A DNA stretch of 64,000 nucleotides. Origin: a bacterium (GTDB lineage: Bacteria; Patescibacteriota; Patescibacteriia; UBA10025). This document shows, one piece after another, positions 1 to 64,000 of the stretch. The stretch covers positions 659,710 to 723,709 of the forward strand of contig JAKAGM010000001.1 in the NCBI GenBank assembly GCA_021815445.1, read 5' to 3'. The notes below the pieces were generated by a model. That model saw nothing but the letters and a program-made list of their open reading frames with translations. It ran no database searches and was not told where the DNA came from. Both the position numbers and the translations under genes were made by a program. The number at the start of each line of letters is the position of its first letter. The first letter of the stretch is position 1.

Positions 1-330
1 CTGGCGGTATTCCGCTGTCTGCATCTTGAGCAATTCGTTGGTCTGCTGTTTTTCTATTGTTTTGAGCCGCTCGATATATTCATCGATGTTGAGGCTGCGG
101 GACTGCACGACAATCTGCAGGACAAAATCGAGCGAGTTGAGAAATTGGACGTACGCCGAGATGACGGCATTTTGCTCATCCTCCGACTTGAGGGCGAAAT
201 TGATCGACGACGCGAGAAGCACGCTCCTGAGCGTTCCGTCTTTCATCACGACGATGCCGTCACGGATTTCGAGGACGTCAAGAAATAATTGCGTTGGCGG
301 GACCCTCTTTTTTATTACGCGTTCTGCCAT
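1..330 (-). CDS. TraC-like/VirB4-associated protein of the Patescibacteria T4SS-like cluster (partial, runs off the left edge)
   Basis: Not in the ORF track. Manual translation from ATG at 330: MAERVIKKRVPPTQLFLDVLEIRDGIVVMKDGTLRSVLLASSINFALKSEDEQNAVISAYVQFLNSLDF..., open to position 1, directly downstream of prgI. Confidence 0.75.
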   Translation of the reverse strand, partial: MAERVIKKRVPPTQLFLDVLEIRDGIVVMKDGTLRSVLLASSINFALKSEDEQNAVISAYVQFLNSLDFVLQIVVQSRSLNIDEYIERLKTIEKQQTNELLKMQTAEYRQ

Positions 331-333
331 AAG

Positions 334-768
334 TTATTTTATTATCTCCTCTATCCCTTCCTGATATGCACCGCCGGTATCCACAAGAAGTGAAAGCTCC
401 GTCAGGCGGCTCGCATTTACCGCTCTTTTCATGGGAAGTATTTCTTTGACCGGTTCCTTTTCCTGCGGAGCTATTCTTTCTTTCATGCCGCCCTTGTTCC
501 ATATGAGGAGCCCGGGCCGCTGGAGGGTCTGGAGAAGCGAGAGAAGGAAGTAATGGAACGGCCTGCCGTTGATTTTCGCGAAGGCAAAAAGGCCCGTAAC
601 GGCAAAAGTGACGACGGCGAGGACTGCCGCTATCCAAAATTGAAAAAGCTTGAACTCGATGAACATCACCATGAACCCGAAGAGAAACACGACAAACTGG
701 CGCACTGTGATAGGCCCGATAATTTTGTTCTCGACGTCGATAAATTGGGGGACGACAAATTGTTGCAT
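334..768 (-). CDS. PrgI-family membrane protein (VirB3-like)
   Basis: MQQFVVPQFIDVENKIIGPITVRQF start, two TM segments, then KINGRPF; typical PrgI pattern. Confidence 0.85.
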   Translation of the reverse strand: MQQFVVPQFIDVENKIIGPITVRQFVVFLFGFMVMFIEFKLFQFWIAAVLAVVTFAVTGLFAFAKINGRPFHYFLLSLLQTLQRPGLLIWNKGGMKERIAPQEKEPVKEILPMKRAVNASRLTELSLLVDTGGAYQEGIEEIIK

Positions 769-775
769 AGGTCGT

Positions 776-2341
776 TTAGTAGCGCAATAATCTATTTATA
801 TCGGCTATCGCATCGAATTCTTCGTTGCTGAGGACGGGCGCTTTTTTTCCGGCGCGCGCGGCAATAACCTGTTGGACAGAAACACCCGTTTCGATGCTTT
901 CGCGTCCGATATCGAGATAGAGCTGAAAAAGCGGGGAGCGCCGCCATGCCTTGATGCCCGATGAACGCATTGCATATGATTCTTCCTCCAGGAGACTTAT
1001 TTTTTCAAGAATTTTTCTTTTGGCGTCTTCCGTCGTCGTGCCGAACCTGCGGAAATCGGTCACATCCAAGTCCGCGAGCTCCTCGACGGGGCCGAGTGTC
1101 TTATGAACCGCCGGCACTTCAACGATGTCGGAGATCCGCTGGCGAATCTGGGCATCGGGACGCCGCATCTGCGGAATCTCGGCTTCTGGGCGACTCACCT
1201 GAGGCGGGCTCGGCCTGGGAGAGGGAGCTGGCGGCGGCGTTGATTGCACCTTCAGCGGAATAGATGATTCGGGAGTCGAAACAGGTTGGAGTATAGGAAT
1301 AGTCTTGCCCGGCGAGACACGCGGAGACGGTTGCGCGGGAGGCGCTTGAACGGGCCGAGGCGATGGCATAGGCGCCGGCGAAACGTGCGGTGTCGGCTGG
1401 TAAACCTCAGTAACCGGACGGGACAGCACGACGCGGGGCTCTATCACCGGCGGCGGAGAGATCACCGGCCTGCGTTCCACCTCGGGAATACTCATGGAAG
1501 GATGCGGAGGCCTCAGCGGAATTTTTGGCGCATAGGGCCTCTGCGGAAGACGGTGTAATGCTTGTTGCATCGAGCCTTGCAGCTTCTGCAGCATTCCCTG
1601 AGACGCAAGCGTCGATGCCTCTTCCTCAATATCTACTATCAACCGGCGCGCTAAGTCGCTTTCGAAACCCATCCCGCCGATTTTCTGCGACCGCTGGAGG
1701 GCTTCCTCAGTTTCCATTGAATTGCGCATCTCCGAAAGCCGCGATTTTACTATGTTAAAAAAACGTTTTTCCATCACATCATCGGGAAAATCAACCGCAT
1801 TCCTGACTATGATATTTTGGATCACCGCGTCGAGGTCCGCTTCCGGAGTTTTTACAGCGAGATTGGCGAGCTTTTGGCGATGGAGGAGGATGTCCTGTTC
1901 GTCTTCCGGTTCGACGAAGTATGCCGATTTTGTACCTGACGAGACAGGAGTATGCGGTTCGAGAACAGACCGCTCTGCCAAAGCGCTTCGCGAGGGCGAG
2001 AGTTCAGCATGGTCTGAAGGTTTTAGGGTCTTTATTTCCCCTTGGAGTGTTTGGGGAATCAGACGTACGACCGGCGCTTTCGGCAGCGGTGTTGGAATCC
2101 CCTGATCGGTAGGCTGAGGAGCGACTTGCGGCATGGCCTGCGGGGCACCGGGGATCGGAGAGGCGACTGTTTCGGGAACAAAGGGCTTCTCCCCCACATC
2201 GAGGCTCGATGACGTTTGTCGCAGAGTGCTAAAATCCACCAGCTGTCCCTGCCGGACTATCTTGAGGCGGCCTTCTTTTGTCCTGATAATAAACCCCTCG
2301 GGAAGTCGGCTCGCGTCAAATTGTAGGTTGTCATCAGCCAT
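776..2341 (-). CDS. Pro-rich hypothetical protein of the T4SS-like cluster
   Basis: 521-aa ORF with Pro-rich linkers separating two helical domains (C-terminal GPVEELADLDVTDFRRFG...). Confidence 0.75.
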   Translation of the reverse strand: MADDNLQFDASRLPEGFIIRTKEGRLKIVRQGQLVDFSTLRQTSSSLDVGEKPFVPETVASPIPGAPQAMPQVAPQPTDQGIPTPLPKAPVVRLIPQTLQGEIKTLKPSDHAELSPSRSALAERSVLEPHTPVSSGTKSAYFVEPEDEQDILLHRQKLANLAVKTPEADLDAVIQNIIVRNAVDFPDDVMEKRFFNIVKSRLSEMRNSMETEEALQRSQKIGGMGFESDLARRLIVDIEEEASTLASQGMLQKLQGSMQQALHRLPQRPYAPKIPLRPPHPSMSIPEVERRPVISPPPVIEPRVVLSRPVTEVYQPTPHVSPAPMPSPRPVQAPPAQPSPRVSPGKTIPILQPVSTPESSIPLKVQSTPPPAPSPRPSPPQVSRPEAEIPQMRRPDAQIRQRISDIVEVPAVHKTLGPVEELADLDVTDFRRFGTTTEDAKRKILEKISLLEEESYAMRSSGIKAWRRSPLFQLYLDIGRESIETGVSVQQVIAARAGKKAPVLSNEEFDAIADINRLLRY

Positions 2342-2466
2342 TGTGACGATGGGTGCGTATTATCCAGCCGTTTTCCAAAAAATATATTCGAGAGCTTCTC
2401 CAAAAAGTGGATTTATTATAGCACATATTCATGAAAAAATCAAAGACACCGCACTTTGGTGTCTGC

Positions 2467-2562
2467 CCACCCTGAACTTGATTCCCCGACCTCGCTCCGC
2501 GAAGCGGGGCGGGCAGGGTCCCGTGGTAATATAAACGATATGCTGAATCAAGTTCAGCATGG
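2467..2562. repeat. REP-like paired palindromes (accctgaacttgatt..cagggt / atgctgaatcaagttcagcat) with a nested 30-nt GC hairpin at 2484-2513
   Basis: Removing 2484-2513 restores the hairpin accctgaa-cttga-ttcagggt, which mirrors the second hairpin at about 2540-2560. Confidence 0.7.
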
Positions 2563-2581
2563 TATGAAGTAACGATCTTTA

Positions 2582-3910
2582 CTACACCTTATTCACCAGC
2601 TTGCCATTCTCGACGGCATGCGGCGCCCAGAGAAATGTTCCCTCGGCCTCATCAGCGTATGCCATCAGCTTGTACTCTCCGCCCATGATGTCGCCCAGTT
2701 CCATGCCGACTATCGCCGCCTCGTCCGCTGCCATATTCAGGCGGTCCTGCAAAAGGTATTGCAAGAATTCGCTGATGATTATCGGGTCCGTCGGGCGCGC
2801 ATCGATAAACTCCCGTACGCGGGCTTCGGGGTACTTCTTTTCCGCATATCCTGCCACCGTCTGTCGCCAGCTTTCGCTCTGTTTCAGGGCGTCCTGCAGA
2901 CGACCGATCCGGGCAAGTAGCAGAATGCATGCGACGAGATGAGCGCGATCTCTTTTGCGGAGCGCCTCGACAAGTTCTTTTTTGATCTTCACGGGGTCAT
3001 CCCCGAGACTTTGTCTCAGCTTCTGTTCCTCGGCAAACGGGCTAGCCATGCGTTCTTTAGCGAAAGTGAGTAGCTCAGCGAGTGTGCGGCGCGTGCGCAC
3101 GGAGTTTTTTGGTCGTGACGGCAAGCGCGCATCCTGTTTAGAAACTGGCGGCTTCGGAAAGACCTCGGAGCGTTGGGATAATATTCCTGATGCCTGCAGT
3201 CCCGTAGTAACAGGTGACACTACCATCTCTCGGGCAAATTCTTCAACGGGCGGATAACGGACGAAGTTATATACCTGGAGAATCTTGAGGACCTTTTCCC
3301 TGTCTTCTTTTGAGAATTGCCTGATGTTGGCGCTATGGCTGAGGTAATACATTTCTTCAAGGTTGCCGCGCTGTTCATCCGGCCTCGAAAGTCTGTTGTA
3401 ATCCGCTATTACACTGCTTACCGTCGAGGATACTGATCTACCCTGCTCAACTTGCATCGTATACTTTCCAATTTTTTCCATATTTCTTCCCATGGCTCTC
3501 AGGAGAATTCCCCTTTTTTCCCCGCGTAAAAAAGGATCCCACCATCCTTTGAAAAGAATCCTAAGTTTTTCGCGAACATCAATGTCGAGATTAAAAAGCG
3601 CCAGCAAATTTGAGCTGAATATTGTTTCAAGGTCTTGATTTTCGATAAAGGGGAGGGCAATTCCTTTGAGCCAGAGGATTAGTTTGCGGTATCGGCTGAA
3701 GAGGTCAGTATATCGTTGCTCCAGGGGGAGATTTTTATCAAGAAAATTTTGCAGAAAAGCGCTAAGCTTTACCGCGTCGGAATACAGGGATGCCCGTTCA
3801 ATATCGAGAACTTTTTGCCCGATACGCCCGTAAGATTCACTATCCAAGAGGTCATGGGGCGTGAGCTTGATGACCTGGTCGATATCCATGTCGCTGATGT
3901 TTTTGCCCAT
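2582..3910 (-). CDS. Hypothetical protein of the T4SS-like cluster
   Basis: 442-aa ORF starting 3 nt after the stop of the VirB6-like gene. Confidence 0.75.
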   Translation of the reverse strand: MGKNISDMDIDQVIKLTPHDLLDSESYGRIGQKVLDIERASLYSDAVKLSAFLQNFLDKNLPLEQRYTDLFSRYRKLILWLKGIALPFIENQDLETIFSSNLLALFNLDIDVREKLRILFKGWWDPFLRGEKRGILLRAMGRNMEKIGKYTMQVEQGRSVSSTVSSVIADYNRLSRPDEQRGNLEEMYYLSHSANIRQFSKEDREKVLKILQVYNFVRYPPVEEFAREMVVSPVTTGLQASGILSQRSEVFPKPPVSKQDARLPSRPKNSVRTRRTLAELLTFAKERMASPFAEEQKLRQSLGDDPVKIKKELVEALRKRDRAHLVACILLLARIGRLQDALKQSESWRQTVAGYAEKKYPEARVREFIDARPTDPIIISEFLQYLLQDRLNMAADEAAIVGMELGDIMGGEYKLMAYADEAEGTFLWAPHAVENGKLVNKV

Positions 3911-3913
3911 AGA

Positions 3914-6900
3914 TTATGTTTCTCCTTTCGTAGAGCCTCTAGTGAGCTGATCTTTCATCACCTTGTTCAGCCGGTCCAGTTGCAAGAGCAATTCACGCTG
4001 CTGGACTTGATTGCCTGAGAAACCCGTTGACGCTCCCGTCGCTGCATTTGAACGCATTTCTCCCAGAGTCTCATTGAGACCTTGTGTCCTCTTTTTATCT
4101 ATGTCGCCCATCCCTTTTGACGCTTTGTCAAGAGTGCCGATGAGCCCTCCCAAGCTCTTTTCCATTTCCCCTGCCAGCTTGGAAAAATCATCGATAGTGC
4201 CAGTGGATGTCTCGAGCGCCTCGCGCACTTTCTCTGATAAGGCATTAATATCCAGGAATGCTCCTCCCTGACTAATGCCGCTAATGGACTCCCGGCTTGG
4301 CATATTCTGTTGAAATTGGGCCGAGCTGAGCTGCGAATCGAGCCGATCAATTTCTTTCTGGATAGGCGCCCTATCTTCGTCCAACGGAGTCCTTCCGAGC
4401 TCCTCGACAAGATGCCGACGTCGCTCATTAACTGCCCTCCAGAGATCCCCTAGCGCCTCCTCGGATGCTTTTTCTGCCGTCTGACGATCCTCCGGCGCTC
4501 TCTCCGCTTCGCGGGCATCCATCTGAGCGGCATGTTCTTTTTGCAGATTACGTATCTGGCTTGTTTCAAAGGTTTTTCGCTGTCTCTCCACATCGGGCGG
4601 AACCGACGTCGGAGTCATAGAGGCTGCGGAGGGTCCCAATTGCATGAGTTTATCTGCCAGTTCTCTTTGCTGATCTTTCCCAAGCTTCTCACCCTCAGCA
4701 TTCGTAAGACTAGCGATAGTTCCGTCCAAAACCTTCCGCATATCTTCCCGAGCTTCATTGGTGAGTATGCCGGAGATTTCATTTGCCACGCCCTCAGTAT
4801 CCTCGCTCCAATACCCGCGTATCTTATCACGCTCTTCCGTAAGTTTTTTCAGCTTGCCTTCACGCTCGCTCTTTTCCTGTGGGGAAAGATCATTCCCCGA
4901 AAGCTCGTCCTTCAACTGCTCGATCTCTTGATCAACTTCTTCCCCGCGAGCCTCGGTACCCGGCTTGTATCTTTCCCCGTCCCATTTGAGCTCTTTGTCT
5001 CTTTGCATTTCTTGAGCCCGGGCAATAACCAGCTCACGGGGAATCATTTTCTGCCCGAAACGTGTGGCAAGCTCTGTGGATGCTAAATCATCCCGCAGTT
5101 TAATTGGTGCCCGGGTATCTGTAATGCCATATTGCTTGAGCGTATTATCAACGTCACTGAAATGTATCTCCTGGTCGAGTATCCTCCTGTGCTCGTCAAT
5201 CTCGCTCGGTTTGACCTTCTCCTTATATCCCTCTTCCCAGGGGTATGCATTGCCGCGATCCTTTTCGGGGCTTGCGTCTGGTTTTTTGAGAAACTTTTGA
5301 CTCCAAAATGCCTTTGTCGATGTAGGATTGCTTTCATATAATTTCATCAGATCGGCCTTCAGATCTTCCACGGCAGTTTTTCCATCCCGAGCATGAAATC
5401 CTCGCTTTTCCGCTTCTTCATCTGTGCTAACAATATTGCCATTTTCATCGAAATACTTCCCAACCATTTGATCCGAATACCTCGACTGCATCTGTCTCAT
5501 CTCGGCGACGTGCTGACCGCCGAGCAACTTCCGGTACATGGTGTTTTCAAAGGTACCTTCTTCTGGGGCATAATTATCCGCTGAGTAATCCCATTTGCCG
5601 GTCAGATTGCCATTTTCATCCCGCTGCTCCTGCCATACGCGCTGACGAGTCACATGGGGAGATAATTTGTTAAGAAACGCGCGCATAGGCTGTTTTTTCG
5701 CTTCGCCGAGGATTTCATTCACGCGTTCTTCATCATCCATAATATAGTATGCGCCCGTCTCAGCGTCTTTGGCAGTATCATACTGCTCCCAGTGACCCAC
5801 ATCTTTTGCGGCTTCTGACATGCTCGCCATAGCGCGCAGTTTATGCTGGTCCTCCGCGCTGGCTGCGATTGCATTCTCTTTTTTGAGAAACTTCTTATCG
5901 AGACCTAAAAAGGACATTTTGAAATCTCTTACATTATTTGCACTGTATTTTTCAAACATTTCTTCAGGATTAAACCCGAGCGTTTCAAACTTTTCATCCA
6001 CGTCCGTCTTGAAGTTTTTATCTTTATGGTAGAGTTCACCAAACGCGTAATAAACATCGTCAAGATTCCCCTTGCCTGTGGCGAGCTCCCCAAATGCCTG
6101 CTTGGAAATATCACCTTCATGCCCACCGGTATAGAACGCTCGCCGGGCGAGGTCCTGCATCGCCTGCCTTGATTCGCCTGCTTTACCCAAGTCTTTGTTA
6201 AATTCCGACATTTTCGTGTTGATGACCACGCGTCGTGCAGCCTCGGCACGGTCAAAAGCCGCTTTTTTCCCTTTAAAAAATTTCTCGGAAAAAAATTCGC
6301 CCTTCCCTGCGGCAAGCGTCTTTGACTCTTCAGTCAGACGTTCCCCGCGCTTGGAAAATCCTTTCCAGAAATCAGGGGTGAGGAAAGATAGGTTTTCGCT
6401 CTCGCGCAGAGTCCTGCCGATTTTTGCCGCGCCGCGTCCTAATCCGTACTTTGCGGCGGCAAATGGCGAAGCTGCAAGCTTCAGCGGCGCCGATCCTGCT
6501 TTCCTGAGCCGCGCTATGGCATTACCCGCCATACCGCCCGCGATGCCGCCGGCCTGCTGTGCCACCATCAGCGCCCCGACGAGCATCGCGATACCGATTA
6601 TGAAGCTGAGGATGTTCGGGGCTGTGGAGGCCTGTGACACGCTCGCGGCGAGTGATTTATCGCCCGCAGTGCCGCTGACTGCCTGCGTGTCGACGTCTTT
6701 GGGCAGGTTTTGGACAGTCCTGACGACCTGCGGAGTCGTGTTGACGGTGACAGTGAGCGCGAGCCAGATAAAAAACGCTATCACCGGACCTGTCACGACC
6801 TGCTTCCAAAAAGCGCTCCACCACTGGCTGGAGTATTTCTGCGCTGTGGGAAACACGGCGAGGATGTAGGCAAGCGGTGACAGCACTATCAAAATCCATA

Positions 6901-7582
6901 GCATGATAATGCGGGTCAAGAGTACGACCACGAGGATGACCATCACGACGAGCGCGACGACGACGAGCGCGAGAGCGAGCACTGCGCCGCCGAGAAACTC
7001 TCCCCCCGTCGGCGGTGTCGTGGTGTTGCGGAATTTCAGGATATTATCGAGCTGGAACATCGTGGTAAAGTTGCCCGCGGCGGCGTCTTTGAACGCATTA
7101 ACAAAGGTAAGCATCACGACCTGTCCGGCGTCGATAAAAAAGCCCGCGATGAATTTCGACAGGTTGATGAGGATTGCCATGAGGATCAGCTTGCCGAGAA
7201 GGCGCTGGTATTTGTACTGCTCGAGGCGGAGGATGGTGCCGAACGCGATAACAAGCAGGACAACGATAAAGAACATGTTCGACACGTCGCGGACGATGAC
7301 CCAGCCCGTTTGCACGGCTGGCGTATTCACAAAGTCGTTGTACTGCGCGATGTTGATGAGGAGGCCGATCACGATGAGCAGGAGCTTGCCGAGGAGTTGG
7401 ACTATCGAGAGGATAATTTCCGCGATGACGCTCAGCACGCTGTCACCGATACCCGCCGCCGATGCCGGCAGGGCAAGCGTAAGTAACGACATACCGCATA
7501 CGACAAGCAGGGCGAGTGTGAACGCCCGTATTCGGGGGTCTGATGACCGGAATAGCTTGAGTTTTGAGAAAAAGGATTTCAA
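3914..7582 (-). CDS. VirB6/TrbL-like polytopic membrane protein with a long charged C-terminal extension
   Basis: About 350 N-terminal aa with multiple TM helices and VirB6-like motifs (GWVIVRDVSNMFF; RIIMLWILIVLSPLAY...WW), followed by a hydrophilic or coiled-coil tail. TTG start is uncertain. Confidence 0.75.
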   Translation of the reverse strand: MKSFFSKLKLFRSSDPRIRAFTLALLVVCGMSLLTLALPASAAGIGDSVLSVIAEIILSIVQLLGKLLLIVIGLLINIAQYNDFVNTPAVQTGWVIVRDVSNMFFIVVLLVIAFGTILRLEQYKYQRLLGKLILMAILINLSKFIAGFFIDAGQVVMLTFVNAFKDAAAGNFTTMFQLDNILKFRNTTTPPTGGEFLGGAVLALALVVVALVVMVILVVVLLTRIIMLWILIVLSPLAYILAVFPTAQKYSSQWWSAFWKQVVTGPVIAFFIWLALTVTVNTTPQVVRTVQNLPKDVDTQAVSGTAGDKSLAASVSQASTAPNILSFIIGIAMLVGALMVAQQAGGIAGGMAGNAIARLRKAGSAPLKLAASPFAAAKYGLGRGAAKIGRTLRESENLSFLTPDFWKGFSKRGERLTEESKTLAAGKGEFFSEKFFKGKKAAFDRAEAARRVVINTKMSEFNKDLGKAGESRQAMQDLARRAFYTGGHEGDISKQAFGELATGKGNLDDVYYAFGELYHKDKNFKTDVDEKFETLGFNPEEMFEKYSANNVRDFKMSFLGLDKKFLKKENAIAASAEDQHKLRAMASMSEAAKDVGHWEQYDTAKDAETGAYYIMDDEERVNEILGEAKKQPMRAFLNKLSPHVTRQRVWQEQRDENGNLTGKWDYSADNYAPEEGTFENTMYRKLLGGQHVAEMRQMQSRYSDQMVGKYFDENGNIVSTDEEAEKRGFHARDGKTAVEDLKADLMKLYESNPTSTKAFWSQKFLKKPDASPEKDRGNAYPWEEGYKEKVKPSEIDEHRRILDQEIHFSDVDNTLKQYGITDTRAPIKLRDDLASTELATRFGQKMIPRELVIARAQEMQRDKELKWDGERYKPGTEARGEEVDQEIEQLKDELSGNDLSPQEKSEREGKLKKLTEERDKIRGYWSEDTEGVANEISGILTNEAREDMRKVLDGTIASLTNAEGEKLGKDQQRELADKLMQLGPSAASMTPTSVPPDVERQRKTFETSQIRNLQKEHAAQMDAREAERAPEDRQTAEKASEEALGDLWRAVNERRRHLVEELGRTPLDEDRAPIQKEIDRLDSQLSSAQFQQNMPSRESISGISQGGAFLDINALSEKVREALETSTGTIDDFSKLAGEMEKSLGGLIGTLDKASKGMGDIDKKRTQGLNETLGEMRSNAATGASTGFSGNQVQQRELLLQLDRLNKVMKDQLTRGSTKGET

Positions 7583-7635
7583 AGGAAAAGGGGGATTAGG
7601 GGAATAAAGGGGTATTATGGGTTATTCTGCTACTC

Positions 7636-10600
7636 CTAGTCTGTCACCTTAATCACTCCGTTGAAGCCATACCACCCGACACTATCGTCTGGTTTTCCGC
7701 TACTGCTCGCCTGACGGGTGCCTGGCCTTTGCCCTACAAATGTGCAAGAGCCCCCGACGCTGATACAGACATTACTGCCCGCGCCCCAGTGATCAATTAT
7801 CTCCACCCGCGGGGTGTAGTCACCGGTCTTTGTCACCGTATAGAAAAACGTATTCGGATTCTTCGGGTCGCTCCGCGGAGCAAATCCCCACGCCATGCTC
7901 CCCTGATTATCCGACGGGACAGAACCGTCTTTTCCGTCCCAATCAATCAATATAGTATCAAGCGGCATCTGTTCTTTGTCCACATTTTCCGTGAAACTCA
8001 TTTTGATGGTAGAGCCGATCGTCACGCCGGGTATCGTCCAGCCGCCTGCCGGAGCGCTGGCGTTGCTGTAATCCTTGCCGTTGACAGTAAGGATAAAGTT
8101 GGTCACCGCAGGCTGGACAGCGCAGTAATCGCTGGGTGGGGCGGGCCGTTGGTTATTGGGGCAGATCGACATATTATCAAATTGCGTCTGCCAGCTCGTC
8201 ACATCTGTCGTAAAGTCATCCCTTACATACTGTCCTTTAGTGTTATCCCACACCCATCCCTCGTATGCTATCGCGAATAGCCGCCTGAGGGTATACTCCG
8301 CGTCATGTACCGGGTTAAGACTCTCAGTAACAGTAACCGGAGGCAGGATGCCGCTGCAGTAGCCCCCCTTGTTTTCACAGTTTCTTTGCGCTTCAAGTGT
8401 TTTGCAGTCACTGCCATTGAAATCTCCTCCCATGCATATTGCCTGTCCGCAGATGCTTTGCGTGAATACGGGACCGACAGGAGTTTTCCCGTCGCACGCG
8501 TACGGCAGGCCGGCGCGGGTCTGGCTGGAGCGCTTAGTCTTATCGGCATAGGGAACCTGCACGTAGAGAGGAGTGTTATGCTCTTTGCCGAACCAGTCTG
8601 CGGGCGTGCCGACGAGCGGCGGGATGGCGCCGAAAGGCGCGAGGTCGGCATTGTACCCGTAATTATTATTGAGTTGCGTCTGGTATCCGCTCCCATTTGA
8701 TACGCGATTGGCCCATGAGACGACCTCATCGCCGGCGACTTTCACAATCTGGTCGCACGGCTCGCGCAGCTGATAATTGATGACAATGGTAATTGCGGAA
8801 GGCCCTGATTTAGGCAGACCCGCGCGTACATCGTATCCTAGGACAAATCCATTGTCATCAAAACGAACCCGCATACCAAACCCCATCGGAGCGTGCTCCG
8901 CCGAGCATTGAGGCGTATAATTGAAATCAAATCCTTCCTCCGTGGTGCCTCCGTGCCAAATCTTTGGATTATTTTGGTAGAAACTATCAGGTTTGATATA
9001 GAATGACTCATTATTCCATTCACGAACTTTGGAATTTAATGTCACTTTTATAGCCTCTATATCAGTTCTATTTATCGCTTTTTCTGCCGCATTAGCGGGA
9101 ATGATTCTTGGGTCAGTTATCGCAGTTGATCCGGGAGTATCGCAGATAAACTTGCTGGCATTAGTGCTGTCGGTCATGCAGTTTGATGCATAGTCATCTC
9201 CACTCAGTATAAGATTAGCTCCTTGGAAAGGCACATCGGTAGGTGCAACGTTCATTATCGTATAGGAGGTTCCAGAACAGTCATTTGTCAATTTGGCATA
9301 AACGCAAGGATCACCATCATAGCAAGGAGCGACGGCGTTAATTCTCGTATTAAGTACGTACCCCGGCGTCGCCGGGAGAGTAGAAGATGGCAAAGGAATT
9401 TGTGAATTGCCCCGGGCCAACTCACAGAAGTAGAGCGGGGTGCGCTCCTGGTATCCGGCCTGCTGTTCCTGGCCGAAGATCGACGACTCGCCGCTGATGA
9501 TATCGATAGGCCACCAGTTGATGCAGATATCCGGATTTTTTGGATCTTTTTCTATGCAGTACCCTTTCCACCCGCGGTACTGTACGCCGTCAAAGTCTGT
9601 ATATTCGCAAAGCTTCGAATCGTCGCGCGGATACATGCGGCAGGTTCGCGTTAATTTATCAGGCGTTGAGAACGGGCCGGTATTTGACCCCGATTGGACC
9701 CCCAGCACGGGCTTTAGGGAGACGTCATCAAGGTAAAATGTCCGTTCTGATCCGGCACACGTACTACCGACTGGCGGTCTGGCAAGACAGAGAATGACTG
9801 AGGGGCCGTTGTTCACGGGGCTGCTATCCGTGGAACACAAGTTAATATTCGTCGGATCTGCGGTGCAGTGGCTCGGCCCTTGGATAATCTTCAAGAGCGT
9901 TTTGACTGTGCCTACGGGAATATTGGTTGTCACATTGCCTACGACGTATTCTTGCCAGGAGGTGCTCCCGGTCAACCAGCCGAAGGAGTCAATGCCGATT
10001 CGATTGCCGGTGACATCCAAATACTCAAATTCTACCTGGATCACGTCCCTCTGCGTGGCATTGCCTTGTTCATACTCCTGCTTCATTGAGATGCTGTATT
10101 CCGCCTTGTTCTGAATTTTATTCCCGAGATTATAGCTGACGCCATCCCACATCCCACTGCCCGGGTGGACGGCGAGGACATTATTTTCATTCAGCAGGGG
10201 GTTGCCGGGGATTGAACCGTCGTCAGAGCGTTCAGTGAGGGCTACTTTGGTATCGGCGCCGATTGCAGTCCATCCGCGGTACGTTTCTCCGCCTTTCCAC
10301 TGCGTCGTGGAATCATTGGGCTTAATCTCCTGGGACATCATATAATTGCTGTCCCAAAAGTCGCCGTCTTTGATAAGATCTTTTGTTGTCGAGCCGAATG
10401 TGCCAAGCTCGTGCATGACAGCGTACGGATAATCGCCCCCGATAAGACGGTCTATGCCGCACTTCCCGCCGCCGCACTCGCCATCGTTCGAGCACTGCTT
10501 GCTCAGATCATTCGTGCAAACGTTCAGGAATCCCCAATTAACGCCCGCCTTTGCCAGGCCGGAGATATTTTGCATCTTGCTGATATTATTTGTCTGGTCG

Positions 10601-13600
10601 CTCGAGCTGGTAAAGACCAGGTCGGCACTCGATGAGGGGATACACGGCTGGCCGGAACAGTCGGAGGGACCGTTTGGACAGCGTTTCTTCAGATCGTTGG
10701 AGCATACGTTTACAGGCGTCAGCGATGCAATCAGCGTGCAGATGCCGTTGATGCAGTCTGAATCTTTCACGCAGGTTGCGCCGGTGTCTGAACACGCCTT
10801 GAGCCCTACGCATGCGCCCGTAATAGGATCGAGTTTGTTGCACGGCTGCCGTTCGAAGCACACTTGTTCCTGGCTTCCTGACGCGGCCTTCACCGTGGTC
10901 CCGGTCTTGCATTCCAGCCAGGTATTACATACCCTGTCGCGCTGGACTTTGACAAGCTGGTTAGAGTCGCAATCGGGGGCCGCCGGAGTCAGGGGATTGT
11001 TGTCGCAAGCTCCTGACGGGACACTCCCGTCATTTGTGCCCTTGGCATAGAATGTCGCCGGCGGAGAGTTTGTGTCGTAAAAAAGTCTGCATCCCTCTTG
11101 CTGGTTGACCACGCCGTTGCACGATTTCGTGTCTGTTGACTGGGCAAGATTGTAGTGCGCCGCACACGATGCTACGGGAACGCAGCTGCCGCCCGCGCAT
11201 TGGGGGTTGGCATTGCTCAGAACGCAGGGATGCCCGACACCGCATATGCCCTCGGGGTTAAGGATGTCGCATTCTTGCGCGTTGTGAGCCCCTCCGTTGC
11301 AGAACGCCGTCGTGTCGCAGAATGCTCCCGGCGAACCGGATGTTGCGCTGCACCGTCCGGCATTCGACTGGCCCGCCGGGATATTAACATCGCATCCTTT
11401 GGGATCGAGAGGATCGCGGTATTCTGTGCATCCGTTCTGCTCGGCGGGGCACGTCCCCACCATTCCGGGCCCCACAGATGAGACCGTGTTTTGCGGGCCG
11501 CAGCCTATGGTCGTGCCGGTAACAAACCAACCAGCCGTTTTGGTGCCCGACGGCGCCACATACTGGCATGTCCTGCCTCCGGGGTCCTTGAAATAGCTCA
11601 ACCCCGTATCGGTCTTGAATTCCTGACATCCGCTCTCTTCCTGGTGGCACAGCGAGGTCGCATATTGGTCGGGATCATTGATCAGATACGTTGTCTGGTA
11701 TCCGCTTACGACATTATCAGCGTTGATTGTCGGCTTGCCCATTTTGGTACAGCCCGCTTGCGCTGCCTGGCATTGCACCGCCGGGTCATTGACCACGGCA
11801 ACGAGCGTATCGCCGGGAATACTGATCGACTGCGGGAAAGGAACCGGCGTGAATGTATGAGATACTACATCATCATGAAGCAGCGTTACATCATTTCCGT
11901 CCACCGTTCCGTCGCCATTCATGTCCATAATAGCCCACGGGTCAGGCCTGTTGATGCCGGGATGGCATGTCTGTCCCGTGCCGCAGACCGCCGTGGGATC
12001 ATCAGGATTGCACGAAGTGGCCGTGTTTGCCAACGGCCCCGTCGTACACCTCCCGTCATAGTAGCTCTCAATGAGCTTAAGGTCTGTCTGGTCGACCACA
12101 AGATCGTTGTTATAGTCTCCGCGCGGCCGTTTCGTGACCTGGACGCTTTGGTCGAAAGGATAATCACCGTTATTCGTCTGGATCATCGCCTCACAGCCGA
12201 CAGCGTCGGATTTGCAGATCTTGGAGAATGATTTGAGATAGGAAACCTGGCCTTCGCGATCACGGTAGGCGCTGCAGTTCTCATATCCGGAACACTGCGT
12301 CGTCGTGCCCTGGACGCGGAAAATATCATCAGTGACTTCCTGCAGCTGGATGTTATCGAGGAAAAACGAATTGTTGCCGCCGATGAAGAGTATACTGCCC
12401 GCGGGGATGTCCTGGTTGACAAAGAGCGGCCCGAGAGAATACTGGTTCCAGTTTCCTTGGCGCGCTATGGCCGTCCCTGAGAATTTCGAGTTAGGAATCA
12501 TGACTCCTGTGCCGTCATACAGCGCGCTCTCAATGCTTGTGTCATTTGCGCCTCCGGCGGCCCAGAAGGTCAGGATGTACGAGTGGTCGCGTTGGATAAG
12601 GGTATCAATGACTGTCGAAGCGCCTGTCGGCAAAGGGAAGACTACCATCGAGTGGCCGCCTGCCTGGGCGGCATTCGTGCTTGGGTTGAGGGCCGGATCC
12701 GCATTGGATGACCATGGCGCGATAGTCCCTCCCTCAAAATCAGATGAAATAATCGTACGGACATTATTCCCCGCCGAGCCCTTGTATTCCCGACAGCCTG
12801 CGAATGCTGCGGAGCATGTCAGGCCTTCCCCGGGTACCATATGGTACGTTACGTTATTACCTGCCGCCGTATCTATAGAATTCTTAAACGGATGGCAGTC
12901 ATCGGAGACAAAGATGAGTTTCGAGCGAAGACGGTAGGTTACCAGCCCCGAAGCATCGTAAAATTCCGTGCAATCAGGGTTCTTTTGGAGATCGTTAACG
13001 GTGCAAACCGCCGCAAGATGATTTTCAACGATACCGTCGCCGTTCTCATCGAACGGGACGCCGTCGACGCAGTTGGGATACCTGTTGGTCGATGAAGGGG
13101 TATCGGGTCCGAGATTCGTACATGGGGCGTAGTTCCCTCCCGCTTCCGCTGTCTCGCTTCTTAGCAGTCTGAACTCTTTGAGCTGGTATCCTGACTCCTC
13201 GTTCCCCACCCATGAATAGTAGCTTTGCGCGTTTGATCCCGCGTCAGCGGGCTTCACGCACTGCCTGATGAAGCTGTAGTACTCCAGTCCCTCGCCGCCC
13301 CGTGCGACTTGGTCAAGATTCGTGTATTCCTCGCAGCCCACCTGGGTCGCCGGGCAGGACTTGCCGGTTGTAGAAACAAATGATACCGGCTCCTTTGCCG
13401 GACGTATCGGGGTATGGTCTATCGGCATCTCGCGGTACGCCTTGCATCCCACAAATGCCGCCGGGCACTGGTCGCATGAGCCCGGATCATTAGGATCGCA
13501 TGATGCTGAGTCGGTAATCTTGCCCGTCACCGGGATGCTCCCGTCAAGCGGAGTGTATAAATTACAGCCGACATCATCCATCGAACAGCTCTTTCTGGCG

Positions 13601-16233
13601 CCGTTAAGATACGTCTTGTTAACCGTCGCATAATCCCCGTATGCAGAGGTCGCTCCGCCTTCCTCGAGCTGGACATCGTCAATAACAATCGTACACCCGT
13701 CGATTGCGTTAATGACGCCGTTGACTCCCGTTCCTTTGAGTCCCCGTGTAAATGTCGCCGTACGGCTGTATCGTTGCCATGCATCCTGCTTATAGGTTAC
13801 CGTCGAGGACGTTAAGCCGTTCTTATCGACAGCCCAGTCTTCATAGGGATTAAAGTTTTCAATATGATTGCCCCCGTCCGCTGACGTCCGGCCATCCGCG
13901 CATTGAGAGAGTTTTGCGTAGTAGGAGAAGGTGAAAGTTCTGCCCCCTACCGGCTGCAGCGAATCAAAAGGAGCGGGCGCATACCATGATGGACCGGGAC
14001 CGCCGATGAGTTTCATGGCGTATGAACCGCTATAGGCGTTCTTGGTCACATCGAGAGACTGGGCGGAATTGCCTATGTCATAACCGTCTAGCGCAGGTCC
14101 GCGATCATCGACCCCGTCGTCAATTTTACTGTCAGTGATAATGGATTTGTCGAAGAATTCAAAGCTCGAATTGCGGGCAAGGTTAGTCCCCAATCCCGGT
14201 TTGGTGCGGATAAACTCAGAGCATCCCGCGGCAGCGACGTCGCACGCCGGTGCATCCCTGTCGAATGCGATCCTATTTTGTTGTCCGGTTGAGCTGAGCC
14301 CGAAGTCGCACGCCCAGTTTCCTTTGCTGTCCTGTTCTTGACAGTACCACTGGCATCCGGCGTTATTTGCGTTACAGCCGTTTTTTTCCGTCGTATTCTG
14401 GAGATACGAGACCGACTGGCCTTTGGGGTTGGTAAACGTCTTGCAGCTTGCGTATTGCGCGTCGCAGGCCTGGCCTTTGAATTGCCAGACGTCCCGCTCC
14501 TCGGTGCAGTAGCCGTAGCGCTGGCACGAGCCGTCAGGGTTCTCAATGATGCAGGTCTGCTGGTCGACACAGCCCGTCTGCCGCGTTACCTGCTCTTCGC
14601 GGGGGGTAACGTCGGCTTTGTCGACTGTTCCTTGGGTTGCGAGCTGTTCATCGCCATTCTGATCCACCCAGTTTTGCGTGAGAGTTTGCTCGGTTGCCCC
14701 TTCGCGCTTGCAAAAGACTTCGGGAGCTTTGAGAGTCCAATTCGGATCGACGAGTCCGCAGAAAGGCGAATACGAAATTGTCTCGGAGCACGTGCCATCA
14801 GGCGCGCCGTCGCCATTGGTGTCAGGGCATACAAGGTCGCTCGAGCAGGTCTTTGTCTTGTCATTTGAACACACCTTTTGGCCGCAGTTGTTGAATTTGT
14901 CGGCGACTTCTTTGAGGGAGAAACTGCTCTTGGAAAAATTCTTGATATATTCCGCGGCGAGTTCCCACCCGACAGGAATGATTCTGTAGGTCCTCAAGAT
15001 GACAAGGGAACGGTACGGGTAGCCATTGATGTACTCAGGCTCCTGCCCGTCGGCGTTGTAGCCAAAAGCCTTATTGCCGTCCAGAAGTCCGGCGTCCATC
15101 GCCTCCCGCAAGGTGAGCTTCTGCTGGATCGCCTGCGCGAAGCGGTTATCAATGATGCAGTTGCTGTAGCCCGGGTTTGACGGACAGCTCGCGAGGTCGC
15201 TGACCACGTCCACAGTACCTCCGGTAAGATAATCCGGCTGGGCCAAGGTCGAAAAAATACTTTTTGCAGTTGCGATACCGCCGCCCTGGGTGTTGAAAAG
15301 CTGGGAAAAGAATCCCGCGTTTGTCCCGGGATTAAACCCTTGGCTTGATGAAAAAATTCTCTGTAGAAGCTTCGAGACTAGCGTATTTGAAAATACCCCG
15401 AAAGCGTCAGCAAGAGGGGTGCCAGTCTGCTTAGTTACCGCCTCGAAAGACTGCTGTAGCGGGAGCGTAGCGGCATACTCAATGAAACTTGCTGGCGTTT
15501 TAACCTCTCCTGTTATGGGAGACACCACTGATTTGAATCCTGTGATACCAGTAAAGAGCGCGCTGTCCCTCTGCTTTTGCTTGGCCTCCTCCTGGTTCTT
15601 AATAAGATCGTTTTTTATCTGGAGAAAACCACCAAATTCGTTCTGCTCAGGATTAAAATTGTATGAAAAGTCAATGAGTACTTGATTGGTATTTTTCTGG
15701 TAGCTTTTATCCAGGTTGTTCCCGATCTTTGTTACAGTACACTTCCCGCCGAGCTGGGTCGGCTCTCGCAACTTCTGCGCGAAAATTCCCAGCTGCACTT
15801 TGGTCTGGAGATCAATCGGTTCGCAAAGATTTTTGCCAAAATAGCTTGTCGAGAGTGTATTGAGGAAATCCCCTCCCGCGGCGTCACCGATATCCTGGAT
15901 CACCTGCAGCGGTTTCGTATAAAAGAGAGGCTTCTGCCCTGTCCCTCCCGAGGCAATGTATATCGCCGTATCGTATGCCACTCTATTAAGGAAGTTACGG
16001 AGTGCGTTCTTATACGCAAGGTCTGCAGCCGTTTTTAAAGCTTTTGTGATTGCGTTGTCTCTCTTCAGAGCAAGATTCTCAAGTATTATTACCATCGAGG
16101 GACTTACCCCAATCTGCGCTTGCGCTCGATCAGTAAATATTCCAGTCGTCACGCCGATGACACTGATGAAAATTGCAGCGATGATCAATCTCTGGAAATG
16201 CTTTTTTGTACGTCCTGAGAATCGAGAGCTCAT
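7636..16233 (-). CDS. Giant (2865 aa) Cys-rich exported protein with CBM-like domains, a dockerin-like EF-hand pair and a C-terminal PKD-like domain
   Basis: N-terminal signal/TM segment; many CxxDxxC-type repeats; NSSFE...IDDVQLEE, SDFEGG...LDNIQLQE and DGDF...LDDVSLKP jelly-roll signatures; GDYNNDLVVDQTD and DMNGDGTVDGND; IDWDG...YTPRVEIID. Confidence 0.85.
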   Translation of the reverse strand: MSSRFSGRTKKHFQRLIIAAIFISVIGVTTGIFTDRAQAQIGVSPSMVIILENLALKRDNAITKALKTAADLAYKNALRNFLNRVAYDTAIYIASGGTGQKPLFYTKPLQVIQDIGDAAGGDFLNTLSTSYFGKNLCEPIDLQTKVQLGIFAQKLREPTQLGGKCTVTKIGNNLDKSYQKNTNQVLIDFSYNFNPEQNEFGGFLQIKNDLIKNQEEAKQKQRDSALFTGITGFKSVVSPITGEVKTPASFIEYAATLPLQQSFEAVTKQTGTPLADAFGVFSNTLVSKLLQRIFSSSQGFNPGTNAGFFSQLFNTQGGGIATAKSIFSTLAQPDYLTGGTVDVVSDLASCPSNPGYSNCIIDNRFAQAIQQKLTLREAMDAGLLDGNKAFGYNADGQEPEYINGYPYRSLVILRTYRIIPVGWELAAEYIKNFSKSSFSLKEVADKFNNCGQKVCSNDKTKTCSSDLVCPDTNGDGAPDGTCSETISYSPFCGLVDPNWTLKAPEVFCKREGATEQTLTQNWVDQNGDEQLATQGTVDKADVTPREEQVTRQTGCVDQQTCIIENPDGSCQRYGYCTEERDVWQFKGQACDAQYASCKTFTNPKGQSVSYLQNTTEKNGCNANNAGCQWYCQEQDSKGNWACDFGLSSTGQQNRIAFDRDAPACDVAAAGCSEFIRTKPGLGTNLARNSSFEFFDKSIITDSKIDDGVDDRGPALDGYDIGNSAQSLDVTKNAYSGSYAMKLIGGPGPSWYAPAPFDSLQPVGGRTFTFSYYAKLSQCADGRTSADGGNHIENFNPYEDWAVDKNGLTSSTVTYKQDAWQRYSRTATFTRGLKGTGVNGVINAIDGCTIVIDDVQLEEGGATSAYGDYATVNKTYLNGARKSCSMDDVGCNLYTPLDGSIPVTGKITDSASCDPNDPGSCDQCPAAFVGCKAYREMPIDHTPIRPAKEPVSFVSTTGKSCPATQVGCEEYTNLDQVARGGEGLEYYSFIRQCVKPADAGSNAQSYYSWVGNEESGYQLKEFRLLRSETAEAGGNYAPCTNLGPDTPSSTNRYPNCVDGVPFDENGDGIVENHLAAVCTVNDLQKNPDCTEFYDASGLVTYRLRSKLIFVSDDCHPFKNSIDTAAGNNVTYHMVPGEGLTCSAAFAGCREYKGSAGNNVRTIISSDFEGGTIAPWSSNADPALNPSTNAAQAGGHSMVVFPLPTGASTVIDTLIQRDHSYILTFWAAGGANDTSIESALYDGTGVMIPNSKFSGTAIARQGNWNQYSLGPLFVNQDIPAGSILFIGGNNSFFLDNIQLQEVTDDIFRVQGTTTQCSGYENCSAYRDREGQVSYLKSFSKICKSDAVGCEAMIQTNNGDYPFDQSVQVTKRPRGDYNNDLVVDQTDLKLIESYYDGRCTTGPLANTATSCNPDDPTAVCGTGQTCHPGINRPDPWAIMDMNGDGTVDGNDVTLLHDDVVSHTFTPVPFPQSISIPGDTLVAVVNDPAVQCQAAQAGCTKMGKPTINADNVVSGYQTTYLINDPDQYATSLCHQEESGCQEFKTDTGLSYFKDPGGRTCQYVAPSGTKTAGWFVTGTTIGCGPQNTVSSVGPGMVGTCPAEQNGCTEYRDPLDPKGCDVNIPAGQSNAGRCSATSGSPGAFCDTTAFCNGGAHNAQECDILNPEGICGVGHPCVLSNANPQCAGGSCVPVASCAAHYNLAQSTDTKSCNGVVNQQEGCRLFYDTNSPPATFYAKGTNDGSVPSGACDNNPLTPAAPDCDSNQLVKVQRDRVCNTWLECKTGTTVKAASGSQEQVCFERQPCNKLDPITGACVGLKACSDTGATCVKDSDCINGICTLIASLTPVNVCSNDLKKRCPNGPSDCSGQPCIPSSSADLVFTSSSDQTNNISKMQNISGLAKAGVNWGFLNVCTNDLSKQCSNDGECGGGKCGIDRLIGGDYPYAVMHELGTFGSTTKDLIKDGDFWDSNYMMSQEIKPNDSTTQWKGGETYRGWTAIGADTKVALTERSDDGSIPGNPLLNENNVLAVHPGSGMWDGVSYNLGNKIQNKAEYSISMKQEYEQGNATQRDVIQVEFEYLDVTGNRIGIDSFGWLTGSTSWQEYVVGNVTTNIPVGTVKTLLKIIQGPSHCTADPTNINLCSTDSSPVNNGPSVILCLARPPVGSTCAGSERTFYLDDVSLKPVLGVQSGSNTGPFSTPDKLTRTCRMYPRDDSKLCEYTDFDGVQYRGWKGYCIEKDPKNPDICINWWPIDIISGESSIFGQEQQAGYQERTPLYFCELARGNSQIPLPSSTLPATPGYVLNTRINAVAPCYDGDPCVYAKLTNDCSGTSYTIMNVAPTDVPFQGANLILSGDDYASNCMTDSTNASKFICDTPGSTAITDPRIIPANAAEKAINRTDIEAIKVTLNSKVREWNNESFYIKPDSFYQNNPKIWHGGTTEEGFDFNYTPQCSAEHAPMGFGMRVRFDDNGFVLGYDVRAGLPKSGPSAITIVINYQLREPCDQIVKVAGDEVVSWANRVSNGSGYQTQLNNNYGYNADLAPFGAIPPLVGTPADWFGKEHNTPLYVQVPYADKTKRSSQTRAGLPYACDGKTPVGPVFTQSICGQAICMGGDFNGSDCKTLEAQRNCENKGGYCSGILPPVTVTESLNPVHDAEYTLRRLFAIAYEGWVWDNTKGQYVRDDFTTDVTSWQTQFDNMSICPNNQRPAPPSDYCAVQPAVTNFILTVNGKDYSNASAPAGGWTIPGVTIGSTIKMSFTENVDKEQMPLDTILIDWDGKDGSVPSDNQGSMAWGFAPRSDPKNPNTFFYTVTKTGDYTPRVEIIDHWGAGSNVCISVGGSCTFVGQRPGTRQASSSGKPDDSVGWYGFNGVIKVTD

Positions 16234-16257
16234 GTACGTTTCATGAGATAATAATAT

Positions 16258-17136
16258 TTACTGACTTGCCTGCTGAAGCGCCTGCTGGAAGACGAGTTTC
16301 AGCGTCGCATCGTCCATGCCATTGAGCGTAGTTTGATCGACGCCCGACTGAACGAGGAAGGTTCGAATTTCACTCGGAGAAAGGTTGCTCAGACTTGCGT
16401 AAAAGTTTGCTTCAGCGGAATTGGTGCCTGCATTTGTTGAAGCGGTATTTGTGAAAGAAGTGTTTGCAAAAAGGGAGGAATTTGCCGCCAGGTTGGAAGC
16501 GGAAGTATTCGTCGCCGCATTTGCATTCGTCGTATTGCTTTCTGCGACAGTCTGGCTATACAGATTGAGAAGATCGGCGTCAGTGAGATTATCTATGACA
16601 GTTTGGGGCGCACCTGCGTCTTTTAAGGCCTTTCTCAGCGTATCGAGCGGGACAGTATCCGTCACAGCCGTCTGGTTTACGTTCCCGGAGTTTGTCTGGG
16701 CATTGCTATTGGCCGTATTCACGGGCTGACGGCAGGTCTTGCCTTCCGGACAGTTCGGATCAGTGCCCCTGGCAATTTCGTCCTTGTCAGATATCCCGTC
16801 GCTGTCCGAATCGGCGAGATACGGGCTGGTATGGTAGACATATAGCTCGTCATAATCGCTTAAACCGTCGCCATCGGTATCTTTGGTTTTTAAGCTTTCA
16901 AGCGATGCGGTGTTAGTCTCAGCTACCTGCGTGTTTGTTTGATTCGCAACTGGAGGCAGAAAAGGAGACTTTAAGCCTTGAAAGAATGCCACCACGCCAA
17001 AAGCGAGCGCGGCGACGCCTATGCCAAGTATGGAGCCAAAGATGATTTTACGGCGCTTCAGCTCTTCCGGCGTCCCGTCGGGTTGTCCTGGCAATTGATC
17101 GCCGGGACCCTCAAATTTGTTGTCATCTGACTCCAC
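16258..17136 (-). CDS. Membrane-anchored protein with thrombospondin-3-like Ca-binding repeats
   Basis: One TM helix; DTDGDGLSDYDE and DSDSDGISDKDE; Asn/Thr-rich linkers. Confidence 0.8.
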   Translation of the reverse strand: MESDDNKFEGPGDQLPGQPDGTPEELKRRKIIFGSILGIGVAALAFGVVAFFQGLKSPFLPPVANQTNTQVAETNTASLESLKTKDTDGDGLSDYDELYVYHTSPYLADSDSDGISDKDEIARGTDPNCPEGKTCRQPVNTANSNAQTNSGNVNQTAVTDTVPLDTLRKALKDAGAPQTVIDNLTDADLLNLYSQTVAESNTTNANAATNTSASNLAANSSLFANTSFTNTASTNAGTNSAEANFYASLSNLSPSEIRTFLVQSGVDQTTLNGMDDATLKLVFQQALQQASQ

Positions 17137-17300
17137 AGATTTCTGCTCAAAAAGTAACGTTTTTTCTCCGAGGTTAGAGTTGTTTTGATGCCAACATTAT
17201 ATCAGAGATAGGGTCAAAAGTCAAACGCGCCTACAGCCCTATTTTGGCAATAAACTGGAACTTAGGAACTCTTCCGGTATTTCGTTTTGGATACCCTGAA

Positions 17301-18146
17301 TTAACCGGTTTTCAAGCCGCTAATTTCGAGAACCAGCTCGGCCCACTGCTCAAGAGTGAGCTCCTGCGCGCGGGCAAGCCGCGGAATGCCCGCAGAACTC
17401 AGGGCGTGATGCGCATCATCGGATGAAAGGCGCAGTACAGCAGCGAGATTATTGACCAGCTTCTTTCTCCTTGCGCTAAAGCCCGCTTTAACCACGCGGA
17501 AAAAGTCTCTTTCGGCAATCTGAGGGAATTTCCACTGGGGGGCATCGAGGACAACAAGCGCTGATTCTACCGCCGGCTCAGGCCAGAAACTCGATTGAGC
17601 TATGGTGCGCACGAGGCGGGGATTCGCATAGGCCTGAGCCATAATGCTGAGAACGCTCGTATCCCCCGCGGACGCCGTCAACCGTTCGGCAACCTCTTTT
17701 TGCAAAAGGACTGTCATCTGGACCGGTTTCGGCGACAGCTCCAGGAATACACGAAGAACGTGTGAAGCGATATTGTACGGCAAGTTAGCTACAATTGCAT
17801 ACGGCTTTGAGGCGACTACTGCCGTGCTGGCGCGCAGCCACCTGAAAATGTCGTCATGGACTACATGGACATGCGGGTAAGCGGAAAATTTCCCCTGGAG
17901 AACCTGAGCGAGCTTGGCATCAAGCTCTATAGCGAATACTTCCCGGGATCCTTCTGCAAGTCTCTCGGTGAGCACGCCGAAGCCGGGGCCTATCTCAATG
18001 ACAGCGCACAAGGAAGGAAGCGCAGCAACACGCACGATATCATCTAAAACCGCCGCATCCACGAGAAAATGCTGGCCGAGCTCGCGCGCCGGCTTAATGC
18101 CGTAGATCCTGCATAGTTCCCGGGTCTTTTTTTTGAGATCGGTCAT
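17301..18146 (-). CDS. rsmA: 16S rRNA m6,2A dimethyltransferase RsmA/KsgA
   Basis: LGQHFL, EIGPGFG, VANLPYNI, RAQELT. Start moved to ATG 18146, overlapping the MFS stop (ATGA). Confidence 0.95.
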   Translation of the reverse strand: MTDLKKKTRELCRIYGIKPARELGQHFLVDAAVLDDIVRVAALPSLCAVIEIGPGFGVLTERLAEGSREVFAIELDAKLAQVLQGKFSAYPHVHVVHDDIFRWLRASTAVVASKPYAIVANLPYNIASHVLRVFLELSPKPVQMTVLLQKEVAERLTASAGDTSVLSIMAQAYANPRLVRTIAQSSFWPEPAVESALVVLDAPQWKFPQIAERDFFRVVKAGFSARRKKLVNNLAAVLRLSSDDAHHALSSAGIPRLARAQELTLEQWAELVLEISGLKTG

Positions 18147-19321
18147 GCGATACTTCGCCGGATTCCTCGCAAGTAAAGAAGTGAAAATAGCGCCGCAATA
18201 AGGAATATCGGCCCCCATGGATCGCGGAAAACTGCGATGAGGACAAGCGCGCCGGCAGCGCCGAGAATTTTGCCTATCGAGAGCGCCTGTTCAAAAAATA
18301 TCATTGAGCCGACCACCTTTGTCCTGTCAGCCTGTTCATAGAGATCTGTCATGAGCGGGACATAGAGCATATTTTTCGTCAGGCGTGACAGCGCATCAAC
18401 AAAAAAGACGAGCCCGCTCGTCACGACAATCAGCCTCAGGAGCCATGCGAGCACGTAACCCAGCGTACCGGTGCGCGAGACTGCCCCGCGCGAACTCGTG
18501 TCAGTCTTCTTGCCTATGACGAGTACTATGAGCATGGTAATCAGCGTTGCTCCGGCAATAAGTGAGCCGATAACGGCATAGTTGTGGATGACAACGTAGA
18601 TAAAAATGGGCCAAACGACAAGTACGAGCAGCTCTTCACCGAATCCAAGGTACCTCACAAGCTTAGATCGCTGGCTTTTTTCCTTAAGGTGAGACAATAT
18701 TCCGGTATATGTTTCCCGCTCAAGAGTATGTATTTCTTTGATATGCAATAGAGGAAGCGCGGAGAGAAAAAACAGGATGCCCGCAATCAAAAAAAGGAAG
18801 GGGAAGCCAAGCCATAATGCGACCACCCCGCCGATAAGCGGTCCGATAATGTACATGATGGAGCTAAGAGCCAGCAAACTTCCAACTTCGCGTCCCTGCT
18901 GTCCGGTATCGGAAAAAAGCAGAAAATCCACGTGATAAGCGGGCCAATATAGAAGTTTCTGCGCCACGAGCATAAGCGGAGCGATAAAGAGGAAAATAAT
19001 TGAAAATGCGGCGCCAAAAAGACATAGGAAATACCCTATAAGGAAGAACTGGCTGTAGAAAATTGAGTGTTCCACTCCGATCCGGGACAGGATACGGACT
19101 ACCAGCGGCAGAAAAAGAAAATACAACAGGTAAACAGCCAGGTAAAACACCATTACCAGGCTGAGCGAGTGGCGAAGCGTGTAGAGATAGACAGGCTCGA
19201 AAATGAGCACAGAGGCGAGCCCGAGATCCATGAAACCGACAGACCACGCGAGGGAGATAAACTTTCGCGAGACGTGCTTCGAAAAATAATGGGGCAAATG
19301 CAGTCTGATTCTCTCGAGCAT
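18143..19321 (-). CDS. MFS transporter
   Basis: 392 aa, about 12 hydrophobic segments, IIGPLIGG motif. Confidence 0.8.
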   Translation of the reverse strand: MLERIRLHLPHYFSKHVSRKFISLAWSVGFMDLGLASVLIFEPVYLYTLRHSLSLVMVFYLAVYLLYFLFLPLVVRILSRIGVEHSIFYSQFFLIGYFLCLFGAAFSIIFLFIAPLMLVAQKLLYWPAYHVDFLLFSDTGQQGREVGSLLALSSIMYIIGPLIGGVVALWLGFPFLFLIAGILFFLSALPLLHIKEIHTLERETYTGILSHLKEKSQRSKLVRYLGFGEELLVLVVWPIFIYVVIHNYAVIGSLIAGATLITMLIVLVIGKKTDTSSRGAVSRTGTLGYVLAWLLRLIVVTSGLVFFVDALSRLTKNMLYVPLMTDLYEQADRTKVVGSMIFFEQALSIGKILGAAGALVLIAVFRDPWGPIFLIAALFSLLYLRGIRRSIA

Positions 19322-19328
19322 GAATTTC

Positions 19329-19943
19329 TTAGATAGCTATCTTGACCGGCCCCTCCCTCATCACGATAGGTTTGCCTTTTGTCGAATCGACAACCGTTGA
19401 AACGGCAATTTCGGGGAGCGTCCCCGCGTCGATCAGGAGGTCGGGCCGGGGCTCAGTGTCGCGAAATTGTCTGAGAACGTCATCAATCGTATAATTATTT
19501 TTCATTCCCGAGAGGTTCGCACTCGTCGTGGTGATAGGGCGCCCAAGCGCCCTTACGAGAGCTAAGGCAACCGGAGAATTAGGAATTTTCACTCCGATAG
19601 TCGGTAAGCCCAGTGTAAGCGCGGACGAAATCTGCGGCTGTTTTTTAAAAATAATGGTCAAGGGAGCGGGCCAATATTTTTTGCCCAGCTTGAGACCGAG
19701 AGGGTTGGTCACGGCAACCTGTTTAAGCATAGTAAAATTGGCGACGATTACAGGCAAGGGCTTCTGGATGCGCTTTTTGATTATAAAAATCCTCCCGACC
19801 GCATCTTCATTCAGGGCGTCTGCGCCGAGTCCATAGGCTGTATCGGTTGGATATACGACAATTCCCCCTTGTTTCAAGACGTTCACCGCTTTTTCAATGA
19901 CGTCATGGGGAATCTTTGAACTTTGAATTTTTACAATATCCAT
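19329..19943 (-). CDS. tsaC: L-threonylcarbamoyladenylate synthase (TsaC/Sua5 family)
   Basis: YPTDTAYGLG, KKR...PL, TTSANLSG, STVVD. Start taken at MDIVKIQ. Confidence 0.92.
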   Translation of the reverse strand: MDIVKIQSSKIPHDVIEKAVNVLKQGGIVVYPTDTAYGLGADALNEDAVGRIFIIKKRIQKPLPVIVANFTMLKQVAVTNPLGLKLGKKYWPAPLTIIFKKQPQISSALTLGLPTIGVKIPNSPVALALVRALGRPITTTSANLSGMKNNYTIDDVLRQFRDTEPRPDLLIDAGTLPEIAVSTVVDSTKGKPIVMREGPVKIAI

Positions 19944-19981
19944 ATCGTATACATATATTCTAGCATAAAAAAGGGGGCGGC

Positions 19982-21232
19982 TTATTTGGCATGAGGAAAT
20001 ATGCTTGAAATGACCAGAACAACTGTCGCCGCAATAATCCCTCCGATAGTCAGCCACGCGATAATATTGCCGAATTTCTTGTTGGTATTTTCCCCCATTA
20101 TCTTTTTGTTGTTGATAATTTTTATGACAAAGACAAGTATGAAAGGCAAAAGAATGCCGTTGATATCCTGCGACCACAGCATTATTTTAATCAGGGGGAC
20201 ATGGGGAATGAGGACTACGCCTGCCGGAATAATTAATGAGAGCAGGATGATACTATAGAAAAATTTCCCCTCTTTCCACTTCGTGTTAAACCCGTGCTCC
20301 CACCCGAACGCTTCGCAGATCGCGTACGCCGTTGTCGTCGGGAGGATAAACGCTCCAAGCATCGACGCAATAAAGAGACCGAAAGCAAAAAGCACCTTAG
20401 CAAAATCTCCTGCAAGCGGCTGGAGGGCATAGGCGGCATCTTTTGCATCCTGTATGTGGATGCCATGGACAAAAAATGTCGCTGCGCATCCGATGATAAT
20501 GAAGAAACTTACGATGTCGGTAATGAATGCGCCAAGGTACACTTCAAACTTTTCAGCTTTATAATGCTTAAGACCGAGCCCTTTGTCGACGACATATGAT
20601 TGGATAAAGAACTGTCCCCATGGAGTGATTGTCGTACCGATAAGCGCGATCATTGTGAGTAAAAATGGCGATGTCCATTGTATAGTCGGGGTCACCAGGC
20701 TCTTTGCCGCCAGAGTAAAATCGGGATGGACATGGAATCCGTTAATGATATAAATGACATAGAACATGGAAAACATCAGGAATATTTTCTGGGCGGTCTT
20801 GAACGACCCTTTGTACAAAATAAACCATACGGCAAATCCGGCAAGCGGGACGGAGATATACTTTACAATGTTAAAAATCTCCAGCGACTCCGCGATACCG
20901 GCGAACTCGGCCATCATGGTTCCGAGATTTGCGATCAGCATCGCGACCATCGCGAAGACGGTCCACCGGACGCCGAAATTTTCCCTGATCAGCGACGCAA
21001 GGCCTTTTCTGGTGACGAGGCCGATGCGGATCCCCATTTCCTGAGTAATAGCCAAAGAAAAGGTGATAAGAAGCAGCACCCAGAGCATTGAGTACCCAAA
21101 GCTCGCACCGACGACTGAGTATGTGCTGATGCCGCCCGCGTCGTTATCAGCGTTTGCGGCGATGATGCCGGGCCCGATCACGCTTAAAAAAAACAGCACC
21201 CTCGGCCAGTTCCTTTTTACCCATCCCACCAT
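19982..21232 (-). CDS. NRAMP-family divalent metal transporter, Mg-type (NRMT) signature
   Basis: GPGIIAANADNDAGG, QEMGIRIGLVTRKGL, GTTITPW. Confidence 0.88.
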   Translation of the reverse strand: MVGWVKRNWPRVLFFLSVIGPGIIAANADNDAGGISTYSVVGASFGYSMLWVLLLITFSLAITQEMGIRIGLVTRKGLASLIRENFGVRWTVFAMVAMLIANLGTMMAEFAGIAESLEIFNIVKYISVPLAGFAVWFILYKGSFKTAQKIFLMFSMFYVIYIINGFHVHPDFTLAAKSLVTPTIQWTSPFLLTMIALIGTTITPWGQFFIQSYVVDKGLGLKHYKAEKFEVYLGAFITDIVSFFIIIGCAATFFVHGIHIQDAKDAAYALQPLAGDFAKVLFAFGLFIASMLGAFILPTTTAYAICEAFGWEHGFNTKWKEGKFFYSIILLSLIIPAGVVLIPHVPLIKIMLWSQDINGILLPFILVFVIKIINNKKIMGENTNKKFGNIIAWLTIGGIIAATVVLVISSIFPHAK

Positions 21233-21286
21233 CCGTGTATCACGGTAAAATAATTAAATCCTCCTTAGAGAAATTCAATACTCGCC

Positions 21287-22501
21287 TTATGCTTCGGGGA
21301 CCAAATACCGCATAATATCATCGACGCTGATGATTCCCTGGATTCTTTTCTCCTTGTCGATGACGGCTACAGAAAGTAAATTATACTTTGTCATCACCCG
21401 CGCCACTTCACTGAGCCGAGTCCTGCTCCTAAGCATGATCATATTTGTCGTCATGCGCTCTGAGACCTTTAATGCACTTGGCGAGACAAAGAGGGTCCTC
21501 ACGGAAAGAACTCCGAGAAGATGCTTTTCGCCGTCTACGACATAGAGATAATAAATTGAACCGAATTCGTCCGAGATCTTTCTAATGTAATTCTGCGCTT
21601 CTTCGATTGTCCACGTGGGGAGGATAGTGACAAATGCCGTGGACATGAGTGAACCCGCTGTGTTCTCGTGATATCCGGAGAGTTTTTTGACAGCGGTTTG
21701 CTCGGTACTCTCAAGTTTGGTGAGTAATTCGCTGGAAGCGCTGTCAGGCATTCGTCTGACGACATCGGCAATTTCATCAGTAGGCATCTCTCGAATAATT
21801 TCGGCAGCGCGTTTCTCGCCGATAAGATTAACGAGGAGGTTTCTCACCTTTGGGTGAACTTCTCCCAGTACTTTCGCCGCGGTCTCATCATCGAGAGCCT
21901 TGACCACCCGGCTTCCTTCTTTGATATTGAGCTGTTCGATGAGGTTCGCGATGTCAGCGGGGTGTATCTTCTGAATTTCGGCGAGACGCGTTTTGATTCT
22001 CAAATCCCCGCTGTGCCTCCCGACGAGACTGACGTCTTTCCAGTCAATATATCCAAGAGATGAGGATTTATAAAAGGGAATCGCATGAACATTGATCCCC
22101 AGGCGCCGCAGCAAAGACCAGTTGGACACGTCAATGCCCACAACAGCAAAAGTGTTCCCAACCTTGCCGAGCTGGAGGTCATTGACCCTGACGACCCGCA
22201 CCCCCCTCATATCGACAATTTGCTGGTCCAGAACGTCAGAAACCAGCATCAGGTAGCTCCCCGTCCGAGTATACGGGGTAACGTGTTCCTTTGTGACTGT
22301 CAGTGTGACCTCTTTTTCTCCGATATTCTCAATCTGCTCCCAGGGGATTACAAGCTCTTCCTTACCCTTTTTCACTACAAGCGCTTCGACGCGAGGATAT
22401 TCGTGAAGGTCATATTTTGTCACCACATCAGCGAGTTTGCCGATATCCTCATATTGGCTGTCTATTACCGGGGCATGGAGCAGTCTGCTGAGATGAATCA
22501 T
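21287..22501 (-). CDS. PRC + MgtE N-domain + CBS-pair protein (no TM region)
   Basis: IGKLADVV and VRVNDLQL PRC repeats, HPADIANLIEQL, TAGSLMST, YYLYVVD, GIISVDDI. Confidence 0.88.
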   Translation of the reverse strand: MIHLSRLLHAPVIDSQYEDIGKLADVVTKYDLHEYPRVEALVVKKGKEELVIPWEQIENIGEKEVTLTVTKEHVTPYTRTGSYLMLVSDVLDQQIVDMRGVRVVRVNDLQLGKVGNTFAVVGIDVSNWSLLRRLGINVHAIPFYKSSSLGYIDWKDVSLVGRHSGDLRIKTRLAEIQKIHPADIANLIEQLNIKEGSRVVKALDDETAAKVLGEVHPKVRNLLVNLIGEKRAAEIIREMPTDEIADVVRRMPDSASSELLTKLESTEQTAVKKLSGYHENTAGSLMSTAFVTILPTWTIEEAQNYIRKISDEFGSIYYLYVVDGEKHLLGVLSVRTLFVSPSALKVSERMTTNMIMLRSRTRLSEVARVMTKYNLLSVAVIDKEKRIQGIISVDDIMRYLVPEA

Positions 22502-22574
22502 ATTGGCTGTCTATCTGAGTGAAGTTGATGTCTGTTCAATGTATTCCGTTCAAAAAGCGGGTAAAGGTGATCGG

Positions 22575-23105
22575 TTAATTCTTCTTTTCCAGAAAAAACC
22601 GCGCTGGCTCCTGCGTGAGATCCCATGAACGGGCCTGGAATGCTTCTCCGTACTTCTCTACATACTTTACCGCGAAGCTCTGGAGTGCGTCAAAAAGATC
22701 AAGGTCGAGAATCCCTGCGACAGCGGTAACTACCTTATGCACCGCTGAAGCCCGTTCTGCTGAGGTTTTGAATCCATAGTGCAGGTTTTGCCTGACCAGA
22801 TTGGTCATGAGGAATACCAACATCACGCTGGTATCCTCATCCGCACCGATAGTCAAGGGGCGGGAAAGGGAATCGCCGTTAGCGACAATGTAAATAGGAA
22901 TCAGGGGATCTGTGTGCTCTTCCCACGGATAGCCGGAAAATACCGGGATTGCTTTGAGGATTTGCTCGATATATATATCATATACCTCTTCAAAGTTCCC
23001 GCCGGCGGTAATAATATCCTGCCATACTTCAGAGAACGGCTTGTCTCCCTTATACAGTCTTTCAGCGTAGTCAAAACTATAATGAATTTCGGTCTTTGGG
23101 ATCAT
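22575..23105 (-). CDS. Hypothetical protein
   Basis: 176-aa ORF filling the gap between leuS and the MgtE-N gene on the same strand. Confidence 0.7.
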   Translation of the reverse strand: MIPKTEIHYSFDYAERLYKGDKPFSEVWQDIITAGGNFEEVYDIYIEQILKAIPVFSGYPWEEHTDPLIPIYIVANGDSLSRPLTIGADEDTSVMLVFLMTNLVRQNLHYGFKTSAERASAVHKVVTAVAGILDLDLFDALQSFAVKYVEKYGEAFQARSWDLTQEPARFFLEKKN

Positions 23106-23199
23106 ATTCGATTACTTACCAGCGCAGGCACGGCGGCCCTGCGCTGCGCATGTTATCAACTCCGGGCACGCCCCCCGCTGTGGGTGCGCTCAAATGGTT

Positions 23200-26100
23200 T
23201 CAAACCACAATACTCACCAGCCGTCCTTTAATGTATATGACTTTCTTCGGTTGCTTGCCGTCCAGCCATTTAAGCACTTTTTCGCTCGAGAGCGCAAGTT
23301 TCTTGGCTTCGTCCTCGGAAATATCTGAGGCAACTTTCATTTGGTCGCGGACTTTGCCGTTTATTTGGACTACAATAGTAATTTCGTCCTCGACGATCAA
23401 TTTTGGATCGAAAGAAGGCCACGGTTCTTTGGAAATACTTTCTTTGTGACCTAGCTGCTCCCAAAGTTCCTCTGAAAGGTGGGGGGCGAAGGGTGAAAGT
23501 AGTCGTAACAAAACTTCAAAATCTTGCTTTAAAAATTCGGCCGGTGCCTCTGCTACTGCATTCGTATACTTCATATATTCTGAAACAGCAGTGTTGAACT
23601 TGAACTGTTCGATGTCCACAGTGATCTTCTTAACTAACTGGTGTGTTCTTTTATTCATGGTCGCCATCGCAGGCGCGGAGACCTGCGCTGGCTGATCGAC
23701 AAATACATTCCATACTCTCTCCAAAAATCTTTTTACCCCGATCATCCCCTGCGTACTCCACGGCTTGGCGTCCTCGAATGGACCCATAAACATTTCATAC
23801 ATGCGCATGGTGTCTGCCCCGAACTTCTTGATGACTTCATCGGGATTGATGACGTTGCCCCGGGACTTGGACATCTTCTGTCCGTCTTCGCCGAGAATGA
23901 GCCCCTGGTTTTTTAACTTTGTGAACGGCTCGTCGCCGTGTTTCTTTACGAATGACTTTGGCACGACCTCAATGTCGCACAGGAACTTATAGATGAATCG
24001 AGCGTAGAGCAGGTGAAGTACTGCGTGTTCCGCACCGCCGATATACATATCTACTGGCAGCCATTTCTCTAGCTTTTTCGGATCGGCAAGCTTTTTGTCA
24101 TTCTTCGGATCGCAGTAGCGCAGGAAATACCAGTTCGATCCGGCCCACTGGGGCATGGTATTCGTCTCACGCTTTGCCGGCTTGCCGCACTTCGGGCATT
24201 TCACATTCACCCATTTTTCAATACTGGCCAAGGGCGACTCACCTGTGCCGGTGGGTTCGTACTTTTTTACGTTGGGAAGTTCGACGGGCAAATCTTTTTC
24301 GTGAACAGGATTCACTCCGACGGGCAGGGGGTTCTTTCCAACTATTTCTTCGAGAACTTCGGGGAATGTATATGCATGGCCATTTTTCAATGAGAAATGA
24401 TTGCGCCCGGGGAGGAGATGATAGTCGCCGCGGAGTTTCTTCTTATACCATTCCGGGATTTCGGCGGGAATGTACGCATCATTGTCCGAATAATAATATG
24501 AAATTTTTTCCGTGTTTTTTTGCACATCGGCGTACCGAAGTTCGGCCTCATGGAATTTCCTTTGCCAAGCCGCGGGATTATCGGGATGCTGCTTCTGGAA
24601 TTCGGTCCAATCCATCTCTGTGCTGGTTGGAGCCACTAAAATCAGTTTTTTGATCTTTTTCTTGCGTGATGCCAAAAAATACATTGCCGCGATGCCGCCG
24701 AGTGAATGACCGATCAGTATTGTATGTTCATCAAATGCATTCTTCAACGTTTCCAAAGCCGTTAACCATTGTTCACGGTCAGGCTGCTTCGAGTCAGGCA
24801 TATCGGGTACTATAACCTGATGTCCAAGTTCGCGTAGTTTGGTCGCCAACCAGTCATACCAGTTCGCCTTGCCATTGCTCCCCGTACCGTGAATAATCAC
24901 AATAGTTTCTTTTTTCTGCTTCCGACAATGTTCACAATGCACAATCGGTATCGGTTCGCCCCAGTACCGCTGTCGGCTAAATAGCCAATCGCGAAGTTTA
25001 TATTGCACTTTGAATCTGCCGCGACCGTCTTTTTCGAGACGCGCAATGATTTTTTTCTTACACTGGACCGTCGTCAATCCGTCGTACTCTCCTGAGTTTA
25101 TTGCTACTCCTTCGCCGATAAACGCCGCCGGCTTTACATAATATTGCCAAATTTCTTTGGCATTTAAATGGGTAACGGCATCCAATACCTTGTGTTCAGA
25201 CACCCAGACTGGCTCATGCTTTTCTTTTTCCTCATTGTGAATCTGATGTCGTGTCTCATCGACTAAATCAAACACGACACCGCTAGCCATGCCGTATCTG
25301 TTTTCATTCTTATGCTTGGCAAAAAAGGTGAAATGAGTCTGCCAGTTTATTTCCTCGACAAACTTGAGATTGATATAGCCTGTTTCTTCGGCTATTTCGC
25401 GTTTCGCGGCTGTTATCAAGTCCTCCCCGTCTTCTACTCCGCCGACGACAAACGATACCCAATCATATTTTTTCCACCGCAGGCAAAGGACGTCATTGTT
25501 CTTCGGATTCCTGACGATACCATACACGAGCTTGCGCCTCACCATCGGTTTGTCCGATCGCAATTTCAAGTCTTCGGTATTCTGAAAAAAAGGAGCCATC
25601 ACCTGCTTGACAGGCAGTGAATATTTTTTCGCAAACTCAAAGTCCCGCTGGTCATGCGCCGGCACCGCCATAATCGCGCCAGTGCCGTAAGACATCAAAA
25701 CGTAGTCCGCCGCCCATATAGGGATTTCCTGTCCATCAACAGGGCGAATCGCTTTTATCCCCTTAAGCTCAACGCCGGTTTTTACTTTCACTAAATCGGT
25801 TCTCTCTAAGTCCGACTTATTTACGGCGGAATGAATATATTTTTCAACTTCGCTTTTATTTTCAACCATGCTGAGGGCATCCTGGACAAGCGGGTGCTCA
25901 GGGGCAACCACCATATATGTAGCGCCGAATATCGTGTCGGGTCGCGTAGTAAAAACAGTGAGCTCCCTGGTTTGTAGTTTCGGGTTTTGAATTTTGAACA
26001 CGATTTCGGCGCCTTCGCTCTTCCCGATCCAGTTCTTCTGCAACAGTTTGATGTTCTCCGGCCAGTCAACTTTGTCTAAATCGTTCAGCAACCGTTCGAT

Positions 26101-26700
26101 GTACCGTTCGTCGGTGATTTTCACCAGCCACTGTTTGATTTTTTTCTTGGTGACGGGAGTCCCGCACCGTTCGCATTTGCCGTCGATGACCTCTTCGTTC
26201 GCCAGACCCGTCTTGTCTTTCGGGCACCAGTTGATCGGGGCGTCAGCCTCGTAGGCGAGGCCGTGCTCGAAAAGTTTGAGGAAGATCCACTGCGTCCATC
26301 GGTAATACTTCGGATCGGAGGTAATAACTTCACGATCCCAGTCATAGGAAAAGCCGAGCGACTGAATCTGCCGCCGCATGTTCTCGATGTTTTTCGCTGT
26401 CGTCACCGCGGGATGTGTGCCTGTTTTGAGGGCGTAGTTTTCCGCCGGAAGTCCGAATGCGTCGAACCCCATCGGGTGGAGCACCTCAAATCCTTTCATC
26501 CGCAGGTAGCGGGAATAAATATCCGACGCCGTGTATCCCTCGGGATGGCCGACATGCAGACCCTCGGCTGACGGATACGGGAACATGTCCAGAATGTACT
26601 TCTTTTCCCGTCGTGAAGTATCGCTGGCATGGAATGACTTCTCTTTTGCCCAACGTTCTTGCCACTTTTTTTCTATGCTCTGGTGGTCGTAACGGTCCAT
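23200..26700 (-). CDS. leuS: Leucyl-tRNA synthetase with inserted Nudix and alpha/beta-hydrolase domains
   Basis: [61 protein letters not shown]. At 1166 aa it is much longer than a typical LeuRS. Confidence 0.97.
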
Positions 26701-26857
26701 ATGTGGCGAAATTGTACCATTTTTTCAACAATAAAAAAACTGACCTCCCAAACAGAGCATTGACACGCGAGACCGGCGATGATATGCTTTCCCTTGACTC
26801 AAAATTTTACTGAAAAACGCTATACTTGGCCTTCGAATCAAGAAAACACTGGTCGTA

Positions 26858-28168
26858 GTGCTTCATGCCTTCTTGCGGGGGTCATGGGCAATTGCGCGCG
26901 GATTTGGACGTTTTCTTGACATGGGCCTGGCGAAGCCGTTGCGGGCAATCGGCATCATCGTCTTTAAACATGGGTTGGTACATCTCTATCGCGCCTACCT
27001 CATCGCAAAAAATGCGCTGAAGAGTTTTTTTTCACCTGCAAAAAACAAAATACTCTTCCCGCTCATGAAAAGGGGGATACTGCATATACTTCTCGTGATT
27101 ATCGCCGCCGGGGTTATTTTCACAAATCTTAACGTCCATACCGGCCGGGCAGAGACTCTCGGACAGGGCACGCTGATGGGAACGCTTGTGCCGCCGGAGG
27201 AAGCCGATACAGTGGAAACAATCACGAAGATCCCCCAGAAACACGTATCGTATCTCGGCGACTTTGCAAGCGCGCAGTACGAAAGCGGTCAGGGCACCGA
27301 CCAGGACCAGGGCCCTCTCAGCATTGCTGATACGAGCGGAGCCCTGATTCAGCCGACGCTCCCGTCCACCACGCAATCGGGCGCGGCACGAGACCAAGTA
27401 GAATATTATATTGTCCAAGGCGGTGACACTTCCAGCACTATTGCCGAGAAGTTCGGGATCTCCACCAATACGCTATTGTGGGAAAATCGTCTCGGCCCGA
27501 GTGATGTGATAAAACCCGGCCAGAAGCTTACTATCCTGCCTACAAGCGGTCTCTCTTATCAAGTACAAAAAAACGACACTCTGGCGAGCATCGCAAAAAA
27601 GCTTTCCGCGGATGAAAATACCATCATAGATTACAATCAGCTTGCCAATGCGGATGCCATCGAGCTTGGCCAGATTCTGATCGTTCCGGGCGGGAAACCC
27701 CCTGAACAACCGGCGCAACCACGGACGCAACCGTCTGCACCGTCGACCGCCGTCCCGTCACAGGTTGCCACAGGTCCGATACCTCCTTCGGCAAGGGCGC
27801 CCGTTGGCTCGAGGTTTTTATGGCCCACCACCAGCCATAGAATTAATCAGTATTTCAAAGGATACCGGCATACCGGACTGGACATAGACGGTGATTACTC
27901 TTCGCCAATCTGGGCTGCGGCTGACGGCACCGTAGAGTTGGTCGCTTATCAAAATTACGGGTACGGGTACCACATCATCATCAACCACGGGGGAGGATTC
28001 AAAACGCTGTACGGACACGCGAGCAAAATCTTCGTTAAACAGGGGCAACATGTTGATAAAGGTCAGACCATAGCCATAGTCGGCAGCACCGGCAGGTCTA
28101 CGGGCACTCACGTCCATTTCGAAGTGATTATCAACGGCCAGAAAGTAAACCCGTTAAGCTACCTCTAG
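26858..28168 (+). CDS. LysM-domain M23 peptidase
   Basis: TM helix, two LysM repeats (YIVQGGDT, YQVQKNDTLASIAKK), HTGLD, YGH, STGTHVHFEV. Confidence 0.93.
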   Translation: MLHAFLRGSWAIARGFGRFLDMGLAKPLRAIGIIVFKHGLVHLYRAYLIAKNALKSFFSPAKNKILFPLMKRGILHILLVIIAAGVIFTNLNVHTGRAETLGQGTLMGTLVPPEEADTVETITKIPQKHVSYLGDFASAQYESGQGTDQDQGPLSIADTSGALIQPTLPSTTQSGAARDQVEYYIVQGGDTSSTIAEKFGISTNTLLWENRLGPSDVIKPGQKLTILPTSGLSYQVQKNDTLASIAKKLSADENTIIDYNQLANADAIELGQILIVPGGKPPEQPAQPRTQPSAPSTAVPSQVATGPIPPSARAPVGSRFLWPTTSHRINQYFKGYRHTGLDIDGDYSSPIWAAADGTVELVAYQNYGYGYHIIINHGGGFKTLYGHASKIFVKQGQHVDKGQTIAIVGSTGRSTGTHVHFEVIINGQKVNPLSYL

Positions 28169-28187
28169 CATTGCATCAATGTAAACA

Positions 28188-28223
28188 AAAGCGAGTTTTC
28201 TGAGCACTCAGGAAACTCGCTTT
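28188..28223. terminator. Bidirectional intrinsic terminator
   Basis: aaagcgagtttt-ctgagcactcag-gaaactcgcttt hairpin between convergent genes. Confidence 0.7.
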
Positions 28224-28234
28224 GATATATGGAT

Positions 28235-29044
28235 TTACCGCTTCACCGTTTGCTGGATTTTTTCGATGATTTCATCAATTGTGAAGTTCGATTTGATAAG
28301 GTAGTCGCTTGCCCCCAGCGCTTTGCCCTTTTCGACATCGGCCTCCTGTCCGAGATTGGAAAGTAAAACAACGGGGATGGTCTTGAGCGACTCGGAGCTC
28401 TTCATACGCTTCAGTATTTCGAATCCGTCTATTCCGGGCAGAATAATATCGAGCAATACCACGTGAGGACGGTCGTTTGCAATGCGTTCCAGCCCTTCAG
28501 GCCCGTCAATGGCCGTACTGACATCGAACCCCTCTCGTGCGAGCTTTGTGCGCATAAGATCCCGGAGAAATTGATCATCCTCAATCACAAGCACTTTGAT
28601 GCCATGGGAGACGGCTGCATCGGGCAGTTTGCCGGCCATACGAACTGTCTTCTGGATCGGCGGCGCGCTCTCAGTCTGTTGTAAAAGCGCTTTAACCTTT
28701 GAGATGACTTCCGCTGGAGTAAATTCGGCTTTAATAATGTAGTCGCGTGCTCCGAGCTTCGTCGCCCTATCTATCTCTACTGGCTGTCCGGAGTTGGAGA
28801 TAATGATCACTGGCGGGATCGGACGCTTATCTTTCTGCAATTCTTCAAGCACTTCATATCCGTTGAGGCGCGGCATCAGAATATCGAGCAAGACAATGTC
28901 GGGGCTTACCTCGCGTATTTTTCGCAGACCTATCTCGCCGTTCTCCGCCGTAAAGACGTCAAAGCCCTCCTTCATGAGCTTTTTTTCGAGCACATCGAGC
29001 AATACTTTTTCATCCTCAATAATGAGTATTTTTTTTCGTGTCAT
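28235..29044 (-). CDS. Response regulator with two tandem receiver domains and no output domain
   Basis: IIEDE...LLDILMP...YIIK, then VIEDD...LLDIILP...YLIK. Confidence 0.92.
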   Translation of the reverse strand: MTRKKILIIEDEKVLLDVLEKKLMKEGFDVFTAENGEIGLRKIREVSPDIVLLDILMPRLNGYEVLEELQKDKRPIPPVIIISNSGQPVEIDRATKLGARDYIIKAEFTPAEVISKVKALLQQTESAPPIQKTVRMAGKLPDAAVSHGIKVLVIEDDQFLRDLMRTKLAREGFDVSTAIDGPEGLERIANDRPHVVLLDIILPGIDGFEILKRMKSSESLKTIPVVLLSNLGQEADVEKGKALGASDYLIKSNFTIDEIIEKIQQTVKR

Positions 29045-29051
29045 AGTATTG

Positions 29052-29744
29052 TCAGACTACGTTTTTGAGTGTTCGCTTGTAGTATACTCCGATAAAGATG
29101 CTGAGAAAAGCCGACAAGGAAAAAAAGTCCGAAACCAACACCATGAGCTGCGTGCCCGCAGAATAGTAAGTCGCGGCCGCTATAAGCAGGAGGGAAATGC
29201 CAAAAGCGATCCAGATGGAGCGAACGCGGATGACACGGTCACGAGTCCGCATTCCCTGGTAAAAGAAAAATAAACTTGAGGGAACAAGCACTAAGAGGAG
29301 CAATACCGATGTGAGCGTGCCGAAGATCTCATCAATATTCCAGTTAGTTAAGCCGGTCGTTGGATCATAGAAGGGTTCGTGAAAGCGAATGATGCCGACG
29401 ATAAGGACGCCGAGTGAGAGCGTAAGAAAAATCCAAAAGAGAACCCTGTGAAGACCGGTTTTGAAAAAGAATGTCGTGACCATGACGAAGTATGCCGTAG
29501 CGAGAAAAAGAAAGGCGTGTGCGACAATAAATCCGATCCCTATCGCCTGGGCATTGTGCGGCGCCAGAAGACGAGGAAGTGAAAATGCAAAGTAGGCAAA
29601 GATAAGAAAAAAATATGCGGTGGCAAAATAGCTCAGCACGGTATTTGGCGGATCCATTTTATACGACCGATATATCCTCCACGCACAGAACCCGCAGAGT
29701 ATGCTGTTGAGGAGATCAATGACGGGAGAAATAGGAAAATTCAT
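29052..29744 (-). CDS. 7TM membrane protein (sensor-like)
   Basis: About 7 hydrophobic helices; lies between the HK and RR with 5-7 nt gaps. Confidence 0.75.
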   Translation of the reverse strand: MNFPISPVIDLLNSILCGFCAWRIYRSYKMDPPNTVLSYFATAYFFLIFAYFAFSLPRLLAPHNAQAIGIGFIVAHAFLFLATAYFVMVTTFFFKTGLHRVLFWIFLTLSLGVLIVGIIRFHEPFYDPTTGLTNWNIDEIFGTLTSVLLLLVLVPSSLFFFYQGMRTRDRVIRVRSIWIAFGISLLLIAAATYYSAGTQLMVLVSDFFSLSAFLSIFIGVYYKRTLKNVV

Positions 29745-29749
29745 ATGAA

Positions 29750-31186
29750 CTATATGCTTGACATAAATTTTTCAAATGACGTGCCGGGAACAGGCCCGCG
29801 GCCCTCTATAGGGAGCGTAAAAGTAAACGTCGAACCTACGCCCTCCTTGCTTTCAAAAGTGACCTCCCCTTGATGTCCCTCGACTATATTTTTGACTATA
29901 AAGAGTCCAAGACCAGATCCTTCAGTCTGCATTCTGATGACATTATCTGCTCGAAAAAATTTGGAAAATATCCTGTCCTGCTGACGCGCCGGGATGCCCG
30001 CTCCCGTGTCAGCTATTTTGAATCGCAACTGGTCGTTGTCCAGCCCGAGTGACACTTCAACCTTTCCGCCCTTGGGAGTATATTTGATCGCGTTATCGAT
30101 GAGATTCTGAACAACGAGGTGCATTTTCTGCTCGTCGATACTCGCCTTGGGCAAAATGCTCATGGACTGCTGATAACGGAAGATGACCCCGCGCGCTTTG
30201 ATATCGGGCTGCATTTCCTCTATTACACGCTGGACAATTTCACCCAAGTCGTTGCGGGAAAACCGGTACTGGAACCGACCTTCTTCAATCCGCGAAACGT
30301 TGAGAAGGTCATTAATCAGAAGGATCATGCGCTCATTTGACTGGTACCCTTTGCCTAACAGGTCCATCTGCTCGACATTGAGCGGCCCCATGTCCCCGTC
30401 TAACAGCATCTTGATAACCCACTTGATCGCGGAGAGGGGCGTGCGCATCTGGTGCGACGCGACAGAGATGAATTCGGTCTTCATTTCATCTATCTCTTTT
30501 AACCGCCTGTTCGCGACAAAAAACGCCCGGTTGGTTTGGACCAGTTCTTCATTAACCTCGAAGAGCTTCTTCTCGATAGTGGAAAGCGACCTGACAACAT
30601 ATCCGGAACGATACGTGCTGATCCCCATAAACGAGATCATCGCAAATGACAGCATCGTTACATATGTTTGATGCTGGTAGATGAGTACGCCGCCGGTATA
30701 GGGCTGCACGAGGTGCGAAAGTTTGCCAGTAAACTCCAGGAACACTAACAGGAGGAAAATTCCGCCGCCGAAAATGAAATTAATCGGCCCCGCGAGGCGT
30801 GAAAAATGCACATTCGACCCGACAATTTGCAAGAAATACAACGGTAGAAAAACGCTTTCAATCCCGCCGGTATAGTGCACAATGAATGTGATAACAACCA
30901 TGTCGATAACGATCCCGATGTACGGCCACACCTTTGGATATCGTGTATTTGTATACACGAAGCTGCACGCAATATTGTAAATGAGTCCCAGCGATACGGC
31001 TACAAAAATACCCCGGAGATCATAATTCAGCCCGAGGGCATGCCCGAGGAGGGTTAAAATCAAAATCACTATGATAACGAGGTAACGTACAGTAACCGAC
31101 CAATTAAGACGCCCGAGCTGTTCTCGAGCGGAAAGTTTGTTGACCTCATTTTTATCGAATTCTTTTACTGCCATAGCACCCACCAT
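29750..31186 (-). CDS. Membrane sensor histidine kinase
   Basis: About 5 TM helices; EFISVASHQMRTPL, NLIDNAIKY, DTGAGIP, GSGLGL. Confidence 0.95.
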   Translation of the reverse strand: MVGAMAVKEFDKNEVNKLSAREQLGRLNWSVTVRYLVIIVILILTLLGHALGLNYDLRGIFVAVSLGLIYNIACSFVYTNTRYPKVWPYIGIVIDMVVITFIVHYTGGIESVFLPLYFLQIVGSNVHFSRLAGPINFIFGGGIFLLLVFLEFTGKLSHLVQPYTGGVLIYQHQTYVTMLSFAMISFMGISTYRSGYVVRSLSTIEKKLFEVNEELVQTNRAFFVANRRLKEIDEMKTEFISVASHQMRTPLSAIKWVIKMLLDGDMGPLNVEQMDLLGKGYQSNERMILLINDLLNVSRIEEGRFQYRFSRNDLGEIVQRVIEEMQPDIKARGVIFRYQQSMSILPKASIDEQKMHLVVQNLIDNAIKYTPKGGKVEVSLGLDNDQLRFKIADTGAGIPARQQDRIFSKFFRADNVIRMQTEGSGLGLFIVKNIVEGHQGEVTFESKEGVGSTFTFTLPIEGRGPVPGTSFEKFMSSI

Positions 31187-31350
31187 TTTGGCACTATGTA
31201 TTGTAGCATATTTTTACAAAAAAATCAAGCTCGATAACTTGTTTGCGTTCAAAAATAATAGACAAACTCCCCGGGCTACATTCCCGTGCACTTTAATTCT
31301 TCGGAACAAGAAGAAGACAAAATAAGGGAATTCAACTTTCAGCAGTGCAT

Positions 31351-32871
31351 CTACTCTACCTTCGGCCGGTACTGCAGGGCTTCAGCCACATGCTCCACAC
31401 GAATGTCAGGCATCCCGGCCAAATCAGCAATTGTTCGCGAAACTTTAAGAATTCGAAAATACGATCGAGCGGAAAATTGGAGTCGTTCTGCAGCGCTCCT
31501 TAGGAGATCCACGGTACGGGAGTCGATACCGCAAAAAGTTTTTGTATCGCGGGAAGACATCTCCGCGTTTGTCACCAATGAAGTGCCTGTGAATCGCCGG
31601 CGCTGAACTTCGCGCGCTTTTTCCACACGGCGTCTGATATCGCGGGAAGTTTCTCCGGGTGACATGCCCGCAAGCTTCTCAAATGCTACTTTGGGAACGT
31701 CCACATGAAAATCAATCCGGTCAAGCAGCGGACCAGAAATTTTTCTCTGGTACTTGCTGACAAGCGAAGCAGTGCACATGCAGCGACGGTCCGGATCGGT
31801 TAGGTATCCGCACGGACATGGATTCATCGCAGCGACCAGGATAAACTTCGCCGGGAACATGCATGTCCCCGCTGCACGGGATACTGATATGACTCCGTCT
31901 TCGAGGGGTTGACGAAGATACTCGAGTACTGTTCGGGGGAATTCCGGAAACTCATCGAGAAAGAGCACTCCGCGATGCGCTAGTGAAATTTCGCCGGGTT
32001 TCGGTGATGTCCCTCCGCCGACAAGCGCGACGCCTGACGCCGTATGGTGTGGAGACCTGAAAGGACGATACATTATCAGCGGCCTGTCGGCTGGCAGATG
32101 ACCCGCGACGCTGTAGATACGAGTGACTTCGAGAGATTCCTCCATTGCCATAGCGGGCAATATGGTCACCATCGTTTTTGCGAGTAATGTTTTTCCCGAC
32201 CCCGGCGGACCCGATAAAAGGACGTTGTGTCCCCCTGCCGCTGCAATCTCGAGCGCCCGTTTGGCATGCCCCTGGCCACGAATATCGGAAAAATCAACTC
32301 CCGGATAGGGCATAGCATGCGGCAAAATCACGCACTTTCTCTGTGAAGAAATGATACAGGATTTTGCCATTAAATGGTTTGCCAGATCAGTCAGAGAAGA
32401 AACAGGGAATACGCGTATTCCTTTTATCAGGGAGGCCTCGGAAGCATTTTCTGCAGGGACAAAAAGATTGCGTATCCCCTCGTTCCTCGCCATAGCAGCG
32501 ATAGAGAGAACGCCTTTAACACCGCGCGCCGTACCATCGAGAGCCAGCTCGCCGACAAAGAGGCTTGACGCAAGTCTTTCGCTCTCAATAAGGCGCTTGG
32601 CGCGGAGAAGCGCAAGAGCAATTGGCAAATCATAGAGCGACCCTTCCTTCTTTACATCTGCAGGAGCCAGATTCACGGTAATTCGCGTACGGGGGAAAGG
32701 CAGCCCGCTGTTTGTGATTGCGGACCGGATGCGCTCACGAGCTTCCTGCACGGCGGCGTCAGGAAGACCGACGATGGTAAAACGAGGCAGGCCACGGAGA
32801 ATATCCGCCTCGACTTCGACACGACGGGCGTCAATGCCCATGAGGGCGGCTGATTGAATAGCTATTTTCAT
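31351..32871 (-). CDS. comM: ComM/YifB Mg-chelatase-like AAA+ ATPase
   Basis: IVGLPDAAVQEARER, GPPGSGKT, PGEISLAHRGVLFLDE, NPCPCG, ISGPLLDRID. Confidence 0.95.
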   Translation of the reverse strand: MKIAIQSAALMGIDARRVEVEADILRGLPRFTIVGLPDAAVQEARERIRSAITNSGLPFPRTRITVNLAPADVKKEGSLYDLPIALALLRAKRLIESERLASSLFVGELALDGTARGVKGVLSIAAMARNEGIRNLFVPAENASEASLIKGIRVFPVSSLTDLANHLMAKSCIISSQRKCVILPHAMPYPGVDFSDIRGQGHAKRALEIAAAGGHNVLLSGPPGSGKTLLAKTMVTILPAMAMEESLEVTRIYSVAGHLPADRPLIMYRPFRSPHHTASGVALVGGGTSPKPGEISLAHRGVLFLDEFPEFPRTVLEYLRQPLEDGVISVSRAAGTCMFPAKFILVAAMNPCPCGYLTDPDRRCMCTASLVSKYQRKISGPLLDRIDFHVDVPKVAFEKLAGMSPGETSRDIRRRVEKAREVQRRRFTGTSLVTNAEMSSRDTKTFCGIDSRTVDLLRSAAERLQFSARSYFRILKVSRTIADLAGMPDIRVEHVAEALQYRPKVE

Positions 32872-32943
32872 AGTAGTATTTAATTACCTAAAACACTCCC
32901 AGGTGTATATACCTCGAGAAGAGCGATGAAAGTGAGTATAAAC

Positions 32944-33402
32944 TTATCCGATGCGCCTGGGATGGACTATCAGGCGGAAAGCGAGCATCACTACTCCTGC
33001 AGTGATGGCGAGATCAGCGATATTCGCGGTAGGTAACAGAGGAAAACGCAGATAGTCTACCACGGCTCCGAAGCGGATACGGTCAAGTAGATTTGAAAAT
33101 GCCCCGACAGAGATAAGGAGCAACGCCAGGATTAAAAATTGATCCCGTCGCACATATGCTTTGGTGAGCGCCACTAATACAGAGGCAAGGACAAGGGCAA
33201 TGATGAGAAGCACGAACAATCCTGTGATCGGGATCCCCCAGGCGATTCCTTCATTTTGCTGGGGGCTAAAAATAAGGACATCGGGAATGAGTTGTTTGTC
33301 GTGGTAGAAAAAACTAGCCGCAACCTTACAAAAACGGTCTAGAAAAAAAATTCCAGTTACACCTATGTACATGAGAACTTGAGAGTAAGTTCTCATACGC
33401 AT
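32944..33402 (-). CDS. lspA: Lipoprotein signal peptidase
   Basis: NEGIAWG, GAFSNLLDR, GAVVDY, NIADLAI. Confidence 0.9.
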   Translation of the reverse strand: MRMRTYSQVLMYIGVTGIFFLDRFCKVAASFFYHDKQLIPDVLIFSPQQNEGIAWGIPITGLFVLLIIALVLASVLVALTKAYVRRDQFLILALLLISVGAFSNLLDRIRFGAVVDYLRFPLLPTANIADLAITAGVVMLAFRLIVHPRRIG

Positions 33403-33417
33403 GCTATATGATACTTT

Positions 33418-33774
33418 TTAAGCCGGACTGCAATCAGTATGCTGAGTTGCCGCAGGAAAAGCCTCGAGTCGATCTTCGGGTATTTTGTTTCCGCAGATTG
33501 AACAGATGCCGTATGTTCCATCGTGAATTTTTTGCAGAGCGGCATCCACTTCCTCAAGCGCTTTATCGAGATTTTTGCTCAGTGAAAGTTTTTCCTCATA
33601 GGAAGTCACTTCGGCGGCATTTTCATCATCCTTAGAACCAATTTCAGTCCATTTGATGTTATTCGGACCGTTTTTGTGCTTTTCGCCACCTACGAGCTGG
33701 GCAATCTGTTGTTCCAGTCTCTTTTTCTCTTCCTCAAGTTTTGACTTCATCTGCTTGATGAACGCTGTCATCAT
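33418..33774 (-). CDS. TraR/DksA-family zinc-finger protein
   Basis: Coiled coil followed by ALQKIHDGTYGICSICGNKIPEDRLEAFPAA. Confidence 0.9.
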   Translation of the reverse strand: MMTAFIKQMKSKLEEEKKRLEQQIAQLVGGEKHKNGPNNIKWTEIGSKDDENAAEVTSYEEKLSLSKNLDKALEEVDAALQKIHDGTYGICSICGNKIPEDRLEAFPAATQHTDCSPA

Positions 33775-33947
33775 AGGTTGATAATACGAGAATAATTATT
33801 AAGCCAAAAAAGTTTTCAGCCACTAAAAAGTGGCTAATACCAGCTTATTACCCTGTACTGACAGTCTAGCACAGATACAAAAAATGGTACAGACCCGCTT
33901 GGGCCCGGCGCGGAGATTTTAATACTGCTATGGTCCAATACACCAAA

Positions 33948-33978
33948 ACTCCATCCCCTCTACACAAGGGGATGGAGT
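33948..33978 (-). terminator. Hairpin terminator after the 1559-aa gene
   Basis: actccatcccct / aggggatggagt, a perfect 12-bp stem. Confidence 0.65.
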
Positions 33979-34003
33979 AATAAATCAACTAACCGTTGAG
34001 ACC

Positions 34004-37000
34004 TTACATCCCGTAGGCGGCAAAGATGCTGACACCGCCGCGGAACTTTGTATTGAGGGCAAAGAACCGGGAAATCACGCGGCCGTTTTGGTTGAATACG
34101 CTGATCTGCGGACCTAATCCCGCGCCGGGCCCTGTCACAATTTCCGCTTTACCGTCACCGTCAACGTCTGCGGCAAACATCGTGAAGCTTCCTTTCAGGC
34201 TTGAGCCGTAAGCGTTAAATTGCGACTTTGCCACTCCCTTGTTGTTGAAGACCCTGACCTGAGATATGGCGCCACCCATCGGCATAGCGATGAATTCGTT
34301 TGTGCCATCGCCTCCCATGTCCGCAACAGCCACATTAACTCCTCCTCTGAAGCCGCTTGGGAAGGCCATAAATCTCGCGAGTTGCTTGCCGTCTTTATTG
34401 AATGCTGCAACCTGGGGGCCGAGCCCTGTTTTCGGCGCTACAACGACATCGTCGGTACCGTCACCATTGATATCTCCCGTCGTCAGATTGTATCCGCCTC
34501 GAACTCCCACTGCATATGCGTTGAATCGTTTCACCAGTTTTCCATCACCATGGAAGATTGCAACCTCAGGACCGCCGTTTGATGCCGGTGTACCGATGAT
34601 ATCGGCTTTTCCGTCGCCATCGACATCGCTGACCGCGAGGTTGACCCCGCCTCGGAAGCCCGATCCGATGATGAAGAATTGTTTTAGGAGCTTGCCGTTG
34701 CCATCAAAGATGCGCACTTGAGGACCCGCGCCCGCAAGCGGGACAGCGATAATCTCATCTTTTCCGTTGCCATCGATATCAGCAACAGCGACATGAATTC
34801 CCGTTCTGAGACTCGAACCGTAGGCATTGAAATTCTTGAGTAACTTCCCGGCCTTAGTGAAGACGCGAATTTCCGGACCGGCGCCGACTCCGGGAGCAGT
34901 GACAATCTCGTTGGCCCCATCGCCGTTGACATCGCCAGTTGCCACCTCAAGCCCCACACGGAGAGATGAAGCGTAGGCGAAAAAGCTTACGACTTTCTTT
35001 CCGGTTTTGTCGGTGACATAAACCTGCGGACCGCCTTTTGACGCGGGAACCGTGGCTATGTCAGCCGTACCGAGACCAGCCGCCGCAGATCCGCCCGAAG
35101 CGACCACAAATGTCGTGAAGTGGTTAGTCTGAATAGTAATGGTATTCGAGTCCTTATCGACGGTGATGCCTATGGGGTCTTGGTACGCATTGGATGTCGA
35201 ATCGAAGTACTTGCTGACAAGCGTATCTTCGTTAATACCCAGTTCATCGAGCTGATCCTGCGTGTAAGTGAACTTGATCGTCACGTTTGAATTAAACGTG
35301 GTAATCGCATTGTTGCTTGAGTCAGTCGCGGTAAGTTCATACCCCACGCCGAATGGCTGGACGTTCTTCATCTTATACATATTGCCTACCGTCGGCGTTG
35401 CCGTAACGCTCACATTCGAGCCCGATGATCCGAGAGCTCCGGAAGGAATTGTGATTGTTACACCATTCTCAAGAGCTATTACCTGCGCCGATCCCGCGTC
35501 AAACGTGGAACTCACTGGTGAAGGAACGGTAAAGCTCGCACCCTTAAGGCTGAAATTCTGCGTGATGCTAGTCTGAGTAGAAATTGTAATTGTCGCTTCG
35601 TCGGATCGGTAGAACTTGTTGCCGTCAAAGCTGTCCGCTCCGCAGTGCCAAGTGCCTGCTTTGTAGTTGACCGAGTAGCTGCCTCCAAACTGCACAGGTC
35701 CGCCGGTGAATCCGCCATTTTCTTCCCAGCAGTGGACGAAGCCGATGTTGATCGGCACATTACCCACCTTAACGCTCCCGCTCATGGTCCCGAGCGCTCT
35801 GCCGAGTTTGAGCGTGATACTGGCAGTTGACGCACTGGTCAGATCAACTTTCTGAAAGTCTGCAGGTATGTACGAACTGCCGGGAGGTAACCCCATTCCG
35901 ACCTGATACCTGTGCCCCTTGAGGACATTCAAGGTGAATGTCCCGTCAGGATTGGTTTTGGTATCCGCATGAAGTTGGTTCTTGAAGCTCTCCTCAGTTT
36001 GGACGCTCTGGTTCTCTTGCTCTACGCCGTTGTCGGCGAAGACAAATGCGTCAATTCCGTTGCCGCTCGGATCAAGTACGCGTCCGGTGATTGTCGCATT
36101 GGCTTTGGTTACCGTGATATTGAGCGTCGTGGTTCCAGCAGCAATTGTTAATGATGTAGGATCAGGGGGTTTCATCATAAATCCGTTTCCAGGATTGATG
36201 TAGTACCCCATGTGATATCCGCTTCCAGAGAGAAGACTTACGCTAAATGTGCAGTCAGGCTTGATGTCTCCGCCTCTCCATGATCCGTTCTTTTCGAAGT
36301 GGACATCGCCGAACCAGCCGCCCGAAGAAGAACATGAGGTAATGCTGGCTCCATTCTGATCCAGAATTCTGCCTTGAACTGTCGCATCATTGCTTCTTAC
36401 TTGGATATTCTTGGTCGAAGTCGTATTCGCAAATACAGCTACATTTTGACTGTCAAGCGAAGAATATGGCGAGTTAGGGGGTGTACCGAGTGATAATGTA
36501 TAGGTTGACGCTACGGTGCTCGGCACACTTAAGGAGAACGAACCGTTCTGGCAGTCAACCGGACCGCCGTACCCGGGACCGGGGTTGCCGATAGTCGTGG
36601 CTGACGCCGGCTGTGCATTGATCCATGCGCAGAATCCAGTGATCACCGTTCCGGACTCATTAACGACAAATCCGCTGATAGTGGCATCGGCATATGTCAG
36701 CTGTATCGTGCCGACATTAATTGTTGCATTATCGTCGGTGACATTCGCATCGATTGGCTGGCCGCTGTAAACATATTTTGAATTGCGGCCGGGCCCCTGA
36801 TCAAGATTGACCCCCCACATACCGGCGGTAACCGCGAGAACAAAATTCCCGTTTGAATCACTCTGGGTATTGCTCCAGCCCGGCTGATTATGCATAAAGG
36901 CATTGAGGTATACGCCTCCGACACCGGTACCGTCGGATTTCACAACTTTTCCTGTTATTTTCGCTGATTTCGATTTCGCAGTGATCGTACCAACATTCTT

Positions 37001-38683
37001 CGTCTCATTGTCGCCTATAGTCACTGACATCTCAGGGAATGATAACGTGTTGTCAGGGCTAAAAACGCTCACCCGGTATGTTCCGGCTTTGACGTTCACG
37101 CTGAACGTGCCGTCTGGCCTGACCTGCGAGTTGTTACCGACACCGTCCTGAGTCCTCACGTCAACATTTGCATTTGTCATCGGCGAACCATCGGGTTTTA
37201 ATGCCCTCCCCGTGACTGAAGCGTTGGCAACAGTTACAGTTATGTTAAGTGTCTTGTTTTCCACTGCGGAATTTGTCGCAAAGTCAACCATCTGGGGCGG
37301 ACCGGAAAAAAACCAGTCAGGCGCGGGCGCCCCGGGGCCCATATTTGGATTGACCATAATGTTCCAGCTGCCTCCTGAGAGTGTCAGGGTGTAATTCCCG
37401 CTTGCATCCGTTGTTGCCTGGCTGAACCCTGATCCGTTTTTGTTTGCATTGATTTGCGCGCCAGCAACAGCCAAACCATTACTCTTAGTCACTTTTCCTG
37501 TCAGAAATTTTGACGCCTGAACAAAAGTGAGGTTCTTCACTACAACAGTTGCTCCAATAGTGATAGAAGCAGAATCGGGAGACACGTATCCGCTAGAACC
37601 CCATGGAGACATAACATCCAATTTATATGTCCCTGCGGGAAAACCGCCGATGAGATAGGTGCCATCCTGGCCGCTCTGGGCATTTTGGTTTACCGACCAA
37701 TCGTCAGTATGGATTTGGACGTTTGCATTCGCGACAGGTGTTGCCCCGTCCGGTGCATATACAGTACCTGTGACTTGGGCAGTAGTGAGGCGCACCTCGC
37801 CGACGTTGAGTAGTGTTCCTGAAGTTACGGAAATTGTCCGCGAAACAGGCGACGTGAAACTAAGGCCCTGGACCATGCATTGGAGAGTGTATGATCCGGT
37901 CGCCATGGTGCCAAATCTGAACACACCGCTAGGATCAGCATTTGTGTTCATCTGAACACTGTGGTCCTGGTTATAAATATTGCAGTTAACATTGCCACCA
38001 TGTGAAAAGTCGACGGCATTCCCGCTCGGATCTTTGATAGTACCGGTAACATTTGGAGCAGAAAGGCTGACGGTTTGGCCGGTGAGAACGGTGCCCGCAA
38101 AGCTCACCGTCAATGTTCCGGTCGTATAGGGCGAACTTTCCGGAGCTTGTGCTTCAATAATGTACGTCCCGCTTGCTAAACCGCCGAATTTAAAGTTTCC
38201 GCCGTCGTCAGTGTTGGTTCCTGAATTGAACGACCAGTCATTGGTCCTGATCATGACATTTGTTCCGGGAACAGGCGTTACTCCATCGGGATTTGTCACA
38301 GTACCGGTAATACTCGGCGTTGTAAGTTTGATATTTCCAAGGTCCACCGCCGAAGTATCAATAGTTATCAAAAAGGGCGCCGGTCCGGTGTAATTTCCGT
38401 CTGTTCCGGCATACGATACTTGGACAGTGTATTGTCCCGACGCAACATTCGTGATAGAAAACGTCCCATTATTATTCATTGGCCCGCCATTACCGGGTCC
38501 TGGATTCTTTGGCGAAAGGCTCACGAAACCGCCGGCCTGCGTGAGTGCGGCACCGGTAGGACTGACAACTGTTCCGCTGACCACTACGCCCGAGGCATGG
38601 ACAGTTTGCGGGTGGGCCGCTACGAGGGAAACGGCAATTGCCGCGACAGTGACCGCCCAGTAGAGATAAGATTTCTTATGCAT
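34004..38683 (-). CDS. Large surface protein: signal peptide, about 10 carboxypeptidase-regulatory-like repeats, ZU5-like domain, C-terminal FG-GAP propeller
   Basis: Repeated GTVxxPDG...TxxDGxF units of about 90 aa; repeated GDVNGDG/GPQVRIF/FRGGVN units. Confidence 0.88.
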   Translation of the reverse strand: MHKKSYLYWAVTVAAIAVSLVAAHPQTVHASGVVVSGTVVSPTGAALTQAGGFVSLSPKNPGPGNGGPMNNNGTFSITNVASGQYTVQVSYAGTDGNYTGPAPFLITIDTSAVDLGNIKLTTPSITGTVTNPDGVTPVPGTNVMIRTNDWSFNSGTNTDDGGNFKFGGLASGTYIIEAQAPESSPYTTGTLTVSFAGTVLTGQTVSLSAPNVTGTIKDPSGNAVDFSHGGNVNCNIYNQDHSVQMNTNADPSGVFRFGTMATGSYTLQCMVQGLSFTSPVSRTISVTSGTLLNVGEVRLTTAQVTGTVYAPDGATPVANANVQIHTDDWSVNQNAQSGQDGTYLIGGFPAGTYKLDVMSPWGSSGYVSPDSASITIGATVVVKNLTFVQASKFLTGKVTKSNGLAVAGAQINANKNGSGFSQATTDASGNYTLTLSGGSWNIMVNPNMGPGAPAPDWFFSGPPQMVDFATNSAVENKTLNITVTVANASVTGRALKPDGSPMTNANVDVRTQDGVGNNSQVRPDGTFSVNVKAGTYRVSVFSPDNTLSFPEMSVTIGDNETKNVGTITAKSKSAKITGKVVKSDGTGVGGVYLNAFMHNQPGWSNTQSDSNGNFVLAVTAGMWGVNLDQGPGRNSKYVYSGQPIDANVTDDNATINVGTIQLTYADATISGFVVNESGTVITGFCAWINAQPASATTIGNPGPGYGGPVDCQNGSFSLSVPSTVASTYTLSLGTPPNSPYSSLDSQNVAVFANTTSTKNIQVRSNDATVQGRILDQNGASITSCSSSGGWFGDVHFEKNGSWRGGDIKPDCTFSVSLLSGSGYHMGYYINPGNGFMMKPPDPTSLTIAAGTTTLNITVTKANATITGRVLDPSGNGIDAFVFADNGVEQENQSVQTEESFKNQLHADTKTNPDGTFTLNVLKGHRYQVGMGLPPGSSYIPADFQKVDLTSASTASITLKLGRALGTMSGSVKVGNVPINIGFVHCWEENGGFTGGPVQFGGSYSVNYKAGTWHCGADSFDGNKFYRSDEATITISTQTSITQNFSLKGASFTVPSPVSSTFDAGSAQVIALENGVTITIPSGALGSSGSNVSVTATPTVGNMYKMKNVQPFGVGYELTATDSSNNAITTFNSNVTIKFTYTQDQLDELGINEDTLVSKYFDSTSNAYQDPIGITVDKDSNTITIQTNHFTTFVVASGGSAAAGLGTADIATVPASKGGPQVYVTDKTGKKVVSFFAYASSLRVGLEVATGDVNGDGANEIVTAPGVGAGPEIRVFTKAGKLLKNFNAYGSSLRTGIHVAVADIDGNGKDEIIAVPLAGAGPQVRIFDGNGKLLKQFFIIGSGFRGGVNLAVSDVDGDGKADIIGTPASNGGPEVAIFHGDGKLVKRFNAYAVGVRGGYNLTTGDINGDGTDDVVVAPKTGLGPQVAAFNKDGKQLARFMAFPSGFRGGVNVAVADMGGDGTNEFIAMPMGGAISQVRVFNNKGVAKSQFNAYGSSLKGSFTMFAADVDGDGKAEIVTGPGAGLGPQISVFNQNGRVISRFFALNTKFRGGVSIFAAYGM

Positions 38684-38731
38684 ATGTATGGTTTATTTAT
38701 CGACTTAACTTGGTATGTTAATGTTAAAAAT

Positions 38732-38756
38732 AAAAAAGCCCATAGTGTTAAGGGCT
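38732..38756 (-). terminator. Intrinsic terminator inside the 5' leader (attenuator candidate)
   Basis: Minus strand AGCCC-ttaacactat-GGGCT-TTTTT, about 50 nt upstream of the ATG. Confidence 0.6.
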
Positions 38757-38831
38757 CGTGTCTCCAAACAAAACGGATATCCCGTGGGATATTCGCTGAA
38801 GATGGTTTTGGTATTTTTGTTTTTTATACAT
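38748..38831 (-). CDS. Candidate 27-aa leader peptide MYKKQKYQNHLQRISHGISVLFGDTSP
   Basis: Manual translation; lies between the promoter and the gene, and its stop falls in the terminator loop. Confidence 0.4.
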   Translation of the reverse strand: MYKKQKYQNHLQRISHGISVLFGDTSP

Positions 38832-38881
38832 CTCCCAAGATTCAAGCGATTTTGACACGCTTAAATAGCTCTTCTGCATGC

Positions 38882-38910
38882 AGTATACAGCTTTTTCAGG
38901 AAAAAGTCAA
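38882..38910 (-). promoter_or_regulatory. Sigma70-type promoter
   Basis: TTGACT-N17-TATACT. Confidence 0.7.
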
Positions 38911-39017
38911 CTATATCTCATGCACCCCACACCGAGTTGTGCATCCTCTAAAGTTAAAAAAATCGTAGTTTCTTACTTTTCTGCGGAGTACAAAATCCCA
39001 TGAAGCGGCTTCGCGCT

Positions 39018-40280
39018 TCACTTCCCCATTGCCAAAGCTATTCGCTTGAGCGCAAGGACATATGCGCCTGTCCGCAAATCAACTTTATGCTTTCTTGAGA
39101 TACGCCACATGTCATTGAAACTTGCCAACATGAGAGGTCTCAATTTTTTTAATGTCTTTGCCTGCGACCAGCGGGATTTCTCCTTATTCTGCACCCATTC
39201 AAAATAACTTCCGGTGACTCCGCCCGCATTGGCCAAAACATCAGGGACAACGGGAATACGCCTCCGGTAAAGAATAGCGTCAGCTCCGGGCGCCGTAGGG
39301 CCGTTGGCCATTTCAACAACTACCTTTGCCTTAATACGGCGCGCATTTGCTCCGGTAATCTGATGCTCAAGAGCCGCGGGAATGAGAATATCGCATGACG
39401 TCGTCAACAATTCAGAGTTTGTTATTTTTTTAAAGTTGACGCAATCGCACACGGTTCCGAGACAATAACATCCGTCAATCATCCCTTTTTCACGCTTTGT
39501 CTTCATGACAACATCCGGGTCCATTGATTGGCCGTTGATGGAAAGTATCCCCCCCCGCGAATCTGACAGCGCTACAATCTTATAACCTGCCGCATATAGT
39601 AAACGCGCCGTATGATATCCCACATTGCCGAAACCCTGAACGACGACACGCGTCTGTGATGGAACAAGGTGAAGTTTTTTTACCACTTCCTGGATGATAA
39701 ACACGCCGCCCTGAGCGGTAGAATCTTCCCGCCCCCGCAAGCCGCCTAGAGCAAGGGGTTTGCCGGTAAAAGCAGCCGGAGTTTTTTTGCCGGCGATATT
39801 GCTGTACTCATCCACCATCCATCCCATGATCGTGGGATTGGTATAGACGTCTGGCGCAGGAACATCCTTGTCGGGACCTATCACCGGGTACATGCCTCTC
39901 GCCCAGCCACGGCTTAAACGTTCAAGTTCCTTTGTTGACAGCTTCTGAGGATGAACGGCGACACCGCCTTTGCTCCCGCCAAAAGGAATTCCGACTGTTG
40001 CGCATTTAATCGTCATCCAAAAACCGAGTGCTTTCACTTCGTCCATATTCACCGCGGGATGAAACCGTATCCCGCCTTTAAAAGGCCCCCGGGCGTTGTT
40101 GTATTGCACCCGATACCCGGTGAACATCCGGGTCCTTCCGTTGTCCATTCGAACGGGAATATTGATTTCCACGGTTCTCATGGGTTTCTCAAGTTGAGTA
40201 AGAATATCCCGCTTGAGATGGAGAATTGACGCTGCACGATGAAGCTGCGCCAAAGCCGTTGCAAAGGGATTAGTAGACAT
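39018..40280 (-). CDS. gdhA: Glu/Leu/Phe/Val dehydrogenase (glutamate dehydrogenase)
   Basis: RGPFKGGIRFHP, GGSKGG, DVPAPD, QGFGNVG, ANAGGVTGSYFEW. Confidence 0.92.
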   Translation of the reverse strand: MSTNPFATALAQLHRAASILHLKRDILTQLEKPMRTVEINIPVRMDNGRTRMFTGYRVQYNNARGPFKGGIRFHPAVNMDEVKALGFWMTIKCATVGIPFGGSKGGVAVHPQKLSTKELERLSRGWARGMYPVIGPDKDVPAPDVYTNPTIMGWMVDEYSNIAGKKTPAAFTGKPLALGGLRGREDSTAQGGVFIIQEVVKKLHLVPSQTRVVVQGFGNVGYHTARLLYAAGYKIVALSDSRGGILSINGQSMDPDVVMKTKREKGMIDGCYCLGTVCDCVNFKKITNSELLTTSCDILIPAALEHQITGANARRIKAKVVVEMANGPTAPGADAILYRRRIPVVPDVLANAGGVTGSYFEWVQNKEKSRWSQAKTLKKLRPLMLASFNDMWRISRKHKVDLRTGAYVLALKRIALAMGK

Positions 40281-40305
40281 AAACAAAAGTTTTATCCTAC
40301 ACGGG

Positions 40306-40629
40306 CTATTCGAATAACTTATCGAGCTCTTCGGAGATTCTGTCCTTGGACTGCACGCCGGTCGCTTGCCAGATAGGCTTGCCCTGTTTAAAAAGGATGA
40401 GCGTCGGAATGCTCAATATGCCATACTGCTGGGCTGACACGGGGCTCTGGTCTACCTCAAGCGAAGCAACTTTTACTTTTCCTTCATACTCTTTCGCAAC
40501 GGTTTCTATAATGGGTCCCTGCACCTTGCAGGGGGCGCACCATTCTGCCCAGAAATCAACAAGAACAGGCTTGTCGGCCTTCAAAACTTCCTGATCGAAC
40601 GAGCTGTCGGTAAGTTTGACTTCTGGCAT
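40306..40629 (-). CDS. trxA: Thioredoxin
   Basis: VDFWAEWCAPCK, SIPTL. Confidence 0.95.
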   Translation of the reverse strand: MPEVKLTDSSFDQEVLKADKPVLVDFWAEWCAPCKVQGPIIETVAKEYEGKVKVASLEVDQSPVSAQQYGILSIPTLILFKQGKPIWQATGVQSKDRISEELDKLFE

Positions 40630-40711
40630 ATGGTTTGAGAGTTAAAAAAATAAGCTAAAAAAAATCTTGGAGCTTTAGTATACCTCTAACCGCCGTGGCC
40701 AACAAGCTTGT

Positions 40712-40960
40712 CTAGGTGTACTTAAAAAGCGTCGTGGCGACCTCTTTGATGCGGGCCCGATCCTCGCGCTTGTTGGAACGGAGACAAAGGTCAGTTTCCT
40801 CAGAGAGAACCCTGAGCGCGAGTTTTTCAATAGATGACTTCGCGGCCATCAGCTGCATGACCACGTCACTGCACGAACGGCAGTCTCGCATCATGCGTTC
40901 TACGGCGGCAAGCTGGCCCTGGGCTCGATGAATATGGTTGAGGACTGTTTGTGAGCTCAT
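40712..40960 (-). CDS. CsoR/RcnR/CstR-family repressor
   Basis: RAQGQLAAVERM...C30-SDVVMQL...C59. Start reassigned to MSSQTV. Confidence 0.88.
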   Translation of the reverse strand: MSSQTVLNHIHRAQGQLAAVERMMRDCRSCSDVVMQLMAAKSSIEKLALRVLSEETDLCLRSNKREDRARIKEVATTLFKYT

Positions 40961-41004
40961 ATACCCTATAGGGGTATATTGCCATAACAAAAATGGGGTG
41001 TCAA
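40961..41004 (-). promoter_or_regulatory. Promoter with overlapping CsoR-family operator
   Basis: TTGACA-N17-CAATAT; ATACCCTATAGGGGTAT at 40961-40977 has the ATACC...G-tract...GGTAT operator form. Confidence 0.8.
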
Positions 41005-41009
41005 GCCTG

Positions 41010-41025
41010 TGTTCTACGTAGAACA
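41010..41025. promoter_or_regulatory. parS-like site
   Basis: TGTTCTACGTAGAACA, within a perfect 22-bp palindrome at 41007-41028. Confidence 0.75.
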
Positions 41026-41055
41026 CAGCAGAACACTAGCCCCACGCTGGGCCCA

Positions 41056-41844
41056 TTATTTCAGATCGAAGTCGAAAATCAACGGCAAGTGATCGGATAT
41101 TTCGATCTGGGGTACTTGCAAGCCGCGCGGAGTAATTTTTTCGTTGGAAAATATATAGTCAACAAGCATCGCTGTTTCGAGATTCCCCCGTGAATTAGGC
41201 AGCGTTGAACTTATTTGGAAAGTTTCGATCATGTTTTCGAACACTTCACTAAGCATCCGAATAGACTTTGTTTTTGGCGCAACGTTAAAATCACCAACAA
41301 GCAAAAGGGGATCCGAAATATCTTTTGCAATGTCTAATAAATACATACTTTGTTTCAATGAAAACTCCGTATCTTTTTTTCCTTTGCTCCAGCAACCATG
41401 GATATTCATAAGCGTAAGTTTTCTTCCTTGGATATCTACTGTTGTGATTGCGACTGAGCGCGGGTGGTCGGTTTCTGCAAACTTTGTGTGGTCGGACTCA
41501 AGGCGGTAGGTGTAAAGATAATGTCTATTTTCAGCTGACAAAATGGGGTATTTTGAAAGGAAATAATTCCCCTGCTCTACATATCCCCCGAAGTCTCTTT
41601 GCCTATTACCTCGTAACTCAAGATGTTTTGAAATCCACTGCGGACCAAAAAACGTATGAGGGTATATATCTTTAAGTGCTTCGTCGATGACTTTCTTTGA
41701 TCTATACTGGCGAAAAGCCGTGTCATCAAAATGGCGAATTACTTCCTGGAGACAAAGGATATCAGCGTCCTGTTCCTTGAGAAACTGTGCAACTTTTTCA
41801 CTATTATCGATTTTTATTCCAATGTTGTAACTTATTAGCTTCAT
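41056..41844 (-). CDS. Endonuclease/exonuclease/phosphatase family protein
   Basis: SYNI, LCLQEV, VGDFN, VDYIF, SDHLPL. Confidence 0.92.
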   Translation of the reverse strand: MKLISYNIGIKIDNSEKVAQFLKEQDADILCLQEVIRHFDDTAFRQYRSKKVIDEALKDIYPHTFFGPQWISKHLELRGNRQRDFGGYVEQGNYFLSKYPILSAENRHYLYTYRLESDHTKFAETDHPRSVAITTVDIQGRKLTLMNIHGCWSKGKKDTEFSLKQSMYLLDIAKDISDPLLLVGDFNVAPKTKSIRMLSEVFENMIETFQISSTLPNSRGNLETAMLVDYIFSNEKITPRGLQVPQIEISDHLPLIFDFDLK

Positions 41845-41853
41845 ACTTCGGCA

Positions 41854-42612
41854 TTACTTAGCTATGGCTTTCGACTGCCCCCACATATACCAGAACCAGG
41901 TTCGATAGCTTTCCGCTAAATCCTTGCTGTGGATCACAAAATACACTATATCATCGGGCATCTGTAATAGGGGAAGTCCGGTATACGTGATAACGTAATC
42001 TCCGAATATGTGTATCGCGGAGTTCGTTGAATACTCCTTCGGGAGAAACCGATATTGCAATTCTCCTTCAAATTCTGCGGGAAAGTCTGGGTTCTTTTCC
42101 TTGAGCTGGTAATCGAAAAGCTGGATAAATTTGATGTTTTTCCGCTTTGCTTCTTTAAAAAAAGCTTTTCTCGCCGGTTCCAAGCGCGGATCGTACCAGT
42201 TGCCTTTTGCGCCGATGAAATAACTGTCCTTGCCGACACGGATAACATCACGGAATATATTCTTTTGGCCTTCGTGGCCCCGGTAGATGTATGCCTCTTG
42301 CGGCGCAAACCGCTCGCCAAATTTCTTTTTTAAGTCAGGCAAAATTTCTTTCAGCTTGTGCTCACGTTCTGCAAAGAGCTCTAACAACTTATCGGGGTCA
42401 ACAGCGTTGTATCGATTTTCCGTGTGGGAAAAAATCTGGAAGCATAAACCTTTTTCGATTAAGCGTTCAATCGCATCGTATGCGTTACGACGGTGGATTT
42501 TTGCCGCGACGGCAATCTCGCTGATCGTGGACTCGCCTCGCTCAACTAACGACTCATACATTTTCGCCTCGTTCGGGCTTAAACCGAGTCCTTCGAATAT
42601 TTCTTGGTACAT
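41854..42612 (-). CDS. TrmB-family HTH regulator
   Basis: GLSPNEAKMYESLV...YDAIERLIEKGL. Confidence 0.88.
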   Translation of the reverse strand: MYQEIFEGLGLSPNEAKMYESLVERGESTISEIAVAAKIHRRNAYDAIERLIEKGLCFQIFSHTENRYNAVDPDKLLELFAEREHKLKEILPDLKKKFGERFAPQEAYIYRGHEGQKNIFRDVIRVGKDSYFIGAKGNWYDPRLEPARKAFFKEAKRKNIKFIQLFDYQLKEKNPDFPAEFEGELQYRFLPKEYSTNSAIHIFGDYVITYTGLPLLQMPDDIVYFVIHSKDLAESYRTWFWYMWGQSKAIAK

Positions 42613-42729
42613 ATTATTCCGTGGTGATTACTAGCACCAAATGGTGGTGTTGGCCACTCATTTATAATACTATAGCATACCCTGTTAACAGTCAACCAAT
42701 AAAAACGGTTCTTTGACAAGGAGGAGTAG

Positions 42730-43173
42730 ATGCTAACGTGTGTTTTTGGAACCTACAAAGGCTTCTTCCATCTCGGTGATGAGAAGGTTCGCGGGGGGAA
42801 ATATCATGGTAGATGCGGTTTGGCGATTGTTCGAACTTCGGGTCACTTCATATCCAAGCCGATGACAAGAGCAATTCCTAATCTTATCCTGCGTATGAAG
42901 CAATTCATGCCTGAGGCGGATAAGGTAGTTTTCTACATCGGAGAGAATGCTGATGATGAAGGGTACCTGCTAAAAGTCTTGGATGCATTTCCAAGCGACA
43001 AGCTGATCCTCGTGATGTGCACTTGCGTTTCGGACGAATTTCCTAAGCAGAGAAACGTGCGCGTCATTCGATCCGAATGCGGTGGCTACGAAACTATGGG
43101 CTATCTTTTTACTAACTTCCTTGAAACGGGAAAAGTTGAATTGCTACCATCTCAACAGAAGGATAACAAATGA
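42730..43173 (+). CDS. Hypothetical protein
   Basis: 147-aa ORF after GGAGGAG; overlaps the start of the next gene. Confidence 0.65.
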   Translation: MLTCVFGTYKGFFHLGDEKVRGGKYHGRCGLAIVRTSGHFISKPMTRAIPNLILRMKQFMPEADKVVFYIGENADDEGYLLKVLDAFPSDKLILVMCTCVSDEFPKQRNVRVIRSECGGYETMGYLFTNFLETGKVELLPSQQKDNK

Positions 43174-43763
43174 AAAAAATCATTCTGGGGTTAGTGTTGG
43201 GGGTTATCTTTTTTTCTCCTGCCAACGTATTTTCCACCGACTTCCAAGTCCGCCTTTTGCTTCATAAACAGGCTATTTTTGAGCAAAAACACTTGGGTAT
43301 CGCTGGCTGGTTCGTCGTACCTGACATCAGCACTAACAAGCCTTTGAAGAACCTCCTGGTTGCCGGTCCGTGCTACAAGGATTCACTCACATGGGTTGAA
43401 CTTATGGCTGGTGCCTTCATTACAGGATCAACTGCTAAAGATGACTCGAGGAAACCTACGGAGTTTGTAATCAACCTGCGAGCTCAAAGACAGCACATCC
43501 TCGCCTGTGATTTGTATATCGAGGTTCTCTACCGGCGAAGCGACCCGGTGATACCGATCAATATCACGCGAAGGATATTTTCACCGCTTCCTGGTGCTGT
43601 TCTTTCCGCCGGGCCTGAATGTGACTGGTTCACAAAAAAACGTGAATTGCGATACGGTACGCGAGTCACGGTCAAGTACCTGAAGATTATTTCGCTTAGC
43701 GCTGCCTACCAGTTTGCAAAGGGCGAGGACATTCTGCGGATTTACTGCCTTTTGAACCTATAG
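43170..43763 (+). CDS. Exported hypothetical protein, beta-strand rich
   Basis: MKKIILGLVLGVIFFSPANVFS signal peptide; followed by a terminator. Confidence 0.7.
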   Translation: MKKIILGLVLGVIFFSPANVFSTDFQVRLLLHKQAIFEQKHLGIAGWFVVPDISTNKPLKNLLVAGPCYKDSLTWVELMAGAFITGSTAKDDSRKPTEFVINLRAQRQHILACDLYIEVLYRRSDPVIPINITRRIFSPLPGAVLSAGPECDWFTKKRELRYGTRVTVKYLKIISLSAAYQFAKGEDILRIYCLLNL

Positions 43764-43783
43764 CAGTGCTAAGTAGCATCAAC

Positions 43784-43815
43784 GACTTCCGATCTGTTTT
43801 CGGGAGTCTTTTTTT
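43784..43815 (+). terminator. Intrinsic terminator
   Basis: gacttccga...tcgggagtc followed by T7. Confidence 0.7.
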
Positions 43816-43830
43816 GTTCCACGTAGAACA
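43815..43830. promoter_or_regulatory. parS-like site
   Basis: TGTTCCACGTAGAACA. Confidence 0.8.
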
Positions 43831-43849
43831 ATTTCAAAAAAGGCCGTTT

Positions 43850-44557
43850 TTAGGCCTTTTCTTCACTATCGTTATGAATTACTATGGTGGCTTTTTCCCT
43901 TTGAGTCGTCACATGCTCGCGAGTCGCAGGTCTGACGTTTTGCTCAAACCTTTCTTTTACAACGTCTTCCGGAATACCACGTTCTGCAGTATCACGAGCT
44001 AATTTCCGGCTCAACATGGTATCTTCAGTAACATCGATGTAAACCTTGAAGGGTGTTTCGGCATCTACCTGGTCGAGCGCGTATATGCCCTCGATCACAA
44101 GGCACCGAGTCACTGGAATATCTTCTTCCCCGACACGTTCACTTACCCGCATATCAAAAATAGGTACTTTAACTTTCTCTCTCTGTTTAGCAGAGAGAAA
44201 AGCTTGCACATCACTTCTTATTCTTTCTGTGTCTAGCGCTGAAGGCAAACTGAAATTCGCTTTACCGTCTCTAGCTTCCAATTCGTCCTTTTCTAAATAA
44301 TATCTGTCTAAACTGAGAACCGTCGTATCTTCCGGAGAAAAGTCCATCCTTTCTACAAAAGTGCTTTTTCCACCTGCAGTCGGCCCGGAAACTAGTACCA
44401 GTGTCCTTTTATCCGGGTTATCCTGTTCCCAGGATTGTACTTGTTCTCGAATAGCCAAAACTGCCTCATCAAGGCCTTCATACTCCTTCTTTAAGTCCCT
44501 TAATGCAATATCCCTCCTGTCAGGATCTATTCGCCCTTCGCCAGTCGGAATTGGCAT
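43850..44557 (-). CDS. udk: Uridine kinase family P-loop kinase
   Basis: SGPTAGGKST, LSLDRYY, LVIEGIYAL, RDTAERG. Start reassigned to MPIPTG. Confidence 0.8.
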   Translation of the reverse strand: MPIPTGEGRIDPDRRDIALRDLKKEYEGLDEAVLAIREQVQSWEQDNPDKRTLVLVSGPTAGGKSTFVERMDFSPEDTTVLSLDRYYLEKDELEARDGKANFSLPSALDTERIRSDVQAFLSAKQREKVKVPIFDMRVSERVGEEDIPVTRCLVIEGIYALDQVDAETPFKVYIDVTEDTMLSRKLARDTAERGIPEDVVKERFEQNVRPATREHVTTQREKATIVIHNDSEEKA

Positions 44558-44585
44558 ATTACATGTAATTAATGCGTTTCGCCAA

Positions 44586-44601
44586 TGTTCCACGTAGAAC
44601 A
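44586..44601. promoter_or_regulatory. parS-like site
   Basis: TGTTCCACGTAGAACA, identical to the site at 43815. Confidence 0.8.
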
Positions 44602-44657
44602 ATTATTCGAATGCGCTTGTATTCAAAGGATAAAGTGGACCGTACCGGATTCTAATT

Positions 44658-44730
44658 TGGACCTCAGGGGGCTCGAACCCCTCACCTCTTCCATGCCATG
44701 GAAGCGCTCTACCAAATGAGCTAGAGGCCC
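44658..44730 (-). tRNA. tRNA-Ala(GGC)
   Basis: Cloverleaf, G3:U70, anticodon arm cttcc-atGGCat-ggaag. Confidence 0.93.
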
Positions 44731-44736
44731 AGAACT

Positions 44737-45030
44737 TTATCTTATTTCTCTATCTATAAGTAAAATAATATCGGTAAGAGCTTTAACTGTATGATGAATA
44801 TTACCAGGAATTTCGATCTTCTTGTAGCCCGATATTATATCCCTTTCTTCGCCAACCTCAAGCTCTATCTTCCCTGAAATAAGGAATAATACTTCTTTTT
44901 CTTCATGTTGATGGTTCGCGCTGGTACTGCCCTGCTTTCTAGAAATTATTCGCACTTTACCACAATCATAAATTACCCCCCGTTCATCAGATTTATACGT
45001 ATCTATTTTCGTAATCTTGGCTTTTTTCAT
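44737..45030 (-). CDS. Cupin-domain protein
   Basis: NHQHEEKEVLFLISG and IPGNIHHTV. Start reassigned to MKKAKI. Confidence 0.8.
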   Translation of the reverse strand: MKKAKITKIDTYKSDERGVIYDCGKVRIISRKQGSTSANHQHEEKEVLFLISGKIELEVGEERDIISGYKKIEIPGNIHHTVKALTDIILLIDREIR

Positions 45031-45038
45031 AAATCTCT

Positions 45039-45126
45039 TGGTGGACCTAGGCGGAATCGTCAGGTCACCCGACCGGACGCCCCGTCGGACCTGTCCCGTC
45101 GAATGACGGGATGACGGGGCGAACTC
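45039..45126 (-). pseudogene. tRNA-Ala 3' fragment with the T-loop interrupted by a GC-rich insert (45060-45121)
   Basis: Minus strand gagttcg[insert]attccgcctaggtccACCA, compared with the intact gagttcgattctccctaggtcca. Confidence 0.65.
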
Positions 45127-45160
45127 TATCCTCAATAAACACTTAATTACATTGACCACA

Positions 45161-45231
45161 TGGACCTAGGGAGAATCGAACTCCCGCTTCCACAATGCGA
45201 ATGTGGTGTCATACCACTAGACCATAGGCCC
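45161..45231 (-). tRNA. tRNA-Ala(CGC)
   Basis: gggccta/taggtcc acceptor stem with G3:U70; ccaca-ttCGCat-tgtgg. Confidence 0.9.
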
Positions 45232-45239
45232 TTGTTACT

Positions 45240-45311
45240 TGCCCCCACCAGGAATTGAACCTAGATCTATCCCTTAGGACGGGATTGTTCTATCCGTTGA
45301 ACTACGGGGGC
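45240..45311 (-). tRNA. tRNA-Arg(CCT)
   Basis: Cloverleaf; atccc-gtCCTaa-gggat. Confidence 0.9.
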
Positions 45312-45343
45312 AAAGCGCACTAAGCTATATTTAGAAAATAAAA

Positions 45344-45359
45344 TGTTCCACATGGAACA
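45344..45359. promoter_or_regulatory. parS-like site
   Basis: TGTTCCACATGGAACA. Confidence 0.7.
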
Positions 45360-45472
45360 TATTTTCAAATCATTATGATATTTTCAGCAAAAATTGTCAA
45401 TATTTCAATATTTTATATGGAGATATTTCTACAAATCATCTATATTTAGCCAAATCTATGTGTCGTAAAACA

Positions 45473-45658
45473 CTATTTGATAAATAAACCTGATATTGAT
45501 GATGAAATGCCAGAGATAAAGTTTAATCGCTTATCAAAAAAATACAATGCCGTAAGAAGCAGAACAATAGAAAGAATCAGGATCATCGTGTTGCGCAAGT
45601 CTCTTCGCAACGTTTTTGAATGAATATCCGCCGCTGTATCGTTATTTGTTTGAGTCAT
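45473..45658 (-). CDS. Small single-TM protein
   Basis: MTQTNND...LRRDLRNTMILILSIVLLLTALYFFDKR. Confidence 0.55.
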   Translation of the reverse strand: MTQTNNDTAADIHSKTLRRDLRNTMILILSIVLLLTALYFFDKRLNFISGISSSISGLFIK

Positions 45659-45956
45659 GTTGTTATCTTTACCTATATGATGAGTATACACAAGTGTACA
45701 AAAAAAGATAAAAGCAGGCAATCATCGATCTATCCTACAATTACCTGCATTGGCAGGCAACAGCGCATCATTGAATGCAGTGAAATAAAAATGAGTGCCA
45801 TGAACCGAGGCACATAAAAATAAATTTTCGGGTAAAATATTTTGATCGTCGATCCATTTTCAAATGCTTTTTATCTCCGAAACTTTTAAATGACATGACG
45901 CAATTTTTCGCCCGTAAATCCTGCGTTTTTGCGAAATGGGGTCGAACCAGATACCT

Positions 45957-45985
45957 TTGACACTTGACGGTTTGCGTACTACAAT
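45957..45985 (+). promoter_or_regulatory. Sigma70-type promoter
   Basis: TTGACA-N17-TACAAT upstream of the bactofilin gene. Confidence 0.7.
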
Positions 45986-46018
45986 GGGGTCACTCAATAA
46001 TTGAATTTTAATAAGAAT

Positions 46019-46405
46019 ATGTTTGAAAAAGAAACGCAAAAAACGTCTCCGCGCGATATCGAAACAATCATCGGCCCTTCCGTAAAAGTTGAGGGAAATT
46101 TTGTCGGAACCGGCAATGTTGTCGTCGAAGGCTCAGTCCAGGGCATGCTCAAAACACAACAGAACCTCAGGATTGGAAAAGACGCGAAGGTGAAAGCAGA
46201 TATCCAGGCGACAAACCTGTATGTCGCAGGAGAAGTTCGCGGTAACGTCAAAGTAAGCGAAAAGACGGAACTTGCGTCTACGGCAAAAATTATAGGAAAT
46301 CTCGAGACAAAAGCTCTTTCTGTCGAAACGGGAGCGCTCCTGAACGGCAAGTGTCAGATGATTACCGAACCTAAAGAATCTAACGACAAACGCGCCGTCA
46401 AATAG
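46019..46405 (+). CDS. Bactofilin (polymer-forming cytoskeletal protein)
   Basis: TIIGPSVKVEGNF...GEVRGNV...IGNLETKALSVETGALLNGKC. Confidence 0.92.
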   Translation: MFEKETQKTSPRDIETIIGPSVKVEGNFVGTGNVVVEGSVQGMLKTQQNLRIGKDAKVKADIQATNLYVAGEVRGNVKVSEKTELASTAKIIGNLETKALSVETGALLNGKCQMITEPKESNDKRAVK

Positions 46406-46429
46406 AAAAAGTGTGCGGATATAATCCGT

Positions 46430-47203
46430 ATGTATACATACATATACGACTCATTTCTTACAGAAAAAAAATATGAAAACCTCCTCTTCAGGATGGAGGC
46501 GCGTTTGCTTGAGCTTGGGATTAACGGCCGCGTTGAGAAACTTACGCTCCTAAAGAGCATGAAGGAAATTGTTGCCGACGCCGTGGATCGCAACAGCGAA
46601 ACTGTCGTGGTCGTCGGGAATGATGAAACGGTGTCAAAAGCCATAAGCTTTTTGCCCGCCCATAAGGCCGTTTTAGGCATTTTACCGATGGGAAATAACA
46701 ACAGTATTGCCGATATACTCGGGATTTCGCAGGGTATTGAAGCATGCGATATTCTTTCAAAACGGATTATAGAGCGCATTGACCTGGGTAAAGCGAACGG
46801 AAGATATTTTCTTTCCCGTCTGGTAATACAGGATGCTGCGCACGTCACACTCGACTGCAACGGATTCCAGGTATCTACACAGACCCCTGACGGGACAGTG
46901 GAGATATGTAACTTCAGCGAAGCCTCAGCGGACGACAATGATGTTTTTTCGAATCCTCAGGATGGCATTCTCGAAGCGGTGATCCGCCCTGAGATAAAAA
47001 AAAGTTGGTGGCAGACATTCAATAAGTCGTATAACCGTGCGAGTGTTTTTCCGATAAAAAAACTCCGCATCCGAAGCACCGGGGAAAATGTTACTGTCCT
47101 CGCCGACGGTCAGACGACGCTCAAAACTCCCGTCTCAATTGAAATTGTTCCCAGAGAACTGCGCGTGATCGTAGGAAAAGGAAGAGCATTCACCCGCGCC
47201 TGA
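46430..47203 (+). CDS. Diacylglycerol kinase family (YegS-like) protein
   Basis: VVVVGNDET, LGILPMG, IDLGKAN, ADGQ. Confidence 0.8.
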   Translation: MYTYIYDSFLTEKKYENLLFRMEARLLELGINGRVEKLTLLKSMKEIVADAVDRNSETVVVVGNDETVSKAISFLPAHKAVLGILPMGNNNSIADILGISQGIEACDILSKRIIERIDLGKANGRYFLSRLVIQDAAHVTLDCNGFQVSTQTPDGTVEICNFSEASADDNDVFSNPQDGILEAVIRPEIKKSWWQTFNKSYNRASVFPIKKLRIRSTGENVTVLADGQTTLKTPVSIEIVPRELRVIVGKGRAFTRA

Positions 47204-47327
47204 AAAACAACGGGCCCTGTCTATACATACTCTTTCCGTACACTCGGCGGAAAAAAGCTATTTTTTCATTGACGGAAACGCAGAAAAAACGTACACTATA
47301 TGAAGTTTTCTCAAGTACAAGTCACCT

Positions 47328-49316
47328 ATGAACGTTACTGAGCTTGCCCGAAAGCTTAAAATCCCAACTGAATCCTTGCGCACACTCATTCCGGAGCTGG
47401 GCTTTGACGTGGGAAGAAAAGCTATAAAGGTAGACGACAGGGTCGCGCATCAAATTATTCAGAAGATAAAGAGCCAGCCGACACTGCTTGAGAGTATCCG
47501 CCGAGGCAGGATTGCCGCCGTGACTGACAAAGAAGAAGCTATTGCAGTCACCGAAGCTTCGGAAACATTGTCGCTGCCGCCGAAGATTGCTGTCAGAGAT
47601 TTTGCCGAACAGCTGCGTATGCCTGTGACGAGCATCATCAAGGAGCTGATGAATAACGGCATCCTTGCGTCGCTCAATGAACAGATCGATTACGACACCG
47701 CCTCAATTATTGCCGAAGACCTGGGGTTTCACACCCAGCTGAAGAAAGAAGCGGCAACTCTGGAAGAAACAACGGTAGAAAGTGTCGTAGGCAAACAGGA
47801 TGAAAAAAACCTTGTCGACAGAGCTCCTGTTGTGGTTGTCATGGGACATGTAGACCATGGTAAAACCAAGCTTCTTGATGCAATCCGTAAAACAAACGTC
47901 GTAGAGGGAGAAGCCGGCGGGATTACCCAGCACATTGGCGCGTATCAAGTGGTACATAAAGGCGCCGAAATTACATTTATAGATACGCCCGGACATGAGG
48001 CATTTACGACAATGCGGTCGAGAGGCGCGCGTGTCGCCGATATCGCCATCCTCGTCGTCGCAGCGGACGAAGGAATCAAGCCGCAAACAGAGGAAGCCAT
48101 CACCATTATACAGAATTCAGAGCTCCCGTTTGTCGTCGCGATAAATAAGATCGACAAAGAAGGGGCGAATATTGAGCGCATTAAACAGCAGCTCGCCGAA
48201 AAGAATCTCCTACCGGAAGACTGGGGCGGAAAAATTATCACCGTCCCTATTTCAGCGAAAAAATCTCAGGGCATCGACGGACTGCTCGATACCATCTTGC
48301 TTGTCAGAGACATGGAACGTGAGCATATCCGTGCGAACCCGCACAGGCCGGCAGTCGGTACTATTATAGAATCGCATATAGACAAAGGGGAAGGCGCAGT
48401 TTCCACGGTGCTGATCCAGTCGGGAACTTTGCGAACGGGAAACCTCATTAGCGTAGGCGGCATAGGAGGCAAAATTAAAACTATGAAAGACTTCCGCGGC
48501 CGGGAAATAGCCTCTGCCGGACCGTCGACCCCTGTCAAAATACTCGGACTGAAATCGGCTCCAACTGTTGGCGACATCCTCCAAGTGCAGGGAGATTCTA
48601 AAATACTCAAAAAGACGCTCAAAGATCACGATAATCAAAAAAGGAAATACGAAGCCGGGCTCACCACGCGATCAAGCGATGAAGAGGATGGCGTACAGAA
48701 ATTTCCTATCATATTGAAGACTGACACGCTCGGTTCGCAAGAAGCTATCATCCAGGAGATAGAGCGGCTCGCACTTCCTGATTTTAAAATTGCTATCATA
48801 AAAAAAGGACTCGGCAACGTATCTGAATCTGACATAGAATCCGCGCAAGCTACGGGCGCTATCATCTACGGGTTTCACGTCATAGTCTCACCGGCTGTCC
48901 AAGAATCAGCAATTGAACGTAATGTAAGCATCAGGCCTTTCGCCATTATTTACGAGCTTATTCAGGACGTACAAAACGAAGGTGAAAAAATACTCTCGCC
49001 TGAAATCGTTAAGACTGAAATAGGAAGGATAAAAATACTCTCAATATTCAGGACGGAAAAAAAGTCGATGATTATCGGCGGTACCGTGACCAAAGGAAGC
49101 GCGAAACTCGACGTGAAGGTCCGTGTCATGCGGAATAAAGTGGAAATATCCCAAGGCAAGATCACCGGCCTGCAGTCAGGGAAACAGGACGTAAAGGAAG
49201 TGGCTGCAGTCGCTGAATGCGGAATAAAATTTGAGGGCCCCACGGTGATTGAGGCGGGCGACATGCTCGAACTGTACACTGAGGAAAAAAGATTCCGTAA
49301 ACTCAATAGGAAATAG
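47328..49316 (+). CDS. infB: Translation initiation factor IF-2
   Basis: [30 protein letters not shown]. Confidence 0.98.
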
Positions 49317-49343
49317 GCCTGCTAAATTTTTTGCTCAAGCGGC

Positions 49344-49721
49344 ATGACACTCAACCGCATGGATCGCATCAATGAGCTTATCAAGCGCCAGCTGGGTTTG
49401 CTGTTCCTTCGGGAACTTGACCTCCCACACGAGAGCTTCGTGACCGTGACCGAGGTGCGAACGACTAATGATCTCTCGGCGTGCACGATATATATCAGCG
49501 TCACTCCCGGAGACGCGGCAAAAGAAATTCTTGCCCTCCTGCAGAAACGGAGAGGATTCTTTCGGCATGAGCTGAGCCAGCAGGTTATTTTGAGGAAAAT
49601 GCCTGAAGTGAGATTTGAACTTGATATGGGGGCGCAGAAAGCCGCGCGAATTGAAGAGCTTCTTGATAAAATTATCCCTGACGACAAACCTGCTTCTGAT
49701 AGCAGCCATGAACCGCTATAG
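49344..49721 (+). CDS. rbfA: Ribosome-binding factor A
   Basis: RMDRINELIKR, VTVTEV, LRKMPEVRF; follows infB. Confidence 0.92.
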   Translation: MTLNRMDRINELIKRQLGLLFLRELDLPHESFVTVTEVRTTNDLSACTIYISVTPGDAAKEILALLQKRRGFFRHELSQQVILRKMPEVRFELDMGAQKAARIEELLDKIIPDDKPASDSSHEPL

Positions 49722-49798
49722 AGCCCGAACCCGCTGAGGGTTGACAGACCTACGCAGAAGAAGTACACTCCTCTATCCATGAATAACCACAACATGAG

Positions 49799-50773
49799 AT
49801 GACGGAGTTTCTTCCCTTATTTCAAAGCATCAAAAACCACCTTAAAGGAGCAGAACGTGTGCTTATCATAGCCCACCAAAAGCCCGACGGTGACGCGCTG
49901 GGTGCGGCATTGGCCCTTTCGCATTACCTTGATTACCTGAAGATACCGCACGTCTGTTTCTGCAAAGATCAGGTACCCCAACAGTTCTTTTTTATGCCGT
50001 CAGTCGGGAGGTTTACTCATGACCACGAGGCCGCGCGACGCGACAGTTTTGACGTGATATGTGTCGTGGATTCCGGAGACCTGGTGTATGCCGGCGCGGA
50101 AGAACTCGTTAATACCCACTCGGCCCGAAACGCCGTCATTTTAAATATCGACCATCACCCGACGAATACGAATTTTGGCCATTGTAACCTGGTCCACGAT
50201 ACGGCATCCTCAACATCTGAAATTATTTTCCACTTCCTTGACCATCAGCGCTACCCGATATCCCAGGAAACGGCTACTTGCCTTCTGACGGGTATTCTCA
50301 CTGATACTGGGATTTTTTCCAACCTTGCGACAACCCCGTCATCTCTGGAGGTTGCCTCGCGGCTCTTTGCATACGGCGCCCGGGTCAAAGACATCATGCG
50401 TTATACGATGCGCAACATGTCATTGGTGAACCTCCAGCTGTGGGGCAGGGCGCTCTCCCGGCTCAAAGAAGACGCGGAATCCGGCATCGTAACTACAGTG
50501 ATCACCAGGGCTGATTTTGACGAACTCGGTATCACGGAAGACGGTACTGAAGGAATAGCGAATTTCCTGAATAATCTCGGCCAGGCGCGAATGGTGATGG
50601 TGCTCAAAGAGTTCGAGCAGGGCAAGATCAAGGCCTCTTTGAGGACGACGCACGCCGATGTAGACGTCTCGAAGCTAGCCCAGGCATTCGGCGGAGGAGG
50701 GCATAAAAAAGCCGCGGGATTCACCATTGAGGGCGCGCTCAAAGAGACTGAGACCGGCTGGGAAGTAGTCTAG
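49799..50773 (+). CDS. nrnA: DHH-family oligoribonuclease/pAp phosphatase
   Basis: HQKPDGDALG, IDHH, TDTG, GGGGHKKAAG. Confidence 0.9.
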   Translation: MTEFLPLFQSIKNHLKGAERVLIIAHQKPDGDALGAALALSHYLDYLKIPHVCFCKDQVPQQFFFMPSVGRFTHDHEAARRDSFDVICVVDSGDLVYAGAEELVNTHSARNAVILNIDHHPTNTNFGHCNLVHDTASSTSEIIFHFLDHQRYPISQETATCLLTGILTDTGIFSNLATTPSSLEVASRLFAYGARVKDIMRYTMRNMSLVNLQLWGRALSRLKEDAESGIVTTVITRADFDELGITEDGTEGIANFLNNLGQARMVMVLKEFEQGKIKASLRTTHADVDVSKLAQAFGGGGHKKAAGFTIEGALKETETGWEVV

Positions 50774-50839
50774 CGCACTTGACGACCGTTGCGGGAGAGC
50801 ACTATCATCAAAGGCGCGCTCTATATAAACCCTAAACCT

Positions 50840-51436
50840 ATGAATGAGACATCATCAATGTATCTAATCCCCACGGTGATTGAAAAATCCCAGTTTGGCG
50901 AGCGGGCTTATGACATCTATTCCCGCCTTTTAAAGGATCGAATTATCTTCCTTGGAAGCCCGATAGACGACGGTGTCGCCAACACCGTCATCGCCCAGCT
51001 GCTTCTGCTTGATTCCCAGGACAAAAACAAGGACATTAAACTCTACATCAACTCTCCCGGCGGTTCTGTCACCGCGGGAATGGCAATCTACGACACGATG
51101 CAGTACGTGAAATCTGATGTCATCACCATTTGCATCGGCCTCGCCGCGTCGATGGCCGCGACATTGCTTGCTTCTGGGGCAAAGGGCAAGCGTTTTGTCC
51201 TCCCAAACTCCGAGGTGATGATCCATCAGGTCATGGGGGGCGCCGAGGGCCAGGCGACAGACATTAAGATCCGAGCTGAACATATTTTGAAGATACGCGA
51301 CCGCCTCAACCAGATCCTCGCCAAACATACAGGCCAATCCATTAAGAAAATTGAAGTAGACACGGACAGGGACTTTTTTATGTCGGCTGATGAAGCGAAA
51401 AAATACGGCATTGTAGACAAGATTATCCAACAATAA
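50840..51436 (+). CDS. clpP: ATP-dependent Clp protease proteolytic subunit
   Basis: [30 protein letters not shown]. Start is 50840 or 50858. Confidence 0.97.
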
Positions 51437-51545
51437 TACTGCGGAATAAAAAATACACTACCCCGCAGCTCTTGCTGGTGGTTCCTGTTTGGCTGTCTTA
51501 AACACAACTGGTTTTAAATAATACTGGAATAGCTTTTTCCCCATG

Positions 51546-51675
51546 CGCGGCGCACTGCCTGAGGCCGGCGACGGAACAAGGATATAAACCAAACGGCCGA
51601 GTTTGCGCCGCGACGTCCTTTCTTTTCTCTCCACTTTTCTTTGGACGAGCAAAGAAAAGTGGAGCCTCCGGAGGA
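51546..51675. repeat. Structured intergenic repeat, copy 1
   Basis: Shares cttttctctccacttttctttggacgagcaaagaaaagtggagc and the upstream stem with 61016-61193. Confidence 0.85.
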
Positions 51676-51952
51676 AAACATTGGTTGGGAAAGAGTGGAT
51701 TGGGCACATAACGTAATCACCTCCTTTTTTCTAAAAATCGGGCGCTTATTTAGCGTACAACCTCCACCCCAATCGAACACGCCCGTCATAAAAGCATGGT
51801 TTTTACAGGGATTGAAGAACCATTAAATCAAAAACTTTTTGTTATTCATCGAAGTTCAAGGCCCTTCCCTTGCGTTCGGCGGACACATGTGTTACACTGT
51901 TATAGACTCAATTTTTTCTAACCCATGAGTCGTATGATAGAAACTTCAACCT

Positions 51953-53488
51953 ATGTCACCCGAAAATTTTATCTGGGTCATTTTGACCTTCGTGGGGTTA
52001 CCCGGAGGTATGATTGTTGGGTATTTCGCCCGAAAAGTCTGGGCAGCCAAACAAATCAATACCGCCGAGGCTAGACTCCAACAGCTCACCCAAGAAACAA
52101 AAAATAAGCAAAAAGAAATCCTCCTGCACGCCAAAGAGCAGGCTGTTCAGGTTGTCGAAGATGCGAAGCGGGAAGAGCAGGAGCGTCGCAGGGAAATCAC
52201 GTCTTTGCAGTCACGCCTTGAGAAGCGTGAAACGCTCTTTGACCAGAAGCTCATAGATCTGGAAAATCGCCAGCAAAGGCTGCAGGACAAGGCGCAGGAG
52301 ATAGATGGGATTAAAAAAGAGATAGGAGTCATTAAGGAAAAACAAATAGAAAAGCTCCAGAAAGTAGCCGAGTTGAGCCGTGAAGAAGCGCAGAAAGTAT
52401 TGATAGAAAACGTCGAAACAAGCGTCAAGGATGATCTCGTGCTCCGAGTGAAACGGATTGAAAAAGAGGGCTCTGAAGCATATGAAAAGAAGGCGCGCGA
52501 ACTGATCAGCACTGCCATGCAGCGCTGGGCGTCGTCGCATGCCGCTGAAACGACAACTACAGTCGTCACGCTCCCGTCTGATGAAATGAAGGGACGCATT
52601 ATCGGCCGTGAAGGGCGTAATATCAAAACTATCGAACAGCTTACCGGAGTCGAAATTATTGTTGACGACACACCGGAATCAATCTTGGTATCCGGTTTTA
52701 GCCCTATCCGCCGCCATCTGGCAAAACGCGCTCTCGAGAAGCTCATCCAGGACGGCAGAATCCACCCGGGAAGGATAGAAGAGGCCATAGACCAGGCAAA
52801 AAAAGAGCTCGCGCGCGATATCAGGGAAGCGGGCGAAGAAGCGGCGTATGAGGTGGGAGTTCCTGGCCTGGATCCTAAACTTCTCCAAATACTCGGCCGC
52901 TTAAAATACCGCACCAGTTACGGCCAAAACCAGCTTCGGCACTCGATAGAAGTCGCCAACCTGGCCACAATGATTGCCGAGGAGCTCGGCGCGAATGTCG
53001 CTGTGGCGAAAAAAGGCGGCCTTTTCCATGATATCGGCAAAGCTGTCGACCATGAGATACAGGGCTCTCACACGGAAATCGGCTATGACATTTTGAAACG
53101 CAAATTTAACTTTCCCGAAGAGATTGCCTACATCTGCATCGGCCACCATGAGGATGCGCCCAAGACCCTTGAGGCTATAATCGTTAAAGTTGCTGACGCG
53201 ATCTCAGGGGCGCGACCAGGCGCACGCAAAGACACGTACGAACAATATGTACAGCGCCTCGAAGAGCTTGAAACTATTGCAAAGAGCTTCGAAGGCGTAG
53301 AGAAAACGTACGCGATCCAGGCAGGCCGCGAGGTGCGCGTCTTCGTTACCCCCGACAAAATTGATGACTGGGGCGCCGTTAAACTGGCTAAATCTGTGGC
53401 TGAAAAGATACAGCAGGAGCTGAAATACCCGGGGGAAATCAAGGTAACGGTCATTAGAGAAAAACGCGTCGTCGAATACGCCAGGTAA
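51953..53488 (+). CDS. rny: Ribonuclease Y
   Basis: TM helix, coiled coil, KH (MKGRIIGREGRNI), HD (HDIGKA). Confidence 0.97.
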   Translation: MSPENFIWVILTFVGLPGGMIVGYFARKVWAAKQINTAEARLQQLTQETKNKQKEILLHAKEQAVQVVEDAKREEQERRREITSLQSRLEKRETLFDQKLIDLENRQQRLQDKAQEIDGIKKEIGVIKEKQIEKLQKVAELSREEAQKVLIENVETSVKDDLVLRVKRIEKEGSEAYEKKARELISTAMQRWASSHAAETTTTVVTLPSDEMKGRIIGREGRNIKTIEQLTGVEIIVDDTPESILVSGFSPIRRHLAKRALEKLIQDGRIHPGRIEEAIDQAKKELARDIREAGEEAAYEVGVPGLDPKLLQILGRLKYRTSYGQNQLRHSIEVANLATMIAEELGANVAVAKKGGLFHDIGKAVDHEIQGSHTEIGYDILKRKFNFPEEIAYICIGHHEDAPKTLEAIIVKVADAISGARPGARKDTYEQYVQRLEELETIAKSFEGVEKTYAIQAGREVRVFVTPDKIDDWGAVKLAKSVAEKIQQELKYPGEIKVTVIREKRVVEYAR

Positions 53489-53503
53489 GTGGAACGCTTG
53501 CCC

Positions 53504-54298
53504 ATGAACATTCTCTTTATCGGCGACATTGTCGGCAAATCAGGCCGAAGGACTGTCGCGAAAATCCTTCCTGACCTGCGAAAGGAGCTTGACGCGGACC
53601 TCGTCATCGCCAATGTCGAGAACATTGCGCATGGTACCGGCATCACTAAAAGTACGCTTGAAGAGATGAAGTCGGCCGGGGTTGACGCGTTCACTTCGGG
53701 CAACCATGTTTGGGCAAAGCCCGAGGTTTTGGATATCTTTGCGGAAAAAAATTACCAGCTTATCCGCCCGGCAAACTTTCCTGAAGGGTCTCCCGGCACA
53801 GGATCATTGACGCTCCGTGTAGGGGCCAGAACACTCCTCCTGGTGAACCTGCAAGGAAGAGTCTTTATGACGCAGGATTTGACCGACCCCTTTCGCGGTC
53901 TCGATGGGATATTGGCGGAATATAAAGCAAAAAAGCCCGATGCGGTCATTGTGGATCTGCACGCTGAGGCCACGTCCGAGAAGGTTGCTTTTGGCTTTTG
54001 GGCCGACAGCCGGGTCGCGGCAGTCGTCGGCACCCACACGCATGTCGGCACGGCTGACGCGAAAATCCTGCCCCAAGGCACTGCCTATGTCACCGACATC
54101 GGCATGGTGGGCCCCAGAGATTCAGTAATCGGAGTGGATAAGGATGTTATTATCAAGCAATTCCTTACTCAACAGCCCTCCCGGCACGAGATCCCCGATG
54201 GGGGAGTACAAACATTTAACGCCGTGCTGATAAAGATAGACCCGGCGAAGCATCTCGCAACAAGTATTGAGCGTATTGATAGGGAAACGGAAATATAA
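53504..54298 (+). CDS. ymdB: YmdB-family metallophosphoesterase (TIGR00282)
   Basis: GDIVG, TSGNH, DLHAEATSEK, GTHTHV; downstream of rny. Confidence 0.93.
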   Translation: MNILFIGDIVGKSGRRTVAKILPDLRKELDADLVIANVENIAHGTGITKSTLEEMKSAGVDAFTSGNHVWAKPEVLDIFAEKNYQLIRPANFPEGSPGTGSLTLRVGARTLLLVNLQGRVFMTQDLTDPFRGLDGILAEYKAKKPDAVIVDLHAEATSEKVAFGFWADSRVAAVVGTHTHVGTADAKILPQGTAYVTDIGMVGPRDSVIGVDKDVIIKQFLTQQPSRHEIPDGGVQTFNAVLIKIDPAKHLATSIERIDRETEI

Positions 54299-54338
54299 TA
54301 TACTAGAGACTGCTAAAAAACTATAACCTCTTATACCT

Positions 54339-54620
54339 ATGAATAAAGCGGAACTCATCGACGCAATAGCTACTAAAACAGGTGTAGCCAAAAAACAGGC
54401 TGAGGATATGCTCGAGGCCTTCACGGAGATTGTCACTGCGACGCTCAAAAGCAAGGGCGAAGTGACGCTCACCGGCTTCGGGACATTTATGTCCAAAGAG
54501 CGTTCAGCACGAACTGGAGTAAACCCCCAGAATCCAACTGAGAAGATACAGATTGCCGCCGTTACCATCCCTAAGTTCAAGTCTGGGAAAGCCCTCAAGG
54601 ACGCGCTTAAGGGGATTTAA
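54339..54620 (+). CDS. hup: DNA-binding protein HU
   Basis: MNKAELIDAIA, GFGTF, RTGVNPQ, PKFKSGKALKD. Confidence 0.96.
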   Translation: MNKAELIDAIATKTGVAKKQAEDMLEAFTEIVTATLKSKGEVTLTGFGTFMSKERSARTGVNPQNPTEKIQIAAVTIPKFKSGKALKDALKGI

Positions 54621-54640
54621 TAACATCATACACTAAGAAG

Positions 54641-54665
54641 ATGGGATCACCCGATCCCATTTTTT
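54641..54665 (+). terminator. Intrinsic terminator
   Basis: atgggatc-accc-gatcccat followed by a T run. Confidence 0.75.
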
Positions 54666-54790
54666 AGTTTTAGAAACACCCTTGACGACCCCCTACCCTG
54701 TCATGGTAAGGTTGCAAACCGAAATCTCTTTTTGCACTTTCAACCCGCCTTATCCTTGATTGGATAAGGACAATCCGGAGGGAGTAGTCT

Positions 54791-55132
54791 ATGTTCACGT
54801 TGTTTCCGAAGTATCTCAACGTCGGATCGCGGGGCCCAGCCGTCCTTTGGTTACAGCAGTTGCTGTATGCTCTGGATTTCTGTGCTGATTGCCTCCCTTG
54901 TGATGGTGAGTACGACACTGTCACTGCCAAGAACGTTGAGATGCTACAGCGTTTGCTCGGAGTCACCCCCGATGGCAACTTCGGCCCAGAGACCCGTGCC
55001 GCCCTGAAGGCACACATGAAAATCGATGTTGAGGCGATTCACTTCGCAGCAACTTTCTACATCGCACCCAACGGCCCCGGAGTTCATCCGGCCATGCCCG
55101 AGGGAGATCACGTTAACTCAAGCGGCGAATAA
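54791..55132 (+). CDS. Peptidoglycan-binding domain protein
   Basis: GSRGPAVLWLQQLL...DGEYD...DGNFGPETRAAL. Confidence 0.82.
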   Translation: MFTLFPKYLNVGSRGPAVLWLQQLLYALDFCADCLPCDGEYDTVTAKNVEMLQRLLGVTPDGNFGPETRAALKAHMKIDVEAIHFAATFYIAPNGPGVHPAMPEGDHVNSSGE

Positions 55133-55322
55133 CCGTTCCCCCGTCCTTCCTACCGGCCACCCCAAACACATCCACGCGGTGTACATGGGGTGGCCGTTTT
55201 TCTTATGTAATGTAAATTACTTTGGCGAACTGCGGCCTAGTGGAGGACGGCGAAATCATGTCATGAAAAACGAACACGGGTGAGGGGGGGTATCCTGAGT
55301 TGATACTGAAACTTCGGATCGA

Positions 55323-56141
55323 CTATTGACGGCGTACGCTGTACGGCGTACGCACGCAAGTATCAAGTTTGCGATGCACATATGACACCATCGTGAGAAG
55401 ATCAATCGCATCCCTTTCCTCAAGCTTCCAGACTATTTTTGGCGCATGTGCGTGGGGATTTCGGAAGGCTCCAAAAATGCCTTTGAGTAGGTTTACGAAG
55501 CCTTTCTGTTCCGACTGCTCACTTTCCAATTCAAGCCTGTTTAGAGCGAGAAGGGGCTGATTTATCGAGAACGCCTCATCGAACAATGTTGCCCCGTCGG
55601 TACTCAGGCCAGTCATAGACCTGATCCGTTCCGTGATACCCTTCGCGGCTTCCAAGACAGCATGGAAGTAATTGTTCTGGATCAGTTCTGAGCGGCAGTA
55701 CTTTAGTACTTCCGCATGTACTTCTCTACCTTGCAATTTGTAACGTAGGGATTTGGCTTTTTCTTCGGCTTCCTCCAGCGTGGCCGCCTTGGGTATTTGG
55801 CTAAATCGGCCATGCTTACCGAGCGACAGTCCGTAAAACGATAACACTTTGTTGAGATCGGATCGCGACGCTTCGAAAAATTCAGGATTTCCCACAAAGC
55901 GAACGGGATCCATGACAACCATAATGAACCGGCAGACTGCATTCGCGCAATGGTCTGAAAGCTGCTGCGCAACAAGCGTGGATCGTATTCTTCTCCACTT
56001 GGTGCTAGATTCAGCCTCTTGCTCCACAATCTTGCACTGAGTCAACAAGGGTCCAATCTCGGCGCCGGTCACAGCCTCGCCGAGGACTCTAGCGATCTGC
56101 TCAATAGCGGATGTGGGAAAGGATGGTATCGTCGACCCCAT
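55323..56141 (-). CDS. TIGR02391 (Ymh-like) family protein
   Basis: TKWRRI, NYFHAVLEAAK, DGATL, SEQKGF, FRNPHAH. Confidence 0.85.
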   Translation of the reverse strand: MGSTIPSFPTSAIEQIARVLGEAVTGAEIGPLLTQCKIVEQEAESSTKWRRIRSTLVAQQLSDHCANAVCRFIMVVMDPVRFVGNPEFFEASRSDLNKVLSFYGLSLGKHGRFSQIPKAATLEEAEEKAKSLRYKLQGREVHAEVLKYCRSELIQNNYFHAVLEAAKGITERIRSMTGLSTDGATLFDEAFSINQPLLALNRLELESEQSEQKGFVNLLKGIFGAFRNPHAHAPKIVWKLEERDAIDLLTMVSYVHRKLDTCVRTPYSVRRQ

Positions 56142-56193
56142 GATGTTTTTGCGAAAGAGAAATGGCGAAGTAGTCAATACTCTTCCTGCCCCA

Positions 56194-56265
56194 TGGGTCG
56201 TGGAGGACTCGAACCTCCAACCTTAGGCTTAAGAGGCCTCTGCTCTACCATTGAGCTAACGACCC
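56194..56265 (-). tRNA. tRNA-Lys(CTT)
   Basis: gggtcgt/acgaccc acceptor stem, ctCTTaa loop, ggagg-ttcgagt-cctcc. Confidence 0.93.
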
Positions 56266-56304
56266 ATGGGGCAGGAAGAAATATCACCGACTCAGAGACT
56301 GTAA

Positions 56305-56562
56305 TTAATTAGGATTGTTGCCTTGAATGATTTTCTTAATACTATTATGTTTCTTGAGTGATTTCAAGTACCGCTCTCGCAAGTAAGCTTGCTGTATTGT
56401 ATCAAATTCTTCGATATGAGCTAGCCTCCATGGACGACGCGATTTTGTTGAGAGAGAGTAACCTGCCTGGTGTTCTCGAAAACGCCGCTTCGGGTTGTTT
56501 GAAACACCAATATAATAGGAACCATCATTCTGGCTCTCCAAAACGTACAAATAATGTTTCAT
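56305..56562 (-). CDS. Small GIY-YIG nuclease (85 aa)
   Basis: YLYVL...YYIGVS...RRFREHQ...TKSRRPW...AYLRERYLKS. Start reassigned to MKHYLY. Confidence 0.92.
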   Translation of the reverse strand: MKHYLYVLESQNDGSYYIGVSNNPKRRFREHQAGYSLSTKSRRPWRLAHIEEFDTIQQAYLRERYLKSLKKHNSIKKIIQGNNPN

Positions 56563-56564
56563 AT

Positions 56565-56694
56565 CAACCTTGGGTCCCGGCCCCGCTTCCGGCGGGGCCG
56601 AGGATCCTCGATGCCGGAACGGCATCGGGACTTAAGAGGCCCCTGCTCTACCATTGAGCTAACGACCCATGGCACAGGAAGAAATATCACCGAC
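56565..56694 (-). pseudogene. Duplicated tRNA-Lys leader and 5' half, interrupted by a 56-nt hairpin insert (56575-56630)
   Basis: 56631-56694 matches 56228-56291 at 61/64; 56565-56574 matches 56218-56227 at 9/10. Confidence 0.88.
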
Positions 56695-56767
56695 CGGCAC
56701 ATAGCAACGAAATGGCTCGTGTAGAATGATTGTTGTATAAAAAAACTTCTTCGTCAAGGAATGACTA

Positions 56768-56865
56768 CTTGCGCCCGGAGGGAGTCGAGTCCTGGGCAGC
56801 GCCAGATGCTTCGCTTGCTCGCATCTGTCGACGCTCACTTCGTTTCGCTTCTGCCCTTCGACTCC
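56768..56865 (-). repeat. Duplicated tRNA-Arg 3' end joined to a branched hairpin
   Basis: 56768-56788 is identical to 56921-56941 (21 nt); stems ggagtcga/tcgactcc, gggcag/ctgccc and cagatgc/gcatctg. Confidence 0.8.
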
Positions 56866-56922
56866 TCGGCTATTTGGAAAGAGAAACCTTTAAGAAACAG
56901 TAAAGTAGCTATGAGCAATTCT

Positions 56923-56995
56923 TGCGCCCGGAGGGAGTCGAACCCCCAACCCCATGGTCCGAAGCCATGTACTCTATCCATTGAGCTACGGGCGC
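56923..56995 (-). tRNA. tRNA-Arg(TCG)
   Basis: gcgcccg/cgggcgc acceptor stem; catgg-ctTCGga-ccatg. Confidence 0.92.
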
Positions 56996-57177
56996 ATAAC
57001 TGAAACTGCCGCCATAGTGTAACAATCATCGTACCAAATTTCAAGCTTTAATCTGCTAGAATAATCTTCCAGTCAAACTTTGCGGAACATCACCCCTGCC
57101 TTATCCACATGCTTCGTTATCGCTAAGCTTTGTGGTATACTTTCACCTGTTATTATTTTTTTCACATTGAGAACTCT

Positions 57178-58200
57178 ATGCCAAAAGTTACGAAAAAATC
57201 CTTGCTTCGGGAAACCATTGAACACATTAACATAAAGAAACTCAACGCCAAGCCGTTGATAAGTGCGTATAGCAAAATGTCATTTTCCGCACGCGACCTG
57301 GCGCGGGCGACGGAGATTTACAACATGATGCTTGCCGACAAGTCAGCTTCGGTTTGGCTCACCCTGGCCGGCTCCACCAGTGCCGCCGGCTGTATGCAGG
57401 TCTATGTGGACATGGTAAAAAACAACATGATTGACGCCATTGTCGCTACCGGCGCCTCTATCGTCGATATGGACTTTTTTGAGGCGCTCGGCTTTAAGCA
57501 CTATCGCGGCACGCCATTTATCGACGACGGCCTTTTGCGCTCGCTCTACATTGACCGCATTTACGACACGTTTATTAATGAGGAGGACTTGCAGGTTTGC
57601 GACCAGACTATCGCAAAAATCGCCGACTCGCTTGAGCCGCGGCCGTACTCGTCGCGGGAATTCATCTGGGAAATGGGTAGGTACCTTGCCAAACATTCTA
57701 AGAAAAAAGATTCCCTGGTCCAGGCGTGTTATGAGCATAACGTCCCGATTTTCTGTCCGGCCTTCTCCGATTCTTCGGCAGGATTCGGTATCGTGTACCA
57801 CCAATGGCATCACCGCGATAGCCACGTGTCGATTGATTCAGCTAAGGACTTCCTCGAGCTGACCATGGTCAAGATGAAAAGCAAACAAACCGGCCTGCTG
57901 ATGATCGGCGGCGGCGTGCCAAAAAACTTCGCCCAGGACACCGTAGTCTGCGCGGAAATCCTCGGCAAAGAAGCTCCGGTGCACAAGTATGCTGTGCAAA
58001 TTACTGTTGCTGATGTCCGAGACGGCGCCTGCTCGTCTTCAACACTGAAAGAAGCCAGCTCCTGGGGCAAAGTCAGTACTGTCCATGAGCAGATGGTGTT
58101 CGCCGAGGCGACAATGGCGCTGCCGCTGCTGGCGGCTGACGCCTACCAAACAGGCCACTGGAAAACCAGGAAAAAGCACAACCTGGCAAAGATTTTTTAA
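57178..58200 (+). CDS. Deoxyhypusine synthase-like protein (probable homospermidine synthase)
   Basis: PIFCPAFSDS, IGGGVPKNF, DGACSSSTLKEASSWGKV. Start reassigned to MPKVTK. Confidence 0.9.
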   Translation: MPKVTKKSLLRETIEHINIKKLNAKPLISAYSKMSFSARDLARATEIYNMMLADKSASVWLTLAGSTSAAGCMQVYVDMVKNNMIDAIVATGASIVDMDFFEALGFKHYRGTPFIDDGLLRSLYIDRIYDTFINEEDLQVCDQTIAKIADSLEPRPYSSREFIWEMGRYLAKHSKKKDSLVQACYEHNVPIFCPAFSDSSAGFGIVYHQWHHRDSHVSIDSAKDFLELTMVKMKSKQTGLLMIGGGVPKNFAQDTVVCAEILGKEAPVHKYAVQITVADVRDGACSSSTLKEASSWGKVSTVHEQMVFAEATMALPLLAADAYQTGHWKTRKKHNLAKIF

Positions 58201-58326
58201 CTTCATATCAGCGCGATCCGCTCGATCTTAGCAGCTTGTTGAACAGAGGGCCTGATATCCTGTAATAACAATCCGACCCCGCATATTCTGCGGGGCCGAA
58301 TTTTTTTGTTTTTTATCTCTCAGAGA

Positions 58327-59376
58327 CTAAAGCGTTTGGGGAGTCGACATGTACATACGCGCCGTCTCCTTCTCGATGAGTCCCTGATCGAATAATCGTT
58401 TAATGTCCTGATCCATGGTGACCATCCCCTCTTCTCCGGACGTCTGAATGGTGGTCTTGATCTGCGCTACCTTGTTTTCACGGATCAAGTTCGCGATTGC
58501 CGGTGTATTAATAAGAATTTCACGCGTCGCGATACGCCCTCCGCCTTTGCGAGGCAGCAGTTGCTGGGAAATAATGCCTTTTAAGAACATGGAAAGCTGG
58601 AGACGTACCTGTGATTGCTGGTAGGGAGGAAAAACGTCAATGATACGGTCGACAGTCTGTCCCGCATTGAACGTATGTAAAGTGGCAAGCACCAAATGGC
58701 CTGTTTCTGCGAGCGTTATTGTCGCCGCGATAGTCTCGAGATCGCGCATCTCACCGACGAGAATGACATTGGGATCCTGGCGCAAGACGTGTTTCAAGGC
58801 CTGGGCAAATGAGAGCATGTCGGTACCAAGCTGTCGCTGTTTGATAATGGCTTTGATGCTCGGATCGTTTTCGTAGATAAATTCAATGGGATCCTCAAGC
58901 GTGATGATGTGCACCGCACGTTCATGGGCTATCATGTTGATCATTGCGGCAAGAGACGTCGATTTGCCGCATCCTGTCGGACCGGTGACGAGCACTAACC
59001 CTTGCTTGAGACGCAAGAGATCATACACGATATTCGGCATCATCAGTTCTTCCAGCGTCGGGATAGTCTGTGAAATAATACGCGCGACAAGACCGGGGTG
59101 GTTGCGTTCCCAGTGGCAGTTGATGCGAAACCGGGACAGCCCGTTGATTTCGTGCGAAATATCAAGCTCGCGTTCGTTGAGATATATGGCTTTTTGGCGC
59201 TCGCTCATGAGCGAAAAGATCATCTCTGCCGCCTCTTTATCGCTTAGCTCGGGCAGCTTTTCATACTCGGTAAGGACCCCGTCAATACGAAAAATAGGCC
59301 TGCGTCCGACGACAAGGTGGATGTCCGAAGCGCCCCGGCCTACAGCTTCCTTAAAAATTGCGTCTATTTTTGTCAT
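58327..59376 (-). CDS. pilT: Type IV pilus retraction ATPase
   Basis: ASDIHL, GPTGCGKST, EDPIE, LRQDPNVILVGEMRD, ETGHLVLATLH, AIANLIRE. Confidence 0.95.
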   Translation of the reverse strand: MTKIDAIFKEAVGRGASDIHLVVGRRPIFRIDGVLTEYEKLPELSDKEAAEMIFSLMSERQKAIYLNERELDISHEINGLSRFRINCHWERNHPGLVARIISQTIPTLEELMMPNIVYDLLRLKQGLVLVTGPTGCGKSTSLAAMINMIAHERAVHIITLEDPIEFIYENDPSIKAIIKQRQLGTDMLSFAQALKHVLRQDPNVILVGEMRDLETIAATITLAETGHLVLATLHTFNAGQTVDRIIDVFPPYQQSQVRLQLSMFLKGIISQQLLPRKGGGRIATREILINTPAIANLIRENKVAQIKTTIQTSGEEGMVTMDQDIKRLFDQGLIEKETARMYMSTPQTL

Positions 59377-59543
59377 ATCCCATGAGACGTAAAAGTCGTT
59401 TTACCATCTTAAGCGACAGAAACGTTGTCTTCTTACTTCCGTAGTAGACACTGTTGCCAAAAGTCGCGAAGGCGATTGACGAGGTGGCAAATGATTTTGT
59501 TGTTCTCATCGTTTTTTGTTTTATTTTTTTACTTTCTGTAACC

Positions 59544-59572
59544 ATTGTAACACATCTAAAGTAAAAAGTCAA
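59544..59572 (-). promoter_or_regulatory. Promoter for pilT, giving a leader of about 160 nt
   Basis: TTGACT-N17-TACAAT with extended TG. Confidence 0.65.
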
Positions 59573-59647
59573 ACCGGCTCAACGAAAAAGTTGTATAAAT
59601 TGCGTATTGAAAAAAAATAGCTTTTGTGATATACTTGAATCCGTGAG

Positions 59648-60946
59648 ATGAAAAACAAATACTATAGCCTTATCAGCTTAGGTGTCCTGACTGCAGTAGC
59701 GTCGGGCGTGTTTGTGTTCGCCACACCGCATATTGCTCTTGCCGTTTCGGCTCCGACAATCCGCACACCAAAGAACGGCGCAGTGGTTGCTCCCGATACC
59801 AAGATAGTTGTTACGGGATTGGCACAGAATAATTCGACAATTTATTTTATTTTAGATAAAAAAGTTATCGGCGGGACAAAAGTGAAGAACGGCAAGAACA
59901 ATCTTGGCTCGTTTTCCTTCACGATAAAGCAAACGCTTTCCCGGGGCGTGAAACACTCCCTCGAATCTCAGGCGCTCAACAAAGGCGCAAAAAGTCCTTT
60001 TTCTTCACCAATAACGTTTACCTTGCCAAAAACATGGCCGCGGCGGCTGGATGGCGTTATCGTTGATGCTTCAAAGGCGAATGTCCTCCCCGTTGCCGTT
60101 ATGATAGAGAATCTTGCGCAAGTCAGGCCCCAGTCGGGACTTGCCTCGGCTTCAATAGTATACGAGGCTCTCGCCGAAGGAGGGATTCCGAGATTTATGG
60201 CAATCTTTGCGAGAGACGATATGCTGAAAGTCGGGCCTGTACGGTCCACGCGCCCGTATTACGTCGACATTGCAAAAGAATACGGCGGCCCGCTGTTGCA
60301 TGCGGGAGGAAGCCGGGATGCCTTCCAAGAAATCGGCCGCCTGCAAGTACGCAGCATAGACGCGTTGGTAAATAAAACGGCAAAATACTTTTTCCGCACG
60401 GGAACATCCCCGTCGACACATAATCTTTTTACCAATAAAACAAGAATTGCGGCAATCAAAAATGACTTTAAGCTGGAGTCGGTTATAGCGGGTTTTGACC
60501 CCTGGAAATTTAAGGATGACCCGGTGCTGTCCAAGCGGCCCAATGAAAAAAGACAGCTTACCATCGACTTTAAATCGGGGAGAGAGTACATTGTCATGTA
60601 CAAGTATGAGAGGGCGTCTAACAGTTACTTGCGGTTCAATGGAGGCAGGCCCCATCTCGACGCGAATTATCCCAAGGCGACGCAAATCAAAGTGAAAAAC
60701 GTCGTTGTCCAACTTATCGAAAAGGAAAAGGTTCTCGATGCAAAAAAGCATCTTGCCCTCCAGATCACGGGGTCGGGGAAGGGCTGGCTCCTGCAGGACG
60801 GCAAACTCCAACAGATTATCTGGAGGAAAGCAAAGGCAAACAGCCGGACAAAGTTCTATTTCACAAACGGCAAAGAGATTGAATTTGACCGCGGTAACAC
60901 GTGGGTCGAGATAGTGCCAAAAGACCGGCCGGTAACATATAAATAA
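59648..60946 (+). CDS. DUF3048 (YerB-like) exported protein with an N-terminal Ig-like region
   Basis: PVAVMIEN...RPQSGL...EGGIPRF...GPVRSTR...GNTWVEIVP. Confidence 0.88.
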   Translation: MKNKYYSLISLGVLTAVASGVFVFATPHIALAVSAPTIRTPKNGAVVAPDTKIVVTGLAQNNSTIYFILDKKVIGGTKVKNGKNNLGSFSFTIKQTLSRGVKHSLESQALNKGAKSPFSSPITFTLPKTWPRRLDGVIVDASKANVLPVAVMIENLAQVRPQSGLASASIVYEALAEGGIPRFMAIFARDDMLKVGPVRSTRPYYVDIAKEYGGPLLHAGGSRDAFQEIGRLQVRSIDALVNKTAKYFFRTGTSPSTHNLFTNKTRIAAIKNDFKLESVIAGFDPWKFKDDPVLSKRPNEKRQLTIDFKSGREYIVMYKYERASNSYLRFNGGRPHLDANYPKATQIKVKNVVVQLIEKEKVLDAKKHLALQITGSGKGWLLQDGKLQQIIWRKAKANSRTKFYFTNGKEIEFDRGNTWVEIVPKDRPVTYK

Positions 60947-61015
60947 CTCCCCGACAAGAGTCATGCACGAAACTGAGGATTGATCCTCAGTCGTGGTTTT
61001 CGGATATTCTTTGCT

Positions 61016-61193
61016 CGCGGTGCACTGTCCGAACCCCACACCATCAGATGGTGTGGGGTGAGTTTGCACCGCGACGTCTTTTTCCCGCCACCTTTATCTC
61101 AAACCATGGGGGCGGGATCCCGCCTATACGGCGGTGACTTTTCTCTCCACTTTTCTTTGGACGAGCAAAGAAAAGTGGAGCCCCTCCGGAGGA
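61016..61193. repeat. Structured intergenic repeat, copy 2, with a nested 55-nt insert (61083-61137)
   Basis: Aligns to 51546-51675 once the insert is removed. Confidence 0.85.
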
Positions 61194-61320
61194 GATCAGA
61201 AAACTTCCCGACAAGACTTTTTTCTCCTATCAATAGTGCATCTAACTTGTAAAAAATCTTTACACAGTTTATTTACCCGCCTCGTTATTAATTAAATTGA
61301 CAAAATGACTATTTTATGCT

Positions 61321-62070
61321 ATGATGTATACGATGATCAACTGGGAAAACGGCAAAAAAAACGTCAAAGAAAAAGAAGCGAAACGGACTGAGTTTATCTC
61401 CATCGTATCCCACCAACTACGGACGCCTCTTGCTATTGTCCGAGGATACCTCGAAGCGCTTCTCACCGACGACCTCGGCAAATTGACGGACGGACAGCGG
61501 GAATATGTATCTGAAGCGCTGAAAAAGAATAACACGATGATCCATCTTATCAATGACTACCTAAATGCGGCCCAGCTCGACCAGGGAAAGATTGAGATTC
61601 ACGCTGAACCGACGCAATTTGAGGAGCTCGTGGATGAAACAGTGCAGTCGTTAGTCACCTTCGCACAAGCGTCGAACTGCGAGCTTACCTTCGAGAAGCC
61701 GAAAGAGAAGCTCCCCCCGCTGAACATAGACCCGATTAAAATTCAGCAGGTGATCGAGAATGTCATTTCAAACGCCGTCAAATATACAGGCAGGGGCGGA
61801 AAAGTGAAAACGTCACTCATAAAGAAAGAAAATGGCGTTGAGTTTGTCTGCCAAGATACCGGCGTCGGTATTCCGCAACAACAACAGGATGAGATCTTCA
61901 CCCGTTTTTTTCGCGGCCACAATGTCATAGGCAAAGATACCCAGGGGTCAGGGCTCGGACTCTTTATTGCAAAAACGATTATCGACGCGTCTAGCGGGAA
62001 AATTTGGTTTGAATCGGAAGAAGGCAAGGGAACCACTATGCATGTCTTTCTTCCTCTTACAAAAACATAA
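61321..62070 (+). CDS. Histidine kinase without a sensor domain
   Basis: EFISIVSHQLRTPL begins at residue 25; NAVKYT, DTGVGIP, GSGLGL. Confidence 0.9.
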   Translation: MMYTMINWENGKKNVKEKEAKRTEFISIVSHQLRTPLAIVRGYLEALLTDDLGKLTDGQREYVSEALKKNNTMIHLINDYLNAAQLDQGKIEIHAEPTQFEELVDETVQSLVTFAQASNCELTFEKPKEKLPPLNIDPIKIQQVIENVISNAVKYTGRGGKVKTSLIKKENGVEFVCQDTGVGIPQQQQDEIFTRFFRGHNVIGKDTQGSGLGLFIAKTIIDASSGKIWFESEEGKGTTMHVFLPLTKT

Positions 62071-62089
62071 CCACTCTTGAACACGTCCT

Positions 62090-62464
62090 ATGTCCACACA
62101 CAAAAAAATACTGCTGATAGAAGACGATCTGTATCTTTTAAAAATCTACGGTAATAAATTGCGCCTCAATAACTTCGACGTTGCCGTGGCAACAACCGGC
62201 GAAGAAGGTTTGCACAAGGCGGCAGTCGAAAAACCAAATCTGATACTGTTGGACCTCATGCTTCCCGGCATAGACGGGTTTCAAGTACTGGAAGATTTAA
62301 AAAGGAAAAAGGATACCCAAGACATCCCCGTCATCATCTTGTCCAACCTCGGCCAGGAATCAGACATCCACACGGGCAAGAGCCTCGGCGCCAAAGATTA
62401 CCTCGTCAAAGCTAATCTCTCACTGATCCACCTGGTGGATAAAATCAACAAATATCTGGCATAA
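62090..62464 (+). CDS. Single-domain response regulator
   Basis: LIEDD...LLDLMLP...LSNLG...YLVK. Confidence 0.93.
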   Translation: MSTHKKILLIEDDLYLLKIYGNKLRLNNFDVAVATTGEEGLHKAAVEKPNLILLDLMLPGIDGFQVLEDLKRKKDTQDIPVIILSNLGQESDIHTGKSLGAKDYLVKANLSLIHLVDKINKYLA

Positions 62465-62478
62465 AGATTGTTTCACCC

Positions 62479-64000
<1,522 letters not shown>

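Follow-up and report, generated by a model that had tools for sequence, protein, structure and literature searches.

At a lysine tRNA locus on the minus strand, we found a partial tRNA copy split by a hairpin, followed by a gene for an 85-residue GIY-YIG protein and then by an intact copy of the tRNA gene. Coordinates refer to the window, the whole 64,000-nucleotide stretch of DNA that was analysed. An earlier note on this DNA had described a tRNA fragment running to ...aaggttg, 2 nt, the 85-residue GIY-YIG gene, a leader and a complete tRNA-Lys(CTT), and the sequence bears out this layout. In minus-strand order, the features are as follows:

56729..56757, minus strand: promoter-like site (TTGACG, 17 nt, AACAAT) from a consensus scan, about 60 nt before the tRNA fragment and not part of the repeat
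56631..56694, minus strand: upstream repeat copy, a 26-nt leader plus tRNA-Lys nucleotides 1-38
56575..56630, minus strand: 56-nt GC-rich double hairpin (DNA fold), between the fragment's tRNA positions 39 and 40
56565..56574, minus strand: last 10 nt of the tRNA fragment, positions 40-49, cccaaggttg
56305..56562, minus strand: intact gene for the 85-residue single-domain GIY-YIG protein (Pfam PF01541)
56292..56304, minus strand: 13-nt spacer from the stop codon to the downstream repeat copy
56228..56291, minus strand: downstream repeat copy, comprising 26 nt of leader and nucleotides 1-38 of the intact tRNA
56194..56265 (Rfam, 73.1 bits) or 56193-56266 (ARAGORN), minus strand: intact tRNA-Lys(CTT), no encoded CCA
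56181..56279, minus strand: perfect 21-bp leader-trailer helix (arms 56181-56201 and 56259-56279), an inverted repeat with 100% complementarity

The direct repeat (56228-56291 and 56631-56694) spans 64 nt, of which 61 match (95%), and the comparison confirmed both this figure and the 26 nt of leader claimed for it. The copies start 403 nt apart, a period that falls to 347 nt without the hairpin. The size of about 350 bp proposed earlier for the unit needs correction; its 56-nt double hairpin had been overlooked. Two of the three differences between the copies are in the leader (56270-56271). The third is at tRNA position 28, which is A in the intact copy and G in the fragment; at position 42, its partner, the intact copy has T and the fragment C. 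The compensatory A-T versus G-C pair reported for the anticodon stem is real, and the fragment's version is the allele found in the tRNA-Lys(CTT) genes of two relatives, G001 and G002. The 38 nt of the upstream copy comprise the 5' strand of the acceptor stem, the D arm, the 5' strand of the anticodon stem and the loop with CTT and G39; the fragment at this locus has neither a T arm nor a 3' acceptor strand. It scores 29.0 bits against the Rfam tRNA model over 56601-56668 and receives no ARAGORN call. At the Rfam threshold, it could be miscalled in annotation as a second tRNA-Lys. The upstream copy descends from another functional allele but is itself dead, so 'two functional alleles' describes the origin of the fragment and overstates its present condition.

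The double hairpin begins TCCCGATG, finishes CCGGGA and belongs to a family of hairpins with the signature GTCCCGAYG. It interrupts the upstream tRNA copy after nucleotide 38, in the 3' strand of the anticodon stem, and excising it from the fragment gives back the allele sequence of G001 and G002. As single-stranded DNA it folds with -25.5 kcal/mol (z -5.8), and none of 200 shuffles folds as well. It ends 12 nt before the start codon and, at this locus, is present on one side of the ORF only. Only 'at' separates the 'aaggttg' of the fragment from the ATG, and AAGG in these last 10 nt, 7 nt before the ATG, could be a ribosome-binding site. The window's hairpin is bulged and was missed by a lax scan for TCCCG...CGGGA hairpins, from which no count was taken. 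The promoter-like site is likely the ancestral tRNA-Lys promoter; before the empty-site tRNA-Lys of G001, a promoter-like stretch found by eye lies at a similar distance from its tRNA.

No ORF encodes an integrase or recombinase within about 6 kb upstream or downstream, where the neighbours are housekeeping genes and a single defence-like gene. This agrees with the description of the unit as integrase-free. The defence-like gene, PD-Lambda-3_B, lies just downstream of the tRNA. Elsewhere in the window, a PilT-type ATPase is encoded at 58327-59376.

The protein matches the Pfam GIY-YIG domain (PF01541) over residues 2-73 of 85 with 63.9 bits (cut-off 22.6; E 1.7e-17), and Pfam finds no second domain in it. 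Across 28 aligned homologs, Y6, Y17, G19, H31 and E63 are invariant and R27 is nearly so (at least 90%). The nearest solved structures are the UPF0213 proteins 1ywl (EF2693; E 1.1e-8) and 1zg2 (BH0048; E 2.8e-7), each matched over nearly the whole protein. An NCBIfam search with the nuclease gave no match. Phage endonuclease families in PHROGs matched weakly (best E 8e-7), as did 5 phage and 19 plasmid records, at 39% identity or less. The nuclease is under purifying selection: in all seven close pairs dN was 0.08-0.21, with synonymous sites saturated or dS at 0.95 (dN/dS 0.13). In-frame stops were present in nine among the roughly 150 homolog matches listed, with 85 further matches beyond these.

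There is no sign of misassembly. Logan contigs reproduce the duplication with 0 differences, and they take in all three positions that distinguish the repeat copies. In three of the four runs, which come from one study, possibly on the source sample itself, so that their support is independent of the assembler and not of the sample, the contigs covered 56236-57200 and 55800-56259 with 0 differences and at equal depth. Run X4 gave the upstream part as two overlapping zero-difference pieces (56236-56967 and 56938-57200). The contig joints seen at the locus stem either from low-depth pieces or from the paralogous tRNA-Lys(TTT) locus, and no empty-site variant of this population was found among the contigs covering the locus.

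The genome, at 1.26 Mb, encodes ten small GIY-YIG paralogs, which share about 24-39% identity with the protein of the window. Five of the ten lie 23-45 nt upstream of an intact tRNA gene on the same strand (Lys-CTT, Ser-GGA, Leu-CAA, Arg-CCG and Ser-CGA), and each of these five has a hairpin-split 5' fragment of the same tRNA upstream. With 45 tRNAs in 1.26 Mb, a nuclease gene would adjoin a tRNA by chance in about 0.1% of cases. The fragment matches the intact gene at 100% over 36-37 nt at three loci and at 97% over 39 nt at the Lys-CTT locus. The cassette order, from promoter-like site to intact tRNA, recurs at four other tRNAs here, and it is found in many other genomes. Of the five paralogs without an adjoining tRNA, one is in the 23S rRNA, one is 121 nt behind the tmRNA and three have no RNA gene in the vicinity. 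At the tRNA-Lys(TTT) locus there is an ORF-less fragment with a homologous double hairpin, which has the same termini and the same tRNA position, and also a Lys(CTT)-type fragment whose 36 nt match the gene 145 kb away with 100% identity. We counted 17 tRNA-fragment clusters outside annotated tRNAs, in a search that missed the fragment at the Ser-GGA locus (too diverged); four are within 100 nt of a GIY-YIG ORF and a fifth, a tRNA-Arg 3' fragment, is 207 nt from one.

The leader-trailer helix prolongs the acceptor stem of the intact tRNA and gives a fold of -33.9 kcal/mol (z -9.2). We considered such helices as a hallmark of cassette-borne tRNAs and rejected this, as they are not specific to nuclease-linked tRNAs. 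Extended helices were seen in 5/47 tRNAs directly downstream of a nuclease gene, 1/45 directly upstream and 3/59 elsewhere; in this genome, 7 of 45 tRNAs have an extension of at least 8 bp.

Homologs are present in 54 of the 61 genomes searched (60 relatives and this genome, G000). Among relatives, 27 of the 29 best homolog loci have a same-strand tRNA within 160 nt, the other two having no adjoining tRNA, and a 5' tRNA fragment lies upstream of the ORF in 13 of the 19 loci with a tRNA downstream. In a broad set, biased to the window's clade because the query was an alignment of five sequences from that clade, 63 of 80 loci have a same-strand tRNA or tmRNA within 200 nt and 17 have no adjoining tRNA. 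This set spans CPR, Gammaproteobacteria, Bacteroidota, Verrucomicrobiota, Planctomycetota and others. The two sets overlap (identical protein rows L011/L085 and L012/L087; zero branch lengths for L014/L084). The tRNA association that the earlier note had proposed to check in homologs is strong, in this genome, in its relatives and across phyla.

Relatives also show empty sites, for which the earlier note had proposed to look. The orthologous tRNA-Arg(TCG)-tRNA-Lys(CTT) locus is filled in G000, empty in G001 and G002, and occupied by an ORF-less scar in G003; these three are related genera, not strains. By local alignment, the scar is made up of the fragment, a shorter hairpin whose termini and tRNA position are the same as here, and the same 10 nt; it has no ORF. 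The spacer behind the ORF resembles G003 over too short a stretch to be considered. G022 has a tandem duplication of a 372-nt cassette unit, as expected of repeat-flanked modules. A 2.7-kb inverted duplication in G002 is uninformative. The earlier note had named three outcomes that would count against it; as it turned out, homologs are linked to tRNAs, empty sites exist and the duplication shows no sign of misassembly.

Homologs in many phyla have the GTCCCGAYG signature beside them. The tree places the window's protein in a clade of 15 rows (SH-aLRT 95), and a GTCCCGAYG hairpin lies within 200 nt in 11 of the other 14 rows. The hairpin is on either side of the ORF, depending on the locus, and a single rule for the side of the cut therefore fails. 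In seven loci examined, tRNA homology stops 6-10 nt past the hairpin. At locus L126, and at some other homolog loci, the hairpin replaces the anticodon arm of an otherwise complete tRNA-like copy. The double hairpin appears to be the second defining part of the element. On the protein tree, tRNA isotype changes 45 times among 94 labelled rows versus 71.8 in shuffles (minimum 66), side 18 times versus 31.5 (minimum 25) and hairpin type 18 times versus 26.3 (minimum 22), comparisons that overstate clustering because relatives share labels by descent.

Three known systems resemble this cassette in part. SegB of phages T4 and T6 is a free-standing GIY-YIG homing endonuclease in a phage tRNA gene cluster (PMC2330249, PMC13096335). 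It cuts within tRNA genes and brings about segmental amplification that depends on recombination (PMC13096335). Like SegB, the window's gene encodes a GIY-YIG domain and lies among tRNA genes, in a family that is widely tRNA-associated, and breaks would similarly lead through homologous recombination to the duplication or amplification of segments containing nuclease gene and tRNA. SegB is longer, is a phage protein and cuts double-stranded DNA at a loose motif; our protein, by contrast, is a single domain of 85 residues in a cellular genome, and its cassette combines a conserved double hairpin with a partial tRNA copy that a hairpin has split. The separate DNA-binding domain of SegB and I-TevI-type homing endonucleases is absent here according to Pfam. 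As with those enzymes, the gene is present or absent at a conserved target among relatives, in our case genera rather than strains.

The Ssn nucleases offer a closer parallel in size. SsnA of Neisseria meningitidis (cd10448) has 94 residues, its mutated catalytic residues are Y6, Y17 and E64, and Ssn proteins bind a single-stranded DNA hairpin and cut a few nucleotides away (PMC11893778). The idea of a hairpin-nuclease-hairpin element that was later domesticated is raised there, and the word 'tRNA' is absent from the main text (PMC11893778). Compared by features rather than by cd10448 placement, both are single-domain GIY-YIG proteins of about 90 residues, ours having 85 with Y6, Y17 and E63 invariant. 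Ssn genes are flanked by hairpin-forming repeats of 20-50 nt, where we find a 56-nt double hairpin on one side, and the hairpin here (G, then TCCCG...CGGGA, then TC) is built as the core of the NTS repeats described for Ssn. In contrast to the Ssn case, our hairpins are few and lie within dead tRNA copies, and the published Ssn SRM pattern, which matched all NTS consensus variants in a control, is not enriched: it matches 7 times in the genome and 6-11 times in ten shuffled versions, with no match at any of the ten nuclease loci.

In fungal mitochondria, endonuclease genes of a comparable kind go by the term 'mobile ORF elements'. Free-standing GIY-YIG or LAGLIDADG genes there adjoin partial duplications of host genes, with one complete and one partial gene copy, the working copy being kept while the displaced piece decays; the duplicated pieces are C-terminal parts of protein genes (atp6, cob) in organelles (PMC6279837). 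In our case, by contrast, the 5' part of a bacterial chromosomal tRNA gene is duplicated and a hairpin marks the dead copy. The UPF0213 proteins are the best sequence matches among solved structures and belong to the same size class. We know of no tRNA-fragment or hairpin context for them, and our literature search found no paper on UPF0213/YhbQ GIY-YIG proteins. The same search, which covered literature outside subscription journals, found no description of tRNA-embedded small GIY-YIG cassettes. This widespread family of tRNA-resident mini-cassettes is apparently undescribed so far.

Based on these findings, we lean, if only slightly, towards a model in which the tRNA-resident mini-cassette, a GIY-YIG gene with its cognate hairpin, is selfish DNA. 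It would spread by nuclease-stimulated recombination between tRNA genes, using tRNA sequence as homology arms and always leaving one working tRNA. We infer the mobility, the cleavage substrate and the expression of the cassette from its arrangement. The earlier note had proposed homing into tRNA genes by GIY-YIG cleavage and recombination. The intact nuclease and the tRNA link agree with this proposal, but classical double-strand homing is doubtful because a length of 85 residues leaves no room for a DNA-binding domain. A hairpin-guided, possibly single-strand-specific nuclease would be the better model. We propose that the nuclease may recognize its own hairpin, probably extruded in single-stranded DNA as in Ssn, and cut within a few nucleotides. 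The break would be repaired from a cassette-bearing copy, in which the partial tRNA copy and the whole gene on either side act as portable homology arms. The use of tRNA sequence for these arms would account for the cassette's arrival at further tRNA genes and in further lineages, and the partial duplication would follow if only arrangements with one intact tRNA survive. Lying between the old tRNA promoter and the working tRNA, the ORF would share a transcript with an essential gene; that the tRNA promoter drives its expression is plausible. Cassettes would in time decay into ORF-less scars of fragment plus hairpin.

Some of our data fit this selfish model poorly. A naive tRNA gene, as a recipient, has no hairpin to guide the cut. 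Given a nearest homolog at 50-56% identity and paralogs at about 24-39%, nothing here moved recently. Strong purifying selection and few broken copies are also ill-suited to a cycle of invasion and decay, and a domesticated function fits them equally well. A bolder version of the selfish model would make the cassette a phylum-crossing, self-rescuing gene drive of about 350-400 bp. Here the hairpin-guided 85-residue nuclease would break a tRNA copy and be copied in with tRNA sequence, which is conserved universally, as its homology arms, always delivering or preserving a working tRNA, with a hairpin specificity of its own in each nuclease lineage. As a working tRNA is always kept, the host could not lose such a cassette, and its position between a tRNA and the tRNA's promoter would make silencing impossible. 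We put this version forward tentatively and think it rather unlikely. If it is true, these cassettes would be a natural library of tiny programmable cutters of single-stranded DNA.

The nuclease could instead be a domesticated, Ssn-like hairpin-guided enzyme that serves the host, for example by trimming single-stranded DNA, whether incoming or replicating, in the neighbourhood of tRNA loci. Recombination or transformation would be tuned in this way, with the tRNA fragments as by-products of breaks. SsnA modulates transformation through hairpin repeats (PMC11893778). The long-term purifying selection, the ten intact paralogs in a 1.26-Mb genome and the homologs in 54 of 61 genomes all suit such a role, and the PilT-type ATPase in the window fits a competent lifestyle. 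We nevertheless consider a host function improbable, as the orthologous locus is patchy (empty in G001 and G002, a scar in G003), tRNA isotype switches are frequent (45 among 94 labelled rows), and there are tandem copies and nested debris. NTS repeats, moreover, occur in hundreds of copies, whereas the hairpins here are few and only in dead tRNA copies, and the published SRM pattern is not enriched. A further possibility is a function at the RNA level, in which a hairpin-bearing tRNA-like transcript and the nuclease would act on tRNA or other RNA. They might form a toxin, help to process RNA or serve as a decoy that diverts tRNA-cutting defences. Such a role would account for the association with tRNA, tmRNA and rRNA genes, given that paralogs adjoin tRNA and tmRNA and one lies inside the 23S rRNA. 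The fragment plus hairpin can fold in a tRNA-like way and reaches the Rfam tRNA threshold at 29.0 bits, the hairpin at some homolog loci takes the place of the anticodon arm in otherwise complete tRNA-like copies (L126), and tRNA amplification in phage T6 is described as countering a tRNA-cutting defence (PMC13096335). Yet SsnA, the only characterized small single-domain relative, neither binds nor cuts RNA (PMC11893778). The fragments here also lack the T arm and the 3' acceptor strand, and duplications, scars and nested remnants are marks left at the DNA level. We give a role in RNA little credence.

A tRNA gene could also have been duplicated locally and have decayed in the ordinary way, while an unrelated small nuclease gene merely tolerated tRNA-rich intergenic space. 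This explanation can draw on the tRNA fragments that have no nuclease gene nearby (4 of 17 clusters are within 100 nt of one). It strikes us as very improbable in the face of an ordered layout repeated at five loci here and at most homolog loci elsewhere, and of a conserved hairpin signature that accompanies a protein clade across phyla. We attach even less weight to three other origins: an integrase-mediated island that left a remnant in a tRNA att site, a group I intron carrying a homing endonuclease gene, and an artefact of assembly. Integration at tRNA genes is a classic pattern, which favours an island, as does the defence-like PD-Lambda-3_B gene just downstream of the tRNA; against it, no recombinase lies within about 6 kb and the repeat consists of the leader and the 5' 38 nt of the tRNA rather than its 3' end. 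In 55500-57500, no intron family of any kind scored at an E value of 1 or below; a 3' exon is missing from the upstream copy, and the intact tRNA stands apart from it as a complete gene. An artefact is contradicted by contigs from an independent assembler, which give both copies with 0 differences.

If the selfish model is correct, the tRNA genes of many bacterial phyla, above all CPR/Patescibacteria with their tiny genomes, would be hosts to common mini mobile elements that have neither integrase nor transposase. It would explain tRNA halves, nested tRNAs and GC-rich hairpins near tRNA genes in these genomes, features that might otherwise pass for split or permuted tRNA genes. Very small nuclease-hairpin pairs of diverse specificity would then be candidate tools. 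The hairpin-specific Ssn nucleases and the tRNA-linked story of SegB would both be widened to a broader set of elements.

The cassette at tRNA-Lys, in which a GIY-YIG gene and a GC-rich hairpin lie between a partial and an intact copy of the tRNA gene, is laid out as follows.

56757-56729, minus: promoter-like site
56694-56631, minus: 26-nt leader and first 38 nt of tRNA-Lys (upstream repeat copy)
56630-56575, minus: GC-rich double hairpin, 56 nt
56574-56565, minus: further ten tRNA nt, cccaaggttg
minus: two nt before the GIY-YIG gene
56562-56305, minus: GIY-YIG gene, 85 codons
minus: 13-nt spacer between the GIY-YIG gene and the second leader
56265-56194 (tRNA), minus: complete tRNA-Lys(CTT), preceded by the second copy of the 26-nt leader

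The earlier note had described the repeat, the GIY-YIG gene and the complete tRNA-Lys(CTT). Every point of that layout holds and all the parts it listed are present, but the double hairpin was missing from it. The direct repeat is 64 nt long, matches at 61/64 positions and has a start-to-start spacing of 403 nt. As single-stranded DNA, the double hairpin folds at -25.5 kcal/mol (z -5.8 vs shuffles); it starts with G|TCCCGATG and ends with CCGGGA. Its deletion in silico joins ...ctcttaag to cccaaggttg, giving a sequence identical to that of the anticodon arm plus variable loop in the tRNA-Lys(CTT) genes of the relatives G001 and G002. The repeat copies had been taken for two functional alleles. 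The compensatory pair 28:42 (G:C in the fragment, A:T in the intact gene) is real because the hairpin-free fragment equals the G001/G002 sequence, but the fragment is dead: it lacks the T arm and the 3' acceptor strand, scores 29.0 bits with Rfam vs 73.1 for the intact gene, and is not called as a tRNA by ARAGORN. The pair shows that the dead copy descends from a different working allele, not that this copy is functional.

A perfect 21-bp leader-trailer helix surrounds the intact tRNA-Lys (window 56181-56201 / 56259-56279). Acceptor-stem extensions of at least 8 bp occur in 7/45 tRNAs of the source genome (G000), the tRNA-Lys helix of the relative G003 has a wholly different sequence, and the helix showed no tie to the nuclease gene across the tRNAs compared.

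Misassembly, which the earlier note had raised, left no sign at the cassette in Logan contigs of four runs (one study, possibly the source sample; no independent sample). Positions 56236-57200 and 55800-56259 were recovered with zero differences and equal depth, including both repeat copies and the three positions that tell them apart. The sole contig break lies within the intact tRNA-Lys, in sequence common to the tRNA-Lys(TTT) gene.

The same locus takes several forms in relatives, where the order tRNA-Arg(TCG), tRNA-Lys(CTT) is conserved in the family. G002 has neither fragment nor nuclease gene, and its tRNA-Lys lies 22 nt past repeats of the tRNA-Arg tail. G001 has an unrelated ORF between the two tRNAs and no fragment. 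G003 carries a hairpin-riddled fragment upstream of an intact tRNA-Lys and no ORF; a shorter hairpin with the same termini and position as in the window (TCCCGATGCCG...CGGGA) occupies the anticodon arm of this fragment, followed by the same cccaaggttg. The locus thus occurs in empty, filled and decayed states, which is the pattern expected of a mobile element, as is the exchange between paralogous targets seen at the tRNA-Lys(TTT) locus of G000; the comparison is between genera, and any of the states may have come first. The 21-nt tail of tRNA-Arg(TCG) has an exact second copy 153 nt downstream (window 56768-56788, 56921-56941, minus), which closes a unit containing a hairpin. A homolog of this unit in G002 is about 125 nt long, finishes with the same tRNA-Arg tail and is present as two tandem repeats on the way from tRNA-Arg to tRNA-Lys. 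The unit seems to be a conserved element built on the tRNA tail and distinct from the nuclease cassette.

The cassette is one of several in G000. This 1.26-Mb genome encodes 45 tRNAs, and its ten small GIY-YIG paralogs share about 24-39% identity with the window protein. Five of the ten have a same-strand intact tRNA 23-45 nt downstream (Lys-CTT, Ser-GGA, Leu-CAA, Arg-CCG, Ser-CGA). In all five, a 5' fragment of the same tRNA lies upstream; one or two GC hairpins interrupt it, and another 6-10 tRNA nt separate hairpin from ORF; three fragments equal the intact gene (100% over 36-37 nt). At the tRNA-Leu locus the module of ORF and intact tRNA is nested, and the remnant behind the intact gene is the 3' part of a different tRNA-Leu allele with the same hairpin. 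No RNA gene lies near three of the remaining five paralogs. One (L005, G000:C2:46323-46556) starts 121 nt behind the tmRNA 3' end, with GC hairpins between, and one (L006, G000:C1:98426-98626) sits in an insertion in the 23S rRNA gene, between the arms of a 15-nt inverted repeat (cagcaccactttcag / ctgaaagtggtgctg). Outside the window, the tRNA-Lys(TTT) locus (G000:C2:570437-570740) has two upstream 5' fragments and no ORF: one matches the Lys(TTT) type and contains a homolog of the window's double hairpin, and the other is of Lys(CTT) type, identical over 36 nt (100%) to the window's intact gene 145 kb away. At about 45040-45125 (minus) in the window, a tRNA-Ala 3' remnant (GAGTTCG...GATTCCGCCTAGGTCCACCA) lies about 45 nt behind tRNA-Ala(CGC); nested GC hairpins, one of them TCCCGTCATTCGACGGGA, split its T loop.

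The layout and its recurrence are direct observations, as is a patchy distribution. Homologs occur in 54 of the 61 genomes searched (60 relatives and G000). Among the best loci in relatives, 27/29 have a same-strand tRNA at most 160 nt away, and where the tRNA is downstream a 5' fragment precedes the ORF in 13/19. A broad scan of species genomes in many phyla, biased to one clade by its query (an alignment of the window protein's clade), found 80 loci, of which 63 have a tRNA or tmRNA on the same strand at most 200 nt away (27/31 CPR-named, 36/49 others); the two sets share a few genomes. One broad-scan homolog (L128) has a tmRNA 87 nt upstream. At L151 (G022:C52) a 372-nt unit, made of the 5' part of tRNA-Gln, a 20-nt palindrome, 20 more tRNA nt and the nuclease gene, is tandemly duplicated with 100% identity ahead of an intact tRNA-Gln. 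The palindrome recurs at L015, at L026 and at L152 (G043:C2), where it lies in a tRNA-Phe fragment, within the D loop. On L126, a Gammaproteobacteria MAG contig, three tRNA-Lys-like copies carry a single GTCCCGATG hairpin exactly in the anticodon-arm place; two of the three lack nothing else, T arm and acceptor end included, and may be expressed as tRNA-like RNAs.

The hairpin appears to form the element's second defining part. A GTCCCGAYG signature, mostly in a two-fold symmetric double hairpin, stands beside homologs in CPR, Gammaproteobacteria, Bdellovibrionales, Planctomycetota, Bacteroidota and others, inserted at several tRNA positions: in the D stem between G10 and C11, in the anticodon-arm place or, in the window, between positions 39 and 40. 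A separate clade has the 20-nt palindrome instead, identical at four loci. On a tree of 119 proteins, built from a short alignment with many forks unresolved, the window protein belongs to a 15-row clade (SH-aLRT 95). The remaining 14 rows all have the mirror layout of intact tRNA, ORF and hairpin-split 3' remnant, at tRNA-Val (ten), tRNA-Met (three) or tRNA-Ala (one), and 11 of them have the GTCCCGAYG hairpin. The window copy, with tRNA-Lys downstream, is itself a target switch. Isotype, ORF side and hairpin type all cluster on the tree, with fewer changes than in shuffles, a test that relatedness inflates; that hairpin type goes with protein clade is a direct observation.

Label changes on the protein tree: observed; mean of 200 shuffles; shuffle minimum
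tRNA isotype: 45; 71.8; 66
ORF side: 18; 31.5; 25
Hairpin type: 18; 26.3; 22

There are 45 isotype changes among 94 labelled rows; target switching is therefore frequent.

The 85-aa protein matches Pfam GIY-YIG (63.9 bits, residues 2-73). Y6, Y17, G19, H31 and E63 are invariant among 28 homologs and R27 nearly so. The closest solved structures are the UPF0213 proteins 1ywl and 1zg2; PHROGs gave weak endonuclease matches, and NCBIfam and PADLOC gave none. The earlier note's description of the element as integrase-free stands: the ORFs within about 6 kb include neither a recombinase nor a transposase. Neighbour genes include ClpP, RNase Y, YmdB, HU and PilT. Just downstream of tRNA-Lys (55323-56177, minus) is a gene matching the defence protein model PD-Lambda-3_B (E 1.5e-78) and Pfam Hypoth_Ymh, and a full-length deoxyhypusine synthase homolog (57130-58200, plus; Pfam DS, E 3e-95) is encoded in this small bacterial genome.

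We propose that the nuclease recognizes its own hairpin and cuts near it. A copy that holds the cassette would then serve as repair template, flanking tRNA sequence providing the homology on either side, and only products keeping one whole tRNA would survive. The ORF may be read from the tRNA promoter. By analogy with Ssn nucleases and phage SegB, these steps are plausible. The former, single-domain GIY-YIG proteins of 94 aa, bind a hairpin exclusively when the DNA is single-stranded and cut a few nt upstream of it; such hairpins flank the nuclease genes (PMC11893778). SegB cleaves inside tRNA genes, leading to recombination-dependent amplification of a segB and tRNA segment, and is tRNA-associated across phages (PMC13096335). 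The model has weak points: a naive tRNA gene offers no hairpin for recognition, the side of the hairpin relative to the ORF varies among loci, and the published Ssn hairpin pattern (SRM) is not enriched in G000. The data at hand show no movement of the cassette. The protein is under long-term purifying selection, which fits a domesticated role equally well: close pairs have dN 0.08-0.21 with synonymous sites saturated in six of seven, and the seventh has dN/dS 0.13.

By the criteria tested, the cassette qualifies neither as an integrase island nor as a group I intron, and the window protein lacks the DNA-binding domain of SegB-type enzymes. As we read it, the cassette would act as a homing endonuclease gene of the free-standing kind joined to a nuclease-hairpin pair of Ssn type. 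A similar arrangement is known from fungal mitochondria, where endonuclease genes lie next to partial gene duplications (PMC6279837). We found no description in the literature of small GIY-YIG cassettes in partly duplicated tRNA genes; the main text of the Ssn paper does not mention tRNA, and its supplements might list such neighbours (PMC11893778). In sum, the earlier understanding of this feature was largely correct. The feature is real, and the cassette adds a new form to the known GIY-YIG elements of homing type and Ssn type.
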